Assembly (NCBI GenBank): GCA_963711565.1
Contig: CAVQEQ010000004.1
Span: 832,001-896,000 of the forward strand
Direction of reading: 5' to 3'
From: an uncultured delta proteobacterium
GTDB lineage: Bacteria; Desulfobacterota; Binatia; Binatales; Binataceae
Length of the DNA: 64,000 nucleotides
The notes under the pieces were generated by a model. It ran no database searches. It was given only the letters and a program-made list of their open reading frames with translations, and had not been told where the DNA came from. The translations under genes and the position numbers were made by a program. Below are positions 1 through 64,000 of this stretch, piece after piece (within the stretch, counting starts at the first letter, position 1; every line of letters begins with the position of its first letter).

Positions 1-1
1 A

Positions 2-514
2 GGACTGCGGCCGGCGGGTGATGGGATTGTCACGGCAGAGCCCGGCGTGATGCTCGGAATATTTACGGCCGATTGCGTGCCGATATTGATGGTCGATGCG
101 AAACGCAGAATAGCCGGCGCGTTGCATGCCGGATGGCGCGGCGTTATCGCGGACATCGCTCGCGTGGGCGTCCACGCGATGGTCCAGCTTGGTGCTCGCG
201 CGTCGGACATTCGCGCGGCGATGGGTCCGTCGATCGGTCCATGCTGTTTCGAGGTTGATGCTCAGCTTGGCGAGCGATTCGGCAATGAGATCGAGGGCGC
301 GCGGAATCATACGAGGGCAGGGCGTCCCGGCAAGGCGTTCATCGACTTGCGCGCTATCGTGCACGACCAGCTTGAGAGGGCGGGACTCGCGGCTGCGAAT
401 ATCGCGAGCGTCGGCCCATGCACTCGATGCGGCTCCGATCGGTTTTTCTCGCGGCGCGCAGCTGGCGGCAAGACTACAGGCTTGCAGATGAGCTTTGTCG
501 GCTTCTCCGCATAG
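2..514 (+). CDS. pgeF: Peptidoglycan editing factor PgeF / YfiH-family purine nucleoside phosphorylase (5' truncated by window)
   Basis: Frame open from base 2; motifs TADCVPI, HAGWRG, GPSIGPCCFEV, FFSRR. Confidence 0.9.
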   Translation, partial: GLRPAGDGIVTAEPGVMLGIFTADCVPILMVDAKRRIAGALHAGWRGVIADIARVGVHAMVQLGARASDIRAAMGPSIGPCCFEVDAQLGERFGNEIEGARNHTRAGRPGKAFIDLRAIVHDQLERAGLAAANIASVGPCTRCGSDRFFSRRAAGGKTTGLQMSFVGFSA

Positions 515-518
515 CAGT

Positions 519-677
519 ATGCCGCAACGCAAAGTAAAGAAGCATCGCGCGGGTGGGTTGATCGCGAAAATCCGCAAGCCGATGGCGCCGCCGTCGAAAA
601 CGATCGAAGACCCTACCAAGTACAAGCGCGAGCGCGAGCTGGAAAAACTCCGCCGCGAGAGAGATTCAAATGAGTAA
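519..677 (+). CDS. Small basic hypothetical protein (52 aa)
   Basis: ATG 4 nt after pgeF stop; Lys/Arg-rich, RKPMAPPSK..EDPTKYKRER. Confidence 0.6.
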   Translation: MPQRKVKKHRAGGLIAKIRKPMAPPSKTIEDPTKYKRERELEKLRRERDSNE

Positions 678-723
678 TGTGCGCGTTGGAACGGAGGCGG
701 AATCTTGGTCGCTCTCTCTCTTG

Positions 724-1014
724 TGTCATCCTGACCAAGCAAGCAACGCGAAGGATTGCGGACAGCGGCGCACGACCTTCTGTCATCCTGACAAAGCGAG
801 CGACGCGAGCGGCAGGAAGGATCTCGGACAGCGGGGCGCAAGCGCCGCCGGTTCCGGTTTTGCGTTGCTGCATCCGATGAGAATCTGGCGGCTCGCACGA
901 CGATATCAGGAGAGGAGCGCTGCGCGATTCTCAGAAACCGGTGCCGGCTTCGCTGACGCGAAGCTGTCCGAGATCCTTCCTGCCGCTCGCGTTGCTCGCT
1001 TCGTCAGGATGACA
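724..1014. repeat. REP-like cluster (TGTCATCCTGA family) forming a long inverted repeat
   Basis: 781-832 is the near-perfect reverse complement of 963-1014; degenerate direct copy starts at 724. Confidence 0.85.
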
Positions 1015-1091
1015 AACTGGCGGTTGCTCGCTTCGGCGACAATATCGGGATCACGCGCGCTTCCTCTTACACGGAGAGGAGACCGACGCTG

Positions 1092-2198
1092 ATGCCCACA
1101 CCCATCACCGGACAGATTCGCGTTGGACTTATCGGCGCCGGGCTTATCGGCCAGTTGCATTCGATGATGATCCGCTACGTCGCCGACCGCACCGAGCAGA
1201 GCGCGCGCGTCGTGTCGGTCGCCGACGTGTCGCATCGCGCGGCGGAACAGCTCGCGGCAAGATGGCAGGGCGCGCGCGCTTTCGAATCGGCCGAAGAGAT
1301 AATCGCGGATCCGTCGATCGACGCGGTGTGGATCTGCACGCCGACCGCGATGCATCGCCAGATCTGTATCGCTGCCGCGCGCGCCGGCAAGCATGTTTTC
1401 TGCGAGAAGCCGCTCGCGATGACCGCGGCGGAAGCATCCGAGATGGCAGCCGCGATCAAAGCGTCGGACGTGGTGAGCCAAGTCGGCCTCGTGCTGCGAT
1501 TTTCGCCGGTGTACAACGTCGTCAAGGCGATGTTCGAGGAGGATGGCGTCGGCAAGCTGCTTAGCGTCGCGATGCGCGACGATCAGGACTTTCCGATTCG
1601 CGGTTCGCATGCGAGCGCGTGGCGCAACGACCCGTCGCTGACCGCGGGCGGCACGTTGATCGAGCATAGCGTGCACGACTTCGACTTGTTGACGTGGATG
1701 TTTGGTTCCGTCACGAGCCTCTACTGCCGCACGCGCAACGTGAACGGCGCCGACGGAGTCGAGGACTTCGGCGCGACCTCGATGGAATTTGCAGGCGGCT
1801 GGCACGGCCAGCTCACGTCGATTTGGCATCGGATGACCGCGCGCGCGAGCAATCGCAGGCTTGAAGTTTTCGCCGAGAACTTGTTTGCTGCGTCCGACGC
1901 CGATACGCTCGGTCCGATCGTTTTTCAGCGCGGGTCCGGCGCCCAGGAAGAGACGATTGCGGCCGACGTTGTGATGGCGAAGTACACCGAGAAGATTTTG
2001 CGCGAGCGTCCGTACCTCGCACCGATGAAGGATCGCCTCACGATTCCGTACGCCGCCGAGGATGCGACCTTTATTGCCGCGCTCAAGGGACTGTGTGAAC
2101 CTGATCCGGAATTTGCGGCGGGAGTGGCGGCGCAGCGTATAGTGGAGGCGGCTTACGAGTCGGCGCGAACGGGCGAATCGGTGCAAGTCAAAAGTTAA
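1092..2198 (+). CDS. Gfo/Idh/MocA family oxidoreductase
   Basis: GLIGAGLIG, AGKHVFCEKP, HDFD; GGAGA/GAGGAG RBS. Confidence 0.92.
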   Translation: MPTPITGQIRVGLIGAGLIGQLHSMMIRYVADRTEQSARVVSVADVSHRAAEQLAARWQGARAFESAEEIIADPSIDAVWICTPTAMHRQICIAAARAGKHVFCEKPLAMTAAEASEMAAAIKASDVVSQVGLVLRFSPVYNVVKAMFEEDGVGKLLSVAMRDDQDFPIRGSHASAWRNDPSLTAGGTLIEHSVHDFDLLTWMFGSVTSLYCRTRNVNGADGVEDFGATSMEFAGGWHGQLTSIWHRMTARASNRRLEVFAENLFAASDADTLGPIVFQRGSGAQEETIAADVVMAKYTEKILRERPYLAPMKDRLTIPYAAEDATFIAALKGLCEPDPEFAAGVAAQRIVEAAYESARTGESVQVKS

Positions 2199-2231
2199 AG
2201 CGTTACTTTAAACGAGGATGCGGGCCAGTTC

Positions 2232-3341
2232 ATGATCGATTTTGAACTCAGCGAAGAACAACAGATGATCCGCGACAGCGTCGGGGCGTTCGCGCGCGAG
2301 AAGATTCGTCCCGCTGCGCGGTCCGCCGACGAAAGCGGCGCGATTCCCGCGGCGATTGTCGCGGAGGCGTGGCAGTTCGGATTCGTCAGCGGCGCGATCC
2401 CGGAGAAATTCGGCGGCGGCGGTGACGTGCGCTCGGCGGTGACCGGCGCGATCGTCGCGGAGGAGCTCGGCTTCGGCGACATCTCGATTGCGCTGCACGT
2501 GCTGGCGCCGCGGCTGTTCGCGTTTCCGATCGTCGAGATGGGCACCGACGAGCAGCGCGCGAAATACTTGAAGCGATTCGCCGGCGCCGATTTTGCCGCC
2601 GCGACCGCGGCCGTGATGGAGCCGCGCTTCGATTTCGATCTCTCCGCGCAGCAAGTCTCGGCCAAACGCGACGGTGCGGGATACGTCCTGAACGGCGGCA
2701 AGTGTTACGTGCCGCTCGCGGCCGAGTCCGACTCTATACTCGTCTATGCGGCGACTGATGCGTCTAAAGGTTTTGCGGGTGTGGACGGTTTTATCGTTCC
2801 GCGCGGCGCGGCGGGCCTGACGATTTCCGAGCGCGAGAAGAACATGGGCCTCAAGCCGCTCGCGACGTACGAGTTGACGCTGAAGGATTGCCGCGTCGCC
2901 GCCGATGCGCGACTCGGCGGTGACAAGGGAATCGATTTCTCGCGCCTGATGAGCGAGTCGCGAGTCGCGTTCGCCGCGATGGGCGTGGGCGTGATGAATG
3001 CGGCGTTCGAGTACGCGCGCGACTACGCGAAGGAGCGCAAGGCGTTCGGTGTGCCAATCGCGACCAAGCAGGCGATCGCGTTTATCCTCGCCGACATGGC
3101 GATCGAGATCGACGCGGCGCGCCTGCTGGTGTGGGAGGCGGCCTATGAGCTCGACAAGGGCCGCGATGCGCTGAAGGCAAGTTACCTCGCGAAGAATTAT
3201 GTTGCGAATAGCGCGCTCAAGGTGACGGACAACGGCGTGCAGGTGCTGGGCGGCCACGGCTACATCCGCGAGCATCCGGTCGAGATGTGGCTGCGCAACG
3301 CGCGCGGATTTTCCGCAATCGAAGGAATCGCAACGGTCTAA
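2232..3341 (+). CDS. Acyl-CoA dehydrogenase-like subunit (FadE24-like)
   Basis: ACAD fold motifs (RKAFG, GGHGY); short C-terminus RNARGFSAIEG. Confidence 0.9.
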   Translation: MIDFELSEEQQMIRDSVGAFAREKIRPAARSADESGAIPAAIVAEAWQFGFVSGAIPEKFGGGGDVRSAVTGAIVAEELGFGDISIALHVLAPRLFAFPIVEMGTDEQRAKYLKRFAGADFAAATAAVMEPRFDFDLSAQQVSAKRDGAGYVLNGGKCYVPLAAESDSILVYAATDASKGFAGVDGFIVPRGAAGLTISEREKNMGLKPLATYELTLKDCRVAADARLGGDKGIDFSRLMSESRVAFAAMGVGVMNAAFEYARDYAKERKAFGVPIATKQAIAFILADMAIEIDAARLLVWEAAYELDKGRDALKASYLAKNYVANSALKVTDNGVQVLGGHGYIREHPVEMWLRNARGFSAIEGIATV

Positions 3342-3364
3342 TTGGCCGCGACGGAGATAAAATC

Positions 3365-4597
3365 ATGATCGATTTTGAACTCGAACCAACAATTCTGAGC
3401 CGGCTGCAAATGTTCCACGCCGTTTCGGAGCACATGATGCGTCCCATCTCGCGCGATTGCGACGAGCATGAGCACACCAAGCCGACCCAGTTCTACGAGT
3501 CGATGTGGTCGGCGTCAGCCGCGGCCGATATCCAGGTCGGCAACGACCGGAGCAAGAAGGCCGACGGCGCGGCAGCATCGGCGCCTCGACGCGCCAACCT
3601 GATGACCGTGCTCAGCACCGAGGAGTTGTGCTGGGGCGACGCCGGGCTGTACCTGTCGACGCCCAACTCGGGACTCGGCGGCGCGGCGGTGATGGCGGCG
3701 GGAACGCCCGAGCAGAAGGAGCGCTTTCTCAAGCGCTTCAAGGAAGGTAAGCCGAAGTGGGGCGCGATGGCGATTACCGAGCCCAGCTTCGGTTCCGATT
3801 CGTCGCAGGTCACGACCACCGCGACTCGCGACGGCGACCATTGGGTGATCAACGGCACCAAGATTTTCTGCACCGCCGGCGAGATGGCGGCCGAGAAGTC
3901 CGACGGCTTCGTCGTCGTGTGGGCGACGGTCGATAAGAGCGCGGGACGCCCCGGCATCAAGCCGTTCGTCGTCGAGCACAACACACCCGGCATGACGGTG
4001 GCGAGAGTCGAGAACAAACTCGGCATCCGCGCGTCCGACACTGCGGCGCTAATCTTCGACAATTGCCGGATTCCGCTGGACGCTCTGCTCGGCAGCGCCG
4101 AGGTGCGCAAGGAGGGCGGCTTCAAGGACGTGATGGCGACCTTCGACGCGACGCGGCCGATCGTTGCTGCGATGGCGATTGGAGTAGGGCGCGCGGCGCT
4201 CGACTTCGTGCGCGACTTTCTCAAGCAGCAGAACGTGCCCGTCCGCTACGGTATCTCGCCGCGGCGTCTGACCGCCGTCGAGCGCGATTTCATGGAGATG
4301 GAAGTGCAACTGCAAGCTGCGCGGCTGCTCACGTGGCGGGCGGCGTGGATGCTCGATACGGGCAAGCGCAACAGCCTCGAGGCCTCGATGGCGAAGGCGA
4401 AGGCGGGACTCGCTGTTACGCTGATCACACAGAAGGCGGTCGAGTTGCTCGGGCCGTTAGGCTACTCGCGCAAAATACTGGTCGAGAAGTGGATGCGCGA
4501 TGCGAAGATCAACGACATCTTCGAGGGCACGCAGCAGATCAACATGATAATTATCGCGCGCCGAATCCTGAACTACAGCAGCAAGGAATTGAATTAA
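3365..4597 (+). CDS. Acyl-CoA dehydrogenase (FadE23-like)
   Basis: AITEP, GIRASDTA, RDAKINDIFEGTQQI; ATG 3365 after GGAGA. Confidence 0.92.
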   Translation: MIDFELEPTILSRLQMFHAVSEHMMRPISRDCDEHEHTKPTQFYESMWSASAAADIQVGNDRSKKADGAAASAPRRANLMTVLSTEELCWGDAGLYLSTPNSGLGGAAVMAAGTPEQKERFLKRFKEGKPKWGAMAITEPSFGSDSSQVTTTATRDGDHWVINGTKIFCTAGEMAAEKSDGFVVVWATVDKSAGRPGIKPFVVEHNTPGMTVARVENKLGIRASDTAALIFDNCRIPLDALLGSAEVRKEGGFKDVMATFDATRPIVAAMAIGVGRAALDFVRDFLKQQNVPVRYGISPRRLTAVERDFMEMEVQLQAARLLTWRAAWMLDTGKRNSLEASMAKAKAGLAVTLITQKAVELLGPLGYSRKILVEKWMRDAKINDIFEGTQQINMIIIARRILNYSSKELN

Positions 4598-4621
4598 AAT
4601 GCGAGGCTCCACGCCCCGCAT

Positions 4622-5194
4622 TTAGTAGAACCACTTGCCGTTGTCCCAGCGGAAAATTTCCGTGGTGTGGGTGTCGCTGACGGTCTTGGGCGCCGCGTGC
4701 CGGGCCTCGTCCTCTGACTTGCCGACGATGTAGTAGACGAATTCCTCGTACGAGATCTTTCCGATCGAATAGCCGTCTTTGGACTGATGCGATTCGCACT
4801 CGGCTATCTTGCCGTAGCCGGTGTAGGTCGCGGTCTCGAAACCTTCTTTCAGGACGAACTGCAAATTCGACAGATTATTAACCTCGCGGTCGTGCAAATC
4901 CTGCCCCCAATGTTTGCAAAAGTCCGGAAACAGTGCCGATGCCTTCTTAAATTCGATGTCGCGCTTGATCCGGTCGGGCGTGATCTTCGCAATCAGTTTT
5001 TTGACCTCTTGCCGCAGGGTCTTCTTCGCCGCCGGTGAAGCCATTGCCCCCGGAACTGCCGCGCTATCGGATGCTGGAGCGGATGATACCTCCGCACCCT
5101 CTTGCGGTTGCGCGCGCCCCGGCGACGCCACCAGCATCGCCGCCAATGCGAACGCCGCGACCGCTCCAATACCCATCGTTCGTATAAACGTCAT
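4622..5194 (-). CDS. Secreted hypothetical protein
   Basis: Signal-peptide-like N-terminus (…PGRAQ), coding-like codon use; start uncertain. Confidence 0.7.
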   Translation of the reverse strand: MTFIRTMGIGAVAAFALAAMLVASPGRAQPQEGAEVSSAPASDSAAVPGAMASPAAKKTLRQEVKKLIAKITPDRIKRDIEFKKASALFPDFCKHWGQDLHDREVNNLSNLQFVLKEGFETATYTGYGKIAECESHQSKDGYSIGKISYEEFVYYIVGKSEDEARHAAPKTVSDTHTTEIFRWDNGKWFY

Positions 5195-5258
5195 AGCGAT
5201 GGACTCTATAGCAAAAATCAGCGTCATCGTCAGCCTTTCGCAAAGAGAGGTGTCGCGC

Positions 5259-5294
5259 AAAAAAAGGCCGCAGCCCCATAACGGGACTGCGGCC
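5259..5294 (-). terminator. Intrinsic terminator of OmpA copy 1
   Basis: GGCCGCAGTCCC-loop-GGGGCTGCGGCC plus T7 on minus strand. Confidence 0.9.
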
Positions 5295-5323
5295 GGTTGT
5301 GGACGTTGCAATCGCGGTCCGGC

Positions 5324-5998
5324 TTACTGTTCGGGCACCAGTTCGACGCGGCGGTTCTGAGCGCGGCCCTCAGCCGTTCTGTTGGTCGCGACGAAGCCGG
5401 TCTTGCCGTAGCCGTGCACCCTCAACTGGAGCACGTTGATTCCGCCGTTCATCAGGTAATTCGCAACGGCGTTGGCTCGATACTCGGAGAGCCTCTTGTT
5501 GTATGCGTCGTTGCCGATCCAGTCGCAGTAACCGTTCACGTTGATCACGGTGTTCGGATTGGCCTTTAGAGTAGGAATGGCTTCATCCAGCACGGCCGCA
5601 TCGCCCGGACGGATGATCGCCTTGTTGAAGTCGAAATGCACTCCGCGCAGCACCAGCTTCGGCGGTGGTGGAGGAGGTGGTGGCGGCGGTGGCGGAGGCG
5701 GCGGTGGAGGAGGTGGTGGCGGCGGCGGTGGCGGCGGATTCGGCGCCAGCAGGTAACCGATCGTGCCGCCGATTAGCGCGCCCCCGACGACTCCCACAGG
5801 ACAACCGATCTCATAGCCCTTGCCGGTACCGCTTAGTCCCGCGGCAAGTCCGCATCCCAGGCCTGCGCCGGCAATTGCGCCGTCAACCGATCCCCACCCC
5901 GCGTAGTATTTCTGCTCTGGCGTCCACGACGCGCATGACGAAGCCGTAAATAAAACGACAATCGCAAGTGCGCCTACCCAACTTTTCCGCTTATGCAC
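5324..5998 (-). CDS. OmpA-family lipoprotein, copy 1 (glycine zipper, Pro26, OmpA_C domain)
   Basis: Lipobox SSC; VHFDFNK, GYCD, LSEYRA, GRAQNRRVE. Confidence 0.93.
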   Translation of the reverse strand: MHKRKSWVGALAIVVLFTASSCASWTPEQKYYAGWGSVDGAIAGAGLGCGLAAGLSGTGKGYEIGCPVGVVGGALIGGTIGYLLAPNPPPPPPPPPPPPPPPPPPPPPPPPPPKLVLRGVHFDFNKAIIRPGDAAVLDEAIPTLKANPNTVINVNGYCDWIGNDAYNKRLSEYRANAVANYLMNGGINVLQLRVHGYGKTGFVATNRTAEGRAQNRRVELVPEQ

Positions 5999-6045
5999 TA
6001 GCACCCCTCCCTGGGATTCAAGCCGTTCCAGAATTTAGCACCCGA

Positions 6046-6074
6046 ATTGTGTCATTTTTGGGTATCTAGGTCTA
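6046..6074 (-). promoter_or_regulatory. Sigma70-like promoter of OmpA copy 1
   Basis: TAGACC-N17-CACAAT with TG extended -10; same motif before copies 2-4. Confidence 0.7.
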
Positions 6075-6127
6075 TTAGCGGACGAAGCGATTACCTAACA
6101 CGGGATTCGTAACCGTTCGTTCACCAG

Positions 6128-6165
6128 AAAAAAGCGGCCGCAGCCCCTCGAGGGGACTGCGGCCG
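6128..6165 (-). terminator. Intrinsic terminator of OmpA copy 2
   Basis: Same hairpin family plus T tract. Confidence 0.9.
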
Positions 6166-6193
6166 GTTACAAGCGTGTCAGTTCTGTTCCGAC

Positions 6194-6874
6194 TTACTCG
6201 TTAGGCACCAGCTCGACGCGACGATTCTGGGCGCGGCCCTCGGCCGTGTCGTTGGTGGCGACGAAGTCAGTCTTGCCGTAGCCGTGCGGAATCAACTGGC
6301 TCGACGGGATCCCAGCTTTCACCAGGTAGTCCACGACCGCATCCGAGCGCCGATCGGACAGCTTCAGGTTGTATTCCTCACCGCCGATCGCGTCGCAGTA
6401 GCCGTTGACGCCGATCGTCACGTTCGGATTGGCCTTCAGAGTCGATGCGGCCTCATCCAGCACGGCGGCATCACCCGGCCGAATCTTCGACTTGTTAAAG
6501 TCGAAATGCACACCGCGCAGCACCAGCTTCTGCTTGACCGGCGGCGGCGGAGGCGGTGGCGGAGGAGGCGGTGGTGGTGGCGGAGGAGGCGGCGGCGGTG
6601 GCAGAGGTTTAGGCGCCAGGAAGTAGCCGATCGTGCCGCCAATCAGAGCGCCGCCAACCACGCCGGTCGGGCATCCAATCTCGTAGGCTTCGGCGGAGTG
6701 ACCTTTATCCTGGGTGGCTGCAATTCCGCAACCGAGTCCGCCGCCCAGGAGCGCGCCGGCGCCCGCTCCGTAAAGCGTGTACTCCTTCTGCTCAGGCGTC
6801 CATGACGAGCATGACGAGACAGTGAGGAGCACGGCGCACGCCACTGCCGCAATCCAATTCTTCGATTTAAGCAT
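6194..6874 (-). CDS. OmpA-family lipoprotein, copy 2 (Pro21 linker)
   Basis: Lipobox SSC, glycine zipper, OmpA_C motifs. Confidence 0.93.
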   Translation of the reverse strand: MLKSKNWIAAVACAVLLTVSSCSSWTPEQKEYTLYGAGAGALLGGGLGCGIAATQDKGHSAEAYEIGCPTGVVGGALIGGTIGYFLAPKPLPPPPPPPPPPPPPPPPPPPPPVKQKLVLRGVHFDFNKSKIRPGDAAVLDEAASTLKANPNVTIGVNGYCDAIGGEEYNLKLSDRRSDAVVDYLVKAGIPSSQLIPHGYGKTDFVATNDTAEGRAQNRRVELVPNE

Positions 6875-6922
6875 TAAGACCCTCCCAAGTTACGAAGACA
6901 TCTCCGAAGGTAAACTCCCCAA

Positions 6923-6951
6923 ATTCTGACATTTTTGGAAAACCAGGTCCA
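6923..6951 (-). promoter_or_regulatory. Sigma70-like promoter of OmpA copy 2
   Basis: TGGACC-N17-CAGAAT. Confidence 0.7.
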
Positions 6952-7006
6952 TTGAGGCACCCAAGCCGTCTTATACCGCCTGACCCGTAACAGCTCGTTT
7001 ACAAAG

Positions 7007-7042
7007 AAAAGCGGCCGCAGCCCCTCGAGGGAACTGCGGCCG
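7007..7042 (-). terminator. Intrinsic terminator of OmpA copy 3
   Basis: Same hairpin family plus T tract. Confidence 0.85.
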
Positions 7043-7069
7043 ATTACTAGCGTTGTCAGTCTCGGCGAC

Positions 7070-7765
7070 TTACTCGTTAGGCATCAGCTCGACGCGGCGG
7101 TTTTCAGCGCGACCCTCGGCCGTGTCGTTGGTGGCAACGAAGTCAGTCTTGCCGTAGCCGTGCGGAATCAACTGGCTCGACGGGATTCCGGCGTTCACCA
7201 GGTAATCCACGACCGCATTCGCGCGCCGATCGGATAGCTTGAGGTTGTATTCCTCACCGCCGATCGCGTCGCAGTAGCCGTTGACGTAGATCGTCACGTT
7301 CGGATTCGCCTTCAGAGTTGATGCGGCCTCATCAAGAATTGCGGCATCACCCGGACGAATCTTCGACTTGTTGAAATCGAAATGCACTCCACGCAGCACC
7401 ACCTTCTGCTTGACCGGCGGCGGTGGAGGCGGTGGCGGAGGTGGCGGCGGAGGTGGAGGTGGTGGCGGCGGTGGCAGCGGTTTCGGTGCGATCAGGTAGC
7501 CGACGGTGGCGCCGATCAGTGCGCCGGCGCCGACTCCGACCGGGCATCCGATCTCATAAGCCTTGGCACCCTGCACGCCCACGCCACCATGTCCGGACGT
7601 CGCTGCGGCAATTCCGCAGCCGAGTCCGCCGCCGAGGAGCGCACCGGCGCCCGCTCCGTATAACGTGTACTCCTGCTGCTGTGGCGTCCAATTAAACGCG
7701 CACGACGAGAGCATCAGAAGAGCGACGCTCGCAAATCCGCCCACCCAATTTTTCCACTTGTACAC
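7070..7765 (-). CDS. OmpA-family lipoprotein, copy 3 (Pro20 linker)
   Basis: Lipobox LSSC, glycine zipper, OmpA_C motifs. Confidence 0.93.
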   Translation of the reverse strand: MYKWKNWVGGFASVALLMLSSCAFNWTPQQQEYTLYGAGAGALLGGGLGCGIAAATSGHGGVGVQGAKAYEIGCPVGVGAGALIGATVGYLIAPKPLPPPPPPPPPPPPPPPPPPPPVKQKVVLRGVHFDFNKSKIRPGDAAILDEAASTLKANPNVTIYVNGYCDAIGGEEYNLKLSDRRANAVVDYLVNAGIPSSQLIPHGYGKTDFVATNDTAEGRAENRRVELMPNE

Positions 7766-7815
7766 TAGAGCCCCTCCCTGAGTTTCAGCCGACCCCGCAA
7801 ATTAAAACTCCGTGG

Positions 7816-7844
7816 ATTGTGCCACTTTTGGGAAGGCAGGTCTA
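7816..7844 (-). promoter_or_regulatory. Sigma70-like promoter of OmpA copy 3
   Basis: TAGACC-N17-CACAAT. Confidence 0.7.
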
Positions 7845-7895
7845 TTGAGGAACAAATCGGTTCGGATAGCGTCACGTTCGTAACAGTTCCTTCAC

Positions 7896-7933
7896 AAAAA
7901 AGCGGCCGCAGCCCCTCGAGGGGACTGCGGCCG
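7896..7933 (-). terminator. Intrinsic terminator of OmpA copy 4
   Basis: Identical to the copy-2 terminator. Confidence 0.9.
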
Positions 7934-7961
7934 GTTACAAGCGTGTCAGTTCTGTTCCGAC

Positions 7962-8633
7962 TTACTCGTTAGGCACCAGCTCGACGCGACGATTCTGGGC
8001 GCGGCCCTCGGCCGTGTCGTTGGTGGCGACGAAGTCAGTCTTGCCGTAGCCGTGCGGAATCAACTGGCTCGACGGGATACCGGCTTTCACCAGGTAATCC
8101 ACGACCGCGTCCGAGCGCCGATCGGACAGCTTGAGGTTGTATTCCTCGCCACCGATCGCGTCGCAGTAGCCGTTGACGTTGATCGTCACGTTCGGATTGG
8201 CCTTCAGAGTTGATGCGGCCTCATCCAGCACGGCGGCATCACCCGGACGAATCTTCGACTTGTTGAAGTCGAAATGCACTCCGCGCAGCACCAGCTTCTG
8301 CTTGACCGGCGGAGGCGGTGGCGGCGGAGGAGGAGGCGGTGGAGGTGGTGGTGGCGGCGGAGGCGGTGCCGGTTTCGGCGCCAGCAGGTAACCGTTCACA
8401 GCGCCGATCAGCGCGCCCATCACGACGCCAGTGGGGCATCCGATCTCATAACCCTTGGCGGAGCCACTTACTCCCGCTGCAATCCCACAACCCAGGCCGC
8501 CGCCGATGAGCGCGCCGGCAGCCGCTCCGCCCGCAGTGTATTCCTTCTGCTCCGGCGTCCACGACGCGCATGACGAGACCGTCAGCAGCACGGCGATCGC
8601 TCCAGCGCCAATCCAATTTTTCCAACTAATCAC
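7962..8633 (-). CDS. OmpA-family lipoprotein, copy 4 (Pro20 linker)
   Basis: Lipobox VSSC, glycine zipper, OmpA_C motifs; GTG 8633 is 6 nt after GGAGG. Confidence 0.93.
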   Translation of the reverse strand: MISWKNWIGAGAIAVLLTVSSCASWTPEQKEYTAGGAAAGALIGGGLGCGIAAGVSGSAKGYEIGCPTGVVMGALIGAVNGYLLAPKPAPPPPPPPPPPPPPPPPPPPPVKQKLVLRGVHFDFNKSKIRPGDAAVLDEAASTLKANPNVTINVNGYCDAIGGEEYNLKLSDRRSDAVVDYLVKAGIPSSQLIPHGYGKTDFVATNDTAEGRAQNRRVELVPNE

Positions 8634-8680
8634 TAGCACCCTCCATCAAGTTCAAGTTAGTCCGGAATCAAACGCTGCTA

Positions 8681-8709
8681 ATTCTGCCTTTTTTTGGACG
8701 CTGGGTCTA
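8681..8709 (-). promoter_or_regulatory. Sigma70-like promoter of OmpA copy 4
   Basis: TAGACC-N17-CAGAAT. Confidence 0.7.
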
Positions 8710-8770
8710 TTCACGCGTCGAGCAGGTCTGTTACGCGGGGCTCGTAATAGTGCCGTAATCGGCAGGATAC

Positions 8771-8811
8771 AAAAAATGCGGCCGCAGCCCCCTTGACGGG
8801 ACTGCGGCCGC
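8771..8811 (-). terminator. Intrinsic terminator of OmpA copy 5
   Basis: Same hairpin family plus T6. Confidence 0.88.
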
Positions 8812-8840
8812 TTTACAGACAATCTCAGTCTCGGCCCGGC

Positions 8841-9554
8841 TTACTCATTCGGTACCAGTTCGACGCGGCGGTTCTGAGCGCGACCCTCAGCCGTGTCGTT
8901 GGTGGCAACGAAGTCAGTCTTGCCATAACCGTGCGGGATCAACTGGCTCGACGGGATTCCGGCTTTCACCAGGTAATCCACGACCGCATCCGAGCGCCGA
9001 TCGGACAGCTTGAGGTTGTATTCCTCGCTGCCGATAGCGTCGCAGTAGCCATTGACGTTGATCGTCACGTTCGGATTGGCCTTCAGAGTCGTTGCGGCCT
9101 CATCCAGAACGGCGGCGTCACCCGGACGGATGATCGACTTGTTGAAGTCGAAATGCACACCGCGTAGTACCAACTTCTCCTTTACCGGCGGCGGCGGAGG
9201 AGGCGGTGGAGGCGGCGGCGGAGGAGGTGGCGGCGGTGGAGGAGGCGGCGGTTGGATTACTTCGTCGCAGAGGTAGTGGCCCGCTAGCGCGCCGACCAAG
9301 CCGCCTGCGGCTGCTCCGCCCAAGCCCGCCCATACGCGGGAATCATTGCTGCTGTTCGATTTCCCTTGGGTATTGTCAACGATGACGATGCCTGAAGCGG
9401 CACCGATACCCGCTCCAAGTGCGCCACCGACGGCCGCGCATATTCCCCACGATCGTGGCTGCTCCAGATATGCGCAACCGCTCATGCTGGACGCGAATAG
9501 CGCCGCGCCAGCGATGGCAACGACCGCATTCAAAAGCCTTGATTTCAGTCTCAT
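8841..9554 (-). CDS. OmpA-family lipoprotein, copy 5 (Pro22 linker; most divergent N-terminus)
   Basis: Lipobox MSGC, glycine zipper, OmpA_C motifs; ATG 9554 after GAGGAGG. Confidence 0.93.
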   Translation of the reverse strand: MRLKSRLLNAVVAIAGAALFASSMSGCAYLEQPRSWGICAAVGGALGAGIGAASGIVIVDNTQGKSNSSNDSRVWAGLGGAAAGGLVGALAGHYLCDEVIQPPPPPPPPPPPPPPPPPPPPPPVKEKLVLRGVHFDFNKSIIRPGDAAVLDEAATTLKANPNVTINVNGYCDAIGSEEYNLKLSDRRSDAVVDYLVKAGIPSSQLIPHGYGKTDFVATNDTAEGRAQNRRVELVPNE

Positions 9555-9821
9555 GAACTCCTCCTCACCCAAGAGCGTCTACGCGCGGAAGTGAACCCCT
9601 CACTTGCCCCCGAACGGCGAACCCATGTGCAAACGGGTATCCCCACCCAATTGACGGGGAAATATAGTTATATTTGTAACAGGAATGCAACACGTCCGGG
9701 GGGTGCAAGGCGAGATTTCTGCCCAGAGACTGGCTGGCGTCGCTGCGGCGAAGCCCGGTCGACCTGTGGATAAGTGTCGCTGAATTTGTTCCGGTTACCC
9801 GGTAAGGCGGGGCTGATACGA

Positions 9822-9857
9822 CGCTCCGAACTCCCGCGAAAGATGGAGTTCGGAGCG
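9822..9857 (-). terminator. 13-bp stem-loop downstream of the His-rich gene (no U tract)
   Basis: CGCTCCGAACTCC-N10-GGAGTTCGGAGCG. Confidence 0.5.
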
Positions 9858-9872
9858 GTCATTCGAGTCGAA

Positions 9873-10352
9873 TCAGTTATGGTGATGATGCTTCTGCGCA
9901 GGGATTGCTCCTGCTTCGTTTGCTCCAGCCACCGGCTCGTGCTCTGCATAGGTACCCGGATGCGGCGCGACCTCGGCATGATTCTGGGCCCATTCGGGAT
10001 GATCATGCGCCCACTCTGGATGGTGCTCGTTCACCCAGTTGGGGTCGTGCGCATGCCACCAGTTCTCGTCGCGCCATACGTGACCCGAATCGTAGGCCCC
10101 GACGCCGTGCTGGGCGAGCCTCTTGTATTCGTTGGGATGGTTCTGCATGAACGTCTGCAATTCAGGATGCTCATCGCGGAATTGCTTGTTGTAAAGCAGC
10201 GACGGATCGGCGCGTACTTTAGCAGCCAAGTCCGGATGCGCATTGAGAAACTTGTCCATTTTCGGGCCCATCTCCTGCGCCATCGCCACCGATGTTATCG
10301 CGGTCGCGAGCAGAATAATCGCGCCGGCTAGCAAGGTTTTAGGATGCTTCAT
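9873..10352 (-). CDS. Secreted His/Trp/Pro-repeat hypothetical protein
   Basis: Signal peptide AMA-Q; repeated HP[DE][LW]; C-terminal HHHH; AGGAG RBS. Confidence 0.85.
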   Translation of the reverse strand: MKHPKTLLAGAIILLATAITSVAMAQEMGPKMDKFLNAHPDLAAKVRADPSLLYNKQFRDEHPELQTFMQNHPNEYKRLAQHGVGAYDSGHVWRDENWWHAHDPNWVNEHHPEWAHDHPEWAQNHAEVAPHPGTYAEHEPVAGANEAGAIPAQKHHHHN

Positions 10353-10840
10353 GTCTGATTTCTCCTGGTTCTCGACTCTGTTCTTGTTAGGCGCTAATCG
10401 CCCGCATTATATCCCAGCAATCAACCGAGTGCACTCTTACTCTTCTGCTACGATAACTTCATGCATCTCGCAAAGAGAGTACGCCGCAGCCAGATTTCGG
10501 TTGCTGTCCACATCGACGCGATCGGAGGTTCAGACGGGTTCTGGGGATGAACTATTCAGCCTGACCCGGCCCGACTTTTCTGTGCTATTCTTATGCGATG
10601 GAAAACGGACAGCCGTCAGCATGTCCCATAGTCACCCGGCTCGTTCGGAGTGGGTTCGGCGCCAGCTTGCGAAAAAAGCATTTTCGACGGAACGAAGCTA
10701 CCGATGGTAGTCTAGTCGTCACCAGACTACCACATACGGTACAACTGCGACTTGTTCCCCCGTCTATCGGTTTCCACAACTTGGATTGACTGCCCGCTAA
10801 TTCCGCGAAAAGCGCGATCCTGCTACAGTCGTTTTTTTCC

Positions 10841-13051
10841 ATGCTTTCACTAGCTCGCGGTAAAGAGGGAAGTTTCAAGCTGGTCTCGGGCTACAAGCCC
10901 GAGGGCGACCAGCCGACTGCGATCGAATCGATCGTCGCCAATCTCAACGACAAGGTGCCGCATCAGGTACTGCTCGGCGTCACCGGCTCGGGCAAGACGT
11001 TCACGATGGCCAACGTGATCGCGCGCGTGAACCGGCCCACGCTCGTGATGGCGCCGAACAAGACGCTCGCCGCGCAGCTCTACAACGAGTTCAAGAGCCT
11101 GTTCCCCGAAAACGCGATCCGCTACTTCGTCTCGTATTACGACTACTACCAGCCCGAGGCGTACGTGCCCTCGACCGACACCTTCATCGAGAAAGACGCG
11201 AGCATCAACGACGAGATCGACAAGCTGCGGCACTCTGCAACGAAGGCGCTGCTCGAGCGCAACGACGTGCTGATCGTGGCGTCGGTCTCGTGCATCTACG
11301 GCCTCGGCGAGCCCGAGGTGTACTTCGAGATGCTGGTGTTCCTCGAAGAGGGACAGACCATCGACCGCGACAAGATGCTGCGCAAGCTCATCAACATCAT
11401 GTACGAGCGCAACGACTACGACTTTCATCGCGGGACGTTTCGCGTGCGCGGCGACACGGTCGAGATTTTTCCCGCCTACGAAGAGCAGCGCGCGGTGCGA
11501 GTCGAATTTTTCGGCGACCAGGTTGAGGCGATGTACGAAATCGACGCGCTGCGCGGCAAGGTGATCCGCAAGCTGCAGAGCATCGCGATCTACCCCGCAT
11601 CGCATTACGTGACGACCTCCGATCGGATGGAAATCGCGGTGCGCGACATCCGCGCCGAACTTAAGGATCGCCTCGAGTTCTTCCGCGCAGAGAATAGGCT
11701 GCTCGAAGCCCAGCGTCTCGAACAGCGCACGATGTACGATCTCGAGCTGTTGGCCGAGATGGGCTTCTGTCCGGGAATCGAGAACTATTCACGCCATCTG
11801 ACCGGCCGCTCGCCCGGACAGGCGCCGCCGACGCTCCTCGATTACTTCCCGAACAACTCGCTGTTCTTCATCGACGAGAGTCACGTAACGGTTCCGCAAA
11901 TCGGCGGGATGTATCGCGGCGACCGCTCGCGCAAGTCGGTGCTGGTCGATTTCGGATTCCGGCTGCCGTCCGCGCTCGACAATCGCCCGCTCAATTTCGA
12001 GGAATGGGAATCGCACATCGTGCAGGCCGTCTATGTCTCTGCGACGCCCGGCGACTACGAGCAGCAGAAATCGGGCGGCCTCATCGTCGAGCAGCTCATT
12101 CGCCCGACCGGACTTATCGATCCGCAAATCGAAGTGCGCAAGGCCGGCACGCAGGTCGATGATCTGCTCGAGGAAATTCACAAGCGCGTCGCCGTCAACG
12201 AGCGCGTGCTGGTGACCTGCCTCACCAAAAAGATGGCTGAGGATCTGACCGACTACTACCACGACCTCGGCATCCGCGTGCGCTACCTGCATTCCGACAT
12301 CGAGACGATCGAGCGCGTCGAGATCATCCGCAGCCTGCGCAAGGGCGACTTCGACGTGCTGGTCGGAATCAATCTGTTGCGCGAAGGCCTCGACCTGCCC
12401 GAGGTGTCGCTGGTCGCGATTCTCGACGCCGACAAGGAAGGCTACCTGCGTTCGGCGCGTTCGCTGATTCAGACGACGGGCCGCGCCGCGCGCCATATCA
12501 ATGGTCGCGTGATCATGTACGCGGACACGATCACGAAATCGATGGAGCATGCGATTGGCGAGACCAATCGCCGGCGCGCCAAGCAGGTCGCATACAACGA
12601 GCAGCACGGCATCACGCCCACGTCGATTGTCAAGGCAATCGACGCGTCTCTGGTCGAGATGTACTCGCCTGAATGGGCCGTGGTCCCGGAAATCGGCGAC
12701 GACAAGCGCGAGGAGGAGTTCATCCCGGCGCACGAGCTGCCCGATCGAATCACCGAACTGCGGCAACAGATGATGGAGGCGGCGGAAAAGCTCGACTACG
12801 AGCGCGCCGCCGACCTGCGCGACCAGATAAAAAAGCTCGAGCGCCACGCCTTCGGCATGGATCAGCCGCGCCACCCGGTGCAGCCATCGCTGCCGCCGGG
12901 CTCAGCGCATCAACGCCCGAGTATTGAAAAGGGCATTCCGGTAAAAACCCGCGGCCGCCGCGGCGCGGGCGCCGCAACCGGCGCGGCGCCAGGCGCGATA
13001 CGCCCCGTCAAACAAAGCAAGCTCAAGCTGATCCCCGACGCGCCGAAGTAG
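10841..13051 (+). CDS. uvrB: Excinuclease ABC subunit B
   Basis: [35 protein letters not shown] domain. Confidence 0.98.
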
Positions 13052-13091
13052 CAGTAGCGCCTCACTTGGCAGAGACTCCGCGAGGAGAACG

Positions 13092-13460
13092 ATGACCTTC
13101 AACGGGATATGTCTGGTGACCAAGGACGTGAAGCGCTCTCGACTGTTCTACGAAGCGGTGTTGCGAACTTCGTTCAAAGGTGATGACGCTTTTGCCTGGA
13201 TCGAAGCTGCTCGTGGAAATTTCTCGATCTTCAGCGTTCAGGGAATGGAAGAAATGGCTCCCGGCTCGATGGATGGAGCCGGGCACGGAAGCTTCACGAT
13301 CGAATTCGAGGTCGAAGATGTCGATCTGGAGTTCGGGCGACTGAAGGCTGCGGGCGTAGAGTTCGTCAAGGAACCAACGACGCAATCCTGGCGCCGCCGA
13401 TCGGTCTGGTTCCGCGATCCTGATGGAAATATCGTGAACTTCTACAAGTCTCTGGTTTGA
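13092..13460 (+). CDS. VOC/glyoxalase family protein
   Basis: FY..VL, FEVEDVD, WFRDPDGNIV; GAGGAG RBS. Confidence 0.88.
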   Translation: MTFNGICLVTKDVKRSRLFYEAVLRTSFKGDDAFAWIEAARGNFSIFSVQGMEEMAPGSMDGAGHGSFTIEFEVEDVDLEFGRLKAAGVEFVKEPTTQSWRRRSVWFRDPDGNIVNFYKSLV

Positions 13461-13575
13461 AGAAACCACTGCGACACAGCTGTCTAAGATGGGGATCGCA
13501 TCGGGTGCGATGCGTTCGCGCTCGTCGGTCGAGTCTGACCTTCATTCGCATAAGATGCGGCGCTGACGGGAGTGA

Positions 13576-14580
13576 ATGCAGCCTGTGACCAGACGACGAT
13601 TTCTTGCATTGGCGGCGCGCGTTGGTGCGATCGTTTCGATGACCGCAGGGAAGGCGCTTGCGGCGATCGCGCCGTCCGGCGGGATGCAGTATCGGACGCT
13701 GGGCCGCACGGGCGCGAAGGTCTCGCTCATCGGGGTCGGCGGTTACCATATCGGCCAGCCGAAGGACCCGCGCGACGGTATCGCGATTATCCGCAGCGCG
13801 ATCGACAACGGCGTGACCTTCATGGACAACTCGTGGGATTACCATCTCGGCGACAGCGAAATCAGGATGGGCAACGCGCTGCGAGACGGTTATCGCGACA
13901 AAGTCTTCCTGATGACCAAGGTCGATGGGCGCACGCGATGGACAGTGGACTGGCAGCTCGACGAGTCATTGAAGCGCTTGCAGACCGACCACGTCGATCT
14001 GCTGCAGATTCACGAAGTGATCCGCGACAACGATCCTGATCGCGTCTTTGGAAAGGACGGGGCGATCGAAGCGCTGCTCGCGGCGAAGAAAGCCGGCAAG
14101 ATTCGCTTCTTCGGATTCTCGGGGCATAAGACGCCGGCGATGCTGCTCAAGATGATCCGGCTCGCCGATCAATATGGCGTCACCTTCGACACGGTGCAGA
14201 TGCCGCTCAACGTGATGGACGCGCATTACGACAGCTTCCAGCAGAATGTGCTGCCGGTCGCGCTGGAAAAGAACATGGGCGTGATCGCGATGAAGTGTTT
14301 CGGCGACAATTTCATTTTGCAGAGCAAAACTGTCACGCCGCTCGAGGCGCTGCATTACACGATGAACCTCCCGATAAGTACGCTGGTCGTCGGATGCGAA
14401 TGGATCGGGTATCTGCAGCAGGCGCTGGACGCAGTGCGGACATTTCGGCCGCTCAGTGAGACTGAGGTGGCGGCTATCCTCGCGAAGACGGCAGAGGCTG
14501 CGAAAGGCGGCCAGTTCGAATACTACAAGACGCGCGACACGTTCGACGGCACGTCAAGGAATCTGAAGTGGCTCGGCTGA
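13576..14580 (+). CDS. Tat-exported aldo/keto reductase
   Basis: TRRRFL twin-Arg signal; YRTLGRTG, DNSWDY, SLKRLQTDHVDL. Confidence 0.9.
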   Translation: MQPVTRRRFLALAARVGAIVSMTAGKALAAIAPSGGMQYRTLGRTGAKVSLIGVGGYHIGQPKDPRDGIAIIRSAIDNGVTFMDNSWDYHLGDSEIRMGNALRDGYRDKVFLMTKVDGRTRWTVDWQLDESLKRLQTDHVDLLQIHEVIRDNDPDRVFGKDGAIEALLAAKKAGKIRFFGFSGHKTPAMLLKMIRLADQYGVTFDTVQMPLNVMDAHYDSFQQNVLPVALEKNMGVIAMKCFGDNFILQSKTVTPLEALHYTMNLPISTLVVGCEWIGYLQQALDAVRTFRPLSETEVAAILAKTAEAAKGGQFEYYKTRDTFDGTSRNLKWLG

Positions 14581-14589
14581 TGCGAATAG

Positions 14590-16424
14590 TCAGCGACTAT
14601 TGGCGCGTGGCGGAAATGATATTGGAATGAGATTCGTGCGATGGACTATTGGCGCGGACGCCGCCGGTGCTGAACCCTTGAACGCTGCCTGCAGCGCGTA
14701 ATATCCGGCGCGCGGCGTCAGCACGTCGGCGCCGCCGTTCAACGATCCAGCGCCGTCATAGGAAGTGAGCACGGGAGCGTCAGGCCGGCGGCCGGGGCCT
14801 GGCGCGACTGACATCAGCCCGAACCATTCCTCGTCCCAGTACGACGCAAAGCCACTGCCCGCCTCGCCGAACGGAAACTTGCTTTGCTCGATCGTCGTGT
14901 CGTGCGACGACCAGGATCTGGCAGGCGCGCAGCTTCCTTCCACCATTCATCCTGGAACTCGAACACGTAGCCGCCCGACAGAATGCCGCCGCCAGCGGTC
15001 GATAGCGTCGAGTGAGGTCCGTAGATGTCGGATGCGATCTGTTGAATCAGTTTGGCCGCGCGATATCCCGGCGCGCCGCGGAACTCACCGGGCGCAGCGG
15101 CGCTCGCGCTTACCCATTGCGGATTCGGCGGCGGCGGCGGCTGTCCGTCGCGAGTGCGAATCGAAGCGGGCGCGCCCCATTCGGTCAGAACAATCGGCTT
15201 GGGAACGGGATTGGGTTGTTCGGTCCCCGTACCACCGCCGTTCGTGTAGTGGCCGTCAACTATCCAGTGCTTGAAGTTCGCGACCTCTTCGGTCTCGGGC
15301 TTGCGATAGGCGTTGAAGCCCCAGACGTCGAGCGCGTAAATGTCGGCGGGATACGCTCGCCGCCGATGCGCCGACTTGCAGTCGGGACCGGGATTACTGC
15401 CGCTGGGATCGACGCAGACTGGAACCGTGCGGCCGCCGGGATGCGCGTTGGCGATGTCTTTGAAAGTGACCAGCGGTTGCAGGAGCATCGGCGCTTCCGG
15501 CGGTGGATAGTCGGCGAACGCCGTCATCGTCAGTTTGCCCGGTGCGTAGCGCTTCACGACGGCGCCGAGCGAATTGAGATATTGCCAATAATCAATGTAC
15601 CGGTCGGTGCCGCGCGCGAATGGCATGTTGGTTTCATTGCCAATAGCAAATCCGAGTACTGCGGGATGATAACCGTAACGCTGCGCCAGCCACTGAGTAG
15701 TGCGCTCGAGATACATGCGTGCGTCGTGCGCCGACGCGGAATCGGGATTGGTGCTCGGAAAGGCGGACCACGGATCGACCGATACGCCGATGACTACGTA
15801 AATCGGGTTGACGCCATGATTCCAGCACAGGTCCAGGAATTGATCGCCGCCGTCGTGCGCCGGCCATTGCGCGAAACCGGCGGGCGCCGTTGTCGCGCCG
15901 AAGCGGACTCGCGGACTCACACTCCAGTCGAGCGTGTTCCATTTCGCATAGTCGGCCGGCACCATCGGAACCCATTTCCACCAGGCGTAGGTGCGGATGC
16001 TGTTGGCGCCGAGTTGACGGACGAGCCCGTCGGGAAGATCGGCGCCCGTTTCGATGTCGTTGTAGGTCGTGCCCCACAGATCGCGCATCCAGATTGGCGC
16101 GTAAGTGAGATGGGCGGGATCGCCCCAGAAATAATCCGAGCCGGGAATCGTCGCGGCGGCGTCGTTGATCGGGCGCGGCGAGTAATCGACGCCCTTGATG
16201 ACGAAGGGGACTGGCGCGCCTCCGTTCAACGACAAGAGGATGGTTTTGCGATCGCTCGCAACTGACCACCGACTCGTCGATGAATCGGGCGCAAGCAGAT
16301 TCGTCGAGAATGCGTCACTGGCGCTGAACGCGATCGCGAGGGCGATAGCAAATGCAAAAACGCGGGCGTACCCGTAGCCGGCATCGGTGGCCCCTGAATG
16401 AATCAATTCGACGCGTCCCCTCAA
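14590..16424 (-). pseudogene. Secreted clan GH-A-like TIM-barrel glycoside hydrolase, split by a frameshift near 14925
   Basis: KGVDYSP, GANSIRTY, IGNE, LTEWG, FEFQDEWWK in 14814..16424; expected tail (DEEWFGL…RAGYYAL) lies in another frame, 14590..14946. Confidence 0.75.
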
Positions 16425-16571
16425 TCACACAAAGAAGCAAGCGATATACCCTCATTCGCGCCTTGTTTCCAACGCGTCGATCGAATGATTCGTACAATCG
16501 ACAATCAGATGCTGCCGTCGTGAGCAGCACCCTGCGGTTTGATGATTGAGATTCGGCCGAGCTGTTGCGGA

Positions 16572-17042
16572 CTAGAAAGGGATGTCTTCGTCGTCCATCG
16601 GCGCGACGTCGTCGCCCGCGCCGCTACCGCCGCCTGTGGGTGCGCGATTGCGAGCCGCGCCGCCGCCGCTAAAGTCACCTGCATCATCTGTCATCGGAGC
16701 GCCGCCGCGTGAACTCAGGAATTGCGTGCGCATCGCGACAATCTCGGTGACTTTGCGTTTGCCGCTGCCGTCCTTGGCTTCGTATTCGCGGTAGGAAATT
16801 CGCCCTTCGACGTAAACCGGGCTGCCCTTCTTGAGGTACTGCGCGCAGGCCTCGCCCTGTTTGCCCCACACTATTATGTTGTGCCAGTCGGTGCGCTCCT
16901 GCCGAGCCCCGCTCTTGTCCATGAACGAGTCCTTGGTCGCGATCGAAAAGCTTGTGACCGACGAGCCCGAGTTGGTGAAACGAGTTTCGGGATCGCGCCC
17001 GAGATTGCCGATGAGAATTACCTTATTTACCGACGCCGCCAT
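16572..17042 (-). CDS. ssb: Single-stranded DNA-binding protein
   Basis: VNKVILIGNLGRDPE; C-terminal DEDIPF. Confidence 0.98.
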   Translation of the reverse strand: MAASVNKVILIGNLGRDPETRFTNSGSSVTSFSIATKDSFMDKSGARQERTDWHNIIVWGKQGEACAQYLKKGSPVYVEGRISYREYEAKDGSGKRKVTEIVAMRTQFLSSRGGAPMTDDAGDFSGGGAARNRAPTGGGSGAGDDVAPMDDEDIPF

Positions 17043-17063
17043 CTTCGCCACCTCATGCTCCGA

Positions 17064-17092
17064 AAACTAGCCCCCACCCGTTCTCAAGGCAA
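17064..17092 (-). promoter_or_regulatory. Putative sigma70 promoter of ssb
   Basis: TTGCCT-N17-TAGTTT. Confidence 0.45.
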
Positions 17093-17179
17093 GCCAGCGT
17101 GTTAGTTCGTTGCACAGCGCCTTTCGCAGCCCAATTATCACCGATATAATCCGGCTCGGTGCGGAGGCAGGACAGGGCG

Positions 17180-18856
17180 ATGGCGGCAAGCACTTCCACG
17201 ACCGCGCCGGTCCGAGTCGTGGCCCTTGGCGGGCTCGGCGAGATCGGCCTCAACTTGATGGCGATCGAATGCGCCGGGCGCGCGATCGTGATCGATTGCG
17301 GCGTGATGTTCCCCGACGAGCCGGCGCTCGGGCTGGGAACCTATATCCCCGAGATGGTGTGGTTCGAGCGCAGCCGCGTCGCGGTCGAGGCGGTCGTCCT
17401 CACGCACGCCCACGAGGATCATATCGGCGCACTGGCGCATCTGCTGCGCCGCTTCAACGTTCCCGTTTACGGTACTGATATAACGCTCGCGTTCACGCGG
17501 CGGCGCCTCGCCGACGCGGAGTTCGACGATCCGGTAGATCTGCGGACGATCACGCCGCGCCAGACTTTCGAGGCGGGACCCTTCACGGTCGAGCCGATTC
17601 GCGTTACGCATTCGACGCCCAACTCGATCGCGCTCGCGATTCGCACGCCGGCGGGAATCATAGTTCATAGCGGCGATTTCAAGATCGACGATGCGCCCGT
17701 GGACGGCCAGATGTTCGATCGCGAGCGCTTTGCCGAGCTGGGCGCGGAGGGCGTCGCGCTGTTGCTGTCGGATTCGACCAACGTCGAGCGTACCGGCAGG
17801 TCGGGCTCGGAGAGCTCGCTCAAGCCCGTGTTGCGCGAGCTCACGTCGCGCGCACGCGGCAGATTTTTCTTGTCGGCCTTTTCATCGCATCTGCATCGGA
17901 TTCGCCAGTTTGTCGAAGTCTCGCGCGAGTTCGGCCGCCGCGTCGTTCCGCTCGGGCGCGCGATGGCGGAGAGCGTGCGGCTCGGTCTCGAGACCGGCCA
18001 GCTTCCATTTGCCCGCGCGATGTTCGTAGAACCGGGCGAGGCGGAGTTTCTCGACGGCAATCGGCTGAGCTACCTGACCAGCGGCAGCCAGGGTGAGCCG
18101 CTGTCCGCGCTGGCGAAGATCGCTGGCGATGCGCACCCGCGCGTTCGTATCGAGCATGGCGACGTGGTGGTGCTGTCGTCGCGCTTCATCCCTGGCAACG
18201 AGCGCACGATCAACACGTTGGTGAATCGTCTGTATAAGCAGGGCGCCGACGTGGTTTACGACGCGGTCGCTCCCGTCCACGTTTCAGGGCACGCCAGCCA
18301 GGACGAGCTGACGGAGATGATCGCGCTCACGCGCCCGCGGCACTTTGTTCCGATTCATGGCGAATATCGTCATCTGAGCCGGCACGTCGCGCTCGCGATC
18401 GCGGCGGGAATTCCGGAGCAGAACTGCTTCCTGCTCGAAGATGGCGATTCGCTGATTCTCAACGGTGGTGGTGGCGACGCGCGTCGCGGATCGACAGTCG
18501 AGGCGGGCCGTGTTGCGCTCGATGTCGTGGACGGCGGCGATCCGGCGGTGGTCGGCGAGCGCCGGGTGCTCGCGCGCGACGGCACGGTTACGGCGGTGGT
18601 GGTCCTCTCCGCGAAAACCGGACGCATCGTTGCCGGCCCGGATCTACTATCGCGGGGGTTGGTGAGCGGCGACGGAACTTCGGCGCACATGCGGCGCGCG
18701 AAAGAGGAACTGACGCGGCGCCTGGACGCGCTCGGCGGCCCGCTGCATGCGAACGATTCCCGCGTGAAGGAAGAGATCGTGCGCGCGATCCGGCGTTACT
18801 TCAGCGACGAGCTCGGCAAGCGGCCGTTGGTGATTCCCTACGTGACGGAGGTCTGA
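17180..18856 (+). CDS. rnj: Ribonuclease J
   Basis: LGGLGEIG, THAHEDHIG, HSGDFK, HVSGH, PIHGE. Confidence 0.96.
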   Translation: MAASTSTTAPVRVVALGGLGEIGLNLMAIECAGRAIVIDCGVMFPDEPALGLGTYIPEMVWFERSRVAVEAVVLTHAHEDHIGALAHLLRRFNVPVYGTDITLAFTRRRLADAEFDDPVDLRTITPRQTFEAGPFTVEPIRVTHSTPNSIALAIRTPAGIIVHSGDFKIDDAPVDGQMFDRERFAELGAEGVALLLSDSTNVERTGRSGSESSLKPVLRELTSRARGRFFLSAFSSHLHRIRQFVEVSREFGRRVVPLGRAMAESVRLGLETGQLPFARAMFVEPGEAEFLDGNRLSYLTSGSQGEPLSALAKIAGDAHPRVRIEHGDVVVLSSRFIPGNERTINTLVNRLYKQGADVVYDAVAPVHVSGHASQDELTEMIALTRPRHFVPIHGEYRHLSRHVALAIAAGIPEQNCFLLEDGDSLILNGGGGDARRGSTVEAGRVALDVVDGGDPAVVGERRVLARDGTVTAVVVLSAKTGRIVAGPDLLSRGLVSGDGTSAHMRRAKEELTRRLDALGGPLHANDSRVKEEIVRAIRRYFSDELGKRPLVIPYVTEV

Positions 18857-18906
18857 ACCCCATCGCGCGCAAGGAGAAAACCGTCATCGAGCTGCATCCG
18901 CCGGCC

Positions 18907-21096
18907 GTGGTTGAGGAAATCTCGATTGCGCAAGGTCCGGGCGGCCGAATCGCTCGCGAGCTTTTTTCACTGGCGCTGCTGGCCCTCGCGGCGTTCGGCA
19001 TCGTCAGCCTCGTCAGCGTCGATATCGGGCGGAGTCCCAACCTCGGCGGTCCGGTCGGCGCGGCGATCGCGGCGATGCTCGGCGGTGTTATCGGATACGA
19101 ATCGTACACGGCGATGATACTGGTTGCGTTGCTGGCGCAGCGCATATGGACCGGCGCGGGAATCGCGACGATAGCGCGCGAGATTGGCGGCGGCGCGCTT
19201 CTGATTCTCGCGCTCGCGACGGCGGGTGCGTTGTGGAATCTGCAGGACGCCAGGATGGGCGGCGAAGTGGGCGTGAATGTCGCCACTCAGCTCAACGACT
19301 CGATCAGCGTCGCGGGCGGCTTAATCGCGGTCGCGCTCGGATTTATCTGCGGGCTTGCATTGATGCTCAGGCGGGCGCCGACTGAGTTGCTCGCCGGAGT
19401 CGCCAATAAGATTCGCCCGCGCTCGCGCCGTGAAGAATTCGAACTTGCAGACGGCGCGCGAATTCCGTTCTCGCTGAGCGAAGGCGACGAAGTCGAAATT
19501 GACAACGACGGCGTCAACGGCCGGCCGACGCCGCTCAAGGTTAAGCTGCTCGATCTTCGCGAGAAGCGCGACAAGGTGGCAGCGTCGAAGCCGCGCCAGA
19601 AGGGCGCTTTCAAACTTCCGCCGCAGTCGCTGCTCGATCTGCCGCCCGCCGAGCATACGCAGGTGGACGAGGGCCAGCTCGAGCGGAGCGCGCGCGTGCT
19701 CGAGCAGAAACTCGCGGACTTCGGCGTCGAGGGGCGCGTCGTTGAGGTACAGCCCGGCCCGGTCGTCACGATGTACAAATTCGAGCCGGGCTCCGGAATC
19801 AAAGTCAGCCAGATTGTAAATCTGGCGGACGATCTCTCGATGGCTCTTAGAGCGGCCGCCGTGCGAATCCAGGCGCCTGTGCCGGGAGAGGCTGTGGTCG
19901 GGATCGAAGTGCCGAACAAAAAACGCGAACGCGTTTTCCTGCGCGAGATTCTTGAAGCGGACGAATTCTCCGCCGCGCAAAGCCAACTCACGATTGCGCT
20001 CGGCAAGGATATTGCGGGCCTGCCCGTGGCGGCCGACCTCGCCAAGATGCCTCATCTGCTGATCGCCGGCGCAACTGGAACGGGCAAGTCGGTTTCGCTC
20101 CACACGATGATCGCGTCGATTCTCTTCAACGCGACCGCCGACGACGTGCGCCTGATTCTCGTCGATCCGAAGATGCTCGAGTTGTCGGTGTACGAAAATA
20201 TTCCGCATCTGCTCGTGCCGGTCGTCGTCGATCCGCAGAAGGCCGCGTCCGCGCTGCTGTGGGCGACGCAGGAGATGGAGGGCCGCTACCTGCGGATGCG
20301 CGAGCTGGGCGTCCGCAATATCGACGGCTACAACCACGCGCTCGCGTCGGGCGCGTCGCTTGCGCAGCTCAAGATGGCGGGGCAGAGCGCGCCGGCGTCG
20401 GACGATCCCAATCAGCCGGCGGTCGGCGCGATCGAGCATCGCAAGCTGCCGAAGATCGTCATCGTCATCGACGAGCTGGCCGACTTGCTGCTGAGCGAGG
20501 GCAAGACCGTCGAGCGCGATATCACGAGGCTGGCGCAGAAGGCGCGCGCCGCCGGCATCCATCTTATACTCGCGACGCAGCGGCCGTCGGTTGACGTGAT
20601 CACCGGCCTTATCAAGGCGAACCTGCCGGCGCGAATCTCGTTGCAGGTGACCTCGCGCGTCGATTCGCGCACGATTCTCGATTCGATCGGCGCGGAACGC
20701 CTGCTCGGCGCGGGCGATATGCTGTTCATGCCGCCCGGCAGCGCGAAGCTGCGCCGCCTGCACGGGCCGTTCGTCGGCGAGCATGAGATTCGCAAGCTCA
20801 CCGATTTCCTGCGCGAGCAGGGCGCGCCCGAGTACCGCATGGAAATCCTCGACACCAAGCCGCCCGGCGAGGAGGGCGCCGACGGACTCGGTGGCGAGGC
20901 GCAGGACGAGATGTATGATGAGGCGGTGCGAATCGTGATGGAGACCAACCAGGCGTCGATCTCGATGATCCAGCGGCGCCTTCGAATCGGCTACAATCGC
21001 GCGGCGCGGATGGTCGAGCAGATGGAACGCGAAGGAATCGTGATGCCCGCCGACGGCGCCAAGCCGCGCGAAGTCCGCCTGCACAGCGCCCGATGA
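18907..21096 (+). CDS. ftsK: DNA translocase FtsK
   Basis: N-terminal TM segments, GATGTGKS, IDELAD, ATQRPS, gamma domain RIGYNRAAR; start uncertain. Confidence 0.96.
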   Translation: MVEEISIAQGPGGRIARELFSLALLALAAFGIVSLVSVDIGRSPNLGGPVGAAIAAMLGGVIGYESYTAMILVALLAQRIWTGAGIATIAREIGGGALLILALATAGALWNLQDARMGGEVGVNVATQLNDSISVAGGLIAVALGFICGLALMLRRAPTELLAGVANKIRPRSRREEFELADGARIPFSLSEGDEVEIDNDGVNGRPTPLKVKLLDLREKRDKVAASKPRQKGAFKLPPQSLLDLPPAEHTQVDEGQLERSARVLEQKLADFGVEGRVVEVQPGPVVTMYKFEPGSGIKVSQIVNLADDLSMALRAAAVRIQAPVPGEAVVGIEVPNKKRERVFLREILEADEFSAAQSQLTIALGKDIAGLPVAADLAKMPHLLIAGATGTGKSVSLHTMIASILFNATADDVRLILVDPKMLELSVYENIPHLLVPVVVDPQKAASALLWATQEMEGRYLRMRELGVRNIDGYNHALASGASLAQLKMAGQSAPASDDPNQPAVGAIEHRKLPKIVIVIDELADLLLSEGKTVERDITRLAQKARAAGIHLILATQRPSVDVITGLIKANLPARISLQVTSRVDSRTILDSIGAERLLGAGDMLFMPPGSAKLRRLHGPFVGEHEIRKLTDFLREQGAPEYRMEILDTKPPGEEGADGLGGEAQDEMYDEAVRIVMETNQASISMIQRRLRIGYNRAARMVEQMEREGIVMPADGAKPREVRLHSAR

Positions 21097-21127
21097 ATGT
21101 TTCCTCTCCCGGTCTGAACAACTCAGC

Positions 21128-21814
21128 ATGAACAGAATTTCGAATGCCCTTATTCCTGCGATCGCGCTGCTGCTCGCCATCGCCGCCCCCGCGCATTCCG
21201 AGACGATGGCTCCGGCTAGTCCGCCCGTCAGCAAAGACCTGAAACAGGTACTCGATCGCCTGCAACGTCACTACCGCGACACCAATTCGTTCTCGGCGAA
21301 GTTCAGCGAGGAGGTCACCACCGTCGGCGCGCCGGCACGCAAACGTCAGGGCACGGTTTCATTTCGTAAGCCCGGACGCATGCGATGGGAGTTTGAGGAT
21401 CCCGAAAAGCAAACGATTGTCAGCGACGGCGAGACACTCTACAGCTACGATCCCGATCTCAATCAGGTCGTGGAGACTCCGTTAAAGCAGGCGCTCAAGT
21501 CGAGCAGCGCAACGTCGTTCCTGCTCGGAATCGGCAATATCAACCGCGACTTCAAGGCGTCGTTCGCGAATCCCGCGACGCCGTCCGGTCTCATCGATCT
21601 GATCCTCGACGCGAAAACCGGCGGCTACAAGATCGAGGTGGGCCTCGATCCGCAGACGTACAATCTCGTGACGTTGACGCTTACCGACCAGCTCGGCGAC
21701 GTGACCAGAATCGACTTCAGCGACATCCATGACAATGTGGAACTGCCCGATTCGATTTTCGCTTACAAGGCGCCGGCCGGCGCGGACATCGTAACGGCGC
21801 CTGCCTCGCCCTGA
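21128..21814 (+). CDS. lolA: Outer-membrane lipoprotein carrier LolA
   Basis: Signal peptide; KPGRMRWE, IVSDG, YDPDLNQV; ftsK-lolA synteny. Confidence 0.9.
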   Translation: MNRISNALIPAIALLLAIAAPAHSETMAPASPPVSKDLKQVLDRLQRHYRDTNSFSAKFSEEVTTVGAPARKRQGTVSFRKPGRMRWEFEDPEKQTIVSDGETLYSYDPDLNQVVETPLKQALKSSSATSFLLGIGNINRDFKASFANPATPSGLIDLILDAKTGGYKIEVGLDPQTYNLVTLTLTDQLGDVTRIDFSDIHDNVELPDSIFAYKAPAGADIVTAPASP

Positions 21815-21924
21815 CGATCTGATACACTAAAAGCACGGTCGACGCGCTGAAGCCTCGGCCGCGATTGCCTCGCAGGTATGCGACGGGTATTTTTAAAAGC
21901 CCCTTAAGTTTCCCGGTTTTGTTA

Positions 21925-23265
21925 ATGGAAAAAGTTCACCTGCTCACCCTTGGATGCCCCAAGAATCTCGCCGACAGCGAGTTGATGCTTGGCGCGCTGA
22001 CCTCGGCCGGGTTCGAGATTACGCTCGATCCCGAAGAGGCGCAGGTGCTACTGGTGAATACTTGCGCGTTTATCGAGGCGGCCAAGAAGGAATCGATCGA
22101 CGCGATTCTCGAAGCGGCGGAGGTCAAGAAGCGCGGCTTCGGCAAGCGGCTGGTGGTCGCGGGATGTTTGTCTCAGCGCTACGCGACCGAGCTTGCCGCG
22201 ACGATGCCCGAGGTTGACGTGTTCGTGGGCACCGGCAACTTCCTGGATCTGCCCGAGCTGCTGCGGCGCACCGAAGCGCCCGAGTCGCGGCCGATTCCGT
22301 ATGCCGGCGCGGCTCATCTGCTGCCGACCTCGGCAATCCCGCGCGTCAAGACCGGAGATTTCTTCACGTCTTACTTGAAGATTTCCGAAGGCTGTAATCA
22401 CAAGTGCGCCTTCTGCATCATCCCGAAGATTCGCGGACTGCATGAGAGCCGCCCGCTCGCCGATCTCGTCGCCGAAGCGCGCAACCTCGCGGCCGGCGGC
22501 GTTCGCGAGATCAACTTGATCGCGCAGGATTTGACCGCATACGGACGCGACCTCGACCGGCCGTCTTCGCTGGCGCAATTGCTGCGCGAACTTTCGACTA
22601 TCGACGATCTCCGCTGGATTCGCCTGCTCTACTGCTATCCGAATTTCGTCACCGACGAGCTGCTCGATGCGATCGCGGAGCTGCCGAAGGTCGTCAAGTA
22701 TATCGACATGCCGTTGCAGCATGCCGACGACATGGTGCTGCGCGCGATGCGTCGCGAACGCTCGGGCGCGGCACTAGTCAAGCTGCTCGACCGCGTGCGC
22801 GATCGGATCCCGGGCGTCGTGCTGCGCACGTCGTTCATCGTCGGCTTCCCCGGCGAGACCGACGCCGCCTTCGAGCGCCTGGTGGATTTTGTCCGCAATG
22901 AGCAGTTCGATCGCGTCGGAGTGTTCACCTACTCGCGCGAAGAAAATACCGCCGCCTACGACATGTCGGACCAGGTGCCCGAGCGCGTCAAGCGCGCGCG
23001 GCGGGCGCGCCTGATGGCGACGCAGTCGGAAATTTCTCTCGCGAAAAATCGCGGATTGATCGGGCGCGAAGTCGAGGTGCTGGTCGAAGGTCCGATGCCG
23101 GGACGATCGACGCGGCTGCGCGCGCGGACCTCGGGCCAGGCGCCGGAAATCGACGGCTCGGTTTTTCTTGCGGGCGACGCGGAGCCGGGTGAGTTCGTCC
23201 GCGCGCGTATTGACAAGGCGCTCAGTTACGATCTGCATGCAACGGTCGCAGGCGCGGCCGCCTAA
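21925..23265 (+). CDS. rimO: Ribosomal protein S12 methylthiotransferase
   Basis: LGCPKN, NTCAFI, CNHKCAFC radical-SAM motif, APEIDG TRAM domain. Confidence 0.96.
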   Translation: MEKVHLLTLGCPKNLADSELMLGALTSAGFEITLDPEEAQVLLVNTCAFIEAAKKESIDAILEAAEVKKRGFGKRLVVAGCLSQRYATELAATMPEVDVFVGTGNFLDLPELLRRTEAPESRPIPYAGAAHLLPTSAIPRVKTGDFFTSYLKISEGCNHKCAFCIIPKIRGLHESRPLADLVAEARNLAAGGVREINLIAQDLTAYGRDLDRPSSLAQLLRELSTIDDLRWIRLLYCYPNFVTDELLDAIAELPKVVKYIDMPLQHADDMVLRAMRRERSGAALVKLLDRVRDRIPGVVLRTSFIVGFPGETDAAFERLVDFVRNEQFDRVGVFTYSREENTAAYDMSDQVPERVKRARRARLMATQSEISLAKNRGLIGREVEVLVEGPMPGRSTRLRARTSGQAPEIDGSVFLAGDAEPGEFVRARIDKALSYDLHATVAGAAA

Positions 23266-23287
23266 TATATTTGGAGTCTTAAATTAG

Positions 23288-23740
23288 ATGGCGAAGAATC
23301 CAGTTGCCGCGAACCGAAAGAAGTTCCTGGCCAAAGTGCGCGAACAACTGCTGGACACCAAGACCAAACTGCTCGGCGAGATCGATTCCGAGATGCGCGC
23401 CGAACGCGAAGGCAATAAGGACGAGGGGATGGACACCTACGACCTCGCGTCCGAGGAGCGCGATCGCGAGATCAACTTCATCCTGTCCGACCGCGAACGG
23501 GTCAAGCTCAAGCAAATCGACGACGCGCTCGAGCGCCTCGATGACGGCAGTTACGGCGTCTGCGAGTCGTGCGGATTGGAGATCGCCGAGGAACGCCTCG
23601 AAGCGATGCCGTTCTCGCGCTTGTGCCGGGATTGTCAGCAGGACGAAGAGCGCGAGGCAAAATCGCAGCGGCGACTCGACGACGAGCCCAATGCATATCG
23701 CAAAGTGGGTTCGACCGACGCCGACGACGATAGCGTCTAG
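23288..23740 (+). CDS. dksA: DksA/TraR C4 zinc-finger protein
   Basis: Coiled coil with DTYDLA; CESC…CRDC. Confidence 0.85.
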   Translation: MAKNPVAANRKKFLAKVREQLLDTKTKLLGEIDSEMRAEREGNKDEGMDTYDLASEERDREINFILSDRERVKLKQIDDALERLDDGSYGVCESCGLEIAEERLEAMPFSRLCRDCQQDEEREAKSQRRLDDEPNAYRKVGSTDADDDSV

Positions 23741-23858
23741 CCCCGGCGGCCATTGTTTACCGCGCTGCCCAAAACAGTCATCCTGATCAGAACATTTGCG
23801 CAAGATTCGCGGTCCTTAACGATCGTCAGGATCGCGGGGACGGGGCATCAGCCAGTTA

Positions 23859-24791
23859 ATGAGAATATTTTCCGACATTGATAACGACGGATCTGCCGAT
23901 CCAGCCGGCGTTCGCGAGCGCATTCGCGCCAATCTTTCCGGCGTCGGCGCGACGCTCGCGCTTGCGAGTGTTCGTGGCGGTGTCGGCAAGAGCATGCTCG
24001 CCGTGAACGTCGCGGCGGCGTTGGCGATGAAAGGACGCAAGGTCGTGATCGTCGATGCGGACCTGAATTCGCCCAGCATCAGCGCGATGCTCGGCATGAA
24101 ACCGCAGCGGCGGCTCCCGATGATCGAAGGAGTCGAGCCGGCTGCGGGACCGCATGGCCTGCGCGTAGTTTCGAGCGATCAGCTTCCCGGCGGTGAGGCG
24201 CCGCCGATCAGCTTTGTGCAGGATTACGATCAGGCCGACGGCAACGGCGCCGAGCCGTTCGCGCCGGCCCCGACACGTCCCGCTGAACTGAGCTATCGCG
24301 AGGCGCTGAGCCGAATCCTCTCGCACTCACAACTCGGAAGCGTCGATTTGCTGATAATCGATCTCGCGACCGGCCTCGATCGTTTATCCACGCTTGCGTC
24401 GATGGTCACTCTCGATGGTGTGCTCCTTCTGACTCATCCGTCGGCACAGGACACGAACGCCGCACGGAATGCGATGAAGATTGGACGCGCGATCGGCGCT
24501 CCGATAGTTGGCATCGTCGAGAACATGGTCGGCTTCAACTGCGATGGATGCCGCGCGGTTCGCCCGCTATTTCCGGAGGGCGATCTCAATGGAATCGCGC
24601 GCGAGGCAGCGGTGCCGATAGTCGGACGGCTCGCGTTTGAACCGCGGCTTGCGGACACCACCGATCGCGGTGTCCTGTTCGTGCGCGAGTACGTCGCTAC
24701 GCCTACCGGCAAAGTGCTCGCGGATGTTGCCAATCAGATAGATGCGATGATGATCGCGTCGCGCACGCGCGCGGCAGACACGCTCGGTTAG
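23859..24791 (+). CDS. Mrp/NBP35 (ApbC)-like P-loop NTPase, divergent
   Basis: RGGVGKS, DADLNSPS, GIVENM, CDGC. Confidence 0.85.
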   Translation: MRIFSDIDNDGSADPAGVRERIRANLSGVGATLALASVRGGVGKSMLAVNVAAALAMKGRKVVIVDADLNSPSISAMLGMKPQRRLPMIEGVEPAAGPHGLRVVSSDQLPGGEAPPISFVQDYDQADGNGAEPFAPAPTRPAELSYREALSRILSHSQLGSVDLLIIDLATGLDRLSTLASMVTLDGVLLLTHPSAQDTNAARNAMKIGRAIGAPIVGIVENMVGFNCDGCRAVRPLFPEGDLNGIAREAAVPIVGRLAFEPRLADTTDRGVLFVREYVATPTGKVLADVANQIDAMMIASRTRAADTLG

Positions 24792-24800
24792 CGCCGAACT

Positions 24801-26591
24801 TCAATCCGAATCGGAGTCGTCGTTCTCGTCGGCCGTCGTCAGCACGGAGTCGGCGACGCGTGAATATTCAAACATCCCGGAACCGCGATTAGCACCGATG
24901 CAGAAGCTCGCGAAGCCGAGTGACGTGTAGATGCGCGACTGCTCGGGCCCTGGGCGCGACAGCGGAATGAAGCATTCGACACTGCCGTCGATTTTGCACG
25001 ATGATCCGTCGGGGCGCGTCAACGACGCGTAAATGCGATGCGGCGGTTCTTCGACCGAAGGAGTCTCGATCGTGAGATCGCGCAGCTCGCACGGCGACCA
25101 TCCGCCGGCGTCGAGAATCCTCGCGCTCTGATTCGGCGTCGCGTCGTCGATTGCGATCGAGCGCGCTTCGAGCGCATGCGGCACGGCTTCATCTTCGAAG
25201 CACGCCCAGATCATCCGGCGCGCCGTGAATTTCTGCGGACCCAGTCCGGTAAACGACATTCCCGCGCGCGCAAATCCGTTGATCGTCCGCGCGACGCCCT
25301 GGATGCAAACCTTTCCCGAGACTCGGCCAAAAGCAACGCTCGACGACAGCGCGTCCGCGGCAGTGCCTGACGAAGTCAGGATCCGGTCGAACTCGAACTC
25401 ACCGCCGGCGCGATCGATTTCGAAGCGCATCTCGACCTCCGCGTTGCCGTCGAGCCGCCCGGAAGCCAGAGCGCGCTCGATGCTCAAGTACGCGGTGGCG
25501 TCGGGCACAATCACGGCGGGTCCGCGGAAAGCGAGTACGATCGATTCGCCCTCGCGCCGCAGCGAGAGCGGACCGTGAGTGACGGCGCCGGCGGAACGGG
25601 TCGGACGGCCTTCGGCGGTGAATAGTGCCGCGCGATGGCCATCGAACAGCATCATGATTCGCGCGCCCATGCCCGCGCCACCAACGTCGAAGCTCGCCAT
25701 CGCGCCGAAGTGCGCCGCAGGATCGTAAAATTCGATCCCGATACGGCCGGGCGCCGCGATTGTCCCCGCCGCACCAATTTCCGATTTAACGACGGGCGGC
25801 CGCGGCGCGCGATTTATCACGTTCGCGGAACGAATGACATGTGGATCGCCCTTTCCTGAAAAAGCTTCGGTGATCGCGTCTTCGCATCGCGCGCGCAACT
25901 CGCCCGGCATCCTGAGCGCGACCGACAGTTCGAGTTGGGCCGCATCGACGACCCCGCTCATCGCGATTTCAGAAATCGATCTCAGCGGCGCGTTCGGACT
26001 CTCGCGATGCCGCGCGGTGAAGGCCTGCAGCAGGTTCTGCAAACCGCCGCCCGGGTAGCGCATGCCGTAGGTCGGCTTGATTCCGTGCCTCTGCAGGCGT
26101 TCGGCGAGCCCGGCAAGGGGACCGTTGATAAAATCGTCGCATGCAGAGACGCAAGCGGAACCCGGCGGCCGCAGCTCGCCGCCCGAGTTTCGCAGTCCCA
26201 GCCCGAAGTCGAGGCGCGGCTCGATAATGTTCCAGCCATGGATGAGCAGCACTGTGACGCGCGCGTGACGCGCGACGATCGCGGCGACGCGATCCGCGAT
26301 CATCTCGAGTAGCCACGGTGCGTGCTCGATTATTTGCGAGAGGCGGTTGCAGTCGAGCCGATTGCGATCCATCGCGACGTTGATCAGCGCCGATGCGCCG
26401 AGCCGCGTCGCCAGTCCGCGCGTGATGTCCGCGGTATGAAGATCGTTGACCTTGGGATTGAGCAGCGAGCGCGTGCGCGGCTCGGCGCGGCCGCCGTGCG
26501 GCGCAATCAGGAGCAGGGGAGAATCGGCATCTATAACCTCGAGCCACGACTCGGAGGCTGCGGTTGCGGTATGAAGCCCGGATTCAGGCAT
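24801..26591 (-). CDS. Hypothetical two-domain protein (N-formylglutamate-amidohydrolase-like N-terminus plus beta-rich C-terminus)
   Basis: LLIAPHGG, ND..T, DCNR, IHG motifs; ends GSGMFEY; ATG abuts pcs stop. Confidence 0.75.
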   Translation of the reverse strand: MPESGLHTATAASESWLEVIDADSPLLLIAPHGGRAEPRTRSLLNPKVNDLHTADITRGLATRLGASALINVAMDRNRLDCNRLSQIIEHAPWLLEMIADRVAAIVARHARVTVLLIHGWNIIEPRLDFGLGLRNSGGELRPPGSACVSACDDFINGPLAGLAERLQRHGIKPTYGMRYPGGGLQNLLQAFTARHRESPNAPLRSISEIAMSGVVDAAQLELSVALRMPGELRARCEDAITEAFSGKGDPHVIRSANVINRAPRPPVVKSEIGAAGTIAAPGRIGIEFYDPAAHFGAMASFDVGGAGMGARIMMLFDGHRAALFTAEGRPTRSAGAVTHGPLSLRREGESIVLAFRGPAVIVPDATAYLSIERALASGRLDGNAEVEMRFEIDRAGGEFEFDRILTSSGTAADALSSSVAFGRVSGKVCIQGVARTINGFARAGMSFTGLGPQKFTARRMIWACFEDEAVPHALEARSIAIDDATPNQSARILDAGGWSPCELRDLTIETPSVEEPPHRIYASLTRPDGSSCKIDGSVECFIPLSRPGPEQSRIYTSLGFASFCIGANRGSGMFEYSRVADSVLTTADENDDSDSD

Positions 26592-27359
26592 TCAGATCGA
26601 CGCGGTCCGATTGGACTTTAGCGCGGCCCGCGCCTGGAGCACGAATGACGCAATGAAATAGTAAGCGATGTAACTCAGTCCGGCCCACAACATTATTCGG
26701 TTCACGATCGGCAGCATCAGCAGCGATGCGATCGTCAAAAATCCCCAGATGATTCCCAGCGTGAGCGTGATCGGGCGGAGCGGCACGGTCCGATTTGGAT
26801 AGATATATTTGAGCGGCATGAACACCATCACGCCGAGGATCAGAAGCACGGCGACGTTGAAGCCGGTGCCGCTGCCGAGACAGTAAAGATAAAACGCGAC
26901 GAGGTTCCAGTAATTCGGAAAGCCGAGGAAGTAGTGGTCCGGCGTTTTGGCTTCGGTATGGCAGAAGCCGTAAACGCTCGCGAGCATCACGAAGCACGCC
27001 AGCGCCAGGCCCCATCGCGAATCCGGGATGATCCCGGCCTCGAGCATCAGGAACACCGGCGCTACGGTGTAGGTCAGATAGTCGACGATATTGTCGAGCA
27101 GCGCGCCGTCGAAGGTCGGCACTCGAATCTTGACCATCAGCCACCGCGCGAGCGGGCCGTCGCTGCAATCGATGATCGTCGCCGCACCCATCGCCAGGAA
27201 CGACGCGCGGAAGTCGCCGCGCGAGGCGAAGAAGATCGCGAGCAGGCCAAGCGCCGCGCCGAGAGCGGTATATAGATGTACGCCCCACGCGCAGGCCGTG
27301 AGAAATTTCTGCCGTGGGACCATCCGCGGCAAACTTCCGGCTGCGCCTGATGAGGTCAA
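26592..27359 (-). CDS. pcs: Phosphatidylcholine synthase-like CDP-alcohol phosphatidyltransferase
   Basis: VHLYTALG, D..DG.LAR, DGALLDNIVDYLTY, FLGFPNYWN. Confidence 0.85.
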   Translation of the reverse strand: MTSSGAAGSLPRMVPRQKFLTACAWGVHLYTALGAALGLLAIFFASRGDFRASFLAMGAATIIDCSDGPLARWLMVKIRVPTFDGALLDNIVDYLTYTVAPVFLMLEAGIIPDSRWGLALACFVMLASVYGFCHTEAKTPDHYFLGFPNYWNLVAFYLYCLGSGTGFNVAVLLILGVMVFMPLKYIYPNRTVPLRPITLTLGIIWGFLTIASLLMLPIVNRIMLWAGLSYIAYYFIASFVLQARAALKSNRTASI

Positions 27360-27360
27360 G

Positions 27361-27900
27361 TCATTTGTCCGGCTTATAGTCGCGCGGCCCGAAGTACTCT
27401 TCGAGCACCGTCATGAACGGTCCGCATGCGCGATTCTTTTTCACGAGCTTCATCGCTTCTTCGAGAGACATTTGCCGATATGCGCGCAGAAACGCAATCG
27501 CCAGCGTCGGTGCGCGATTCATCCCGGCGTTGCAATGAAGATATACGCGCGAGCCGGAACCGACCAGGTCGCGAAGATCGTGCAGCGCCACTTCGAGCCG
27601 CTCGGCCATCGCGTCGGCGCTGCCATCCTGGATGGGCGTCCGCACGTAGTCGATTCCCTGCGCGTCATACGCCGCGCTCAGTTCCTTGTTGTCCAAGCCG
27701 TTCATGCGCAGATCGTCATCGTCTTGCAGATTGTGGACCGCGGTGATCCCGTAGGTGTCCTTCAGCCACGGGATATCGGCTTGACCGGGATACTCGCCGA
27801 CCAGCAATTCGTCTGAAATCACGCTGACCGACGGACGCCGGCCGCCCCGAGTCGGGCGCGGCGCGTGGTCGGCACGTTTGCTGAACCAATCAACCATCAT
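27361..27900 (-). CDS. Dual-specificity (PTP/DSP) phosphatase
   Basis: PIQD loop; VYLHCNAGMNRA. Confidence 0.9.
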   Translation of the reverse strand: MMVDWFSKRADHAPRPTRGGRRPSVSVISDELLVGEYPGQADIPWLKDTYGITAVHNLQDDDDLRMNGLDNKELSAAYDAQGIDYVRTPIQDGSADAMAERLEVALHDLRDLVGSGSRVYLHCNAGMNRAPTLAIAFLRAYRQMSLEEAMKLVKKNRACGPFMTVLEEYFGPRDYKPDK

Positions 27901-27981
27901 CCAAATGTAACCATCCGGCGGGCAAGTATTCCAGCGTCAGCTTGAGTGCCGGAGATGCGGCAGCGTTGGCGCGGGCGGGCA

Positions 27982-30900
27982 TCACGCTTTGGCGCGACCG
28001 CGAGGCAGCCCGGGCGAGTGATCGATTTTGGCACGCGACTGCGTAGCCGGCTGGATGTCACTCGACACCGCAGCATCCGTGTCGGAGGTCAGCGGGAAAC
28101 TCTTGCGCCTGCCGGAAAGCGCGATTACCGCGCTGCGCATCAGGTCGGCGATATTGCGATAGGCTCCAGCGCCTTCGGAACTCTGTGCGATTTCACGAAG
28201 TTTGCTCGCGGCGATCACGCGACCGATGCGGACTTCCACCGGATGACGCCGCGGAACGAGGCTGCCCTTGCCGATCACGTCGTGAGTCCCGCGAATCAGC
28301 ACCGGCAACACGTCGCATCGGCTGCGCAGCGCCAGGAATCCAGCTCCGCTCTTGAATTCGTGAATCTCGCCGTCGGCCGAGCGCGTGCCCTCGGGAAACA
28401 TCAGGACGCTTCGCCCCTGCGCCAGCTCGGCGAGCGCGTCTTCGAGCGATTCGAGCTGCGCGCGTTCGCGATCGAACGGCATCATTGACGTAAAATTTGC
28501 TGCGAGAAAACGGCGCGCCGGCGTGTTAAAGAAATAATCCTTGGCGGCGAGCACGCGGATGTCGTCGCCAATCGCGCCGAGCGCGTAACCGACCAAGCTG
28601 AAATCGAGATGGCTCGAATGGTTCGCGACGACGATGAAGTTGCGATTGGCCGGGATGTTGCCGCGCCCGAGGATCTTCGGCTTCAGCCATCCTTCGAAAA
28701 TTGCGCGCTCGGCGCCGCGCACCGCGAAGCGGCCGAGCCACTCAAGCGGCGCCGGCAAGCGCACGGTGTAGGGTTCGGCGAACTTCGCGTAGGACGGCAT
28801 GCGCGGCCGTCCGTTGCCGCCCGGCTGGCTCGCGAGGAGTTGCAGGTCGGCGACGGTGCGCAGGTCCGCGAATTCCTCCGGCGCAATCTCGCGGCTTGCG
28901 CGCTGGCCGATCAGCTCGCCGATTTCCGCAAGTGCGAGCGAGTCGAGGCCCAGGTCCTCGATCAGCCGCGTCGCCGGCGTGATGTTGATCGGCTCGGTGG
29001 CAATTGACGTGAGCGCCTCGGCGAGCCAGGTCTCGACCTCGGAACTGGCGTTGTCGGTTTCCTTGTTTACATCGCTCGCGCGAACGTCAAGCATCCGCCG
29101 CAGTATCGCGGATACGTCGGTGCGTTTGATCTTGCGGGTGCGGGTGCGCGGTAGTTCGGCGTCGGTGAAGCGGAGGATCCGGATTCGCTTGTGCGCGCTG
29201 AGTTCGCGCGCCACCTTGTCGAAGTCGCTGCGCAAACGGTCTTCCACCGCGCGGCGGCTCTCTCCGCGCGCGTATGCGGGCACGACCAGCGCCGCGACCT
29301 GCTCGCCCTGGCCGACTTTCAGACCAACCACCGCCATCTCTTTCACAAATTCCGAACGACCGTAAATTTCTTCCAGCTCTTCGATGTAGATGTTGTTGCC
29401 GCCGGAATCGACGATGACTTCCTTCGCGCGGCCGACGATGTACAAACGTCCCTCGTCGTCAAAACGTCCGAGGTCTCCGGTGTGAAGCCATCCGTCGCGC
29501 AAAACCTCGGCGGTGGCGGCCTCGTTGCGATAGTAACCCGCCATCACGTTCGGCCCGTGCGCGACTATCTCGCCGATCGATCCCGTCGCGGGCGCGAGCT
29601 TGATCTCGACGCCGTTCAGTGGCCGTCCAACAGAACCGACTTGCAGCGGCTCGTCGGGTCGCGCAGTGGATAGCACCGGCGCGCCTTCAGTCAAGCCGTA
29701 ACCTTCGAGCAGCGGGATTCCGATGTCGTTGAAAAACTCGGCCACGCGATGAGGCAGCGCCGAACCGCCGCTGACGGCGAGCCGCAGCCGCCCGCCCAGC
29801 GCGGAATGAACCTGCCGAAAAACGATCGAGCCGAAGTTGAGACCCGAATTCGTGTCGAGCCGGCGATTGAGATCGCGCAGGTTGTCGAAGGCGGCATGAA
29901 AGAAAGGACCGCGCGCTTCGACTTCATCGACGATCCGCCGATGCACCGCCTCCCACACCGCCGGCACGCCAATCAGCGCGGTGGGGCGAACGTCGGCCAG
30001 CGTGCGCGAAAGCGTCTTCGCGTCGACCTCGAGCGGGTAGACGATAGTCGCGCCGCTAGCCAGCGGCAGCAGCATCCCGCAGGTAAACTCGAACGCGTGA
30101 TGCAGCGGGAGCAGCGACAACACAACGTCGTCGGCGCCAAGCACGAAGACTCGCGACAGCATCGCGATTTCGGCGGCGAAGTTGGCGTGCGACAACATCA
30201 CGCCCTTGGGCGTGCCGGTGCTGCCGGAGGTGAACAGTATCGACGCGAGCGCCTTTCGCTCGGGCGGCGCCGGGGGAGTCTTCGCGTCGCCACGCAAAAT
30301 AAACGGGCGCGCGAGTTCGGCGAGATCGAGCTCGATGAGTTTCGGGTGAGCGTCGCCAAGCGTCGAGCCGAGCCGTTTGTGAACTGCGTTCGAGCGCAAT
30401 ACGGCTGCCGGTTCAGCGATCTTCCAGATGGGCGCCAGCTCTTCGGCGGAAATCAGCTGGTCGAGCGGCACGGCGATCGCGCCGGCGCATAGAATCGCGA
30501 AGTAGCCGAGCACCCAATCGGGCGAGTTCTCGCCGATGAGAAGGACGCGATCGCCCGGTTTGATTCCGCGCGTCGCGAGCAGCAGCGCCGCGCGATGCGC
30601 CCGGTCGCGCAGCTCGCGATAGGTAATCTGCGTCTGCTCGCCTGACGGCCTCCGCGCGATCGTCGCGACTCGAGAGCCGTAGCGGTCGGCGGCGCGATCG
30701 AGCATATCGACGAGGCTGCGATGACGCGGCAGCGACTTTGCCCTACCGCGGGTGTGGAGATCGAGCTGCGGGAAGATATGGCGGCGCAGGCCCGGCAGGT
30801 GAATGTTGATCCAGTAGTCGTGCCAATCGATCAGGTCGGGACGGAACGGATGCCGCTCGGCGTCGGCCGGCTTGAGCGACGCGTAAAGCGCGCGAATGTT

Positions 30901-32346
30901 GCTCGCGTGAAAAGTATAGACGAGCTCCTGGATATACGGGCGATAGACCTCGACCAGCTCGCGCGCGAGGTCGGTGTTCTCCTTGAATTTATCGATGCTG
31001 CTTTCGATCTTCTTCGCGCGCTGATTTTCCTCGCCGACCACGCTGCGCGCGAACGCCGCCGCTTGTTTGAGAATATGCGGAAGCGTTTCGCTGGCGAGGT
31101 CGTAGGTGTTTTGCGACACGACGACCGCTTCCAGATGAGGCCCCAGCCAGCGCATCGTGCCGCCGTCCTTGCGATGCTCGCGGCGATTGCTGAGCGCGGT
31201 CAGCTCGACCAGCCGCCGCATCGGCAGCGGATTACGATCCGACGTGCATAGCTGGTAGATGGGCTTGTGCTTGCGCGACAGCAGTGCGCCGAGAATCGGA
31301 ATCATCGCGTGCGCGGCGAGATCGACCGGGATCACGTCGAGCACCAAGTCGGCCTTGGCGGGATAAAAGCGATAGCCGCGGCCCGCGAGATAAGTCAGCG
31401 GCGCGCTGGTGTTGACGCCCTGGTTCCATCCGGGGAACGGATCGCGCAGCGCGCTTTCTATAATCGCCGGGCGCACGACCGCAACGTTTAGCTTGTCACG
31501 ATGCGCCAGCACCAATTGTTCGCCGAGACTTTTGGTATAGCTGTAGGTATTCGGCCATCCCCAGGTCTGCGCGCGCTTGCAGCCAACGTCCTTGAGGCGT
31601 TCCTCGACCCATTGCTTGCGCCGATGTTCGATGGCGGATTCGCGCGGAGCGTCGGCATCGCCGTCGTGATCGTGGAACTCCGCATGACGCAGTTGATCGC
31701 GCGACTCGGCCTGCACACGCTGGATGGCTGCCAGCGCATCGCTAATCTCGCGCTCGAGGCGAAACGACTTGCGTCCACTGGGACTCCAGTTCTCGGGGAT
31801 GTCGTCTTCGTAGCGATGGCCGTCGGCACTGCCCGCGACGTAGCACGTTAACACATGCATCATCGCGGCGCCGAGTTTGCGGCAGAACTCGATCACGTTG
31901 GCCACGCCAGTCGTGTTGACCTCGATCGCTTTTTCCAGCGACGCCTCGAAGTTCACCAGCCCCGCGCTATGCACGACCGCGTCGAGGCTGCCCGGCTTGA
32001 ACGGCCTCGCTTCTTCGCCGAGCAGGCCGTCATTGGTGATGTCGCCGGGAACGACGACGACCTTATCTTCGATGTACCGATCGAACTTGTCGCCGAGATG
32101 TTCGCGCAGCGGCGCAAACACAGGCGAGTCCAGAATCTCGCGACGAAAGCGGCCGACACTGCTCCGCCGGTCGCCGCGAATCAGCAAATACACGCGCTCG
32201 ATTTCGGGATGCCATCGCAGCAGGACGGCGAGAAACACCTTGCCGAGAAATCCGGTCGAGCCTGTAAGCAGTATGCGACGGCCCTTGAGCACCTGCTCGA
32301 GTGCCGGCATACCAGCTCCGTTGCGCCTGCCGTTGCTACTCGACAT
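27982..32346 (-). CDS. elbD: ElbD-like multifunctional enzyme: fatty acyl reductase + acyl-CoA synthetase + ACP + PlsC-type acyltransferase
   Basis: TGSTGFLG and YSYTK (FAR); FTSGSTGTPKG, GYGLTE, TGDLG (AMP-binding); LGLDSL (ACP); NHSSHLD, FPEGTRS (AT). Confidence 0.88.
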   Translation of the reverse strand: MSSSNGRRNGAGMPALEQVLKGRRILLTGSTGFLGKVFLAVLLRWHPEIERVYLLIRGDRRSSVGRFRREILDSPVFAPLREHLGDKFDRYIEDKVVVVPGDITNDGLLGEEARPFKPGSLDAVVHSAGLVNFEASLEKAIEVNTTGVANVIEFCRKLGAAMMHVLTCYVAGSADGHRYEDDIPENWSPSGRKSFRLEREISDALAAIQRVQAESRDQLRHAEFHDHDGDADAPRESAIEHRRKQWVEERLKDVGCKRAQTWGWPNTYSYTKSLGEQLVLAHRDKLNVAVVRPAIIESALRDPFPGWNQGVNTSAPLTYLAGRGYRFYPAKADLVLDVIPVDLAAHAMIPILGALLSRKHKPIYQLCTSDRNPLPMRRLVELTALSNRREHRKDGGTMRWLGPHLEAVVVSQNTYDLASETLPHILKQAAAFARSVVGEENQRAKKIESSIDKFKENTDLARELVEVYRPYIQELVYTFHASNIRALYASLKPADAERHPFRPDLIDWHDYWINIHLPGLRRHIFPQLDLHTRGRAKSLPRHRSLVDMLDRAADRYGSRVATIARRPSGEQTQITYRELRDRAHRAALLLATRGIKPGDRVLLIGENSPDWVLGYFAILCAGAIAVPLDQLISAEELAPIWKIAEPAAVLRSNAVHKRLGSTLGDAHPKLIELDLAELARPFILRGDAKTPPAPPERKALASILFTSGSTGTPKGVMLSHANFAAEIAMLSRVFVLGADDVVLSLLPLHHAFEFTCGMLLPLASGATIVYPLEVDAKTLSRTLADVRPTALIGVPAVWEAVHRRIVDEVEARGPFFHAAFDNLRDLNRRLDTNSGLNFGSIVFRQVHSALGGRLRLAVSGGSALPHRVAEFFNDIGIPLLEGYGLTEGAPVLSTARPDEPLQVGSVGRPLNGVEIKLAPATGSIGEIVAHGPNVMAGYYRNEAATAEVLRDGWLHTGDLGRFDDEGRLYIVGRAKEVIVDSGGNNIYIEELEEIYGRSEFVKEMAVVGLKVGQGEQVAALVVPAYARGESRRAVEDRLRSDFDKVARELSAHKRIRILRFTDAELPRTRTRKIKRTDVSAILRRMLDVRASDVNKETDNASSEVETWLAEALTSIATEPINITPATRLIEDLGLDSLALAEIGELIGQRASREIAPEEFADLRTVADLQLLASQPGGNGRPRMPSYAKFAEPYTVRLPAPLEWLGRFAVRGAERAIFEGWLKPKILGRGNIPANRNFIVVANHSSHLDFSLVGYALGAIGDDIRVLAAKDYFFNTPARRFLAANFTSMMPFDRERAQLESLEDALAELAQGRSVLMFPEGTRSADGEIHEFKSGAGFLALRSRCDVLPVLIRGTHDVIGKGSLVPRRHPVEVRIGRVIAASKLREIAQSSEGAGAYRNIADLMRSAVIALSGRRKSFPLTSDTDAAVSSDIQPATQSRAKIDHSPGLPRGRAKA

Positions 32347-33976
32347 CCGCGATCACCAGCGGCGGCAGGTGCAGGTACGTTATCTCGGCCGAGCGTCCGA
32401 GCTCCAACGTCGCCATCGCGATCGCCTCGTCGAGCGTGTCCGCCGCTTCCCATCCAAGACGTGCGGCGACCTCCGGCTCTTCGCATCCCGCCGCGATCAC
32501 GCGCCCGACGTGCTGCCGCGCCGGCTCGCCCCAGTACCACATGTAGAACGGATGGACGCCGTGGTACGCGTTGCCGTAACGGTACATGTGGATATAAGTG
32601 GGGTTGCGCGCGAACTCACGCTCGAAATTTTTCTCGAGCTCGACGGCGTCGGTCGTCTCGGCGAGGCATCGATGGAAGAACTCGATGTAACTTGGATGAT
32701 GCTCGGGATGAAATTCGTCGCGCAGCGGATGACAGATGATCATCGTGCCGCCTTCGCGCACCAGCGGCTTGTTGCGATACATGTTGAACAGGTAGCCGAG
32801 ACCCGTGCACTGCACGAGGACCGGATTCATGATCGAGTTGACGTTGTACGGACAGATGTACGGCACGCCGACGATCAGAATGTCGGCCTGACCCTTCACC
32901 GGCACCGCGTACTGCTGGAAGACTCGCGCGAGCGCCTTCTGATGCACCGTCTCGGTGTCGCCCGCCCACACGCCGATCATGCCGTACGGCGCCGCGTAGT
33001 TGTGCAGCACGGTTCGCCGCATCTCGCTCGACATGTTGCGCATCGTCCACTGAAAGCCCTTCAGCCGCGTGCGATCCCAGTCGGTGAAGTGGTCTTCGTT
33101 CTTGTGCAGGAAGTCGAGCATCCCGCCGTACATCCGCGTGTTCACGGCGGTCTCGATCTGAAAAATCTTGACCGACTCGTGAATCAACTTGCCCATCCGA
33201 TCCGACGAGCGATGCAGCGCCGAGCGCGTCGGGTCCATGTACGAGTGCGAATCGCGCAGCGTGCCGACGTTGTGGTGATGGCGCAGGCTCTGGTACGGCG
33301 CGAGTCCGACGGCGACCGACTTGTGCCCGCCGTCCATCGGCACCAGGTTGATGTTCAGGTAGATGAGCAGGTCGGACTCGGCCGCGCGCCGCGAGAGCCA
33401 GACCTCCTCGCCATGCTCGGTCTTGCCCAACATCGCCAGCTCGGCGCGATTCTCCGCGTCGAAGTTGTACAGCCGGTCCGGCCAGTACTGTTTGAACGCG
33501 CGCTCGCCTACGACGCGGCGAATCTCGGCTTCCGTCATCCGCCGATGCAGCAACGTCGCGATCACCAGGTGAACGTCGTCAACTCCGTAATCGGCAAGCG
33601 TCTGCAGCACCTGATTGAGCAGGCGCTCGCGAATGTCAGGACGGCGCATCTGCGGCAGCGGCAGGCTGATGTCGTCGATCGCGATCGTCACGCGCATGTT
33701 GGGACTGAGCTGCGCGAACAGCGGATCCTGGTTCTCGGGATGGAGAATGGCGTAGCGAATCGCCTGGTCGGCGTCGGCGAGCGGATCGAGCGGCGGCGGC
33801 GGATAGATCACGCGCGTACCGACCGGCAGCTTCTCGAGCAGAAATTCCTCGCCGTACGGGATGATGCGGCGCTCCGAGCGCCGATTCAGCTTGACGACCA
33901 GCTCGCTGCGCGCGCCGACTTCGTGACGCAGCTCGGCGGTTTTCAGTTCCTTGAGTTTTGCTTCAGGCCGCGCCAT
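32336..33976 (-). CDS. Lactate racemase (LarA/DUF2088) domain protein
   Basis: TIAIDDISLP, LHRRMT, GGHKS; overlaps both neighbours. Confidence 0.8.
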   Translation of the reverse strand: MARPEAKLKELKTAELRHEVGARSELVVKLNRRSERRIIPYGEEFLLEKLPVGTRVIYPPPPLDPLADADQAIRYAILHPENQDPLFAQLSPNMRVTIAIDDISLPLPQMRRPDIRERLLNQVLQTLADYGVDDVHLVIATLLHRRMTEAEIRRVVGERAFKQYWPDRLYNFDAENRAELAMLGKTEHGEEVWLSRRAAESDLLIYLNINLVPMDGGHKSVAVGLAPYQSLRHHHNVGTLRDSHSYMDPTRSALHRSSDRMGKLIHESVKIFQIETAVNTRMYGGMLDFLHKNEDHFTDWDRTRLKGFQWTMRNMSSEMRRTVLHNYAAPYGMIGVWAGDTETVHQKALARVFQQYAVPVKGQADILIVGVPYICPYNVNSIMNPVLVQCTGLGYLFNMYRNKPLVREGGTMIICHPLRDEFHPEHHPSYIEFFHRCLAETTDAVELEKNFEREFARNPTYIHMYRYGNAYHGVHPFYMWYWGEPARQHVGRVIAAGCEEPEVAARLGWEAADTLDEAIAMATLELGRSAEITYLHLPPLVIADVE

Positions 33977-34784
33977 CCGAGCCTCGCGTTGAACGTTCGT
34001 TGTCGTGGTTGAGTTCCAGGTTGTTGTCGAAATCTTCGGGCTGCTTTGAATCCGCGGCCTTCTCGAAATGGAGCACAGGCCACTGCCGGCTTAGCGCGGC
34101 CGCGCGCAATCGGCGATCGGGGTTGACGGCGACAGGATGCCCGAGCGCCGCAAGAAACGCGATGTCGTAGTGCGAGTCGGCGTAACCCCAGCAATCCGCA
34201 AGATCGATGTTGCGCTCGGCAGCGTAGTCCGAGCACCAGACGGCCTTTTCGTCGCCCGCCATCACAGGCTCCGCCAGCCGGCCCGTCGCGCGGCCGCGGC
34301 TGAAGACAAATCGGTTCGCCGCGAAATCCGCGATCCCAAGATGACGCGCGAGTGGCGCCACGATGAAGTCCGGCGAGCCTGTTACGAGCACCGGCTCGAT
34401 TCCGGCCTCGCGATTCGCCTCGATCAATTCCACCGCGCGCGGAAAAAGATGTCCGACGAGGATGCGCCCGCAATATTCCTCGCCGAGCGAGAACAGGCGG
34501 TCGCGCGAGACGCCCTTGAAGGCCTCGAACAGCACGGTGTTCAGCAGCCGGCGGTCGCGCTGCTCCGCGATGTACAAGCGCGGGATTCGCGCGGCGAATC
34601 CGAGCAGGTACGACACGCGCCCGGTCCATTCGCCGACGTTGGCGAGCGTGAAAATTGCCGCATGCACCAGGTTCAGATCGACCAGCGTCCCGTCCAGATC
34701 GTAAAATGCCGCCCGGCGCTTCCGGGGCCTGGAAGCCTTGGGCGCGTGGCCGTTGGACGTTTTCTTATGACTGTAAACTGACAT
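33963..34784 (-). CDS. HAD-IB family phosphatase
   Basis: FYDLDGTL, VTGS, K, YADSHYD, VAVNPD. Confidence 0.92.
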   Translation of the reverse strand: MSVYSHKKTSNGHAPKASRPRKRRAAFYDLDGTLVDLNLVHAAIFTLANVGEWTGRVSYLLGFAARIPRLYIAEQRDRRLLNTVLFEAFKGVSRDRLFSLGEEYCGRILVGHLFPRAVELIEANREAGIEPVLVTGSPDFIVAPLARHLGIADFAANRFVFSRGRATGRLAEPVMAGDEKAVWCSDYAAERNIDLADCWGYADSHYDIAFLAALGHPVAVNPDRRLRAAALSRQWPVLHFEKAADSKQPEDFDNNLELNHDNERSTRGSDGAA

Positions 34785-34785
34785 G

Positions 34786-35454
34786 TCAGTCTAGTTTGGG
34801 CCCAAAAAAAGAGCTCTCCCTCGAACTTGCTTCACCTGCGACTTCGCCTCGCGCGCGCACGAATTTCAACAGCTCGGGACGCGCCACGCCGCTCAGCCCG
34901 AAGGCCAGTATTTCCTCGACCAGCGCCGACGGATCGGCATCGGGACTGCGCGAGAGCATCCCGATAACTTCTTTGATGCCGCCGAGGATCGCATACGACA
35001 CCGCGCGCGTATCCGAGACGCGTACCAGGTTCATCTCGATTCCGAGATCGAGCGACCGTTTGATCAGCGCCGCGATCCGATCGTAGAAATCCTGGATCTT
35101 GTCGTCGAGCTCGTGGTCGAAGCCGGTCGAATGGTTGAGCAGAATGTCGGTGAGTTCGCGCTCCGCCAGCGCGTAGCTCAGCACCCGCATCAGGTTCGCG
35201 CGCAGTTGATCCACGGGGTCGGGCTCTCCCGGTCCCGGCCGCAGCCGCTCAACCCTCCGCGTCAACTCGCTGAGCGCCTGCTCGAGCAATTCCTCGAACA
35301 GGTCCTTCTTGTTCTGGAAGTAGAGATAGAACGTGCCACGCGCGATGCGGGCGCGGGCAATGATGTCCGCGACATTGGTCCTGTGATATCCCTTGCGAGC
35401 GAAGATGCGCTTGGCGTGGCGCAGCACCTGCGCGCGTCGGGCTTGGCGTTCCAT
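34786..35454 (-). CDS. TetR/AcrR family regulator
   Basis: FARKGYHRT, IARGTFYLYF; ATG 35454 after GGAGA. Confidence 0.93.
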   Translation of the reverse strand: MERQARRAQVLRHAKRIFARKGYHRTNVADIIARARIARGTFYLYFQNKKDLFEELLEQALSELTRRVERLRPGPGEPDPVDQLRANLMRVLSYALAERELTDILLNHSTGFDHELDDKIQDFYDRIAALIKRSLDLGIEMNLVRVSDTRAVSYAILGGIKEVIGMLSRSPDADPSALVEEILAFGLSGVARPELLKFVRARGEVAGEASSRESSFFGPKLD

Positions 35455-35520
35455 CGCGATTCTCCGTGCGGAACTTTCACCGTAGTTCGGGATACCACGC
35501 AGTGTCAAATCCGGGACGAG

Positions 35521-35598
35521 GAAGGGTAAATCACTTTATTGAATGTGGAACCCGCCGTGGGTTCCACACCTCCTTGGGCAGGGGTGACCCCTGCACCC
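35521..35598. repeat. 78-bp dispersed two-hairpin repeat, copy A
   Basis: Colinear match to 56039-56116. Confidence 0.85.
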
Positions 35599-35608
35599 GG
35601 TAGCAATC

Positions 35609-35632
35609 GCAAAAGGCGCGGACGCCTTTTGC
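35609..35632. terminator. Bidirectional terminator-like hairpin
   Basis: GCAAAAGGCG-CGGA-CGCCTTTTGC. Confidence 0.55.
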
Positions 35633-35667
35633 TCTCAGGTTCTTTTTGCTGAGTCATTCAATTTTTG

Positions 35668-35694
35668 TGTCATTCAGAGCGAAGCGAAGAATCC
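35668..35694 (+). repeat. Single REP-like unit of the TGTCATYCNGA family
   Basis: TGTCATTCAGAGCGAAGCGAAGAATCC, related to the 724/781 units. Confidence 0.6.
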
Positions 35695-35779
35695 CGGCTC
35701 CTTCTTACTTCCAAGCGGCGCTAGCATTCGAGACTGATAGGGTGGAAACGTGTTACGACAGTGCTTTGGAGGAAATCAT

Positions 35780-36232
35780 ATGAGCGATTCACATTTCTGG
35801 GACAAGGTCCACGCCGCCGCGGCCAAAGCGACATGGGCATACCTCGCGACCGCAAACGGAGCCCAGCCCAAGGTCCGCGTCGTCCATCCCGCCTTCGAGG
35901 GCGATCGCGTCTGGGTCGCGACGGGACGCGAATCGGCCAAGGCTCGGCATATCGATAAGAACGCCAAGGTCGAGCTGTTCTATCAAATCGGCGCCGAGAT
36001 GGTTCATCTGACCGTCACAGGCAAGGCGAAATTTGTGGAAGACGTTGCGGAGAAGAAACGAATCTGGAACGGCAAGGTCTTCGACTACGATCTCTCGCAG
36101 TTCTGGCCGGGCGGGCCTGAGTCGAAGGACTTCGGCTTGATGCTGATCACGCCGGACCGCGTCGAGCTGACCTCGCTGCCCGAAATGACAACCGGCAAGA
36201 AGCCCGAAGTGTGGCGCGCGCCGAGGAAGTAG
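35780..36232 (+). CDS. Pyridoxamine 5'-phosphate oxidase-like (split-barrel flavin-binding) protein
   Basis: YLAT, P.VR, S.KARHI..N.KVEL; GGAGG RBS. Confidence 0.88.
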   Translation: MSDSHFWDKVHAAAAKATWAYLATANGAQPKVRVVHPAFEGDRVWVATGRESAKARHIDKNAKVELFYQIGAEMVHLTVTGKAKFVEDVAEKKRIWNGKVFDYDLSQFWPGGPESKDFGLMLITPDRVELTSLPEMTTGKKPEVWRAPRK

Positions 36233-36270
36233 CTCCTGGAGAGAGGTAGCTCTTATAAATTGGGGGTTCT

Positions 36271-36302
36271 CCTTCCCTCGAGGGAAGGGGTTAGGGGTTA
36301 GG
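36271..36302 (+). repeat. REP-like palindrome with G-rich tail between convergent genes
   Basis: CCTTCCCTCGAGGGAAGG followed by GGTTAGGGGTTAGG. Confidence 0.6.
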
Positions 36303-36332
36303 TTGACTGCGGATCACCTGCGGATTCGGATT

Positions 36333-36833
36333 TCATCCGCGGACGCGTTCGCGCGCGAAGATTGCGCGCTCTTCGGCGGTCATCTTCTCGCGGATGCGCG
36401 AGCCTTTCCCTAGATGCCGATATTCGCCGCCTTCTGAGAAATATTCTTCGTACGGCTGCGCCGGGATTGGCTCTGGCGGCGGCGTGTCGGTGATTTTTAC
36501 GTCGAGCACTTCCTCGACGAGCTTAGTGTCGTACATCCTGACCGCGTCGTAGTCCGTCAGCAGCGCGCATACTTCGACGCAGATGTAACACCCGATGCAT
36601 TCCTGGAAGCGATCCTGCACCGGCTGCACGCCGCGTCCCGGGACCGAGCCGGGCGACAGATACTCGATGCATTGCACGGGGCAGAACTCGGGACACTTGC
36701 CGCACGGGAAGCACAGGTTCACGTCCATGAACGCGACTTCGCGCGGACGCTTTTTCTTTTGTCCGACTTCTTCCGGAGTCTCGGGGATACGGTCTTCCTT
36801 GAGCCGGCGCTTGATGATGTCGATGGCGCTCAT
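36333..36833 (-). CDS. 2x[4Fe-4S] dicluster ferredoxin-domain protein
   Basis: CFPCGKCPEFCP and CIGCYICVEVC. Confidence 0.9.
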   Translation of the reverse strand: MSAIDIIKRRLKEDRIPETPEEVGQKKKRPREVAFMDVNLCFPCGKCPEFCPVQCIEYLSPGSVPGRGVQPVQDRFQECIGCYICVEVCALLTDYDAVRMYDTKLVEEVLDVKITDTPPPEPIPAQPYEEYFSEGGEYRHLGKGSRIREKMTAEERAIFARERVRG

Positions 36834-36916
36834 ACTTCTATAGTCACGCCATTTCAGCGCGCCCGGTCAAGCGCTGGACTGCCAGGGCTGGTCGCCGCTC
36901 GCTGTCGTCGATGCGC

Positions 36917-38482
36917 CTATCTGACGGCGAAGATGCGGCCGGTCGATGTCCCGACGTAGAGCATCCCCGACGGCGACGATGCGGCCGTCGCGATCTTGCC
37001 GAAGCTTCGCAACGTCCAGACGTAGGTGCCGTCGCCCGTCAGCACCGCCCCGACGTCGCCGGTCGCCGCGTCGAACACGCCGTCGTCGCCAACCACGCTC
37101 AATCCGGCGTCGCCCGGTTTCAGCGACGAGTTTTCCCATTGGACCTGCCCGTCGGCATTGACGCTATAAATCGTATCTGAGCCGGCGAAGATTGCGCCCG
37201 ATGGAGCGACAACAGGTCCAGCCGTGACCGCATTCGCGGAGTTGCTGTGCCATAGCGGATTGCCGGTACGCGAATCGATTGCATATATGCCGCCGCCCAC
37301 CGAGCCCGCGTAAACCACGTCATCTGAGTAAGCAACCGATCCCGAAAATCCGCCGTCAGGCTGGAACGTCCACACTACGGCGCCGTCCGCCGCGAGTGCC
37401 GAGACCGCGCCGCGCGAGGTTCCCACCACGACCCCGTCTGGAGTCGCCGCCGCACTGGTCACCGGTCCGATGCTCACGCGCCAATTGAGAGAGCCGCCGG
37501 TGCTGACGGACACGAGGTCGCCGCCGACCGAAGCGTAAATCGCGCGATCGGTTGCCGCGAGCGGTCCCGCGCTATCGCCAATTTCAAGATTCCAGAGCGT
37601 CGCGCCGTCAGGACCGATCGCGGCAAGTGCCGACTTGGACACCATCGCGACCACCGTTCCGTCCGGCAACACCACTGGTGACGAACCGTCGGCAGAGCGG
37701 TGCATGGTTTCCTTGCCCGCGGAATTCAGCCCGTGCAGCACGCCGTCGCGCGTAATGAAGAATATCGAGCCGCCGGCGCCGGTCGCGATTCGTCCTCGTA
37801 GTTCCGCGCCCGCGTCGAAGGTCCACATCAGGACACCCGCACTCCGCGCCGACGGCGCAGGCGTGCTGGAGGCTGCCGGCGCCAGGGCGCCACCCGGCGT
37901 CGCCGTTGGAGTCGCAATAGGCGTGGGGCACATGAAGGCGGTTCCGCCGGGGCCGCACGTGGCGAGGTTGTCGTAAACACCGATCGCAAGAAACTGACTG
38001 CTCACACCGGAACTGCTCGCAAGGATGCAGACGCATCCGGCAAATCCGGTCGTATAAACGCCGCCCAAGTCGCCGGACGGCGGCGCCAGCAGCACAGTGT
38101 TGTCGGTGGAGGTCCAAAGTGTGGCCGCTCCCGCGGTGATATCCACGTACTTGATTCTTTTGTTCCTGATGAAGGTACCGATCGCATTAAATGAGATCGT
38201 CCCGCCGGTCGGCACGCTGCCAGGCTCAATGTTGGTTGGACTTGCTGACGGCCGCGGCGTCAGCGTGGGCGTCACGCTGTTTTTGGGAGTGGGGAACACT
38301 GTGGGCGTGGGCGAGGGCGGAGCGCCGGTCGAGATCGTGATCGCTTCGAGCGCGAAGCCAGGACTTGGAGTTGGAAGAGTTCCGCCGCTACCACCGCTGC
38401 CGCAACTGAGCAGGATTGCTCCGAACACGAACAACACCACCGGCGCAACCACCAGCAATCTAAGCCACCGCGACAACATCAA
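36917..38482 (-). CDS. Lipoprotein with Pro/Thr linkers and PQQ-like beta-propeller repeats
   Basis: Lipobox LLSC; repeated A…dG…W motifs. Confidence 0.85.
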   Translation of the reverse strand: MMLSRWLRLLVVAPVVLFVFGAILLSCGSGGSGGTLPTPSPGFALEAITISTGAPPSPTPTVFPTPKNSVTPTLTPRPSASPTNIEPGSVPTGGTISFNAIGTFIRNKRIKYVDITAGAATLWTSTDNTVLLAPPSGDLGGVYTTGFAGCVCILASSSGVSSQFLAIGVYDNLATCGPGGTAFMCPTPIATPTATPGGALAPAASSTPAPSARSAGVLMWTFDAGAELRGRIATGAGGSIFFITRDGVLHGLNSAGKETMHRSADGSSPVVLPDGTVVAMVSKSALAAIGPDGATLWNLEIGDSAGPLAATDRAIYASVGGDLVSVSTGGSLNWRVSIGPVTSAAATPDGVVVGTSRGAVSALAADGAVVWTFQPDGGFSGSVAYSDDVVYAGSVGGGIYAIDSRTGNPLWHSNSANAVTAGPVVAPSGAIFAGSDTIYSVNADGQVQWENSSLKPGDAGLSVVGDDGVFDAATGDVGAVLTGDGTYVWTLRSFGKIATAASSPSGMLYVGTSTGRIFAVR

Positions 38483-38576
38483 GCCATGAGCTATGACTGA
38501 TGCAATCGCGCGCTGTCAAGTTGAACAGCGATTTCGGCTTGCGAAGACCTTCCGAAAAGCCAGTCTGTATTCGCTT

Positions 38577-38725
38577 AAAACAAAAAATGGCGGGCATCTG
38601 AAGAGGGGGGGACTCTCCAATGCCCGCCTGTTCGTAGCGGCCGTCCGCGTACGCTGCGGACGGAAACCGGTTGATTGGGAGGAACAAACCAACCGGCCAG
38701 GTGCCAGAGCCGTGCGCACCTGTCT
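38577..38725 (-). ncRNA. Candidate four-hairpin sRNA with anti-SD / C-rich loops
   Basis: Stems at 38698-38722, 38667-38696, 38641-38663 and 38589-38628, then a U tract; ends are inferred. Confidence 0.55.
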
Positions 38726-38827
38726 ATTGAGACGATTCAATTCGGTGATTATTCAAAGACAAAAAAGTTTTCATTTGCACGTACCGTCAGTCGGACTAGA
38801 CTCGGCGCCGGAGGGTACGAAAAAGCT

Positions 38828-39835
38828 ATGGAATATCGGCGATTAGGTGGAACCGGGCTCAAAGTTTCGGAACTTTGTCTGGGATGCATGACGTTTGGAC
38901 GTGAGACTGACGAAAAAACTGCGGGAAAAATTCTTGACCGGTTTATTGAAGTCGGCGGCAATTTCCTCGACACCGCGAACGTTTACGCAGCCGGCGCGTC
39001 GGAGGAAATTCTCGGGCGAATTCTCGGCGAGCGCCGAAAAGATTTGATTGTCGCGACGAAAGTCCGTTTCAACGCAAATATTTTCATGGGCAAGACGGTC
39101 GCCCCGAATCAAATCGGCCTCTCGCGCGGCCATATCATGTCGGAAGTCGAGGCGAGCCTGCGCCGATTGAAGATGGACTACATCGATCTTTACCAGGTGC
39201 ATTCTTGGGACTTCGAAACGCCGATTGAAGAGACGATGCGCGCGCTGGACGACCTCGTGCGCCACGGCAAGGTGAGATACATCGGCGCGTCGAATTTTAC
39301 GGCGTGGCAACTGATGAAGAGTCTGTGGGTCAGCGATAAACGCGACTTCGCGCGCTTTGATTGCCTGCAGCCGCAATACAGCCTGATATCGCGCGAGATC
39401 GAGCGCGAGATTTTGCCGCTGTGCCGCTACGAAGGCGTCGGCGTGATTCCGTGGAGTCCGCTCGGAGGTGGATTTCTGACCGGCAAGTATCGTTCGGGTC
39501 AGCGTCCGCCCGAGGATAGCCGCCTCGCGAAGATGGATATGTGGAATCGCCTCGCCGACGAACGCAATTACAAGACGCTCGAAGCGGTCGAGCACGTGGC
39601 GAAGGAACGCGGCCGTCCAATCTCGCAGGTCGCGCTCGCGTGGGTGAATCAGCAGCCGGGTGTCAGCTCGGTGATTTACGGCGCGCGGACCGAAGAGCAG
39701 AACGAGCAGAATCTCGGCGCCATCGGATTTCGGCTCGAGGCGGCGGAGCTCGCGGCGCTCAACAAGGCGAGCGCGTTGCCGCCCGAGTATCCCGACGCGA
39801 TGCAAGCGCGGCTGCCCGGTTATCCGCGCCAGTAA
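38828..39835 (+). CDS. Aldo/keto reductase
   Basis: LGCMTFG, DTANVY, SLRRLKMDYIDLY, PWSPLGGG; ATG 38828. Confidence 0.95.
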   Translation: MEYRRLGGTGLKVSELCLGCMTFGRETDEKTAGKILDRFIEVGGNFLDTANVYAAGASEEILGRILGERRKDLIVATKVRFNANIFMGKTVAPNQIGLSRGHIMSEVEASLRRLKMDYIDLYQVHSWDFETPIEETMRALDDLVRHGKVRYIGASNFTAWQLMKSLWVSDKRDFARFDCLQPQYSLISREIEREILPLCRYEGVGVIPWSPLGGGFLTGKYRSGQRPPEDSRLAKMDMWNRLADERNYKTLEAVEHVAKERGRPISQVALAWVNQQPGVSSVIYGARTEEQNEQNLGAIGFRLEAAELAALNKASALPPEYPDAMQARLPGYPRQ

Positions 39836-39843
39836 AGAGATTT

Positions 39844-39914
39844 GTAGGACGGAATTTATTCCGTCGCTCTTGTCGCCGTTGCCGCGCCGGATGACGGAAT
39901 AAATTCCGTCCTAC
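39844..39914. repeat. GTAG-family REP doublet (REPIN-like)
   Basis: GTAGGACGGAATTTATTCCGTC at 39844-39865 and its exact reverse complement at 39893-39914. Confidence 0.9.
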
Positions 39915-39921
39915 GGTGCAG

Positions 39922-40770
39922 TCACCCTTGAAACGATGGGCCTATGAAGCTGCGCGGCGGCATCGCCTGCGCCGCTGCGGAGCTCTGTCCGTCGATCGGA
40001 GAGAACTGGCTGCCGACCGTCAGGCCGCCATCTACGATCATCGCTTGCCCCGTTACAAATTCCGAATCGTCGCTGGCGAGGTACAACGCCATCCCGGCAA
40101 TATCCTCCGGATGGCCGGCACGCTGAATCGGCTGCGCCTTCGCCATCAACTGTTCCATCGCGTCCTTCACGCCCGGCATATTGCGATGCAGTATCGGCGT
40201 GTTGATGCCGCCGGGGCAGATGCAGTTGACGCGGATCTTGTCCTTGGCAAATTCCAACGAGGCCGATCGCGTCAGGTTCACCACGCCGGCCTTCGCCGCG
40301 CAATAGGCATGCAATCCGTTGAAGCCGCGGATGCCCGCGACTGACGCGGTCGAGATTATCGAGCCGCCGCCAACTTTGCGCATCTCGGGCACCGCATGCT
40401 TCATGCCCAGGAACACACCGCGCAGCAGCACCGCTTGGCTCTTGTCCCAGTCTTCGACGGAGATTTGTTCGAGCGGTCCGACCGCGCCGCCGATTCCGGC
40501 GTTGTTATAGAGGATGTCGAGACGGCCGAACTCCGTGATGGCGCGTGCGATGAGCGCCTTGATTTCCGTTTCGGCGGAGACGTCGGTTTTCTGGAAGACC
40601 GCGCGCCCAGCGTTCTCCTTGCAATCGCGAACCGCGGATTCGCCGCCTTCGACATTTAGGTCCGCGATTACAACTGCGGCACCTTCGCCTGCGAACTTGA
40701 TTGCGGTCGCGCGCCCGATACCACTCGCCGCGCCCGTGATTACGGCCACTTTGCCCTTAAGCCTGTCCAT
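39922..40770 (-). CDS. Classical SDR oxidoreductase
   Basis: TGAASGIG, NNAG, YCAAK. Confidence 0.95.
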   Translation of the reverse strand: MDRLKGKVAVITGAASGIGRATAIKFAGEGAAVVIADLNVEGGESAVRDCKENAGRAVFQKTDVSAETEIKALIARAITEFGRLDILYNNAGIGGAVGPLEQISVEDWDKSQAVLLRGVFLGMKHAVPEMRKVGGGSIISTASVAGIRGFNGLHAYCAAKAGVVNLTRSASLEFAKDKIRVNCICPGGINTPILHRNMPGVKDAMEQLMAKAQPIQRAGHPEDIAGMALYLASDDSEFVTGQAMIVDGGLTVGSQFSPIDGQSSAAAQAMPPRSFIGPSFQG

Positions 40771-40840
40771 TTCAGATTTCCTCTTGCTTGAAAAATTAGG
40801 TTGCGACGCACATGACTCCTATCGAAGTAAGTACCCGACC

Positions 40841-40867
40841 GCAACTTTTCGCGGGCTCGTTCGTCTT
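40841..40867 (+). promoter_or_regulatory. ECF sigma-type promoter
   Basis: GCAAC-N16-CGTCTT upstream of the Spy-like/ECF/anti-sigma operon. Confidence 0.6.
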
Positions 40868-40909
40868 GCAGACAAAGAACACGCGGCAATAGCCCGAGGG
40901 GTGATGAAT

Positions 40910-41422
40910 ATGTGGAAATCCAGATTCTCGATTCCGATCGCGATTGCGATTCTCGGCGGTTGCGTCAACGCGGGCGTCGCGCGTGCGCAGGATATGATGG
41001 GACCGCCGCCCGGGGGCCCGATGGGCGGACCGCCGCCGGTTCCGCCGCCTCTGATGATGGCGCTGCGCGCGGCAGCTCTGACTCCCGCGCAGCAAAAGCA
41101 AGTTCATGAAATTATGAACGCGAGCCGCACGAGCAGCGAACCGCAGATGCAGCAGATGCACTCGATCCGCGATCAGATTGCGGACAAGCTGCTATCATCG
41201 GGCAGCGTGAGCGCGTCGGACTTGGCGCCTTTGCTGGCGCAGCAGACGGCGATCCAGCAGCAGCTCGATAATCAAATGATATCGACGGCGCTTCAGATTC
41301 GCGGCGTCCTGACATCCGACCAGTTGAGCAGAGTGGCGTCGGTGCACGACAAGCTCAAAGCAATCCATTCGCAGATCGATTCGATTCTCGGACCGCCGCC
41401 AGATGCGCCACCGATCCCTTAA
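40910..41422 (+). CDS. Spy/CpxP-like periplasmic protein (LTxxQ motifs)
   Basis: Signal peptide, Met/Pro-rich segment, LTPAQQ and LTSDQ; start after GAGGGG. Confidence 0.85.
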   Translation: MWKSRFSIPIAIAILGGCVNAGVARAQDMMGPPPGGPMGGPPPVPPPLMMALRAAALTPAQQKQVHEIMNASRTSSEPQMQQMHSIRDQIADKLLSSGSVSASDLAPLLAQQTAIQQQLDNQMISTALQIRGVLTSDQLSRVASVHDKLKAIHSQIDSILGPPPDAPPIP

Positions 41423-41429
41423 CACTGCG

Positions 41430-41978
41430 ATGCGCCACGAGCCCGCGCCCGATCTCGCCGCGACGATCGAGAGGGCGCGGGCCGGCGATCAGGCGGCAAT
41501 CCGCACGCTCATCGAGCTCTATCAGGGACGCGTGGGGCGATTTGTGCTCGCGATGCTCGGCGATGACAGCGAGTGGGAAGATGTCGCGCAGGCTACTTTC
41601 GTCAAGATGATGCTGGGAATCGAGCGGCTGCAAGCCGGCGACATTTTCGAGTCGTGGCTCTTCAGGATCGCGCGCAATGCATCGCTCGACCATCTCAGGC
41701 GACGGCGATGGCGCCGGCTGTTCACGTCGTGGGAGCCGCATCACGGCGAGGTCGCTGCGCCCGTGCGCGAGATCGAGGATCGGCGCCTGGTTCAAGTGGA
41801 GCGCGAGCTGAGGAAACTGCCGGTCGATCAGCGCGAACTCATTTTGCTCATGCGCGAGAACGACTGGAGCTACGGCGATCTCGCGCGCATAACCGGAGTC
41901 ACTGCCACCGCGGTCAAGTCGCGGCTGTTCCGCGCGCGCAGCCGCCTCCGCGCGCTGATGAACGGAGATGAATCATGA
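41430..41978 (+). CDS. ECF RNA polymerase sigma factor
   Basis: EDVAQATF, WLFRIARN, SY.DLA…VKSRLFRAR. Confidence 0.93.
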   Translation: MRHEPAPDLAATIERARAGDQAAIRTLIELYQGRVGRFVLAMLGDDSEWEDVAQATFVKMMLGIERLQAGDIFESWLFRIARNASLDHLRRRRWRRLFTSWEPHHGEVAAPVREIEDRRLVQVERELRKLPVDQRELILLMRENDWSYGDLARITGVTATAVKSRLFRARSRLRALMNGDES

Positions 41979-42388
41979 GAGATGAAAGATTCCCCTGGAC
42001 CGATGTCGGGCAGGGGCCGGAGCCGCGGTTGTCCGCCGATTTTGCCTCGCGCGTGATCGATAAGGCACACGCGGCTCGAGCACGAAAGCGTCGTGCAAAG
42101 ATCGAGCTCGGCGTTACGGCAGGACTCGCCGCGATCGTCGCATTGTCTCTCCTGATGCGCACGACGACACCCTCGAATCAACAAGCTTCACGCGGTGTTG
42201 CACCGTCGCGCGCAATCTCCGATCTCGACACCTTCAGCTGGAGCGACAATCCAGACCCCGATGTGCTCGGGGTCCTCATGCCGAGTGCGCTGCAGGCAGA
42301 GAAGTTCGACGCGTACTACGGCACGGCTCCATGGGACACCTACGCAAGTTGGGATCCCGATTCGTACGACGCGTCGCGCACCCGCTGA
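41975..42388 (+). CDS. Putative single-TM anti-sigma factor
   Basis: ATGA overlap with sigma; DFASRV followed by one TM helix. Confidence 0.75.
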   Translation: MRDERFPWTDVGQGPEPRLSADFASRVIDKAHAARARKRRAKIELGVTAGLAAIVALSLLMRTTTPSNQQASRGVAPSRAISDLDTFSWSDNPDPDVLGVLMPSALQAEKFDAYYGTAPWDTYASWDPDSYDASRTR

Positions 42389-42407
42389 TCACATTTCACG
42401 CGAAGCT

Positions 42408-43232
42408 TCAAACCTCAAACGACGGGCCGGAGAAGCCGCTGTCCGGCAGGCCCGCCATGCGGAAGCGCGCGTTGCCGGTGTTGATTCCGCCGTCAACGAC
42501 CATTGCGGTGCCGCTGATCCAGTCCGCTTCGTCGCTGGCGAGGAACAGCGCCATCGTGGCGATATCGTCGGGCTTACCGGCGCGCGGTATCGGCTGCATT
42601 CTCGCCATCGCCTTCTCCGAGCGTTCCTCGCCGCCGGGAACCCCGCGATGTATCAGCGGAGTGTTGACGCCGCCGGGGCAGATGCAGTTGACGCGAATCT
42701 TGTCGTGGCCGACTTCGATCGCGACCGCCTGCGTCAGGTTCACAACCGCCGCCTTGGCCGCACTGTATGCGGCGAGATAGCCGACGCCGCGTAGTCCCGC
42801 GACCGACGCCGTCGAGATGATCGACCCGCCGCCCGCCTTGCGCATCTCGGGGATCGAGTACTTCATGCCGAGGAACGCCGCGCGAAGCAGCACGGCGATC
42901 GTTTTGTCGAAGTCCGCCGATGCGACCTTCTCGATCGGCCCGACCGCGCCCGCGACGCCCGCGTTGTTGAACATGATGTCGAGCCGGCCGTATTCCTTGA
43001 CCGCGCGCGCGACGGCGGACTTGATATCCGCCTCACTGGTGACGTCGGTGCGCTGAAATACCGCGCGTCCGCCCGCCGCGGCACATTCGGCGACGGCGGT
43101 TTCACCGCCCTGCGCGTTCAGATCGGTGAGGACAACGCTCGCCCCTTCTTTGGCGAAGCGGAGCGCCGTCGCGCGGCCCATCCCGCTCGCGGCGCCGGTG
43201 ATAACTGCGACTTTTCCCTGGATTCTGCCCAT
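42408..43232 (-). CDS. Classical SDR oxidoreductase (paralog of 39922..40770)
   Basis: TGAASGMG, NNAG, YSAAK; ATG 43232 after AGGAGA. Confidence 0.95.
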   Translation of the reverse strand: MGRIQGKVAVITGAASGMGRATALRFAKEGASVVLTDLNAQGGETAVAECAAAGGRAVFQRTDVTSEADIKSAVARAVKEYGRLDIMFNNAGVAGAVGPIEKVASADFDKTIAVLLRAAFLGMKYSIPEMRKAGGGSIISTASVAGLRGVGYLAAYSAAKAAVVNLTQAVAIEVGHDKIRVNCICPGGVNTPLIHRGVPGGEERSEKAMARMQPIPRAGKPDDIATMALFLASDEADWISGTAMVVDGGINTGNARFRMAGLPDSGFSGPSFEV

Positions 43233-43352
43233 TGCATTTCTCCTGCGCGCATTCGGTTGCGCGATATTTCGATGCGAATCGTAAAATCTCAATAGCAATG
43301 ATTCGGGCGATTCGGGTAGAGCACCGCCTGCGATGATATAGTGGTGGCGGCC

Positions 43353-45431
43353 ATGCTCCCCGAAGATGAAAACGAAAAGCCGACGGGACCTCAGTACGGT
43401 TCGCTGATCGAGTATCCGAAAGAAGCTCCAACGCCAGGCGGCAATCCCGAGTCGCTGATTCTCGAGCACGAATCCAACGTCGTCGATCAGAAGTTAGCAG
43501 CCACTTCGACCGAACCCGGCATCTACCTGCTGCGCGATCGAGCGGGCAAGGTGCTCTACGTCGGCAAGGCGAAGTCCCTGCGCACGCGCGTCCGCGCATA
43601 CTTTCGCGAGGGCGGCGACGGGCGCTACCAGGTTCGTTTCCTGATGAAGCGCGTGCGCGACTTCGACACGATCGTCACGGCCAGCGAGAAGGAAGCGCTG
43701 ATCCTCGAGAACAACCTGATCAAGCAGTACAAGCCCAGGTACAACATCCGCCTCAAAGACGACAAATCGTACCTGAGCGCGAAGATCACCAATCACGCGT
43801 GGCCGCGAATCACCGTCACACGCAAGATCGTCAAGGATGGCGGTCACTACTTCGGCCCCTTCGGCTCGGCCGATGGGTTGCGCGAAACGATCAACGTCAT
43901 CCGCAAAGTGTTTCCGCTGCGCACCTGCACCGACGCGGTGTTCCGCAATCGCTCGCGCCCGTGCCTCGAATATCAGATCAAGCGATGCCTCGGCCCGTGC
44001 TGCCTCCCTGTAGATCGCGAAGAGTACGGCCGCCATCTGCACGCGGCGCAGATGCTGCTGGAAGGCAAAAATCTCGAGCTGCTGCGCGAGATGCGCGATC
44101 TGATGAAGGACCACGCCTCGCGGCTCGAGTTCGAGCAGGCCGCGCGAATCCGCGACCGCGTGCGCGCAATCGAGAAAACCGTCGAGCGGCAGACCGTCCT
44201 GCATCATTGGGGAATCGATGAGGACGTGTTCGGAATCTACCGCGAGGGCGGCTACATCGAGGCGATCGTGCTGATCGTGCGCGGCGGCAAACTGACCAGC
44301 ACGCAGGGATGGAGCTTCCAGGACCTGGAATTCCCGGTGCACGAAATTCTTTCCGATCTGCTGACTCAGTACTATTCGGGCGCGCGTAATATTCCCGACG
44401 AAGTGATCTTGCCGGTCGAGCTCGAGGACGCCGCCGTGCGCTCCGAGCTGCTCTCAGAGCGGCGCGGGAAGAAATGCGAAGTGTTTCAGCCGCAGCGCGG
44501 CGAGAAGCTCCGGCTGCTCGAAATGGCGATGGACAACGCGCGCCTGAGCTTCGCCTCGCGGCGCGACAACGAAAAGACGCGGGAAAAAATGCTCGAGGAC
44601 CTGCGCGTCAAGCTCGGCCTGCGCAACTCGCCCAAGCGGATGGAATGCTACGACATCTCAAATCTGCAGGGCTCGATGGTGGTCGGGTCGCAGGTGACTT
44701 TCGACGAAGGCGAGCCGCAGAAGAATCTTTATCGCCGCTACCGGATTCGCAGCTTCGAAGGCCAGGACGATTTCGCCAGCATGTACGAAGTCCTGAAGCG
44801 CCGGCTCGAACGCGCGGTGCGCGAAAACGAATACCCCGACCTGTGGGTAATCGACGGCGGCAAGGGGCAACTGAACGTCGCGCTCGAAGTGCTGCGCGAG
44901 TTCAAGCTGCTCGATCAGATCGATTGCGTGTCGCTGGCCAAGCAGCACGTGCTGAACGATCGCCGCGAAAAAGAAGTGACGAAGTCCGAAGAGCGCGTCT
45001 TCGTTCCGCGGCGCAAGGATCCGATCGTGCTGCCGAAAAACTCGACCGCGCTGTTCCTGCTCGTCAGGATTCGCGACGAAGCGCATCGATTCGCGATCAC
45101 CTACAACCGCGAGCTGCGGCGGCGCGCGCGGCTGCGCTCGGTCCTCGACGACATCGAGGGCGTCGGTCCAGTGCGGCGGCGCGCGCTGCTCCGTCATTTC
45201 GGCAGCCTCAAGCGGATTCGCGAAGCGACGGCCGACGAGATTGTGGCGGTCAAGGGCCTCAACCGCGAACTCGCCGCCGAGATTCGCCGGCACCTTGACG
45301 AAATGACTGCGCTCCTCGACGTCGAAGAGTCCGCCGATCCTGCGGATCAACTGGCTTTCCCGCTCGATTCATCCGCTATTCCCGCCGACAACCCCGCCGC
45401 GCGAGTCAATGAGACGACTGCTCGCGATTGA
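43353..45431 (+). CDS. uvrC: Excinuclease ABC subunit C
   Basis: GIY-YIG (PGIY…YVGKAK), YDISN, IDGGKGQ, RDEAHRFA, HhH. Confidence 0.97.
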   Translation: MLPEDENEKPTGPQYGSLIEYPKEAPTPGGNPESLILEHESNVVDQKLAATSTEPGIYLLRDRAGKVLYVGKAKSLRTRVRAYFREGGDGRYQVRFLMKRVRDFDTIVTASEKEALILENNLIKQYKPRYNIRLKDDKSYLSAKITNHAWPRITVTRKIVKDGGHYFGPFGSADGLRETINVIRKVFPLRTCTDAVFRNRSRPCLEYQIKRCLGPCCLPVDREEYGRHLHAAQMLLEGKNLELLREMRDLMKDHASRLEFEQAARIRDRVRAIEKTVERQTVLHHWGIDEDVFGIYREGGYIEAIVLIVRGGKLTSTQGWSFQDLEFPVHEILSDLLTQYYSGARNIPDEVILPVELEDAAVRSELLSERRGKKCEVFQPQRGEKLRLLEMAMDNARLSFASRRDNEKTREKMLEDLRVKLGLRNSPKRMECYDISNLQGSMVVGSQVTFDEGEPQKNLYRRYRIRSFEGQDDFASMYEVLKRRLERAVRENEYPDLWVIDGGKGQLNVALEVLREFKLLDQIDCVSLAKQHVLNDRREKEVTKSEERVFVPRRKDPIVLPKNSTALFLLVRIRDEAHRFAITYNRELRRRARLRSVLDDIEGVGPVRRRALLRHFGSLKRIREATADEIVAVKGLNRELAAEIRRHLDEMTALLDVEESADPADQLAFPLDSSAIPADNPAARVNETTARD

Positions 45432-45626
45432 GGTAAACGTTCTCCAGAGCACATATCGTCAGTCGCGCTGTCTATTTGTGTTGGCGCATAATCCATTAGT
45501 CAACATCAACCGCGCGCCGCCGTTAGCGCGCAAAGGAGTGCGTGACCTATCGCTGCGGGAGCACTTTCCGTCAGCCGCTCTGTCTCGCGACCGGTCGGAC
45601 TCGAATCGATCAGGCCGCGCGAGACC

Positions 45627-48239
45627 TTGCCTCCGTTACCGGCCGTCAGCCTGCTCGAACGGCTGGCGCCCATTTACGCGGTCGCGGTAGCTGTGGTCGG
45701 CGGCGACGCGCTCGGCAATTTCCATGTCGCGATTCCGCTCTGGTTCGCATTGGCGATCGCGATGCTCGCGCTTGTCGCGTTCCTCTCCGCTCGACGGACG
45801 CTCGGTCTCGCCGCTGCATACCTAGCGATCGCACTTGCCGCAACGGCCGCCGTTACGAATGTGCTCGAGCCTCCGCACGCGCCACACAGCATCGCCACCG
45901 TGGTGGAAGGTTCGCGCGTTACTGTCGAAGGACGCGTGTACCGCGAGGTTGAGCACGAAGCTTATGGCGACCGGCTGTACGTCAAGGTCGAGCGAGCCGG
46001 CGCGCAGGGCGGCGCCATGTCAGCCTCGAGCGGGAATGTTCGCATCGCGGTGCTCGGCAGCGGGGATTTCAAATTGGGCGATGAAATCAGGCTGAGCGCG
46101 CGAATTCATTTCCCTCGCAACTACGGCAATCCCGGCGAGTTCGATTACGCGGGCCTGATGGCGCGTGACGGCATCGACGCGACCATGACCGCGCCGGACA
46201 AATCGCTCGGCTCGCCTGTATTTCAAATCATCGGGCATCGCTCGACCTTTCCGGCAAGCGAGATTGAATCGATCAGAGAGCATATCGGTGAGTTCTTCGA
46301 TCGGAACCTCACCTATCCTGAAAACGCCGAGATGCGCGCGCTCGTGATCGGCGATCAAGGCGAAATCGGCGAGCCGCTGCGGCAAACGTTCGCCCGCACC
46401 GGCATGGCGCATCTGCTGGTGATTTCGGGATTGCACCTGAGCATCGTGGCGGCCGCAACCTTCGCCGTGGCGCGGCTCATGATGATGCTATTCCCCGGGC
46501 TCGCAAACCGCGGTTATGCGAACAAGGTTGCCGCGCTGGCCGCGATGCTGACGGTGTGTGCGTACGCGTCGATCGCGGGCCATCACGTGTCAACGGTGCG
46601 GGCGCTGGTGATGGTGCTCGCGTACATGCTGGCGGTCGCGGTCGATCGTTCCCGCGAAGCGATCGCGTCGCTCGCGCTCGCCGCAATCGTAATTTGCGTC
46701 GCGCTCCCCGGCTCGACCGCCGACATCGGGTTTCAGCTATCGTTCGCGTCGGTGATTGCGATCGTGCTCGGCATGCGCCGATTCGCCGCCTGGTTCGCGC
46801 GCCGAAAGCGCCTTGGCCGGCTTCGCGGCGAACCTTCGTCGCCGCGATGGCGATTTCTGGAAGCTCCCACCGGCTACCTCGCAGTGTCGTTCTGGGCGAT
46901 GGCGGGGACGGCTCCTCTGACCGCCTACCACTTCAACCAGTTCGCAATTGTCGGAATCGTCGCAAATGCCGTGGTCGTGCCGATCATGGCATTCGGCGCG
47001 ACTATCAGCGGGCTGATCGCGGCCGCATTGAGTTTCTTTTCGGACTCGGCCGCGCGCCCGATACTGCTGTTCGGCGCACACGCGCTCGCGGCCGGCAACT
47101 GGCTGGCAGCATCGTTCGTCGATTGGCCGCTCGCGTGGTTCCGCATCTTCACGCCGACAATTCTCGAACTAGCAATTGCGTATGCGTTCCTCATGATGTG
47201 GTTGCTCGCGCCGCTTGCGGTAGCGATAACCGGCAAGCGCTCTCGCGACGATACTTCCGACGAGTCTGCAAGCTTGCCCAGGTTCGGACGGCGGGCGCTC
47301 TGCGCGATCGCGCTTTCACTGGTGCTGACGGTTGACGCGGGATGCTGGACTTACGATCGCTTCTTCAATCCCGATTTGCGCGTGACGTTCCTGTCAGTGG
47401 GAGAGGGCGACGGCGCGGTCGTGCGATTTCCCGGCTCGCGCGTGATGGTGATCGACGGCGGCGGCTCCTACGGCGGTTTCGACGCCGGCGAGCGAATTGT
47501 CGCGCCATATTTGTGGTCGCAAAAAATCATGCGCGTCGATTACATCGCGCTGAGTCATCCCGATCTCGACCACTTCGGCGGCCTGGATTTTATCGCGATG
47601 AATTTCGCGCCGCGCGCGTTTTGGACGACCGGAGTGCAGAGTCTCGACGAGAGTTACGCAAGCCTTATTGATGACCTCGTGCGTGCGAAGATTCCGATGG
47701 TGCAGGTGCGCGAGAGTGCGCCGGTCGCGTCGATCGGCGGCGTTGCGATCAAGTCGCTCAACGGCGACACCGGCATCGCGCGGTCGCACAACAACAGCTC
47801 GATGGTGTTGCGATTCAGTATCGGCAGTGCGTCATTGCTCTTCACCGGCGATATCGAATCGGCCGGCGAGCGCGCGATGCTCGCAAGCCGCGTCGATCTT
47901 CGCGCAACGATTCTCAAGGTGCCGCATCACGGCAGCGCGACGTCCTCGATGGCGGCATTCATTGCGGCGGTGCATCCGCAAGTCGCGGTAATCTCGGACG
48001 GCTACCTGAACAATTTTCATTTTCCGGCGCCCGCTGTCGTCCAGCGTTACGCAGAATCGGGCGCAATCCTGATGCGCACCGACCTCGACGGGGCGGTGAT
48101 GGTTGATGCGACGCGGAATCGAATGCTGGTGCGAACTTTCCGGGCCCGCACCGATGGTTCAATCCGTATCGTCCCACCGCGCTTGCCACGTCTAAAGCGG
48201 ATCGACCATAAGTATCAAAAATGGTACTATCGCTCGTGA
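45627..48239 (+). CDS. comEC: DNA internalization competence protein ComEC/Rec2
   Basis: NPGEFDY, HLLVISGLH, GFQLSF, SHPDLDHFGG, KVPHHGS; start uncertain. Confidence 0.93.
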   Translation: MPPLPAVSLLERLAPIYAVAVAVVGGDALGNFHVAIPLWFALAIAMLALVAFLSARRTLGLAAAYLAIALAATAAVTNVLEPPHAPHSIATVVEGSRVTVEGRVYREVEHEAYGDRLYVKVERAGAQGGAMSASSGNVRIAVLGSGDFKLGDEIRLSARIHFPRNYGNPGEFDYAGLMARDGIDATMTAPDKSLGSPVFQIIGHRSTFPASEIESIREHIGEFFDRNLTYPENAEMRALVIGDQGEIGEPLRQTFARTGMAHLLVISGLHLSIVAAATFAVARLMMMLFPGLANRGYANKVAALAAMLTVCAYASIAGHHVSTVRALVMVLAYMLAVAVDRSREAIASLALAAIVICVALPGSTADIGFQLSFASVIAIVLGMRRFAAWFARRKRLGRLRGEPSSPRWRFLEAPTGYLAVSFWAMAGTAPLTAYHFNQFAIVGIVANAVVVPIMAFGATISGLIAAALSFFSDSAARPILLFGAHALAAGNWLAASFVDWPLAWFRIFTPTILELAIAYAFLMMWLLAPLAVAITGKRSRDDTSDESASLPRFGRRALCAIALSLVLTVDAGCWTYDRFFNPDLRVTFLSVGEGDGAVVRFPGSRVMVIDGGGSYGGFDAGERIVAPYLWSQKIMRVDYIALSHPDLDHFGGLDFIAMNFAPRAFWTTGVQSLDESYASLIDDLVRAKIPMVQVRESAPVASIGGVAIKSLNGDTGIARSHNNSSMVLRFSIGSASLLFTGDIESAGERAMLASRVDLRATILKVPHHGSATSSMAAFIAAVHPQVAVISDGYLNNFHFPAPAVVQRYAESGAILMRTDLDGAVMVDATRNRMLVRTFRARTDGSIRIVPPRLPRLKRIDHKYQKWYYRS
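48202..48230 (+). promoter_or_regulatory. TA-type promoter with overlapping operator palindrome
   Basis: TCGACC-N17-TACTAT; AGTATCA-AAAA-TGGTACT at 48211-48228. Confidence 0.6.
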
Positions 48240-48314
48240 ATAAAGAGAACTCAGAAGACCGCGCAAGGCGACATCGCTCTGGCACTTAAACGAATAAAGG
48301 GAGCGGGCACATGA
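48236..48314 (+). pseudogene. Remnant of a RelE/HigB (Gp49-like) toxin
   Basis: Frame from 48240 reads IKRTQKTAQGDIALALKRIKGAGT*, with its stop overlapping the antitoxin ATG; no N-terminal part. Confidence 0.7.
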
Positions 48315-48592
48315 AAAAGAAACATATCGGATCATCCTTCGATAGTTGGCTCCGCGAGGAGGGCATCTACGAGGAAGTCACCGCGAGCGCTATCAAGCGC
48401 GTCCTCGCGCGGCAGGTTGAAGCAGCCATGAAGGAGAGACAGTTTTCCAAGGCGGAAATGGCGCGGAGGATGCGCACCAGCCGCGCCGCGCTGGACCGCT
48501 TGCTCGATCCCGGCTACGACGCGGTGACATTAAGCACGCTGCGCAAAGCAGCCGCGGCTGTGGGCCGTCAACTCCGCCTGGAACTTGTGTGA
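48311..48592 (+). CDS. XRE/HTH antitoxin (HigA-like)
   Basis: HIGSSFDSWL.EEG, MARRM.TSR..LDRLLDP, VTLSTL. Confidence 0.9.
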   Translation: MKKKHIGSSFDSWLREEGIYEEVTASAIKRVLARQVEAAMKERQFSKAEMARRMRTSRAALDRLLDPGYDAVTLSTLRKAAAAVGRQLRLELV

Positions 48593-48721
48593 AGGAGATC
48601 GAGTTCGGCCCCTATCTGCCCGCCGCTCGTTCAGCCCAAACAGTCGTTCAGAGCGTGCTGTAAAATCGGCGCGCGTTTCTATCGACCCCACCCGTCACTC
48701 TAAGCTACTTTATGAATCGAG

Positions 48722-49864
48722 ATGGATCTCGAACTCACCGATGCGCAACGCGGCGCGCGCGACGTTGCCCACCGCTTCGCCCGCGAAAAGCTCGGACCGA
48801 TCGGCGTCGAGGCTGACCGCTCGCATCGATATCCCGTCGAAGCGATCGACGAACTCGCGCGGCTCGGGATGCTCGGCATCTTCCTTCCCGAGCAATACGG
48901 TGGCGCGGGCCTCGATCACGTCGCATATTCTCTCGTGCTCGAGGAACTCGCCGTCGAATGCGCTTCAACCGCGGTTATCATGTCGGCGCATTGCTCGCTC
49001 GCGTCGTGGCCGATTCTCGGACTCGGCACCGCGAAGCAGAAGGATCACTTTCTGCCGCAGATGGCGACCGGAGGTTGGCTTGGATGCTTCGCCCTGACCG
49101 AGCCGCAGGCCGGCTCCGACGCCGCCGGGCAGAAGACGCGCGCGGTGCGCGACGGCGATTCGTACGTGATCAACGGGACCAAGAATTTCATCACCAATGC
49201 GCCGCAATCGAAGGTGGCGATTGTATTTGCGATGACGCAGCCCGACAAGGGGCATCATGGGATCAGCGCGTTTGCGGTCGAGACCGACACGCCGGGATGG
49301 GCCGTCACGCGCGTCGAAGACAAGATGGGAATTCACGGCGCGCATTCGGCGCAGCTGAGTTTTTCGGATATGCGCGTGCCGCGCGAGAATCTGCTGCTCG
49401 AGGAAGGGCAGGGCTTCAAGGTCGCGATGAAGACTCTCGACGGCGGCAGGATCGGGATCGCCTCGCAGGCGCTCGGAATCGCGCGCGCGTCGCTCGAGGC
49501 GTCGTTGAAGTACGCGCAGGAGCGCCTGACGTTCGGCAAGCCGATCGCGCAGTATCAGGCGATCCAGTGGAAGCTCGCCGACATGGCGGTTGAGATCGAC
49601 GCGGCGCGCTTGTTGACGCATCGCGCCGCGACGCTAAAAGATCGCGGCGAGGCGTGCACCAAGGAATCCGCGATGGCGAAGTTGTTCGCCGCTGAGACCG
49701 CGATGAAATCCGCGACCGAAGCGGTGCAGATTCACGGCGGCTACGGCTATACCAAGGAGTTCAAGGTCGAGCGCTATTTCCGCGACGCCAAGATCACCGA
49801 GATTTACGAAGGCACGTCGGAGATCCAGCGCCTTGTGATCGCGGGCAGCGTACTCAGTCAGTGA
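48722..49864 (+). CDS. Short/branched-chain acyl-CoA dehydrogenase
   Basis: [35 protein letters not shown]. Confidence 0.95.
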
Positions 49865-49875
49865 GGGGCACTCGT

Positions 49876-51510
49876 GTGAGCAACAAAAAGAAATGGCTCG
49901 AGACGACCTACAAGCAGGCGATCGAGCGGCCGGTACGTTTCTCGACCGTGTCCGACATGGAGCTCGACCCGCTCTACACGCCCGACGACGTGACCGGCGC
50001 GTACGACGACGCGCTCGGCAACCCCGGCGAGTTCCCGTACACGCGCGGTGTGTACGGCTCGATGTATCGCGGACGGTTGTGGACGATGCGCCAGTTCGCC
50101 GGCTTCGGACTCGCCGAGGACACTAACGCGCGCTTCCACTTCCTGCTCGGCCAGGGCCAGGACGGCCTCTCGACTGCATTCGACATGCCGACGCTGATGG
50201 GCTACGACGCCGACCACGAACGCGCGCTCGGCGAAGTCGGACGTGAGGGCGTTTCAGTCTCGACAGTTTACGACATGGCGACGCTGTTCGATCGAATTCC
50301 GCTCGACCGCGTCACCACGTCGATGACGGTGAATTGTTCGGCGTCGATCCTGCTCGCGATGTATCTGGTGGTGGCCGAGCGCAACGGAATTCCGTGGGAG
50401 CGCGTCGGCGGCACGATTCAGAACGACATGCTCAAGGAGTATATCGCGCAGAAGGAATGGATTTGTCCGCCGCGACCGGCGCTCAGAATCGTCACCGACA
50501 TGATTGAGTTCTGCGCGCGCAAAGTTCCGCGCTGGCACGCCGTCTCGATCTCGGGCTACCACATCCGCGAGGCCGGCTCGACCGCCGTGCAGGAGCTGGC
50601 GTTCACGATTGCCGACGGCATCTGCTACGTCAACGAGGCCGTCAAGCGCGGAATCGCTGTCGATGACTTCGCGCAGCGGCTGTCGTTCTTCTGGAACCTG
50701 CACAACGATTTCCTCGAAGAGGTCGCCAAGCTCCGCGCCGCGCGCCGGATGTGGGCGCGAATCATGAAGGATCGTTTCGGCGCCAAGAATCCGAAATCGA
50801 TGATGCTGCGGACGCACGCGCAGACCGCGGGCGCGTCGTTGACCGCGCAGCAGCCGATCAACAACGTAGTTCGCGTCGCGATTCAGGCGCTGGCGGGAGT
50901 GCTCGGCGGAATACAGTCGCTGCACACCAATTCGATGGATGAGACGCTCGCGCTGCCGACCGAGCAGGCTGTGATGGTCGCACTGCGTACGCAGCAGGTA
51001 ATCGCCGAAGAGACTGGCGTGACGAATACTATCGATCCATTCGGTGGCAGCTACACGGTCGAGGCGCTGACGGACAGGATGGAACGCGAGGCTGGCGACT
51101 ACATTATGCGCATCGACGAGATGGGTGGGATGGTCAAGGCGATCGAGACCGGCTATCCGCAGCGCGAGATTGCGGAGGCGGCGTTTCACTTTCAGCGGCA
51201 GCTCGAACAGGGAATCAAGACGGTGGTCGGCGTCAACAAGTATTCAATCCCCGAGGAGATTCCGATCGCGACGCTCAAGATTGATCCTGAGATCGAGGAG
51301 CGGCAGATTCAACGCGTGGGCAAAGTTAAGCGCGAGCGAAATTCGGTCGCGGTCAAGGAAGCGCTTGCTCGCGTCTCGGAGGCGTGCCGCTCGGGTGAGA
51401 ATCTGATGGGCCCGATTTGCGAAGCGGTGCGCCGCGACGCGACTGTCGGCGAGGTGTCGGATATTTTTCGCGCCGAATTCGGCGTGTACACTGACCCAGG
51501 CTGGATTTAG
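49876..51510 (+). CDS. icmA: B12-dependent acyl-CoA mutase large subunit, isobutyryl-CoA mutase type
   Basis: [10 protein letters not shown] (Phe), KEYIAQKE (Gln), [10 protein letters not shown]; GTG 49876 after GAGGGG. Confidence 0.85.
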
Positions 51511-51513
51511 GCG

Positions 51514-51918
51514 ATGGCGGAAAAGAGACTCAGAATTCTGGTCGCGAAACCCGGACTTGACGGTCACGATCGCGGCGCGAAGATTATCGCACGCGCGCTG
51601 CGCGACGGCGGCTTCGAGGTCATCTACACCGGACTTCATCAGACACCCGAAATGATCGCGGAGGCCGCCGTCCAGGAAGACGCCGACGCGGTCGGCCTGA
51701 GCGTCCTGTCGGGCGCGCACATGACACTGTTCCCCGAGGTGATGCGCCTGCTGAAGGAACGCGGTGCCGGCGAGGTCGCGGTTTTCGGTGGCGGAATTAT
51801 CCCCGATGACGACGCCGTCAAGCTCAAGGAGATGGGCGTGCGGCAAATCTTCACCCCCGGCGCGTCAACCGAAGACATCGTCAAGTGGGTGCGCGAGAAC
51901 GTCGCGCCTCGCACCTAG
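51514..51918 (+). CDS. icmB: Cobalamin-binding small subunit of acyl-CoA mutase
   Basis: [14 protein letters not shown]. Confidence 0.88.
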
Positions 51919-51924
51919 ATTCAA

Positions 51925-53082
51925 ATGAATTTCGATCTGACCGAAGAGCAGCGCCGCATCCGCGAGACGCTCACCGACTTCGCCGAGCGTGAAATTAAGC
52001 CGTACTCGACCAAGTGGGACAAAGACGAGACCTTCCCGCGGCACATCGTCGAGCAGCTCGGCCAGCTCGGCTTTCTCGGCGTCGCATTTCCCGAAAAATT
52101 CGGCGGCGGTGGCGCCGACACGCTGTCGCAGGTGCTCGTGGTTGAGGGGCTCTCGCGCTACGACGCGTCGATTGGCCTGACATGCGCCGCGCACATGTCG
52201 CTCTCAACCGGCCACATCGCCGGGTTCGCGTCCGACGAGCTGCGCAATCAATATGTGCCCGAAATGCTGCAAGCGAAGAAGATCGGCGCGTGGTGCCTGA
52301 CCGAGCCGAGCTCCGGCTCAGACGCAGCCGCGATGCATACGAAGGCGACGCGGGTCGGCGACAACTATTCGATCACCGGCTCGAAGATGTTCATCACCAA
52401 CGGCACGGTCGCCGACGTGTATGTGGTGATGGCGATCACCGACCAGGCGCGCGGGCGCGACGGCGTGTCGGCGTTCATCGTCGATCGCGGCACTGCGGGA
52501 CTCTCGAACGGAAAGAAAATCGAGAAGCTGGGATTACGCGCGTCCGACACCGCCGAAGTCATTTTCGAAAATGTCACAGTGCCGGCGCGCAATCTGGTCG
52601 GTGAGCTTGGCGCCGGCTATCGGCAGACGCTCAAGGTGCTCGAAGCGGGCCGAATCGGAATCGCGGGATTCGCAGCGGGAATCGCGCGCGGCGGTTTTGA
52701 AGAAGCACGCGCGTACGCGCTCGAGCGCGGGCAGTTCGGCAAGAAGATTGCCGAGTTCCAGGCGATCCAGTGGATGTTCGCCGACATGGCGACGCGAATC
52801 GACGCGTCGTGGGTGCTCATCTGCCGCGCCGCCGCGCTCAAGGATGCGGGCAAGCCATTTGCGCGCGAAGCCGCGATGGCGAAGCTGTTCGCGTCCGAAA
52901 CCGCGATGTGGTCGACGATCAAAGCCGTGCAGATTCACGGCGGCTACGGCTACGTCACCGACTTTCCGGTCGAGCGCTACATGCGCGACGCCAAGCTCTC
53001 CGAAATCGGCGAGGGTACCAGCGAAGTGCAGCGTATGATCATCGCCAAGTCGCTGCTGCGCGACGGCTACCTGCCAGCCTGA
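51925..53082 (+). CDS. Acyl-CoA dehydrogenase
   Basis: [26 protein letters not shown]. Confidence 0.95.
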
Positions 53083-53086
53083 TCGA

Positions 53087-53821
53087 TTAGTCTTCCAGTA
53101 AATCTTCGCGGATGACTGACAGGTCGGCAGGTCCGAGACCGATTACCTCGCGCATGAAGCCTTCGATGCCGCCATGTTCGTCGATTAGTTCGAACACCGG
53201 GTCGAGCTGCTCGGCCGCGAGTGGAATCTTTTTGAAGACGAGGTTGCTCTCCAGGAAGTCAGCGACGATTCGATCGCGATCGACTCCGAGCATCGACAGC
53301 AGCATCGCGGCGCCGACGCCCGTGCGGTCGCGGCCCGCGGAGCAATGGAAGAGCAGGGGATAGACGTCGCGCTCGGCGAGCACTTTGAAAAAGCGGCGCC
53401 AGTCGTTGCGGAAGTGCATCACTAGCGCGAGATGCTCGCGGCCGGGCTCGGGGGCGACGCGCGTGTAGCCCTGGTCGTTGAACCATTCGTCGCCCATCGG
53501 GATGTGTTCCCATCGGATGCCTTCACGTGAAGCCGGCACGGGCGCGCCCAGGTGCTTCACTTCCGCGCGGCTCTGGAGCGTGACGAGGGTGCGAAGTTCG
53601 AGCTGGCTTATAGGACTTTCGGGCGGGACTTCGGCGAGATGTGATGAGCGAAAAATCCGGCCGGCGCGGACGCGGCCCTGGTTGGCTGCGGGATAGCCGC
53701 CGAGGTCGCGGAAGTTCTGCGCGGCGAAACTACGCAGCAGCTCGAAGTCGACGACCACGCGCGTCTTTTCCGCCGCATCTTCAGTTTTGTTGTTATTTTT
53801 CGCCAAGAGCTTCAGTTGCAC
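53087..53821 (-). CDS. Tyrosine/lipid phosphatase (Y_phosphatase3 / IphP-like)
   Basis: NFRDLGGY, HCSAGRDRTG; start uncertain. Confidence 0.9.
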   Translation of the reverse strand: MQLKLLAKNNNKTEDAAEKTRVVVDFELLRSFAAQNFRDLGGYPAANQGRVRAGRIFRSSHLAEVPPESPISQLELRTLVTLQSRAEVKHLGAPVPASREGIRWEHIPMGDEWFNDQGYTRVAPEPGREHLALVMHFRNDWRRFFKVLAERDVYPLLFHCSAGRDRTGVGAAMLLSMLGVDRDRIVADFLESNLVFKKIPLAAEQLDPVFELIDEHGGIEGFMREVIGLGPADLSVIREDLLED

Positions 53822-53915
53822 CCCGTCTGCGGCTCAAGTTTAACAGGGCGACTGGCGCCGGCCAAAGGCGCACCATCCGCTGGAGGCCCTTGCTTCGTGC
53901 ATTGCGGTCGTTTAA

Positions 53916-53929
53916 TAGACTGGAGTCTA
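53916..53929. promoter_or_regulatory. Putative TetR operator
   Basis: TAGACT-GG-AGTCTA palindrome 5 nt before the TetR ATG. Confidence 0.6.
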
Positions 53930-53934
53930 GTTAT

Positions 53935-54618
53935 ATGGCCGAGTATATCGAAAGCTCCAGTCTTCATGGTGTCGCGACGGCGCCGGTTTCGCGACGCGAG
54001 CGCAAGAAAGGGCGCACTCGCGCTGATATCTACAATGCCTCGATGAACCTTTTTCTGCGGCGCGGTTTCGATTCGGTTACGATCGAGGATATCTGCGACA
54101 GTGCCGATGTCGCGCGCGCGACCTTTTTTCTGCATTTTCCGGCCAAGGAAGCCTTGCTCATCGAGTACGGCGAGCGCGCCAACGACGAGCTTGCGGCCGC
54201 GATTGGCCAGTATCGCGGGAGCGCGACCGCCGCGATGCGGATGGCGCTCAAGATGCTGGCCGAACGCGCGGTGCGGCATCCTGACGTAGTGCGGCTGGTG
54301 ATGCGCGAAGTGCTCGCGCGGCCGCGTTTGTTTACCGAGCATGACGAGAGAACCGCCGACCTGATTAATCTGCTGGCGGGGGTAATCCGGCGTGGGCAGA
54401 AGAGCGGTGAGTTTCGGCGGCGGACCGAACCGACCGTCGCGGCACTGACGGCGTGCGCGGCGTTCTTTGCTCTCATCTACACATGGGTGAAGCATGACGG
54501 GAAGATCGATATCGAAGCGGCGGTTGCCGAGACTTTGGACATTATTTTGAACGGACTCAGCGAGAAGAAATCCAAACGCGGACATTCGCCCGCGCTGATT
54601 AGAAGGACAAGCAGCTAG
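53935..54618 (+). CDS. TetR/AcrR family regulator
   Basis: RRERKK, GFDSVTIEDI, VARATFFLHFPAKE. Confidence 0.93.
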   Translation: MAEYIESSSLHGVATAPVSRRERKKGRTRADIYNASMNLFLRRGFDSVTIEDICDSADVARATFFLHFPAKEALLIEYGERANDELAAAIGQYRGSATAAMRMALKMLAERAVRHPDVVRLVMREVLARPRLFTEHDERTADLINLLAGVIRRGQKSGEFRRRTEPTVAALTACAAFFALIYTWVKHDGKIDIEAAVAETLDIILNGLSEKKSKRGHSPALIRRTSS

Positions 54619-56031
54619 ATGAATAACACTCATGCGATTGTGATCGGCGGCAGCATGGCGGGACTTTGTGCGGCTCGCGAGTTGTCCAGGTTTTACGACA
54701 AGGTCACCGTTATCGACCGCGATGCGTATCCTGTCGGTGCGCACGAGCGACCCGGGGTTCCGCAGAGCAGGCATGTGCATGCGCTGTTGATGCGTGGGCG
54801 GCTTGAACTGGATCGGCTGTTTCCGGGCTTCGAGAAAACGATGATCGAGCGCGGCGCGATCGAGATAAATTTCGGCCGCGACTTTGCCGCGCTTCGCGCG
54901 GATGGATGGGCCGAGCGCCGTCCAAACACGATCACGACGCTGTTCGCGAGCCGCGTGCTGATCGAGGCGACCGTCCGCGAGCTGATCCGAAAACTGCCGA
55001 ACGTCGAGCTGATCGAACGGGCCGAAGCGGTCGGCTTCGAGACGGTGCGCGGCGACATGATTCGGGTGAGCGGAGTAAAGGTGAGTCCGCGCGATGGCGG
55101 CGCCGCGTTCACGCTGTCCGGCGATCTTATCGTCGATGCGAGCGGGCGTACGACCAAAATTCCGTCATGGATCGAAGCGATGGGCTTGCCGATGCCGCCC
55201 GAAACCGTGGTCGATTCGCATACCGGGTACGCGTCGCGATGGTACAAGGCGAATCCCGACAGGCGTCCCAAGAATTGGTGGTGGAAGGGAATCTGGATCG
55301 ATCCGATCGCCGAAAATCTCTCGACCGCGGGCGTGATGTTCCCGGTCGAGAACAATCGAATTATTGTCTCGCTGGCAGGAATCGGTGGACATTACCCGCC
55401 GAGCGACGAGGCCGAATTTACCGCCAAGCTCGCGCAACTTCGCTCGCCGATAATCGCCGAGGAAGTCGCGCTGGCTGAGCCGATGTCGCAAGTCTATTCC
55501 TACCGGCAGATGGCGAATCGCTGGCGGCATTACGAGCGATGGGGCGCGCGGCTCGACGGCTTCGTCGCATTGGGCGATTCGTCGTGCGCGTTCAATCCTG
55601 TCTATGGACAGGGGATGACGTCGGGCGCGTTGTCGGCGATATTGCTCGGCGAGTGCCTCGAGAAAAATGGCATCAACGATGTCGAAGTTCCGCGAAAATT
55701 CTTCGCGGCGCAGGCGCGCTTCCAGGCCGAGCCATGGGGACTCGCGACCGCATCGGATTTCCGGGTTCCCGGCACCGAAGGCAAGCGTCCGTTGATGAGT
55801 CGCGTGCTGGACCCGCTGCTTGGCAAGATGTTCCAGGTCGCCAACGACGATCCCGCTATCGGCGAACGTCTCGGCGAAGTGATCAACATGATGAAGCCAC
55901 CGTCCGCCCTGTTCGAGCTGTCGCTGCTGAAGCTGATCGCGAAGGCGTGGTCGCGGCGACTGATCAGGGGTAAGAGACAGCAGAAGGAAGCGGCATCGAT
56001 GCCGCCGTTGGCGCTAGGCGCTGAAGGATAG
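54619..56031 (+). CDS. FAD-dependent oxidoreductase/monooxygenase
   Basis: GGSMAG, PQSRH.H, DASGR, GD…FNPVYGQGM. Confidence 0.92.
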   Translation: MNNTHAIVIGGSMAGLCAARELSRFYDKVTVIDRDAYPVGAHERPGVPQSRHVHALLMRGRLELDRLFPGFEKTMIERGAIEINFGRDFAALRADGWAERRPNTITTLFASRVLIEATVRELIRKLPNVELIERAEAVGFETVRGDMIRVSGVKVSPRDGGAAFTLSGDLIVDASGRTTKIPSWIEAMGLPMPPETVVDSHTGYASRWYKANPDRRPKNWWWKGIWIDPIAENLSTAGVMFPVENNRIIVSLAGIGGHYPPSDEAEFTAKLAQLRSPIIAEEVALAEPMSQVYSYRQMANRWRHYERWGARLDGFVALGDSSCAFNPVYGQGMTSGALSAILLGECLEKNGINDVEVPRKFFAAQARFQAEPWGLATASDFRVPGTEGKRPLMSRVLDPLLGKMFQVANDDPAIGERLGEVINMMKPPSALFELSLLKLIAKAWSRRLIRGKRQQKEAASMPPLALGAEG

Positions 56032-56038
56032 GTTGGGG

Positions 56039-56116
56039 GAAGGGCAGATCATTTGATCGAATGTGAAACCCGCCATGGGTTTCACGCTTCCTTGGGCAGG
56101 GGTGACCCCTGCACCC
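56039..56116. repeat. 78-bp dispersed two-hairpin repeat, copy B
   Basis: Colinear match to 35521-35598. Confidence 0.85.
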
Positions 56117-56133
56117 AACTATATTGAAGACAG

Positions 56134-57048
56134 TTACTGCTGATTTTGTTGGTTCGAGCTGCTGTTAGGGTCCGAGGAGAGCTTACTTTCAGCTAGCGGC
56201 TCGATTTGCAGTTCTACTGACATTAGTTGCATGCCGCCATGACTCCTGTACACGCCGCGCAGTGGCGGGACGTCTGAATAGTCGCGGCCTATGGCTACCC
56301 GGATGTGGCGCTCGTCCACCATGCATCCGTTGGTAGGATCGAAGCCGGTCCATCCCAGACCGGGAAGCTGCGCTTCCAGCCATGCGTGGCTCGCTTGTGC
56401 GCCGACGGTTTCCACGGTGGATTTGGCGGCGGGCGCCAGGTAGCCGGAAACGTAGCGCGTGGGGATGCCGGCGAGGCGCAGCACGCCGATCGTGAGATGG
56501 GCAAAGTCCTGGCATACGCCGCCGCCGACCGAAAGAATCTCGTCGGCGGTCGAGTGCACCTTGGTCATTCCCGGCTCGTAAACGAACTGATCGCGGATGT
56601 AAGCGACGATGCGGTTCGCGTAGGTGGCGACGTCTTCGGATGGATCGGGCTTGGCGAGCCAGAAGAATTTGCGCATCGGCTCGCTGAACGGAACGTGGCG
56701 GCTCGCGTTCAGAAAATCGTACTCGGTCCGATTGCGCACGTGATCCTCGAGCAGGTACTCGCCGAACGGCGTAGGTATCGCGGGCGGCGCCGCCGCGGGC
56801 ACGCGCTCGACCAGAGATTTCGCGGCGACGACTAGAACTGGGTGCGGATCGTGGATCGAAAACCCGTACACGCGATTGCCGTAGTAGTCGTCGTATTCAA
56901 ACGTTGACGCGTTGGGCGTCAGATCCAGATCAAACTCGACGCACCGCTGATTTGCGCCTTCGAGCGGCCGCATGCGCGCCTCGTTGTGCGAATCGTAGGC
57001 GGGCGCCTGGTACTCGAAGCGGGTGGTGTGGCAGATCCGCAGCAGCAT
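56134..57048 (-). CDS. Transglutaminase-like protein
   Basis: GVCQDFAH, RYVSGY, SHAW, GFDPTN, GRDYSDVPP. Confidence 0.95.
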   Translation of the reverse strand: MLLRICHTTRFEYQAPAYDSHNEARMRPLEGANQRCVEFDLDLTPNASTFEYDDYYGNRVYGFSIHDPHPVLVVAAKSLVERVPAAAPPAIPTPFGEYLLEDHVRNRTEYDFLNASRHVPFSEPMRKFFWLAKPDPSEDVATYANRIVAYIRDQFVYEPGMTKVHSTADEILSVGGGVCQDFAHLTIGVLRLAGIPTRYVSGYLAPAAKSTVETVGAQASHAWLEAQLPGLGWTGFDPTNGCMVDERHIRVAIGRDYSDVPPLRGVYRSHGGMQLMSVELQIEPLAESKLSSDPNSSSNQQNQQ

Positions 57049-57057
57049 CGCGTCAAT

Positions 57058-57999
57058 TCAATCGATCCTGAGGTAGCGTTGAAAGACCTCGTCGCCGAGC
57101 GCGGCACATCCATCCTGAATCTGAATGAGAAACTGATGCAAGCCGGATTTGATCACCTCGAGCGATCGCTTCGAGCGCATCAGGGCCAGCAGTTCCTCGA
57201 GCTGCGACGCGGCCGGCGAGGGCTCGGGCGCCTGGCTCTTGATCCGATTGAGCGAAGTCTCAAGCATCGCCAACGCGAATTGCGCCGAACGCGGGAAGGT
57301 CGGATCGAAGAGCAGGATCTCGACGACATTGTCGATTCTGATCGAGTTGCCGAAGCGCTTGCGATAGGCCTCGAGGCCCGACGCGCTGCGCAGCACGGCC
57401 GCCCATTGCAGGATGTCGAGCGAGCCGCCAACGTCTTCCAGCCGCGGCAGCAGGAAGTGGTACTTGACGTCCAGCATCCGCGAAACGTCTTCTGTCCGCT
57501 CGAGCATGATGCCCAGTTGCATGAAGTCGTAGGCGATGTCGCGCGGGATCGTGCTCTGGCGAATGCCGGACAGGCGATAGAAGCTGTCCTTGAGATCGGC
57601 GAAGAAGGCAAACACGCCGGGCGAGACGAAAAGTTCGGGGGTCCATTCCTGCGCGTTCAGGTAGAGCGTGTTGAGGTCGAGCCACAACTCGGACGAGATG
57701 TAGTGCCGCAGCGAGATGGCGTTGTTGCGCGCGGTGTCGATGCAACTGCGAATCGAATTGGGATTGTCGATGTCGAGCGCGAAGAAGTTGAGGATCGAGG
57801 CGTCGTCGGCGGTGGTGTAGGACTCGGCGAATAGCTCGCGTTCGCCGAAAATCGCCAGCAGCGGCGCCCACGGCTGCGCGTCGCGCGGCGGACTCTCGAT
57901 CAGCAGATGGTAGTTGACGTCGAGCAGGCGCGCGCGCCATTCGGCTCGTTCCAGATTGCGAGCGGTCCAGAAAAGATGACTCGCGATACGCCGAAGCAT
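57058..57999 (-). CDS. Alpha-E domain protein (DUF403)
   Basis: MLRRIA..LFW..R.LERAE, ARNNA, LER, FPRS. Confidence 0.93.
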   Translation of the reverse strand: MLRRIASHLFWTARNLERAEWRARLLDVNYHLLIESPPRDAQPWAPLLAIFGERELFAESYTTADDASILNFFALDIDNPNSIRSCIDTARNNAISLRHYISSELWLDLNTLYLNAQEWTPELFVSPGVFAFFADLKDSFYRLSGIRQSTIPRDIAYDFMQLGIMLERTEDVSRMLDVKYHFLLPRLEDVGGSLDILQWAAVLRSASGLEAYRKRFGNSIRIDNVVEILLFDPTFPRSAQFALAMLETSLNRIKSQAPEPSPAASQLEELLALMRSKRSLEVIKSGLHQFLIQIQDGCAALGDEVFQRYLRID

Positions 58000-59489
58000 C
58001 AGGCCTCGAGCACCCAGGTGTCCTTGCTGCCGCCGCCTTGAGATGAATTCACGATCAACGAGCCCTCGCGCAGCGCGACGCGGGTCAGCCCGCCGGCGAG
58101 CACTCGCGGCTTGGCGCCGAGCAGCACGAACGGGCGAAAGTCGATGTGCCGCGGCATCATCTTCATCCCGCTCTCAGAGCCATTGTGAATGATCGTCGGA
58201 TGAACCGAGAGCGCGATGACGGGCTGCGCGATGAAGGCCGACGGATCGTGGACGATTCGCTCGCGCGTCTCCGCGAGTTCCTGTTCGCTGGCCTTGGGCC
58301 CGATGACGACGCCGTAGCCGCCGGACGCGCCGGTGGGCTTGACGACGTACCGCTCGAGATTTTTCAGCACCTGCTCGCGCACTTCGGGGTCGCGCAGCAG
58401 ATAGGTCTCGACGATCGGGAGAATCGGCTCCTCGGCGAGATAGTAGCGAATCATCGCGGGCGTGTAGGCATAAACGGCCTTGTCGTCGGCGACTCCCGTG
58501 CCGATACCGTTGGCGATCGCCGCATTGCCGGCGCGCAGGACGGTGGCGAGGCCGGCAACGCCGAGCAGAGAATCGGGACGGAAGACGAGCGGGTCCAGGA
58601 AGTCGTCGTCGATGCGCCGATAGAGGACGTCAATCTGGCGCAAGCCGTGAACGTCCTTCATGTAGAGCTTGCGATCGACGCATACGAGATCCTGGCCCTC
58701 GACCAATTCGATGCCCATCTGCTGTGAGAGGAAGACATGCTCGAAGAACGCGGAGTTGAACGGCCCCGGCGTGAGCAGCGCGATGGTGGGCTTGGACTTG
58801 CCGGTAGGCGACATCTCCATCAGGCATTGCAGCAGGTCGGCGGGGTAGCGCTCGACGCTGCGCACGCGCGATGAACGCATCAGGGTCGGCACGAGGCGCG
58901 TCATGACGACGCGATTTTCGATCACGTACGACACCCCGCTCGGGGTGCGCGCGTTGTCTTCGAGGACGTAAAAGCGGCCGTCGGCGCCGCGCACGAGATC
59001 GATTCCGGCGACGGTGATGAAGTTGCCAAGCGGCGGCTTGATGCCGACGGCGGCGCGGCGAAACTGTGGACATCCAAGAACGAGATCTCTCGGCACGACG
59101 CCATCGGACAGGACGCAGCCGTCGCCGTAAACATCGGCGACGAACGCATTCAGCGCCCGCACGCGTTGGATCAAGCCGGCCTTGAGCGTCGCCCAGGTCG
59201 CGGCGTCGATTACGCGCGGAATCGGATCGAACGGGAAAATCCGCTCAGAACCGTCGGCCGCGCCGTACACATTAAATGTCACGCCCATGCGGCGGAACAT
59301 CCGGTCGGCGCGCGCGCAGATTTCGGTGAACTGCGCCGGCGGCATAGAGAACAGCGCGTCGATGACGGCCGCGCAGCCGTTTCGTGGCTGGCTGGAAAGA
59401 TCGAGCATTTCGTCGAAAACGCTCGCGTCGGTCTTGTACGCCGCCCAAACGGGCACCGCCTTGCCTGTTTCGGAAACAGTCGATTCCAT
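57999..59489 (-). CDS. Circularly permuted type 2 ATP-grasp protein
   Basis: LEDNARTPSGVSY, RRIDDDFLDP, SGGYG, VNSSQGGGSKDTWV. Confidence 0.95.
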   Translation of the reverse strand: MESTVSETGKAVPVWAAYKTDASVFDEMLDLSSQPRNGCAAVIDALFSMPPAQFTEICARADRMFRRMGVTFNVYGAADGSERIFPFDPIPRVIDAATWATLKAGLIQRVRALNAFVADVYGDGCVLSDGVVPRDLVLGCPQFRRAAVGIKPPLGNFITVAGIDLVRGADGRFYVLEDNARTPSGVSYVIENRVVMTRLVPTLMRSSRVRSVERYPADLLQCLMEMSPTGKSKPTIALLTPGPFNSAFFEHVFLSQQMGIELVEGQDLVCVDRKLYMKDVHGLRQIDVLYRRIDDDFLDPLVFRPDSLLGVAGLATVLRAGNAAIANGIGTGVADDKAVYAYTPAMIRYYLAEEPILPIVETYLLRDPEVREQVLKNLERYVVKPTGASGGYGVVIGPKASEQELAETRERIVHDPSAFIAQPVIALSVHPTIIHNGSESGMKMMPRHIDFRPFVLLGAKPRVLAGGLTRVALREGSLIVNSSQGGGSKDTWVLEA

Positions 59490-59577
59490 CGCAGATCACC
59501 CCTCCGCGCTAACTGGCGCGGAATTCAGCATCGCCGGCACTGTCGGCGTCATTTTAAGAGCAATCGACGGGCCAGAA

Positions 59578-61560
59578 TCAGGCGGGAATCTCGGCGGCGC
59601 TTTGCGCCAGGTAGGCCTGGTAGGCGAGGTCGGTCGCGAGCAGGTGCGCATGTGTGCCGGAGGCGGCAATTGTTCCGCCGTGAACGAAAAAGACGCGGTC
59701 GCACGCGGCAAGCGTGCCCCCGCGATGGGCGACGATGATGACGATTCGATCGCGCGCCAGCGCGGTCAGCGTCTTCAGGAGCTCGGACTCCGAAGCTGGA
59801 TCGAGCGGCGCGGCAGGCTCGTCGAGCACGATGATTTCCGGACGTCGAAGCAGGGCGCGCGCGATCGCGATTCGCTGTTTCTGTCCGACCGACAGTCGCG
59901 CGCCACGCCGGCCGAGAACGGTCGCGTATCCGTCGGGCAGGCGGTCGATAAACTCCGCCGCACCGGCCATCGCGGCCGCCTCGCGAACATCGGCCGGCGA
60001 GGCGCTATCGCTGCCGTAGCGGATGTTGTCTTCGATCGAGGTCGAGAACAGCGACTCATTCTGAAATACGAATCCGACGCGCGCGCGAATCGTGTCGGGC
60101 GCGACGGCGCGCGAGTTGACGCCGTCGAAGGCGATCGTCCCCGCCGACGGTTCGACGAAACGCGGGATCGAGTGGATGAGCGTGGTCTTGCCGCATCCGC
60201 TGGGACCCGCCAGCGCGACCATCTCGCCCGCGCGCATCGACATCGTGACCCCGCTCAGCACGGTGGTGGCGCCGTAGCCGATCGCGACGCCGTCGAATTC
60301 CAGATTGCCGATGCGCGCGCTGAGTCCGTCGCCCCGTCCGTCGCCGACCGGCTCGGGCAGGTTGTCGAGCACGCTATGCACGCGCCGCAGTCCCGCGACC
60401 GACCCCTGCACGGATGCCCAGGTGCTGCCGATGATAGACATCGGGTTCGCCAGCATCGATCCGTAGCTCGCGAGCAGGACGATGTCGCCGAGCGTCATCT
60501 GGCCCGCAATCACCTGCATCATCAGATAGTAAAGCGCGTATCCCACCAGCACACAGCACACGGGCGTCAGCACGATCACAAGCACGAAAATGATCGCGAG
60601 CATGCGCAGCGTCGAGCGGAACGACTGCCAACTGGCGGCGTCGACGACGGCGGTCTCGCGCGCCTCCTGGCCGAACGCCTTGATCAGCTGGACCTGGGCG
60701 ACGCGCTCCTCGAACGCGGCCATCACGTCGCTGCCGCTCTCGTGCATCGACTGGCTCTGATCGCGGAGCGCGCGGCCGAAAAGACTGCTGCCGATCGCGA
60801 TCACCGGCAGAAAGAGAACCGCGACGACGACGATCACCGGCTCGTTGCTGAATTGAAACGAGAGCACGATCATCGCCATCACGAACATGAACACCGACAT
60901 GACTGGCGCGAGCACGCCGCGGTAAAATACCGGGCCGATCGATGCGCTGTCGTACATTACGCGGAAGACGGCGTCGCCGATTTTCTGGTCGGCGTACAGC
61001 GCAAGCGGCGATCGCAAAAACCGCTCGTAGACCGCGGTCCGCAGCGACTGGTTCATCCGCTGCGTGAGATCGATCGTGATGCGCGACTCGAGGTAACCGA
61101 ACAGGCCGTTCCACAGGCTGCCGCCGTCGTTGGCGTCGTTGGCGGTGACGCCGGCCTGGTCGAGGCCGCCGCTGTTCACGTTGGTGCCGAGCGCCTGCGC
61201 CTCGCCATGCACCATTCCGATCAGAATGACGGTCAGCACGAGAAACAACGAAACGGCGACGAGAATCCCGCTCCGGCTGTCGCCCACCATCGGCGTCAAA
61301 ATCGCGCCGGGAACCCCGGTCAGCGGGTGGCCGTCGATGACGTTATCGATGACGATCTTCAGCGGCCACGGCGTCATCAGGAAAAACGTCAGCGAGACGA
61401 AAACCAGCGCACACTTGAGCGCGACGAGCCGGCGATAACGGCTGACGAACGGCCAGCTCTTGACGAGGACGCGCCAGGCCTCGCGCAAGGTGAGCGGCTT
61501 ATGCTCGTCGGCGTACAGAACACTCGCGCGCGAGTCGCGCGGCGCCGCAATGTCAGGCAT
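59578..61560 (-). CDS. ABC exporter, fused TMD-NBD (subunit B)
   Basis: GPSGCGKT, LSVGQKQR, LDEP, AHR. Confidence 0.93.
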   Translation of the reverse strand: MPDIAAPRDSRASVLYADEHKPLTLREAWRVLVKSWPFVSRYRRLVALKCALVFVSLTFFLMTPWPLKIVIDNVIDGHPLTGVPGAILTPMVGDSRSGILVAVSLFLVLTVILIGMVHGEAQALGTNVNSGGLDQAGVTANDANDGGSLWNGLFGYLESRITIDLTQRMNQSLRTAVYERFLRSPLALYADQKIGDAVFRVMYDSASIGPVFYRGVLAPVMSVFMFVMAMIVLSFQFSNEPVIVVVAVLFLPVIAIGSSLFGRALRDQSQSMHESGSDVMAAFEERVAQVQLIKAFGQEARETAVVDAASWQSFRSTLRMLAIIFVLVIVLTPVCCVLVGYALYYLMMQVIAGQMTLGDIVLLASYGSMLANPMSIIGSTWASVQGSVAGLRRVHSVLDNLPEPVGDGRGDGLSARIGNLEFDGVAIGYGATTVLSGVTMSMRAGEMVALAGPSGCGKTTLIHSIPRFVEPSAGTIAFDGVNSRAVAPDTIRARVGFVFQNESLFSTSIEDNIRYGSDSASPADVREAAAMAGAAEFIDRLPDGYATVLGRRGARLSVGQKQRIAIARALLRRPEIIVLDEPAAPLDPASESELLKTLTALARDRIVIIVAHRGGTLAACDRVFFVHGGTIAASGTHAHLLATDLAYQAYLAQSAAEIPA

Positions 61561-63427
61561 TGCTCACCTCGCGAATCGGGACGTCGTTTAGGGCGGCGCC
61601 GTTCGCGGCAACCAGGCGGCCCGCGGCGAGTTGGTAGATTCGGTCGGCGCGCGACGCGGTGGTGCGGCGATGCGTTGCGAGAATCACCATGCGACGGGTG
61701 GGCTGCTCGTTCACCCAGGCGCGCAGGCCGAGCATCACGGCCTCCTCGGAGGCCACATCGAGCGCCGAGGTCGGTTCGTCGAGGAGAAGAATCGGTGCGT
61801 TGCGCAGAATAGCGCGGGCGAGACCGAGGCGCTGCGCTTGTCCGGTAGAAAACTTCGAGCCCTTTTCGCCGAGCATCGTGTCGAGGCCGGCCGGCAGCGA
61901 GCGAACGAAGTCGCCCAGGCCGGCGCGATGAATCGCTTCGGCAACTTCGGCGGTCGATGCGTCCGGGCGGCCGTACGCGACGTTGTCGCGGATGCTCGCC
62001 GTGAACAGCGGATTTTCCTGCAGCGCCACCGAAAGCATCCCGCGCCACGCCGGAAGGTCGAAGCTTTCGATCGGTTCGGCATCGAGCAGAATACGGCCCG
62101 CTGACGGATCGAAGAATCGCACGATGAGCGAGATGATGGTGCTCTTGCCGGAGCCGCTGGGTCCGGCGATTGCGGTAATTTCACCGACACGCGCCTCGAG
62201 GCTCACGCCGGCGAGGACCGGCGAGCGTGGGTCGTAGCCGAAGGTCACGTCGTCGAAGGCGAGCGTGGTGGCGGATGCCGGCGGGATTGCATGGCCGCTG
62301 CTGACGCTATGCTCGGGCGTTTTGCCAAGCATCTCGAGCACGCGCGACATCGCGACGACCACGTCCTGCATGCTGCCCCACAGGTCGGTGAGATTTCGCA
62401 TGCGCGCGCTCACCCTGCCAACCAGCGCGAGCGAACCCTGGAACAGTCCGAGCGACACCGCGACGTACGCGAGACCAGCGGATCCGCCTGCCATCACTTC
62501 TGTCGCGCCGACATACAGCGCGGCAACGTAAGCGAGACCGCGAACCGTATTAGTCACAACGCGATAGCGCGCGAGCATCAGGCGCGCGCGGCGGCCGGCA
62601 AGGAATGCGTTCCAGTTGTCGCGCGCGTAGTTCTCAGATTCGCGCGCTTCGGTGCCGAAAGCTTTGACGGTTCTAATTGACGCGAGCGTTTCCTCGATGC
62701 GCGTGGTCGCGAGCGACGTGGCTTCACGTTCACCGATGAAAGCGGCGCGCAACGAGTTCGCGTACATCCACGCCAATATGAAGTTCGTGGGCAGCAGCAG
62801 CGCCGCAATGAGTGCCAGCCGAGCGTCATAGAAGACCAGGTAGAGCAGCGAGCCGATGGCGGCGGGAATGAAAATGAGCGGCTGAACGATCAGGCCGTCG
62901 ATGACGCTCGGAATCGCGGCGGAGTCCTGGAACATCCGGAAAATCGCGTCACCGATTTTCTCCTCGGAATGAAAGCGGACGCTAAGCTCCTGCATCCGCG
63001 TATAGAGATTGACGCGGAACAGATTGCTGATGCGCTGTAAGATCCAAATCGCGTAGCCGAGCAGGAGTCCGTAAACTATCAGGCCGACGACGGCTGCAAT
63101 TCCTGCGACGACGCACGCATGGATCAGAACGGTGCGCCGATCGGCATGCAGCGGCACGCGGAGCATCCACGCCTGAGCGCGCGTCAAGGCGGCGCCGTGG
63201 CCGACGACGTCGAAGAAAACGCGCGTGAGATTGAGTCCAACTAGTCCGGCAAGGAGCGCCGGCATGATGAGGATGAACAGGTACGCGAGGTGGCGTCGGT
63301 AAGGGCGGACGAACGGCCACACCCGCGCGAGCAGGCGGAAGACGTTGCGCGAACGGAGCCGGCGAGCGTTGGGGAACGCGATCTCGCTGGGAGCCGGGGG
63401 CGCGGTGATTGTCGGTTCGGCGTTCAA
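61553..63427 (-). CDS. ABC exporter, fused TMD-NBD (subunit A)
   Basis: GPSGSGKS, FSTGQ, LDEPTSALD; start uncertain (frame open to 63559). Confidence 0.9.
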   Translation of the reverse strand: MNAEPTITAPPAPSEIAFPNARRLRSRNVFRLLARVWPFVRPYRRHLAYLFILIMPALLAGLVGLNLTRVFFDVVGHGAALTRAQAWMLRVPLHADRRTVLIHACVVAGIAAVVGLIVYGLLLGYAIWILQRISNLFRVNLYTRMQELSVRFHSEEKIGDAIFRMFQDSAAIPSVIDGLIVQPLIFIPAAIGSLLYLVFYDARLALIAALLLPTNFILAWMYANSLRAAFIGEREATSLATTRIEETLASIRTVKAFGTEARESENYARDNWNAFLAGRRARLMLARYRVVTNTVRGLAYVAALYVGATEVMAGGSAGLAYVAVSLGLFQGSLALVGRVSARMRNLTDLWGSMQDVVVAMSRVLEMLGKTPEHSVSSGHAIPPASATTLAFDDVTFGYDPRSPVLAGVSLEARVGEITAIAGPSGSGKSTIISLIVRFFDPSAGRILLDAEPIESFDLPAWRGMLSVALQENPLFTASIRDNVAYGRPDASTAEVAEAIHRAGLGDFVRSLPAGLDTMLGEKGSKFSTGQAQRLGLARAILRNAPILLLDEPTSALDVASEEAVMLGLRAWVNEQPTRRMVILATHRRTTASRADRIYQLAAGRLVAANGAALNDVPIREVSNA

Positions 63428-63580
63428 TCGAATCGCAGTCTTCTGACTCCTCTGTATGCGGAAGGTCGGGGAGTCTCTAAAATCATAACGGCCTGCGGAG
63501 CGGCGGGTAAAGGTACCCGCGCAATACAGTTTGATGGTAACTTCGCGGAATTGCCGCACAGCACTGAAAAGGAGCGCATC

Positions 63581-64000
63581 ATGCCTGCGTTAATCTTCGA
63601 GAAGCGGAACCACGTCGCCTATCTCACGATGAACCGGCCCGAGGTTCACAATTCACTGAATCCGGAAATGCTGGTCAACCTTGCGGCGGCGTGGAAGGAG
63701 ATCGAGGGCGACGACGCGATTCGTGCGACGATCGTGACCGGCGCGGGCAAGGTCGCGTTCTCCGCCGGTGCCGATCTTGGCAAGCTGATTCCGCTGTTCA
63801 CCGGCGCGCGCAAGCCCGAGGACGAATGGGACAACAAGCTGCTCGCGGATCGCAAACTCGGCGACATCGCGTTGCTGCGCGGCTATGACATGGACAAGCC
63901 GGTGATTTCCGCCGTCAACGGATTTTGCATCGCGGGCGGAATGGAATTTATCCAGGGCACAGATCTTCGCGTCGCGGCGGAGAACGCGAGCTTCGGCTTG
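63581..64000 (+). CDS. Enoyl-CoA hydratase/isomerase (3' truncated by window)
   Basis: LTMNRPEVHNSL, FSAGADL, KPVISAVNG.CIAGG.E; AGGAG RBS. Confidence 0.92.
   Translation, partial: MPALIFEKRNHVAYLTMNRPEVHNSLNPEMLVNLAAAWKEIEGDDAIRATIVTGAGKVAFSAGADLGKLIPLFTGARKPEDEWDNKLLADRKLGDIALLRGYDMDKPVISAVNGFCIAGGMEFIQGTDLRVAAENASFGL

Follow-up and report, generated by a model that had tools for sequence, protein, structure and literature searches.

Five tandem lipoprotein genes with variable glycine-zipper heads and a near-constant OmpA_C anchor in a Candidatus Binatus group bacterium

Introduction

Why would a bacterium keep, side by side, five lipoprotein genes that share one anchor and differ in the head in front of it? 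The question is raised by a locus in an uncultured soil bacterium of the Candidatus Binatus group (Binataceae; GCA_963711565.1, contig CAVQEQ010000004.1, 832,001-896,000). The window, which here means this whole stretch of 64,000 nucleotides, holds five co-oriented minus-strand ORFs lying side by side, all of them lipoprotein genes:

8841-9554, minus strand: copy 5, first in the transcription direction; A1-type head, Cys pair at hairpin base; S-type OmpA_C
7962-8639, minus strand: copy 4; B-type head, SGS loop, Cys pair flanking loop; S-type OmpA_C
7070-7765, minus strand: copy 3; B-type head, GHG loop; S-type OmpA_C
6194-6874, minus strand: copy 2; B-type head, QDKG loop; S-type OmpA_C
5324-6004, minus strand: copy 1, last in the array; B-type head; divergent T-type OmpA_C

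A first-pass annotation had described a head-to-tail array of five genes with different loops. Both points were confirmed: each ORF encodes a lipobox-like Cys, a hairpin, a poly-Pro run and OmpA_C, and the loop sequences (LSGTGKG, TQDKGHSAEA and VSGSAKG among them) are as claimed. A sixth paralogue is present in the same genome as a solitary gene on G000:C3.

Results and Discussion

Validity of the array

The five-gene array is real. In an independent metagenome run (X3), all five heads and the spacers are covered at a depth of 112-144, compared with 128-131 in the flanks; the heads differ from one another at synonymous sites with pS of 0.37-0.78; and many relatives have a similar array with the same genes on either side. 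Against these observations, an assembly artefact is extremely improbable. In its favor, the array is not covered end to end by any short-read contig, which leaves the pairing of heads with anchors in copies 2-5 unbridged. Joints between poly-Pro tracts in the DNA runs had one side shorter than 35 letters and were put down to repeat noise. The RNA runs contain uninformative holes: X9 is without contigs over several spacer bins and 4600-5181, and X17 and X18 over the heads.

Protein layout and the OmpA_C anchor

All five proteins have the YiaD layout: lipobox-like Cys, Gly-rich hairpin, poly-Pro run and OmpA_C. Each scores 74-90 bits with the OmpA_C profile (PF00691, cut-off 27.2), and YiaD is the nearest solved domain to the anchor (PDB 2K1S, the best PDB match). 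At the family level all scores fall below the cut-offs. The YiaD family NF053611, the best or second-best NCBIfam match, gives 116-123 bits for the five copies (curated cut-off 175), its best-scoring stretch being the OmpA domain only. The PA1041 family NF053612 gives 101-132 bits for all five (curated cut-off 250), with a nearly full-length match for copies 3-5. Pal (TIGR02802) gives 67-82 bits (cut-off 125), and a separate Pal-like gene is found in the same genome at G000:C1:323528-324109.

In copies 1 and 4, the Asp and Arg expected of a wall-binding motif align to the same positions in YiaD and OprF, and both are common to all five copies; we take them to be the peptidoglycan-binding residues of OmpA_C. 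Judged from sequence, OmpA_C of the array proteins is likely to bind the cell wall. The OmpA_C scores, the YiaD-like layout and the aligned residues together support the outer-membrane-to-wall tether layout proposed at first. The OmpA domains of copies 2-5, earlier called nearly identical, are indeed 89-99% identical, and copy 1 is 71-74% identical to these. Another claim, that GYCD stands unusually in place of GHTD, held in one half. All copies carry GYCD, but so do 155 of 161 family genes and the genome's own Pal-like gene, which rules it out as a special feature; YiaD has GYTD.

Asp at position +2 is absent from all 147 proteins, and LolA and LptD are present in the genome. None of the 11 PF00691 matches in the genome is a barrel-fused OmpA_C; the family therefore likely fills the role of barrel OmpA with helices.

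Structure of the glycine-zipper heads

The AF2 model of the copy-4 head is a helical hairpin (H6-34/H38-63, pLDDT 89) with helices of 26-29 residues. Five glycines (G15, G19, G52, G56 and G60) are invariant across 99 heads, forming a GxxxG-repeat hairpin. PF13488 is matched by 55 of the 99 at E<=0.1; the heads of the window proteins lie below the Pfam zipper cut-offs. The 19-residue hydropathy peaks are 1.3-1.9, the helix cores lack charged residues, and the loops contain Asp, Glu and His. Fold matches are weak: Foldseek gave a best E of 1.4-1.6 (top row chain 9ngu_Ah; SlyB at 1.6), and SlyB, at rank 4 in the structure comparison after mitochondrial hairpins, reached a Z of 6.3 (rmsd 4.2 over 61 aligned positions), below the meaningful level for helical folds. 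PDB sequences searched with a profile of the heads gave no significant match (best E 0.05).

The copies had also been viewed as possible subunits of a hetero-oligomeric alpha-helical pore. Although the glycine zippers of SlyB and TraT form rings, no positive evidence for a pore was found and it is very improbable: the helix cores have no charged or polar lining, cassette sets vary freely among relatives, single-copy loci exist, and the TraT ring is reported to be lipid-plugged with no open channel. A complex prediction with four copies of the copy-4 head (score 0.01, mark 0.42) weighs neither way.

The cysteine pair

Two extra Cys had been noted in copies 1-4 only. They are there, in copy 4 flanking the loop, but the restriction fails: copy 5 also has a pair, at the hairpin base (WGIC...HYLCD). 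Exactly one Cys pair is present in 145 of 147 heads. The pairs occupy registers 28/45, 12/61 and 11/64, symmetric about the predicted turn at 35-37 in 99/99 aligned heads; they shift between registers yet remain face to face. The pair likely staples the head hairpin. Four DsbA-like thioredoxins are present. A disulfide is uncertain because neither DsbB nor VKOR was found in any of the 26 genus genomes searched and the even-Cys bias of exported proteins is weak (0.52-0.56 vs 0.44, from crude gene calls). If the staple is real, this abundant lineage of uncultured soil bacteria may have an unrecognized route of disulfide formation.

The missing DsbB and VKOR, the moderate hydrophobicity of the helices and the acidic and His residues of the loops would also fit a hairpin that packs or oligomerizes on the periplasmic side instead of crossing the membrane, with a Cys pair that may bind metal and form no disulfide. 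This arrangement is quite improbable, given that the solved relatives in layout (SlyB, TraT and Dis1) span the outer membrane, that the helices are long enough to do so, that the Cys pairs change register but stay opposite each other, and that DsbA-like thioredoxins are encoded.

Cassette sets across relatives

Copy-number variation, proposed for checking in relatives, was found: 43 syntenic loci have mostly 1-5 copies, and nine have a single copy. Among 24 clean multi-copy loci there are 19 head combinations. The core counts were made without single-ORF loci, the divergent loci L052 and L053, and L046, which has one intact ORF; 6 frameshifted genes are excluded from the head statistics. Position in the array is nearly fixed: the A1 gene leads in 29/29 multi-copy loci where parsed, and the T-type anchor closes the array in 18 of 19.

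Heads and anchors have different histories. The nearest neighbor of a head is of the same type in 89/92 cases and from the same genome in 5/92, whereas that of an anchor is from the same genome in 35/82. Anchor pS is 0.27 within genomes vs 0.38 between. In AU tests, a single clade is rejected for the window's four S-type heads (p 4e-78) and not rejected for its four S-type anchors (p 0.39). Homogenization of the anchors is partial: the genome label changes 20 times across an anchor tree of 39 tips. An identical 183-nt tract occurs twice in the window:

6128-6310: identical tract; terminator, 3' spacer and OmpA_C end of copy 2
7896-8078: its partner; the same parts of copy 4

This identity presumably marks a recent gene-conversion tract. 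Three of the array's loop types are also found as single-gene loci elsewhere in Binataceae. The heads are old types conserved across species, and the anchors are partly homogenized within a genome; the head/anchor comparison and the trees bear out the early description of variable heads on a constant anchor.

Transcription units

Each gene is followed by one terminator-like hairpin of 13-14 bp and preceded by a promoter-like site:

5266-5294, minus strand: terminator-like hairpin, 3' of copy 1
6135-6165, minus strand: terminator-like hairpin, 3' of copy 2
7012-7042, minus strand: terminator-like hairpin, 3' of copy 3
7903-7933, minus strand: terminator-like hairpin, 3' of copy 4
8778-8811, minus strand: terminator-like hairpin, 3' of copy 5
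6046-6074, minus strand: promoter-like site, copy 1 (TRGACC-N17-CAVAAT; conserved TTACG-type box ~40 nt upstream)
6923-6951, minus strand: promoter-like site, copy 2
7816-7844, minus strand: promoter-like site, copy 3
8681-8709, minus strand: promoter-like site, copy 4
9661-9691, minus strand: promoter-like motif, copy 5 (first gene); different, AT-rich

A default promoter scan gave 0 sites; the motif was derived by comparing copies and relatives. Its strict pattern is matched in 45/69 non-A1 genes, and the AT-rich motif lies upstream of A1 genes in 29/29 cases across relatives. The five terminators and the conserved per-gene promoter-like sites support separate transcription units, in keeping with the original view that the array is not an operon.

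Separate promoter-like sites with a common upstream box, accordion-like copy variation and the single-copy loci, by which the extra copies are dispensable, could mean that the array multiplies the dose of a tether that is structural and abundant, with head differences that are old and functionally interchangeable. This is rather unlikely: gene conversion has homogenized the anchors but not the heads, loop types are kept at near-saturated synonymous divergence, and the A1 gene and T anchor hold fixed positions.

Loop variation and selection

Phages or predators had been named as a possible pressure behind the loop variation, with per-domain selection as a check. For diversification through point mutations the check went the other way. 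In all six head types loop pN is below pS (0.04-0.28 vs 0.43-0.95 within types), which indicates purifying selection within types and leaves rapid phage-driven loop change unsupported; head omega is 0.07-0.24, and the recurrence of three loop types as single-gene loci also speaks against the idea. Antigenic-variation cassette systems combine silent cassettes and one expression site with positively selected variable regions; no promoterless silent copies are found here, and loop pN is below pS.

Selection could still act on whole cassettes, with phage, predators or contact toxins recognizing loops and frequency-dependent selection changing the cassette sets of species and strains. The many head combinations, the 18 A1 loop variants in 29 genes and the lack of phylogenetic signal in A2, EDDP, GHG and NGS presence (P 0.25-1.0, with low power and on a weakly resolved 25-tip flank tree) are in line with such a surface-variation system. 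However, besides the low loop pN, just two variants of the A2 loop occur among 14 genes, species distance is mirrored in the A1, A2 and SGS cassettes (Mantel r 0.31-0.72, p<=0.002), the five heads recur with little change in independent strains, and each copy has its own promoter-like site in place of a silent-cassette layout. We consider it unlikely.

Proposed function

The reading that we favor, at somewhat better than even confidence, is that the array encodes specialized alpha-helical lipoprotein tethers between outer membrane and peptidoglycan, in cassette sets that differ by species, with a topology like that of SlyB and Dis1. The predicted two-helix glycine-zipper hairpin would span the outer membrane with its loop outside, and the poly-Pro linker would join it to the wall-binding OmpA_C domain. 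The anchor and terminator that the cassettes share may let them be added, dropped and re-paired by unequal crossover and gene conversion, so that each species would end with a repertoire of its own among the predicted surface loops. The heads would be specialized paralogues that differ in their expression conditions or in their partner in the outer leaflet, be it LPS, lipid or a beta-barrel protein, as is the case for SlyB and Dis1. A bolder version, which we hold to be doubtful, has Binatus swapping barrel OmpA for modular stapled helical hairpins, each loop type docking a specific outer-membrane partner or serving as an identity tag, with sets re-dealt by shared-anchor recombination and staples made by a disulfide pathway without recognizable DsbB or VKOR.

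Relation to known systems

The component parts belong to known families. Beta-barrel OmpA of enterobacteria has comparable parts: a region that spans the membrane and carries variable surface loops, then a Pro-rich linker and the OmpA_C anchor. The counterpart of its barrel in the array is a lipidated, multi-copy hairpin predicted to be helical. YiaD shares the lipoprotein, two-helix glycine zipper and OmpA_C; the array proteins differ by an extra 12-26-residue poly-Pro linker, the Cys pair and the tandem cassette arrangement. The PA1041 family, despite scores below its cut-off, likewise combines lipoprotein, Pro-rich linker and OmpA_C. No paper on such tandem OmpA/glycine-zipper paralogues was found in the openly accessible literature, nor any Binatota title on these proteins.

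Outer-membrane-spanning helical proteins are rare and were solved only recently (SlyB, TraT and Dis1). The array amounts to a ready-made set of variants: eight or more conserved loop types stand on a single anchor that hardly changes, three Cys registers give built-in distance constraints for the hairpin, and loop swaps would make loop recognition and the outside location of the zipper loop testable. An analogy with a TraT "specificity loop" was dropped, since that loop lies on the periplasmic side, which shows that the loop of a comparable hairpin need not be outside, and its specificity was not confirmed (PMC12658005).

SlyB/YfgH (PDB 7OJF) resembles the array heads as a lipidated two-helix glycine-zipper hairpin, a weak fold match. 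Unlike the array proteins it has no OmpA_C anchor, and it forms rings (PMC12408116). One report describes slyB paralogue expansion in environmental lineages (10.64898/2026.06.08.730324). Dis1 of the Legionella Dot/Icm outer membrane cap, like the array heads, has two outer-membrane helices, which contact a porin trimer (PMC12501162); it is part of a secretion machine, and no such genes are seen beside the array. The Dot/Icm OmpA-family chain 6x65_N matches the array anchor, and this chain and 9ngu_Ah are presumably both Dis1.

The array and its support in other assemblies

The five head-to-tail genes proposed in the first-pass annotation were found as described, all on the minus strand, with copy 5 first in transcription:

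5324-6004 (-), copy 1, B-type head, divergent T anchor
6194-6874 (-), copy 2, B-type head (QDKG), S anchor
7070-7765 (-), copy 3, B-type head (GHG), S anchor
7962-8639 (-), copy 4, B-type head (SGS), S anchor
8841-9554 (-), copy 5, A1 head, S anchor

Each gene encodes a lipobox, a glycine-zipper hairpin (the head), a poly-Pro linker and an OmpA_C domain (the anchor); PF00691 scored above cut-off in all five by profile search. As had been claimed, each gene has its own terminator-like hairpin (13-14 bp, followed by a T run) and the anchors of copies 2-5 are nearly identical (89-99%), that of copy 1 being 71-74% identical to them. The GYCD motif, previously thought unusual, proved to be ordinary. 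A sixth, solitary paralogue lies on contig C3 of the same genome, G000. The linkers (e.g. window 5660-5737) are 12-26 residues long, and CCC is avoided in the poly-Pro tracts (42 of about 1,970 Pro codons).

That the array is an assembly artefact is scarcely credible. A short-read assembly from another study (run X3, an independent metagenome) contains pieces covering 4600-5655, 5745-6215, 6515-7148, 7304-7983, 8381-8919 and 9135-9674, with 1-12 differences each and a depth of 112-144 vs 128-131 in the flanks; run X1, which may be the source sample, also agrees. The whole array is bridged by no short-read piece, and which head goes with which anchor in copies 2-5 is taken from the assembly. 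RNA-library contigs lie over the head regions of copies 1, 2, 3 and 5 (run X9) and of copies 4 and 5 (run X16), a weak hint of expression, with DNA carry-over possible in those libraries.

Separate histories of heads and anchors

Of 92 heads, 89 had a nearest neighbour of their own type, a figure that is partly by construction because types were labelled by loop motif (the trees are less affected), and 5 had one from their own genome. S anchors found their nearest neighbour within their own genome in 35 of 82 cases. Anchors differ at synonymous sites by 0.27 within genomes vs 0.38 between them; for heads the values are 0.63 within genomes vs 0.49 when heads of one type are compared between genomes. 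In trees built for 39 genes (12 loci), the head tree shows 8 changes of head type and 32 of genome label, the anchor tree 21 and 20. The head data rejected a grouping of the window's four S-type genes (p 4e-78); the anchor data did not (p 0.39). A tract of 183 bases spanning the terminator and the anchor end is identical in copies 2 and 4, whose heads differ at pS 0.53. We infer that the anchor/terminator region undergoes gene conversion and unequal crossover, with a homogenisation of anchors that is partial.

At about 1081092-1081157 of contig C3 (L005/L136), in the 3'-terminal part of a HAD-hydrolase-like gene, an in-frame stretch of ~60 nt matches B-type helix-2 DNA in antisense, at 83% to a relative's array copy and 78% to the genome's own copies. 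Alignment with this gene in relatives breaks off, in 5/5 of them, at the stretch, which would be either a footprint of ectopic recombination or an assembly chimera.

Array make-up among relatives

The array protein was found in 24/24 same-genus genomes searched, and the head profile matched in 17/19 family and 73/151 class genomes, outside the genus mostly once per genome. Of 82 distinct loci, 43 were taken as syntenic from their neighbours (an acyl-CoA dehydrogenase, two hypothetical genes or uvrB), which in some loci were matched on a single side. Copy number varies: one anchor in 9 of the 43 loci, two in 6, three in 13, four in 11 and five in 3, with a six-anchor locus that is frameshifted and possibly overcounted. 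In the core set (104 genes, 31 multi-copy loci) the A1 head takes first place in 29/29 cases and the T anchor last place in 18/19; the 24 cleanly parsed loci hold 19 head combinations.

A TRGACC-N17-CAVAAT pattern, first derived from the window's own copies, lies upstream of 45/69 non-A1 genes (49/69 in its loose form) against a genome background of 0.00035 per 285 nt, with a TTACG-type box 39-40 nt further upstream in 38/45. A distinct promoter-like motif is present in 29/29 A1 genes, and an array-type terminator-like hairpin follows 82/104 core-set genes.

Headless paralogues, which lack the hairpin and consist of a signal peptide, Cys, a short Pro-rich linker and T-type OmpA_C, lie at loci other than the array: L095, L101, L107 and L110 (about 4830-5480). 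Two genomes (L048/L081 and L089) carry a further array of two genes, non-syntenic and with a DDPT-type loop. Several long-read relatives have frameshifts within or near array-type genes, probably sequencing errors.

Selection on heads and loops

Omega was 0.07-0.24 for heads, by type, and 0.08-0.14 for anchors. Within types, loop pN was below pS in 6/6 (A2, 0.04 vs 0.82; A1, 0.28 vs 0.57), by pairwise counts on short loops with indels ignored. The earlier suggestion of loops diversifying under phage or predator pressure does not fit, as regards fast loop change; that such enemies select on the set of cassettes is unlikely, and that the array serves dosage is quite unlikely. Head types likely predate the array, because single-gene loci in other places also have QDKG, GHG and EDDP loops, their anchors sharing 68-88% identity with those of the window.

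In a test of low power on a flank tree of 25 tips, the presence of SGS and of the T anchor carried phylogenetic signal and that of A2, EDDP, GHG and NGS none. Cassette distances track species distance for A1, A2 and SGS, marginally for EDDP (p 0.04), and not for GHG and NGS (n=6). The pattern is consistent with mainly vertical inheritance in which losses and gains recurred.

Predicted hairpin and cysteine pair

AF2 predicted from 99 heads a hairpin of two helices (H6-34 and H38-63; pLDDT 89). Besides the lipid site, exactly two Cys are present in 145/147 heads. The first-pass annotation had noted the pair in copies 1-4, correctly, and overlooked that of copy 5, which sits at the hairpin base rather than beside the loop. 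Three registers occur in 99 aligned heads, 28/45 (72), 11/64 (20) and 12/61 (7), each with its two positions about equally far from the predicted turn, and more distant relatives of the same layout lack both Cys. This symmetry and the paired presence or absence suggest a cross-hairpin disulfide. Counting against it, DsbB (PF02600) and VKOR (PF07884) were found in none of 26 genomes (G000 and 25 of the same genus). G000 does have four DsbA-like thioredoxins, one of them some 3 kb away from the solitary paralogue, and even Cys counts are weakly favoured among exported proteins.

A proposed membrane-to-wall tether

The lipoprotein +2 Asp sorting rule comes from E. coli. We lean slightly, by analogy, towards the array encoding specialised helical tethers between membrane and wall, with conserved loops that differ between head types and would meet different partners or conditions. 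This is because LolA and LptD are present in G000, Asp at +2 is absent from all heads, barrel-fused OmpA_C accounts for 0/11 OmpA_C matches in this 94.9% complete genome, and there are parallels with SlyB, Dis1 and YiaD. The lipid would lie in the outer membrane's inner leaflet, OmpA_C on the wall, and the hairpin would span the membrane, so the loop would be exposed outside. A hairpin that does not span the membrane is distinctly improbable, and copies that form a pore are highly improbable.

The three best Foldseek rows, a chain from the Dot/Icm outer-membrane cap, TraT and SlyB, were all weak (E 1.4-1.6), and a fold comparison of the head model with SlyB was also weak (Z 6.3). Residues G79, G80 and T82 of SlyB presumably lie at its turn. 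SlyB zippers form transmembrane rings and these residues bind LPS (PMC12408116), Dis1 has two helices that sit in the outer membrane and contact a porin (PMC12501162), and YiaD is predicted with the same zipper plus OmpA_C (10.64898/2025.12.22.696046). The array proteins may work like YiaD, PA1041 or Dis1 but score below the YiaD, PA1041 and Pal family cut-offs. Title-level literature searches found no counterpart to the cassette array or to the relocating Cys pair.

Neighbouring genes

9873-10352 (-), 159-aa secreted-looking His/Trp-rich repeat protein, directly upstream of the array
4622-5194 (-), 190-aa exported-looking protein
21281-21766 (+), sole LolA match of G000, following an ftsK-like gene and some 12 kb away from the array

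The 159-aa protein matched no family above cut-off, is 33-67% identical in relatives and has contigs in 4/4 RNA runs. The 190-aa protein, which matched no known family, is conserved as the array's immediate downstream neighbour in the majority of syntenic loci.

Follow-up and report, generated by a model that had tools for sequence, protein, structure and literature searches.

A conserved small RNA of the Binataceae with an ECF-type promoter and two C-rich loops, predicted to act on translation

What is encoded between a probable lipoprotein gene and an aldo/keto reductase gene on a contig of an uncultured member of the Binataceae? The window analyzed here (the whole stretch of 64,000 nucleotides, positions 832,001 to 896,000 of contig CAVQEQ010000004.1, assembly GCA_963711565.1) had been read from its letters alone, and this initial annotation proposed an unannotated small RNA (sRNA) with four hairpins, an anti-Shine-Dalgarno loop and an ECF-like promoter, possibly linking a nearby ECF module to an array of OmpA genes in an envelope-stress response. 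Our analysis points, with moderate confidence, to a stand-alone, conserved sRNA that is likely driven by the core RpoE-like sigma factor of the family and is predicted to repress translation through two C-rich loops acting on G-rich ribosome-binding sites (RBSs), probably on many mRNAs including those of envelope proteins.

Each element named initially, from the four hairpins to the promoter and the U-tract, sits at its place on the minus strand (Table 1), and the promoter, the U-tract and the G-U pairs all indicate this strand. The promoter consists of TGAAT (38755-38751), 16 nt and CGTCTC (38734-38729). The predicted folding held up, since 156 nt of the locus gave z = -6.56 with none of 200 shuffles equal, and the 143-nt RNA itself (38721-38579) folds as four hairpins (z = -5.04; 0/200 shuffles equal). 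The first stem requires a small correction: both of its arms are present, at 38722-38716 and 38704-38698, but the RNA probably starts at 38721, where an adapter junction lies in two runs, so that the first C of CAGGTGC falls outside the RNA.

Table 1. Coordinates of the small RNA gene, its parts and its neighbors in the window.
Feature	Position	Strand	Remarks
sRNA gene	38579..38721	minus	~135 nt through the terminator stem, 143 nt including the U-tract; RNA contigs, fold z -5.04
-35 element TGAATA, ECF-type promoter	38750..38755	minus	TTGAATAAT unchanged in 30/30 Binatus loci
-10 element CGTCTC	38729..38734	minus	ATCGTCT unchanged in 30/30 Binatus loci
Hairpin 1	38699..38721	minus	Loop ACGGCUCU at 38713-38706; stem covaries
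Hairpin 2	38667..38696	minus	Anti-Shine-Dalgarno loop UUCCUCCC at 38684-38677; predicted seed 1
Hairpin 3	38641..38663	minus	GC-rich, loop variable, structural
Linker CGCUACGAAC, single-stranded	38630..38639	minus	Kept in one clade only
Hairpin 4, intrinsic terminator	38589..38628	minus	C-rich loop UCCCCCC at 38612-38606; predicted seed 2
Terminator U-tract	38577..38588	minus	Sequence; conservation falls off right past the U-tract
Separate sigma70-type promoter of the downstream gene, TTGACA-N17-TCATAG	38490..38519	minus	
Downstream neighbor, probable lipoprotein with PQQ-repeat (BamB-like beta-propeller)	36917..38482	minus	Pfam PF13360; outside the RNA
Divergent neighbor, aldo/keto reductase	38828..39835	plus	Pfam PF00248; outside the RNA

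Evidence of transcription came from RNA contigs of eight runs from seven studies, out of 24 runs listed (22 on record as RNA). These contigs are soil-library transcripts of relatives, picked for holding this stretch and silent on strand, level and true ends; stretches without RNA coverage were not taken as silent. The matching contigs of the eight RNA runs are confined to 38583-38721. In runs X1 and X2 adapter follows directly after 38721, 7 nt past the -10 hexamer, and an X2 contig is bounded by adapter at 38587-38721. A T-run abuts 38588 in one X5 contig, as a poly(A)-tailed 3' end on the minus strand would give. Most other contigs end within the RNA, and one X4 contig (depth 2) extends 103 nt beyond the terminator. 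Run X3 has a summed depth of 3767 over the RNA and none over the aldo/keto reductase gene, and in X1, X2 and X7 the reductase gene is covered only by short pieces with unrelated ends. The contigs and their matching ends support the discrete RNA proposed initially. That contigs reach such depth in bulk soil samples might mean that expression is constitutive rather than stress-induced.

The element was recovered by blastn from 35 of 36 same-genus genomes and from none of 24 genomes of other families. Across 30 aligned Binatus loci the promoter and loop words vary little or not at all, and conservation stops at the U-tract. When 36 Binatus sequences were aligned with MAFFT, without fitting to a model, paired cells made up 98.5%, a value that none of 500 shuffles reached, and slid controls gave 30-49%. 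Double-sided changes occur in 9 of the 37 pairs of this alignment, in a kind of test that kinship inflates, and in 30 of 37 pairs of the family alignment, which is model-fitted and thus leans to the model. For hairpin 3 the corresponding counts are 2/8 pairs (MAFFT) and 8/8 (model-fitted alignment).

A covariance model (R1) found matches in 116 of 150 Binataceae genomes, belonging to 23 of 30 genera, with 112 at E<1e-7 and four weak ones (E>1e-5) that may represent a sibling family. A broader model, R2, gave a match in two of ten family genomes without an R1 match, and neither R1 nor R2 matched any of 133 genomes from other families of the class. This search of related genomes therefore upholds a conserved structured RNA that is family-wide. 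Several genera keep the core sigma factor yet gave no RNA match (eight of ten genomes re-searched with R2).

Some matches were rejected. A phylum-wide R2 match (one in 150 genomes, E=4e-4) is a terminator lacking the promoter and loop 2, and a fourth R1 match of the own genome (C4:784893-785031, E=0.004) resembles coding sequence. The promoter-plus-CTCCTCC pattern was found in 15 of 214 out-of-family genomes; ten such loci, together with a second site in a same-genus genome, were discarded with a best R2 E-value of 0.094. A looser pattern, run on five RNA-lacking genomes, returned 28 matches and 17 in the reversed control.

The deepest conservation lies in the two C-rich loops. Among 43 family-wide homologues, loop 2 contains CCTCC in all 43 and CCTCCC in 39, and is predicted to be unpaired (>0.8) in 36; the 3' end of 16S, taken from the genome itself, has the identical word, and the initial designation as an anti-Shine-Dalgarno loop was correct. 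The terminator loop carries CCCCCC in 42/43 homologues, with the C-run predicted unpaired (>0.8) in 34, and the GCGGGC of hairpin 4 is present in 43/43. The hairpin-1 loop GGCTCT occurs in 12/43 homologues (Binatus and some close genera only) and the linker word CTACGAAC in 11/43.

The gene has been copied or altered in parts of the family. Extra RNA copies with their own promoter exist in some genomes of genus g38, where L073, L074, L075 and L076 represent two to three diverged copies per genome, most with their own promoter and some with hairpin 3 lost or replaced. In two relatives (L006 and L010), part of the promoter is tandemly duplicated upstream of the -35 element (extra TTGAATA words). 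A second, related RNA family (family B) was also encountered, at G000:C1:585107-585250 (-) and G000:C4:109568-109704 (+) in the own genome and at L041, L042, L037, L038, L078 and L079, with R2 scores of 42-57 bits. It has the same C-loop terminator and a GC hairpin, with single-stranded ATTCTTCCA replacing loop 2, and neither of two loci scanned for a TGAAT-type promoter had one. Its members lie 3' of genes for small membrane or secreted proteins, DUF3309-like and, we presume, of general-stress type, and may be 3'-UTR-derived, judging from this arrangement.

Which sigma factor drives the RNA? GAAT-N16/17-CGTC lies upstream of it in 46 of 50 homologous loci (40 family-wide and ten chosen from the 36 Binatus; the four misses include two sibling-family loci), which supports the ECF-type promoter. 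Among 15 sigma-70 region-2 matches in the genome, only one has a TGAAT-type site upstream (G000:C4:1420709, after polA). This core sigma gene is present in 58 of 60 family genomes, and the motif precedes it, just before the TTG start, in 30/30 loci; it also precedes degP (G000:C4:1084604; TIGR02037 above cut-off) in 30/30 loci, against a background of 1.5-4.2% of own-genome genes, depending on the pattern. The RNA therefore has a promoter motif in common with a sigma gene and degP (46/50, 30/30 and 30/30 loci), as sigmaE-type sRNAs do. An anti-sigma-like gene, whose match is below cut-off, comes next after the core sigma gene. The sigma factor itself scores 137 bits against NCBIfam RpoE TIGR02939, below the cut-off of 236, so that "RpoE-like" is an analogy.

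ECF sigma factors usually autoregulate (PMC7826278), which together with the shared motif makes the core sigma factor the likely driver of the RNA. The RNA promoters read TGAATA and most sigma and degP promoters TGAATT, a difference that leaves some doubt and would allow for another sigma factor. The motif resembles ECF26 promoters of Sinorhizobium, GGAATA/GT (PMC6180224), a likeness and no group assignment; the main text of the ECF classification paper gives no promoter motif strings. The envelope-stress reading of the initial annotation is indirectly supported by the same promoter before the core sigma gene and degP.

At the core sigma gene (G000:C4:1420675-1422403; L178, L185-L214) the promoter lies ~7 nt before the TTG start in nearly all 30 loci, and its mRNA is, from this spacing, probably leaderless and autoregulated; the operon continues with the anti-sigma-like gene and a periplasmic-type gene. 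A genome-wide promoter scan yielded 25 intergenic candidates, compared with eight for the reversed motif, and conservation was checked for the sigma gene and degP only. Further candidate promoters of the same class lie at G000:C1:174366 (+), C1:199596 (-), C1:230699 (-), C2:147503 (-) and C4:368396 (+), before an orphan anti-sigma-like gene, an ABC transporter, an lgt-like gene (labeled by sequence appearance) and two others. In the window, TGAATA-N16-CGTCT at 10558-10531 (-) stands ~206 nt upstream of a small secreted protein (9873-10352), a possible regulon member by its promoter; the gene of this protein immediately precedes the OmpA-like array and has the same orientation.

Under the preferred reading, envelope stress would free the core sigma factor, which would then transcribe its own gene, degP and the sRNA. 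The two C-rich loops would pair with G-rich RBSs and block initiation without Hfq, and pairing would start as loop contacts, perhaps aided by KhpA/B, which the genome encodes. Repression of exported proteins would act as negative feedback on envelope load, as with FoxI, MicA and RybB. The inventory of RNA chaperones is consistent with such a mode of action: Hfq was over cut-off in 0/101 family genomes, in a search that was positive in five of 14 control genomes, and searches of the own genome (95% complete) detected neither ProQ nor CsrA but gave two matches to KhpA/B-family domains.

The same C-rich loops might instead titrate an RNA-binding protein, for example one with a KH domain, or sponge G-rich RNAs, as a decoy driven by the stress sigma factor. 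Such a role would agree with loops that do not vary although no conserved target is conspicuous, with a contig depth that suits a stoichiometric function, with the presence of KhpA/B-family genes and with a second RNA family of the genome that shares the C-loop terminator. However, loop 2 is the exact anti-Shine-Dalgarno word, RsaE, RNAIII and LhrC are known to use C-rich loops as seeds for RBS pairing (PMC8383071), and a search of the own genome did not detect CsrA, which decoys classically target. A CsrB/RsmZ-type decoy in particular would go with CsrA and an RNA with GGA loops from the opposite strand, whereas the promoter, the U-tract and the G-U pairs here point to the minus strand. We consider a decoy unlikely, and infer base pairing by the loops rather than protein binding.

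If the RNA does pair, its targets might still be of another kind: it could serve a general-stress or dormancy response, damping translation of many strongly initiated mRNAs whatever their class, or, in the manner of cuckoo RNAs, that of metabolic and transport genes, with no envelope preference. GGGAGG lies near the start of 152/4368 genes, the best loop-2 predictions include enzymes and regulators, and family B sits behind small membrane-protein genes of presumed general-stress type. The best predicted targets of the hairpin-1 loop and the linker, among 4368 ranked genes, have no theme. As for exported proteins, the loop complements GAGGGG and GGGAGG are the top two of 254 hexamers before signal-peptide genes, and the raw enrichment (p=3e-8) weakened to p=0.011 after paralogous secreted families of the own genome were collapsed. 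With paralogues collapsed, GGGAGG stands before signal-peptide genes in 19/107 cases, compared with 31/134 for the ordinary AGGAGG, and it is enriched in the RNA-lacking genome G106 as well (8/27 vs a background of 72/477). Loop complementarity was related to signal peptides beyond 16S pairing at p=0.011 in the own genome with these paralogues removed, at p=0.017 in the RNA-bearing genome G064 and at p=0.094 in RNA-lacking G106. Gene calls, start calls and the signal-peptide rule behind these figures are heuristics, and the controls covered parts of two genomes (G106, 1.2 Mb; G064, 0.8 Mb). Paralogous families, together with strong Shine-Dalgarno sites, account for most of an enrichment that was striking at first, and we retain from it a hint of a preference for exported-protein targets. 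The weakness of this enrichment after controls favors the general-stress role. Against it stand the two conserved members of the regulon that were tested, namely the sigma operon and degP, which encodes the classic envelope protease, and we regard a response indifferent to the envelope as improbable.

A bolder version of the envelope reading is a Shine-Dalgarno regulatory code, in which expanded exported-protein families would carry GGGAGG/GAGGGG sites that match both loops better than ordinary sites do, so that one abundant, chaperone-free RNA would throttle export-bound translation when the envelope sigma factor fires, and 3'-derived siblings would reuse the C-loop terminator. We put this forward as a speculation that is unlikely to hold.

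The initial annotation had named a more specific partnership, in which the neighboring ECF (41403-41978) drives the RNA and the RNA silences the OmpA-like array. The resemblance to the promoter of that module, at 40841, extends to the -10 CGTC and the 16-nt spacing, but this site reads GCAAC-N16-CGTCTT, with GCAAC in place of TGAAT at -35. Homologues of the 41403 ECF (~46-53% identity) were matched in 10 of 60 family genomes and in neither of the RNA-bearing same-genus genomes G034 and G107; given its -35 and this patchy distribution, it is not the driver. The module (window 40841-42388, +) lies between two short-chain dehydrogenase genes and comprises, behind its promoter, a Metal_resist-family periplasmic protein, the sigma gene and a small anti-sigma-like gene; a similar sigma is encoded at G000:C3:255372.

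On the target side, the window's "OmpA" genes are OmpA-domain lipoproteins, not porins (best matches below cut-off). Five tandem genes for glycine-zipper lipoproteins with poly-proline linkers occupy 5324-9572 (-), a sixth OmpA-domain gene lies at G000:C3:24431, and copy number ranges from 0 to 6 across family genomes. The match claimed for OmpA copy 2 exists, as TTGGGAGG at 6888-6881, but its pairing is not special (rank 108/4368 genes for loop 2). GGGAGG(G) sites precede three genes of the array, of which the one starting at 7765 ranks 30/4368 for loop 2 and 83rd for loop 4, and loop 4 pairs more strongly with OmpA-like leaders outside the genera that lack the RNA (median -10.6 vs -6.75 kcal/mol, p=0.012, with kin not independent). 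However, conserved OmpA pairing did not emerge: GGGAGG/GAGGGG stands before 2/12 OmpA-like genes in RNA-lacking genera, compared with 9/26 in genomes outside that class (p=0.44), a count that left out genes for which no lipobox was parsed, copy 2 among them. A dedicated circuit of this ECF and the OmpA-like array is thus very unlikely; as targets of the core-sigma-driven repressor, OmpA-like genes could be some among many.

The RNA is also independent of its flanking genes. The PQQ-repeat gene is downstream in 35/36 Binatus loci and 18/40 family-wide loci, the aldo/keto reductase upstream in 34/36 and 9/40, and the promoter, loop 2 and the terminator loop persist while the hairpin-1 loop and the flanking genes change. 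TTGAC follows the terminator in 36/36 Binatus loci at a variable distance (28-204 nt), and this promoter of the downstream gene is retained in two genomes that lack the RNA at this site. The downstream gene having its own promoter, the RNA is not its leader, and the claim of a stand-alone sRNA is sustained by this promoter and by the RNA's place before other genes in many genera. A leader or riboswitch would instead keep its place ahead of a single class of gene, which would have no promoter of its own. Distances between conserved motifs are spread over all three reading frames (21, 8 and 7 of 36 sequences), which excludes a conserved peptide, and any ATG within the first 95 nt occurs in 12/36. 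Despite the shared strand, the adjacency in 35/36 Binatus loci and the one contig that runs beyond the terminator, a leader, riboswitch or attenuator of the 38482 gene, or a hidden small peptide, is scarcely credible.

For the Binataceae, a family of uncultured soil bacteria, these results provide a family-wide sRNA with expression evidence and a candidate sigma factor, as well as a first candidate regulon consisting of the sigma operon, degP and the sRNA. All parts are testable in a laboratory host without culturing the organism. The RNA was rightly described as unannotated, with 0 Rfam matches at the gathering threshold for the window and seven divergent or related loci; four sub-threshold matches (E 1.3-8.1) were judged to be chance. 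Our search found no literature on regulatory RNAs of Binatota, Binataceae or Binatia, soil metatranscriptomes included and supplements outside its scope.

Comparison with known systems places the RNA among several familiar types. The cuckoo RNAs (CcsR, alpha-r14/NfeR) likewise have adjacent hairpins, variable stems and an anti-Shine-Dalgarno loop (PMC4615179). They carry CCUCCUCCC in each of two to four adjacent hairpin loops and, according to this source, are reported only in Alphaproteobacteria (PMC4615179). The Binataceae RNA, in contrast, has CCUCCUCCC in one of four loops only, with the window copy reading UUCCUCCC; loops 1 and 3 are without the motif and loop 4 is a C-run, and it is not a cuckoo RNA. 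RepG of Helicobacter pylori uses a C-rich terminator loop as a seed on a G-run without Hfq, whereas no conserved poly-G leader target was identified here (GGGGGG near 22/4368 starts).

MicA, RybB, MicL and VrrA work with Hfq and single-stranded 5' seeds. These gammaproteobacterial sigmaE RNAs are, like the Binataceae RNA, stand-alone sRNAs with a sigma regulon that includes degP (PMC9546586). Repression at translation starts is common to MicA/RybB-type RNAs and the Binataceae RNA, where it is predicted; the latter differs in that Hfq was not found (0/101 genomes) and that its conserved predicted seeds are hairpin loops. In this respect it recalls LhrC1-5 of Listeria monocytogenes, which combine an envelope-stress link with redundant C-rich sites in a stem-loop and a terminator loop, pair with RBSs without need for Hfq and exist as sibling copies, as in some Binataceae genomes (PMC4132741, PMC8383071). 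The LhrC/RsaE type is marked by C-rich motifs that are conserved and unpaired in an apical loop and in the terminator loop; such motifs occur here in 43/43 and 42/43 homologues, mostly predicted to be unpaired. LhrC RNAs are under LisRK two-component control and have three UCCC sites (PMC4132741, PMC8383071), whereas the Binataceae RNA has an ECF promoter, two C-rich loops and mostly a single copy. LhrC proper was accordingly rejected, with no Rfam match and an ECF-type promoter instead of LisRK control.

FoxI of Fusobacterium nucleatum is a non-coding arm of a sigmaE response that operates without Hfq, as we propose here; it has its promoter class in common with an autoregulated sigma gene, and KhpB has been suggested as a helper (PMC9546586). 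Its sigma dependence and at least seven envelope targets are proven (PMC9546586), while both are proposed for the Binataceae RNA, which belongs to a different phylum with no sequence relationship shown. If confirmed, the Binataceae would be another lineage after Fusobacterium with a sigmaE-type non-coding repressor arm without Hfq, and Gram-positive-style C-rich loop seeds would be placed in a sigmaE-type circuit, which bears on the repeated origin of this circuit. The RNA is thus a new sRNA family of a familiar regulator kind, whose mechanism is not new: by analogy, its closest functional match would be FoxI, and its seed anatomy resembles that of LhrC.
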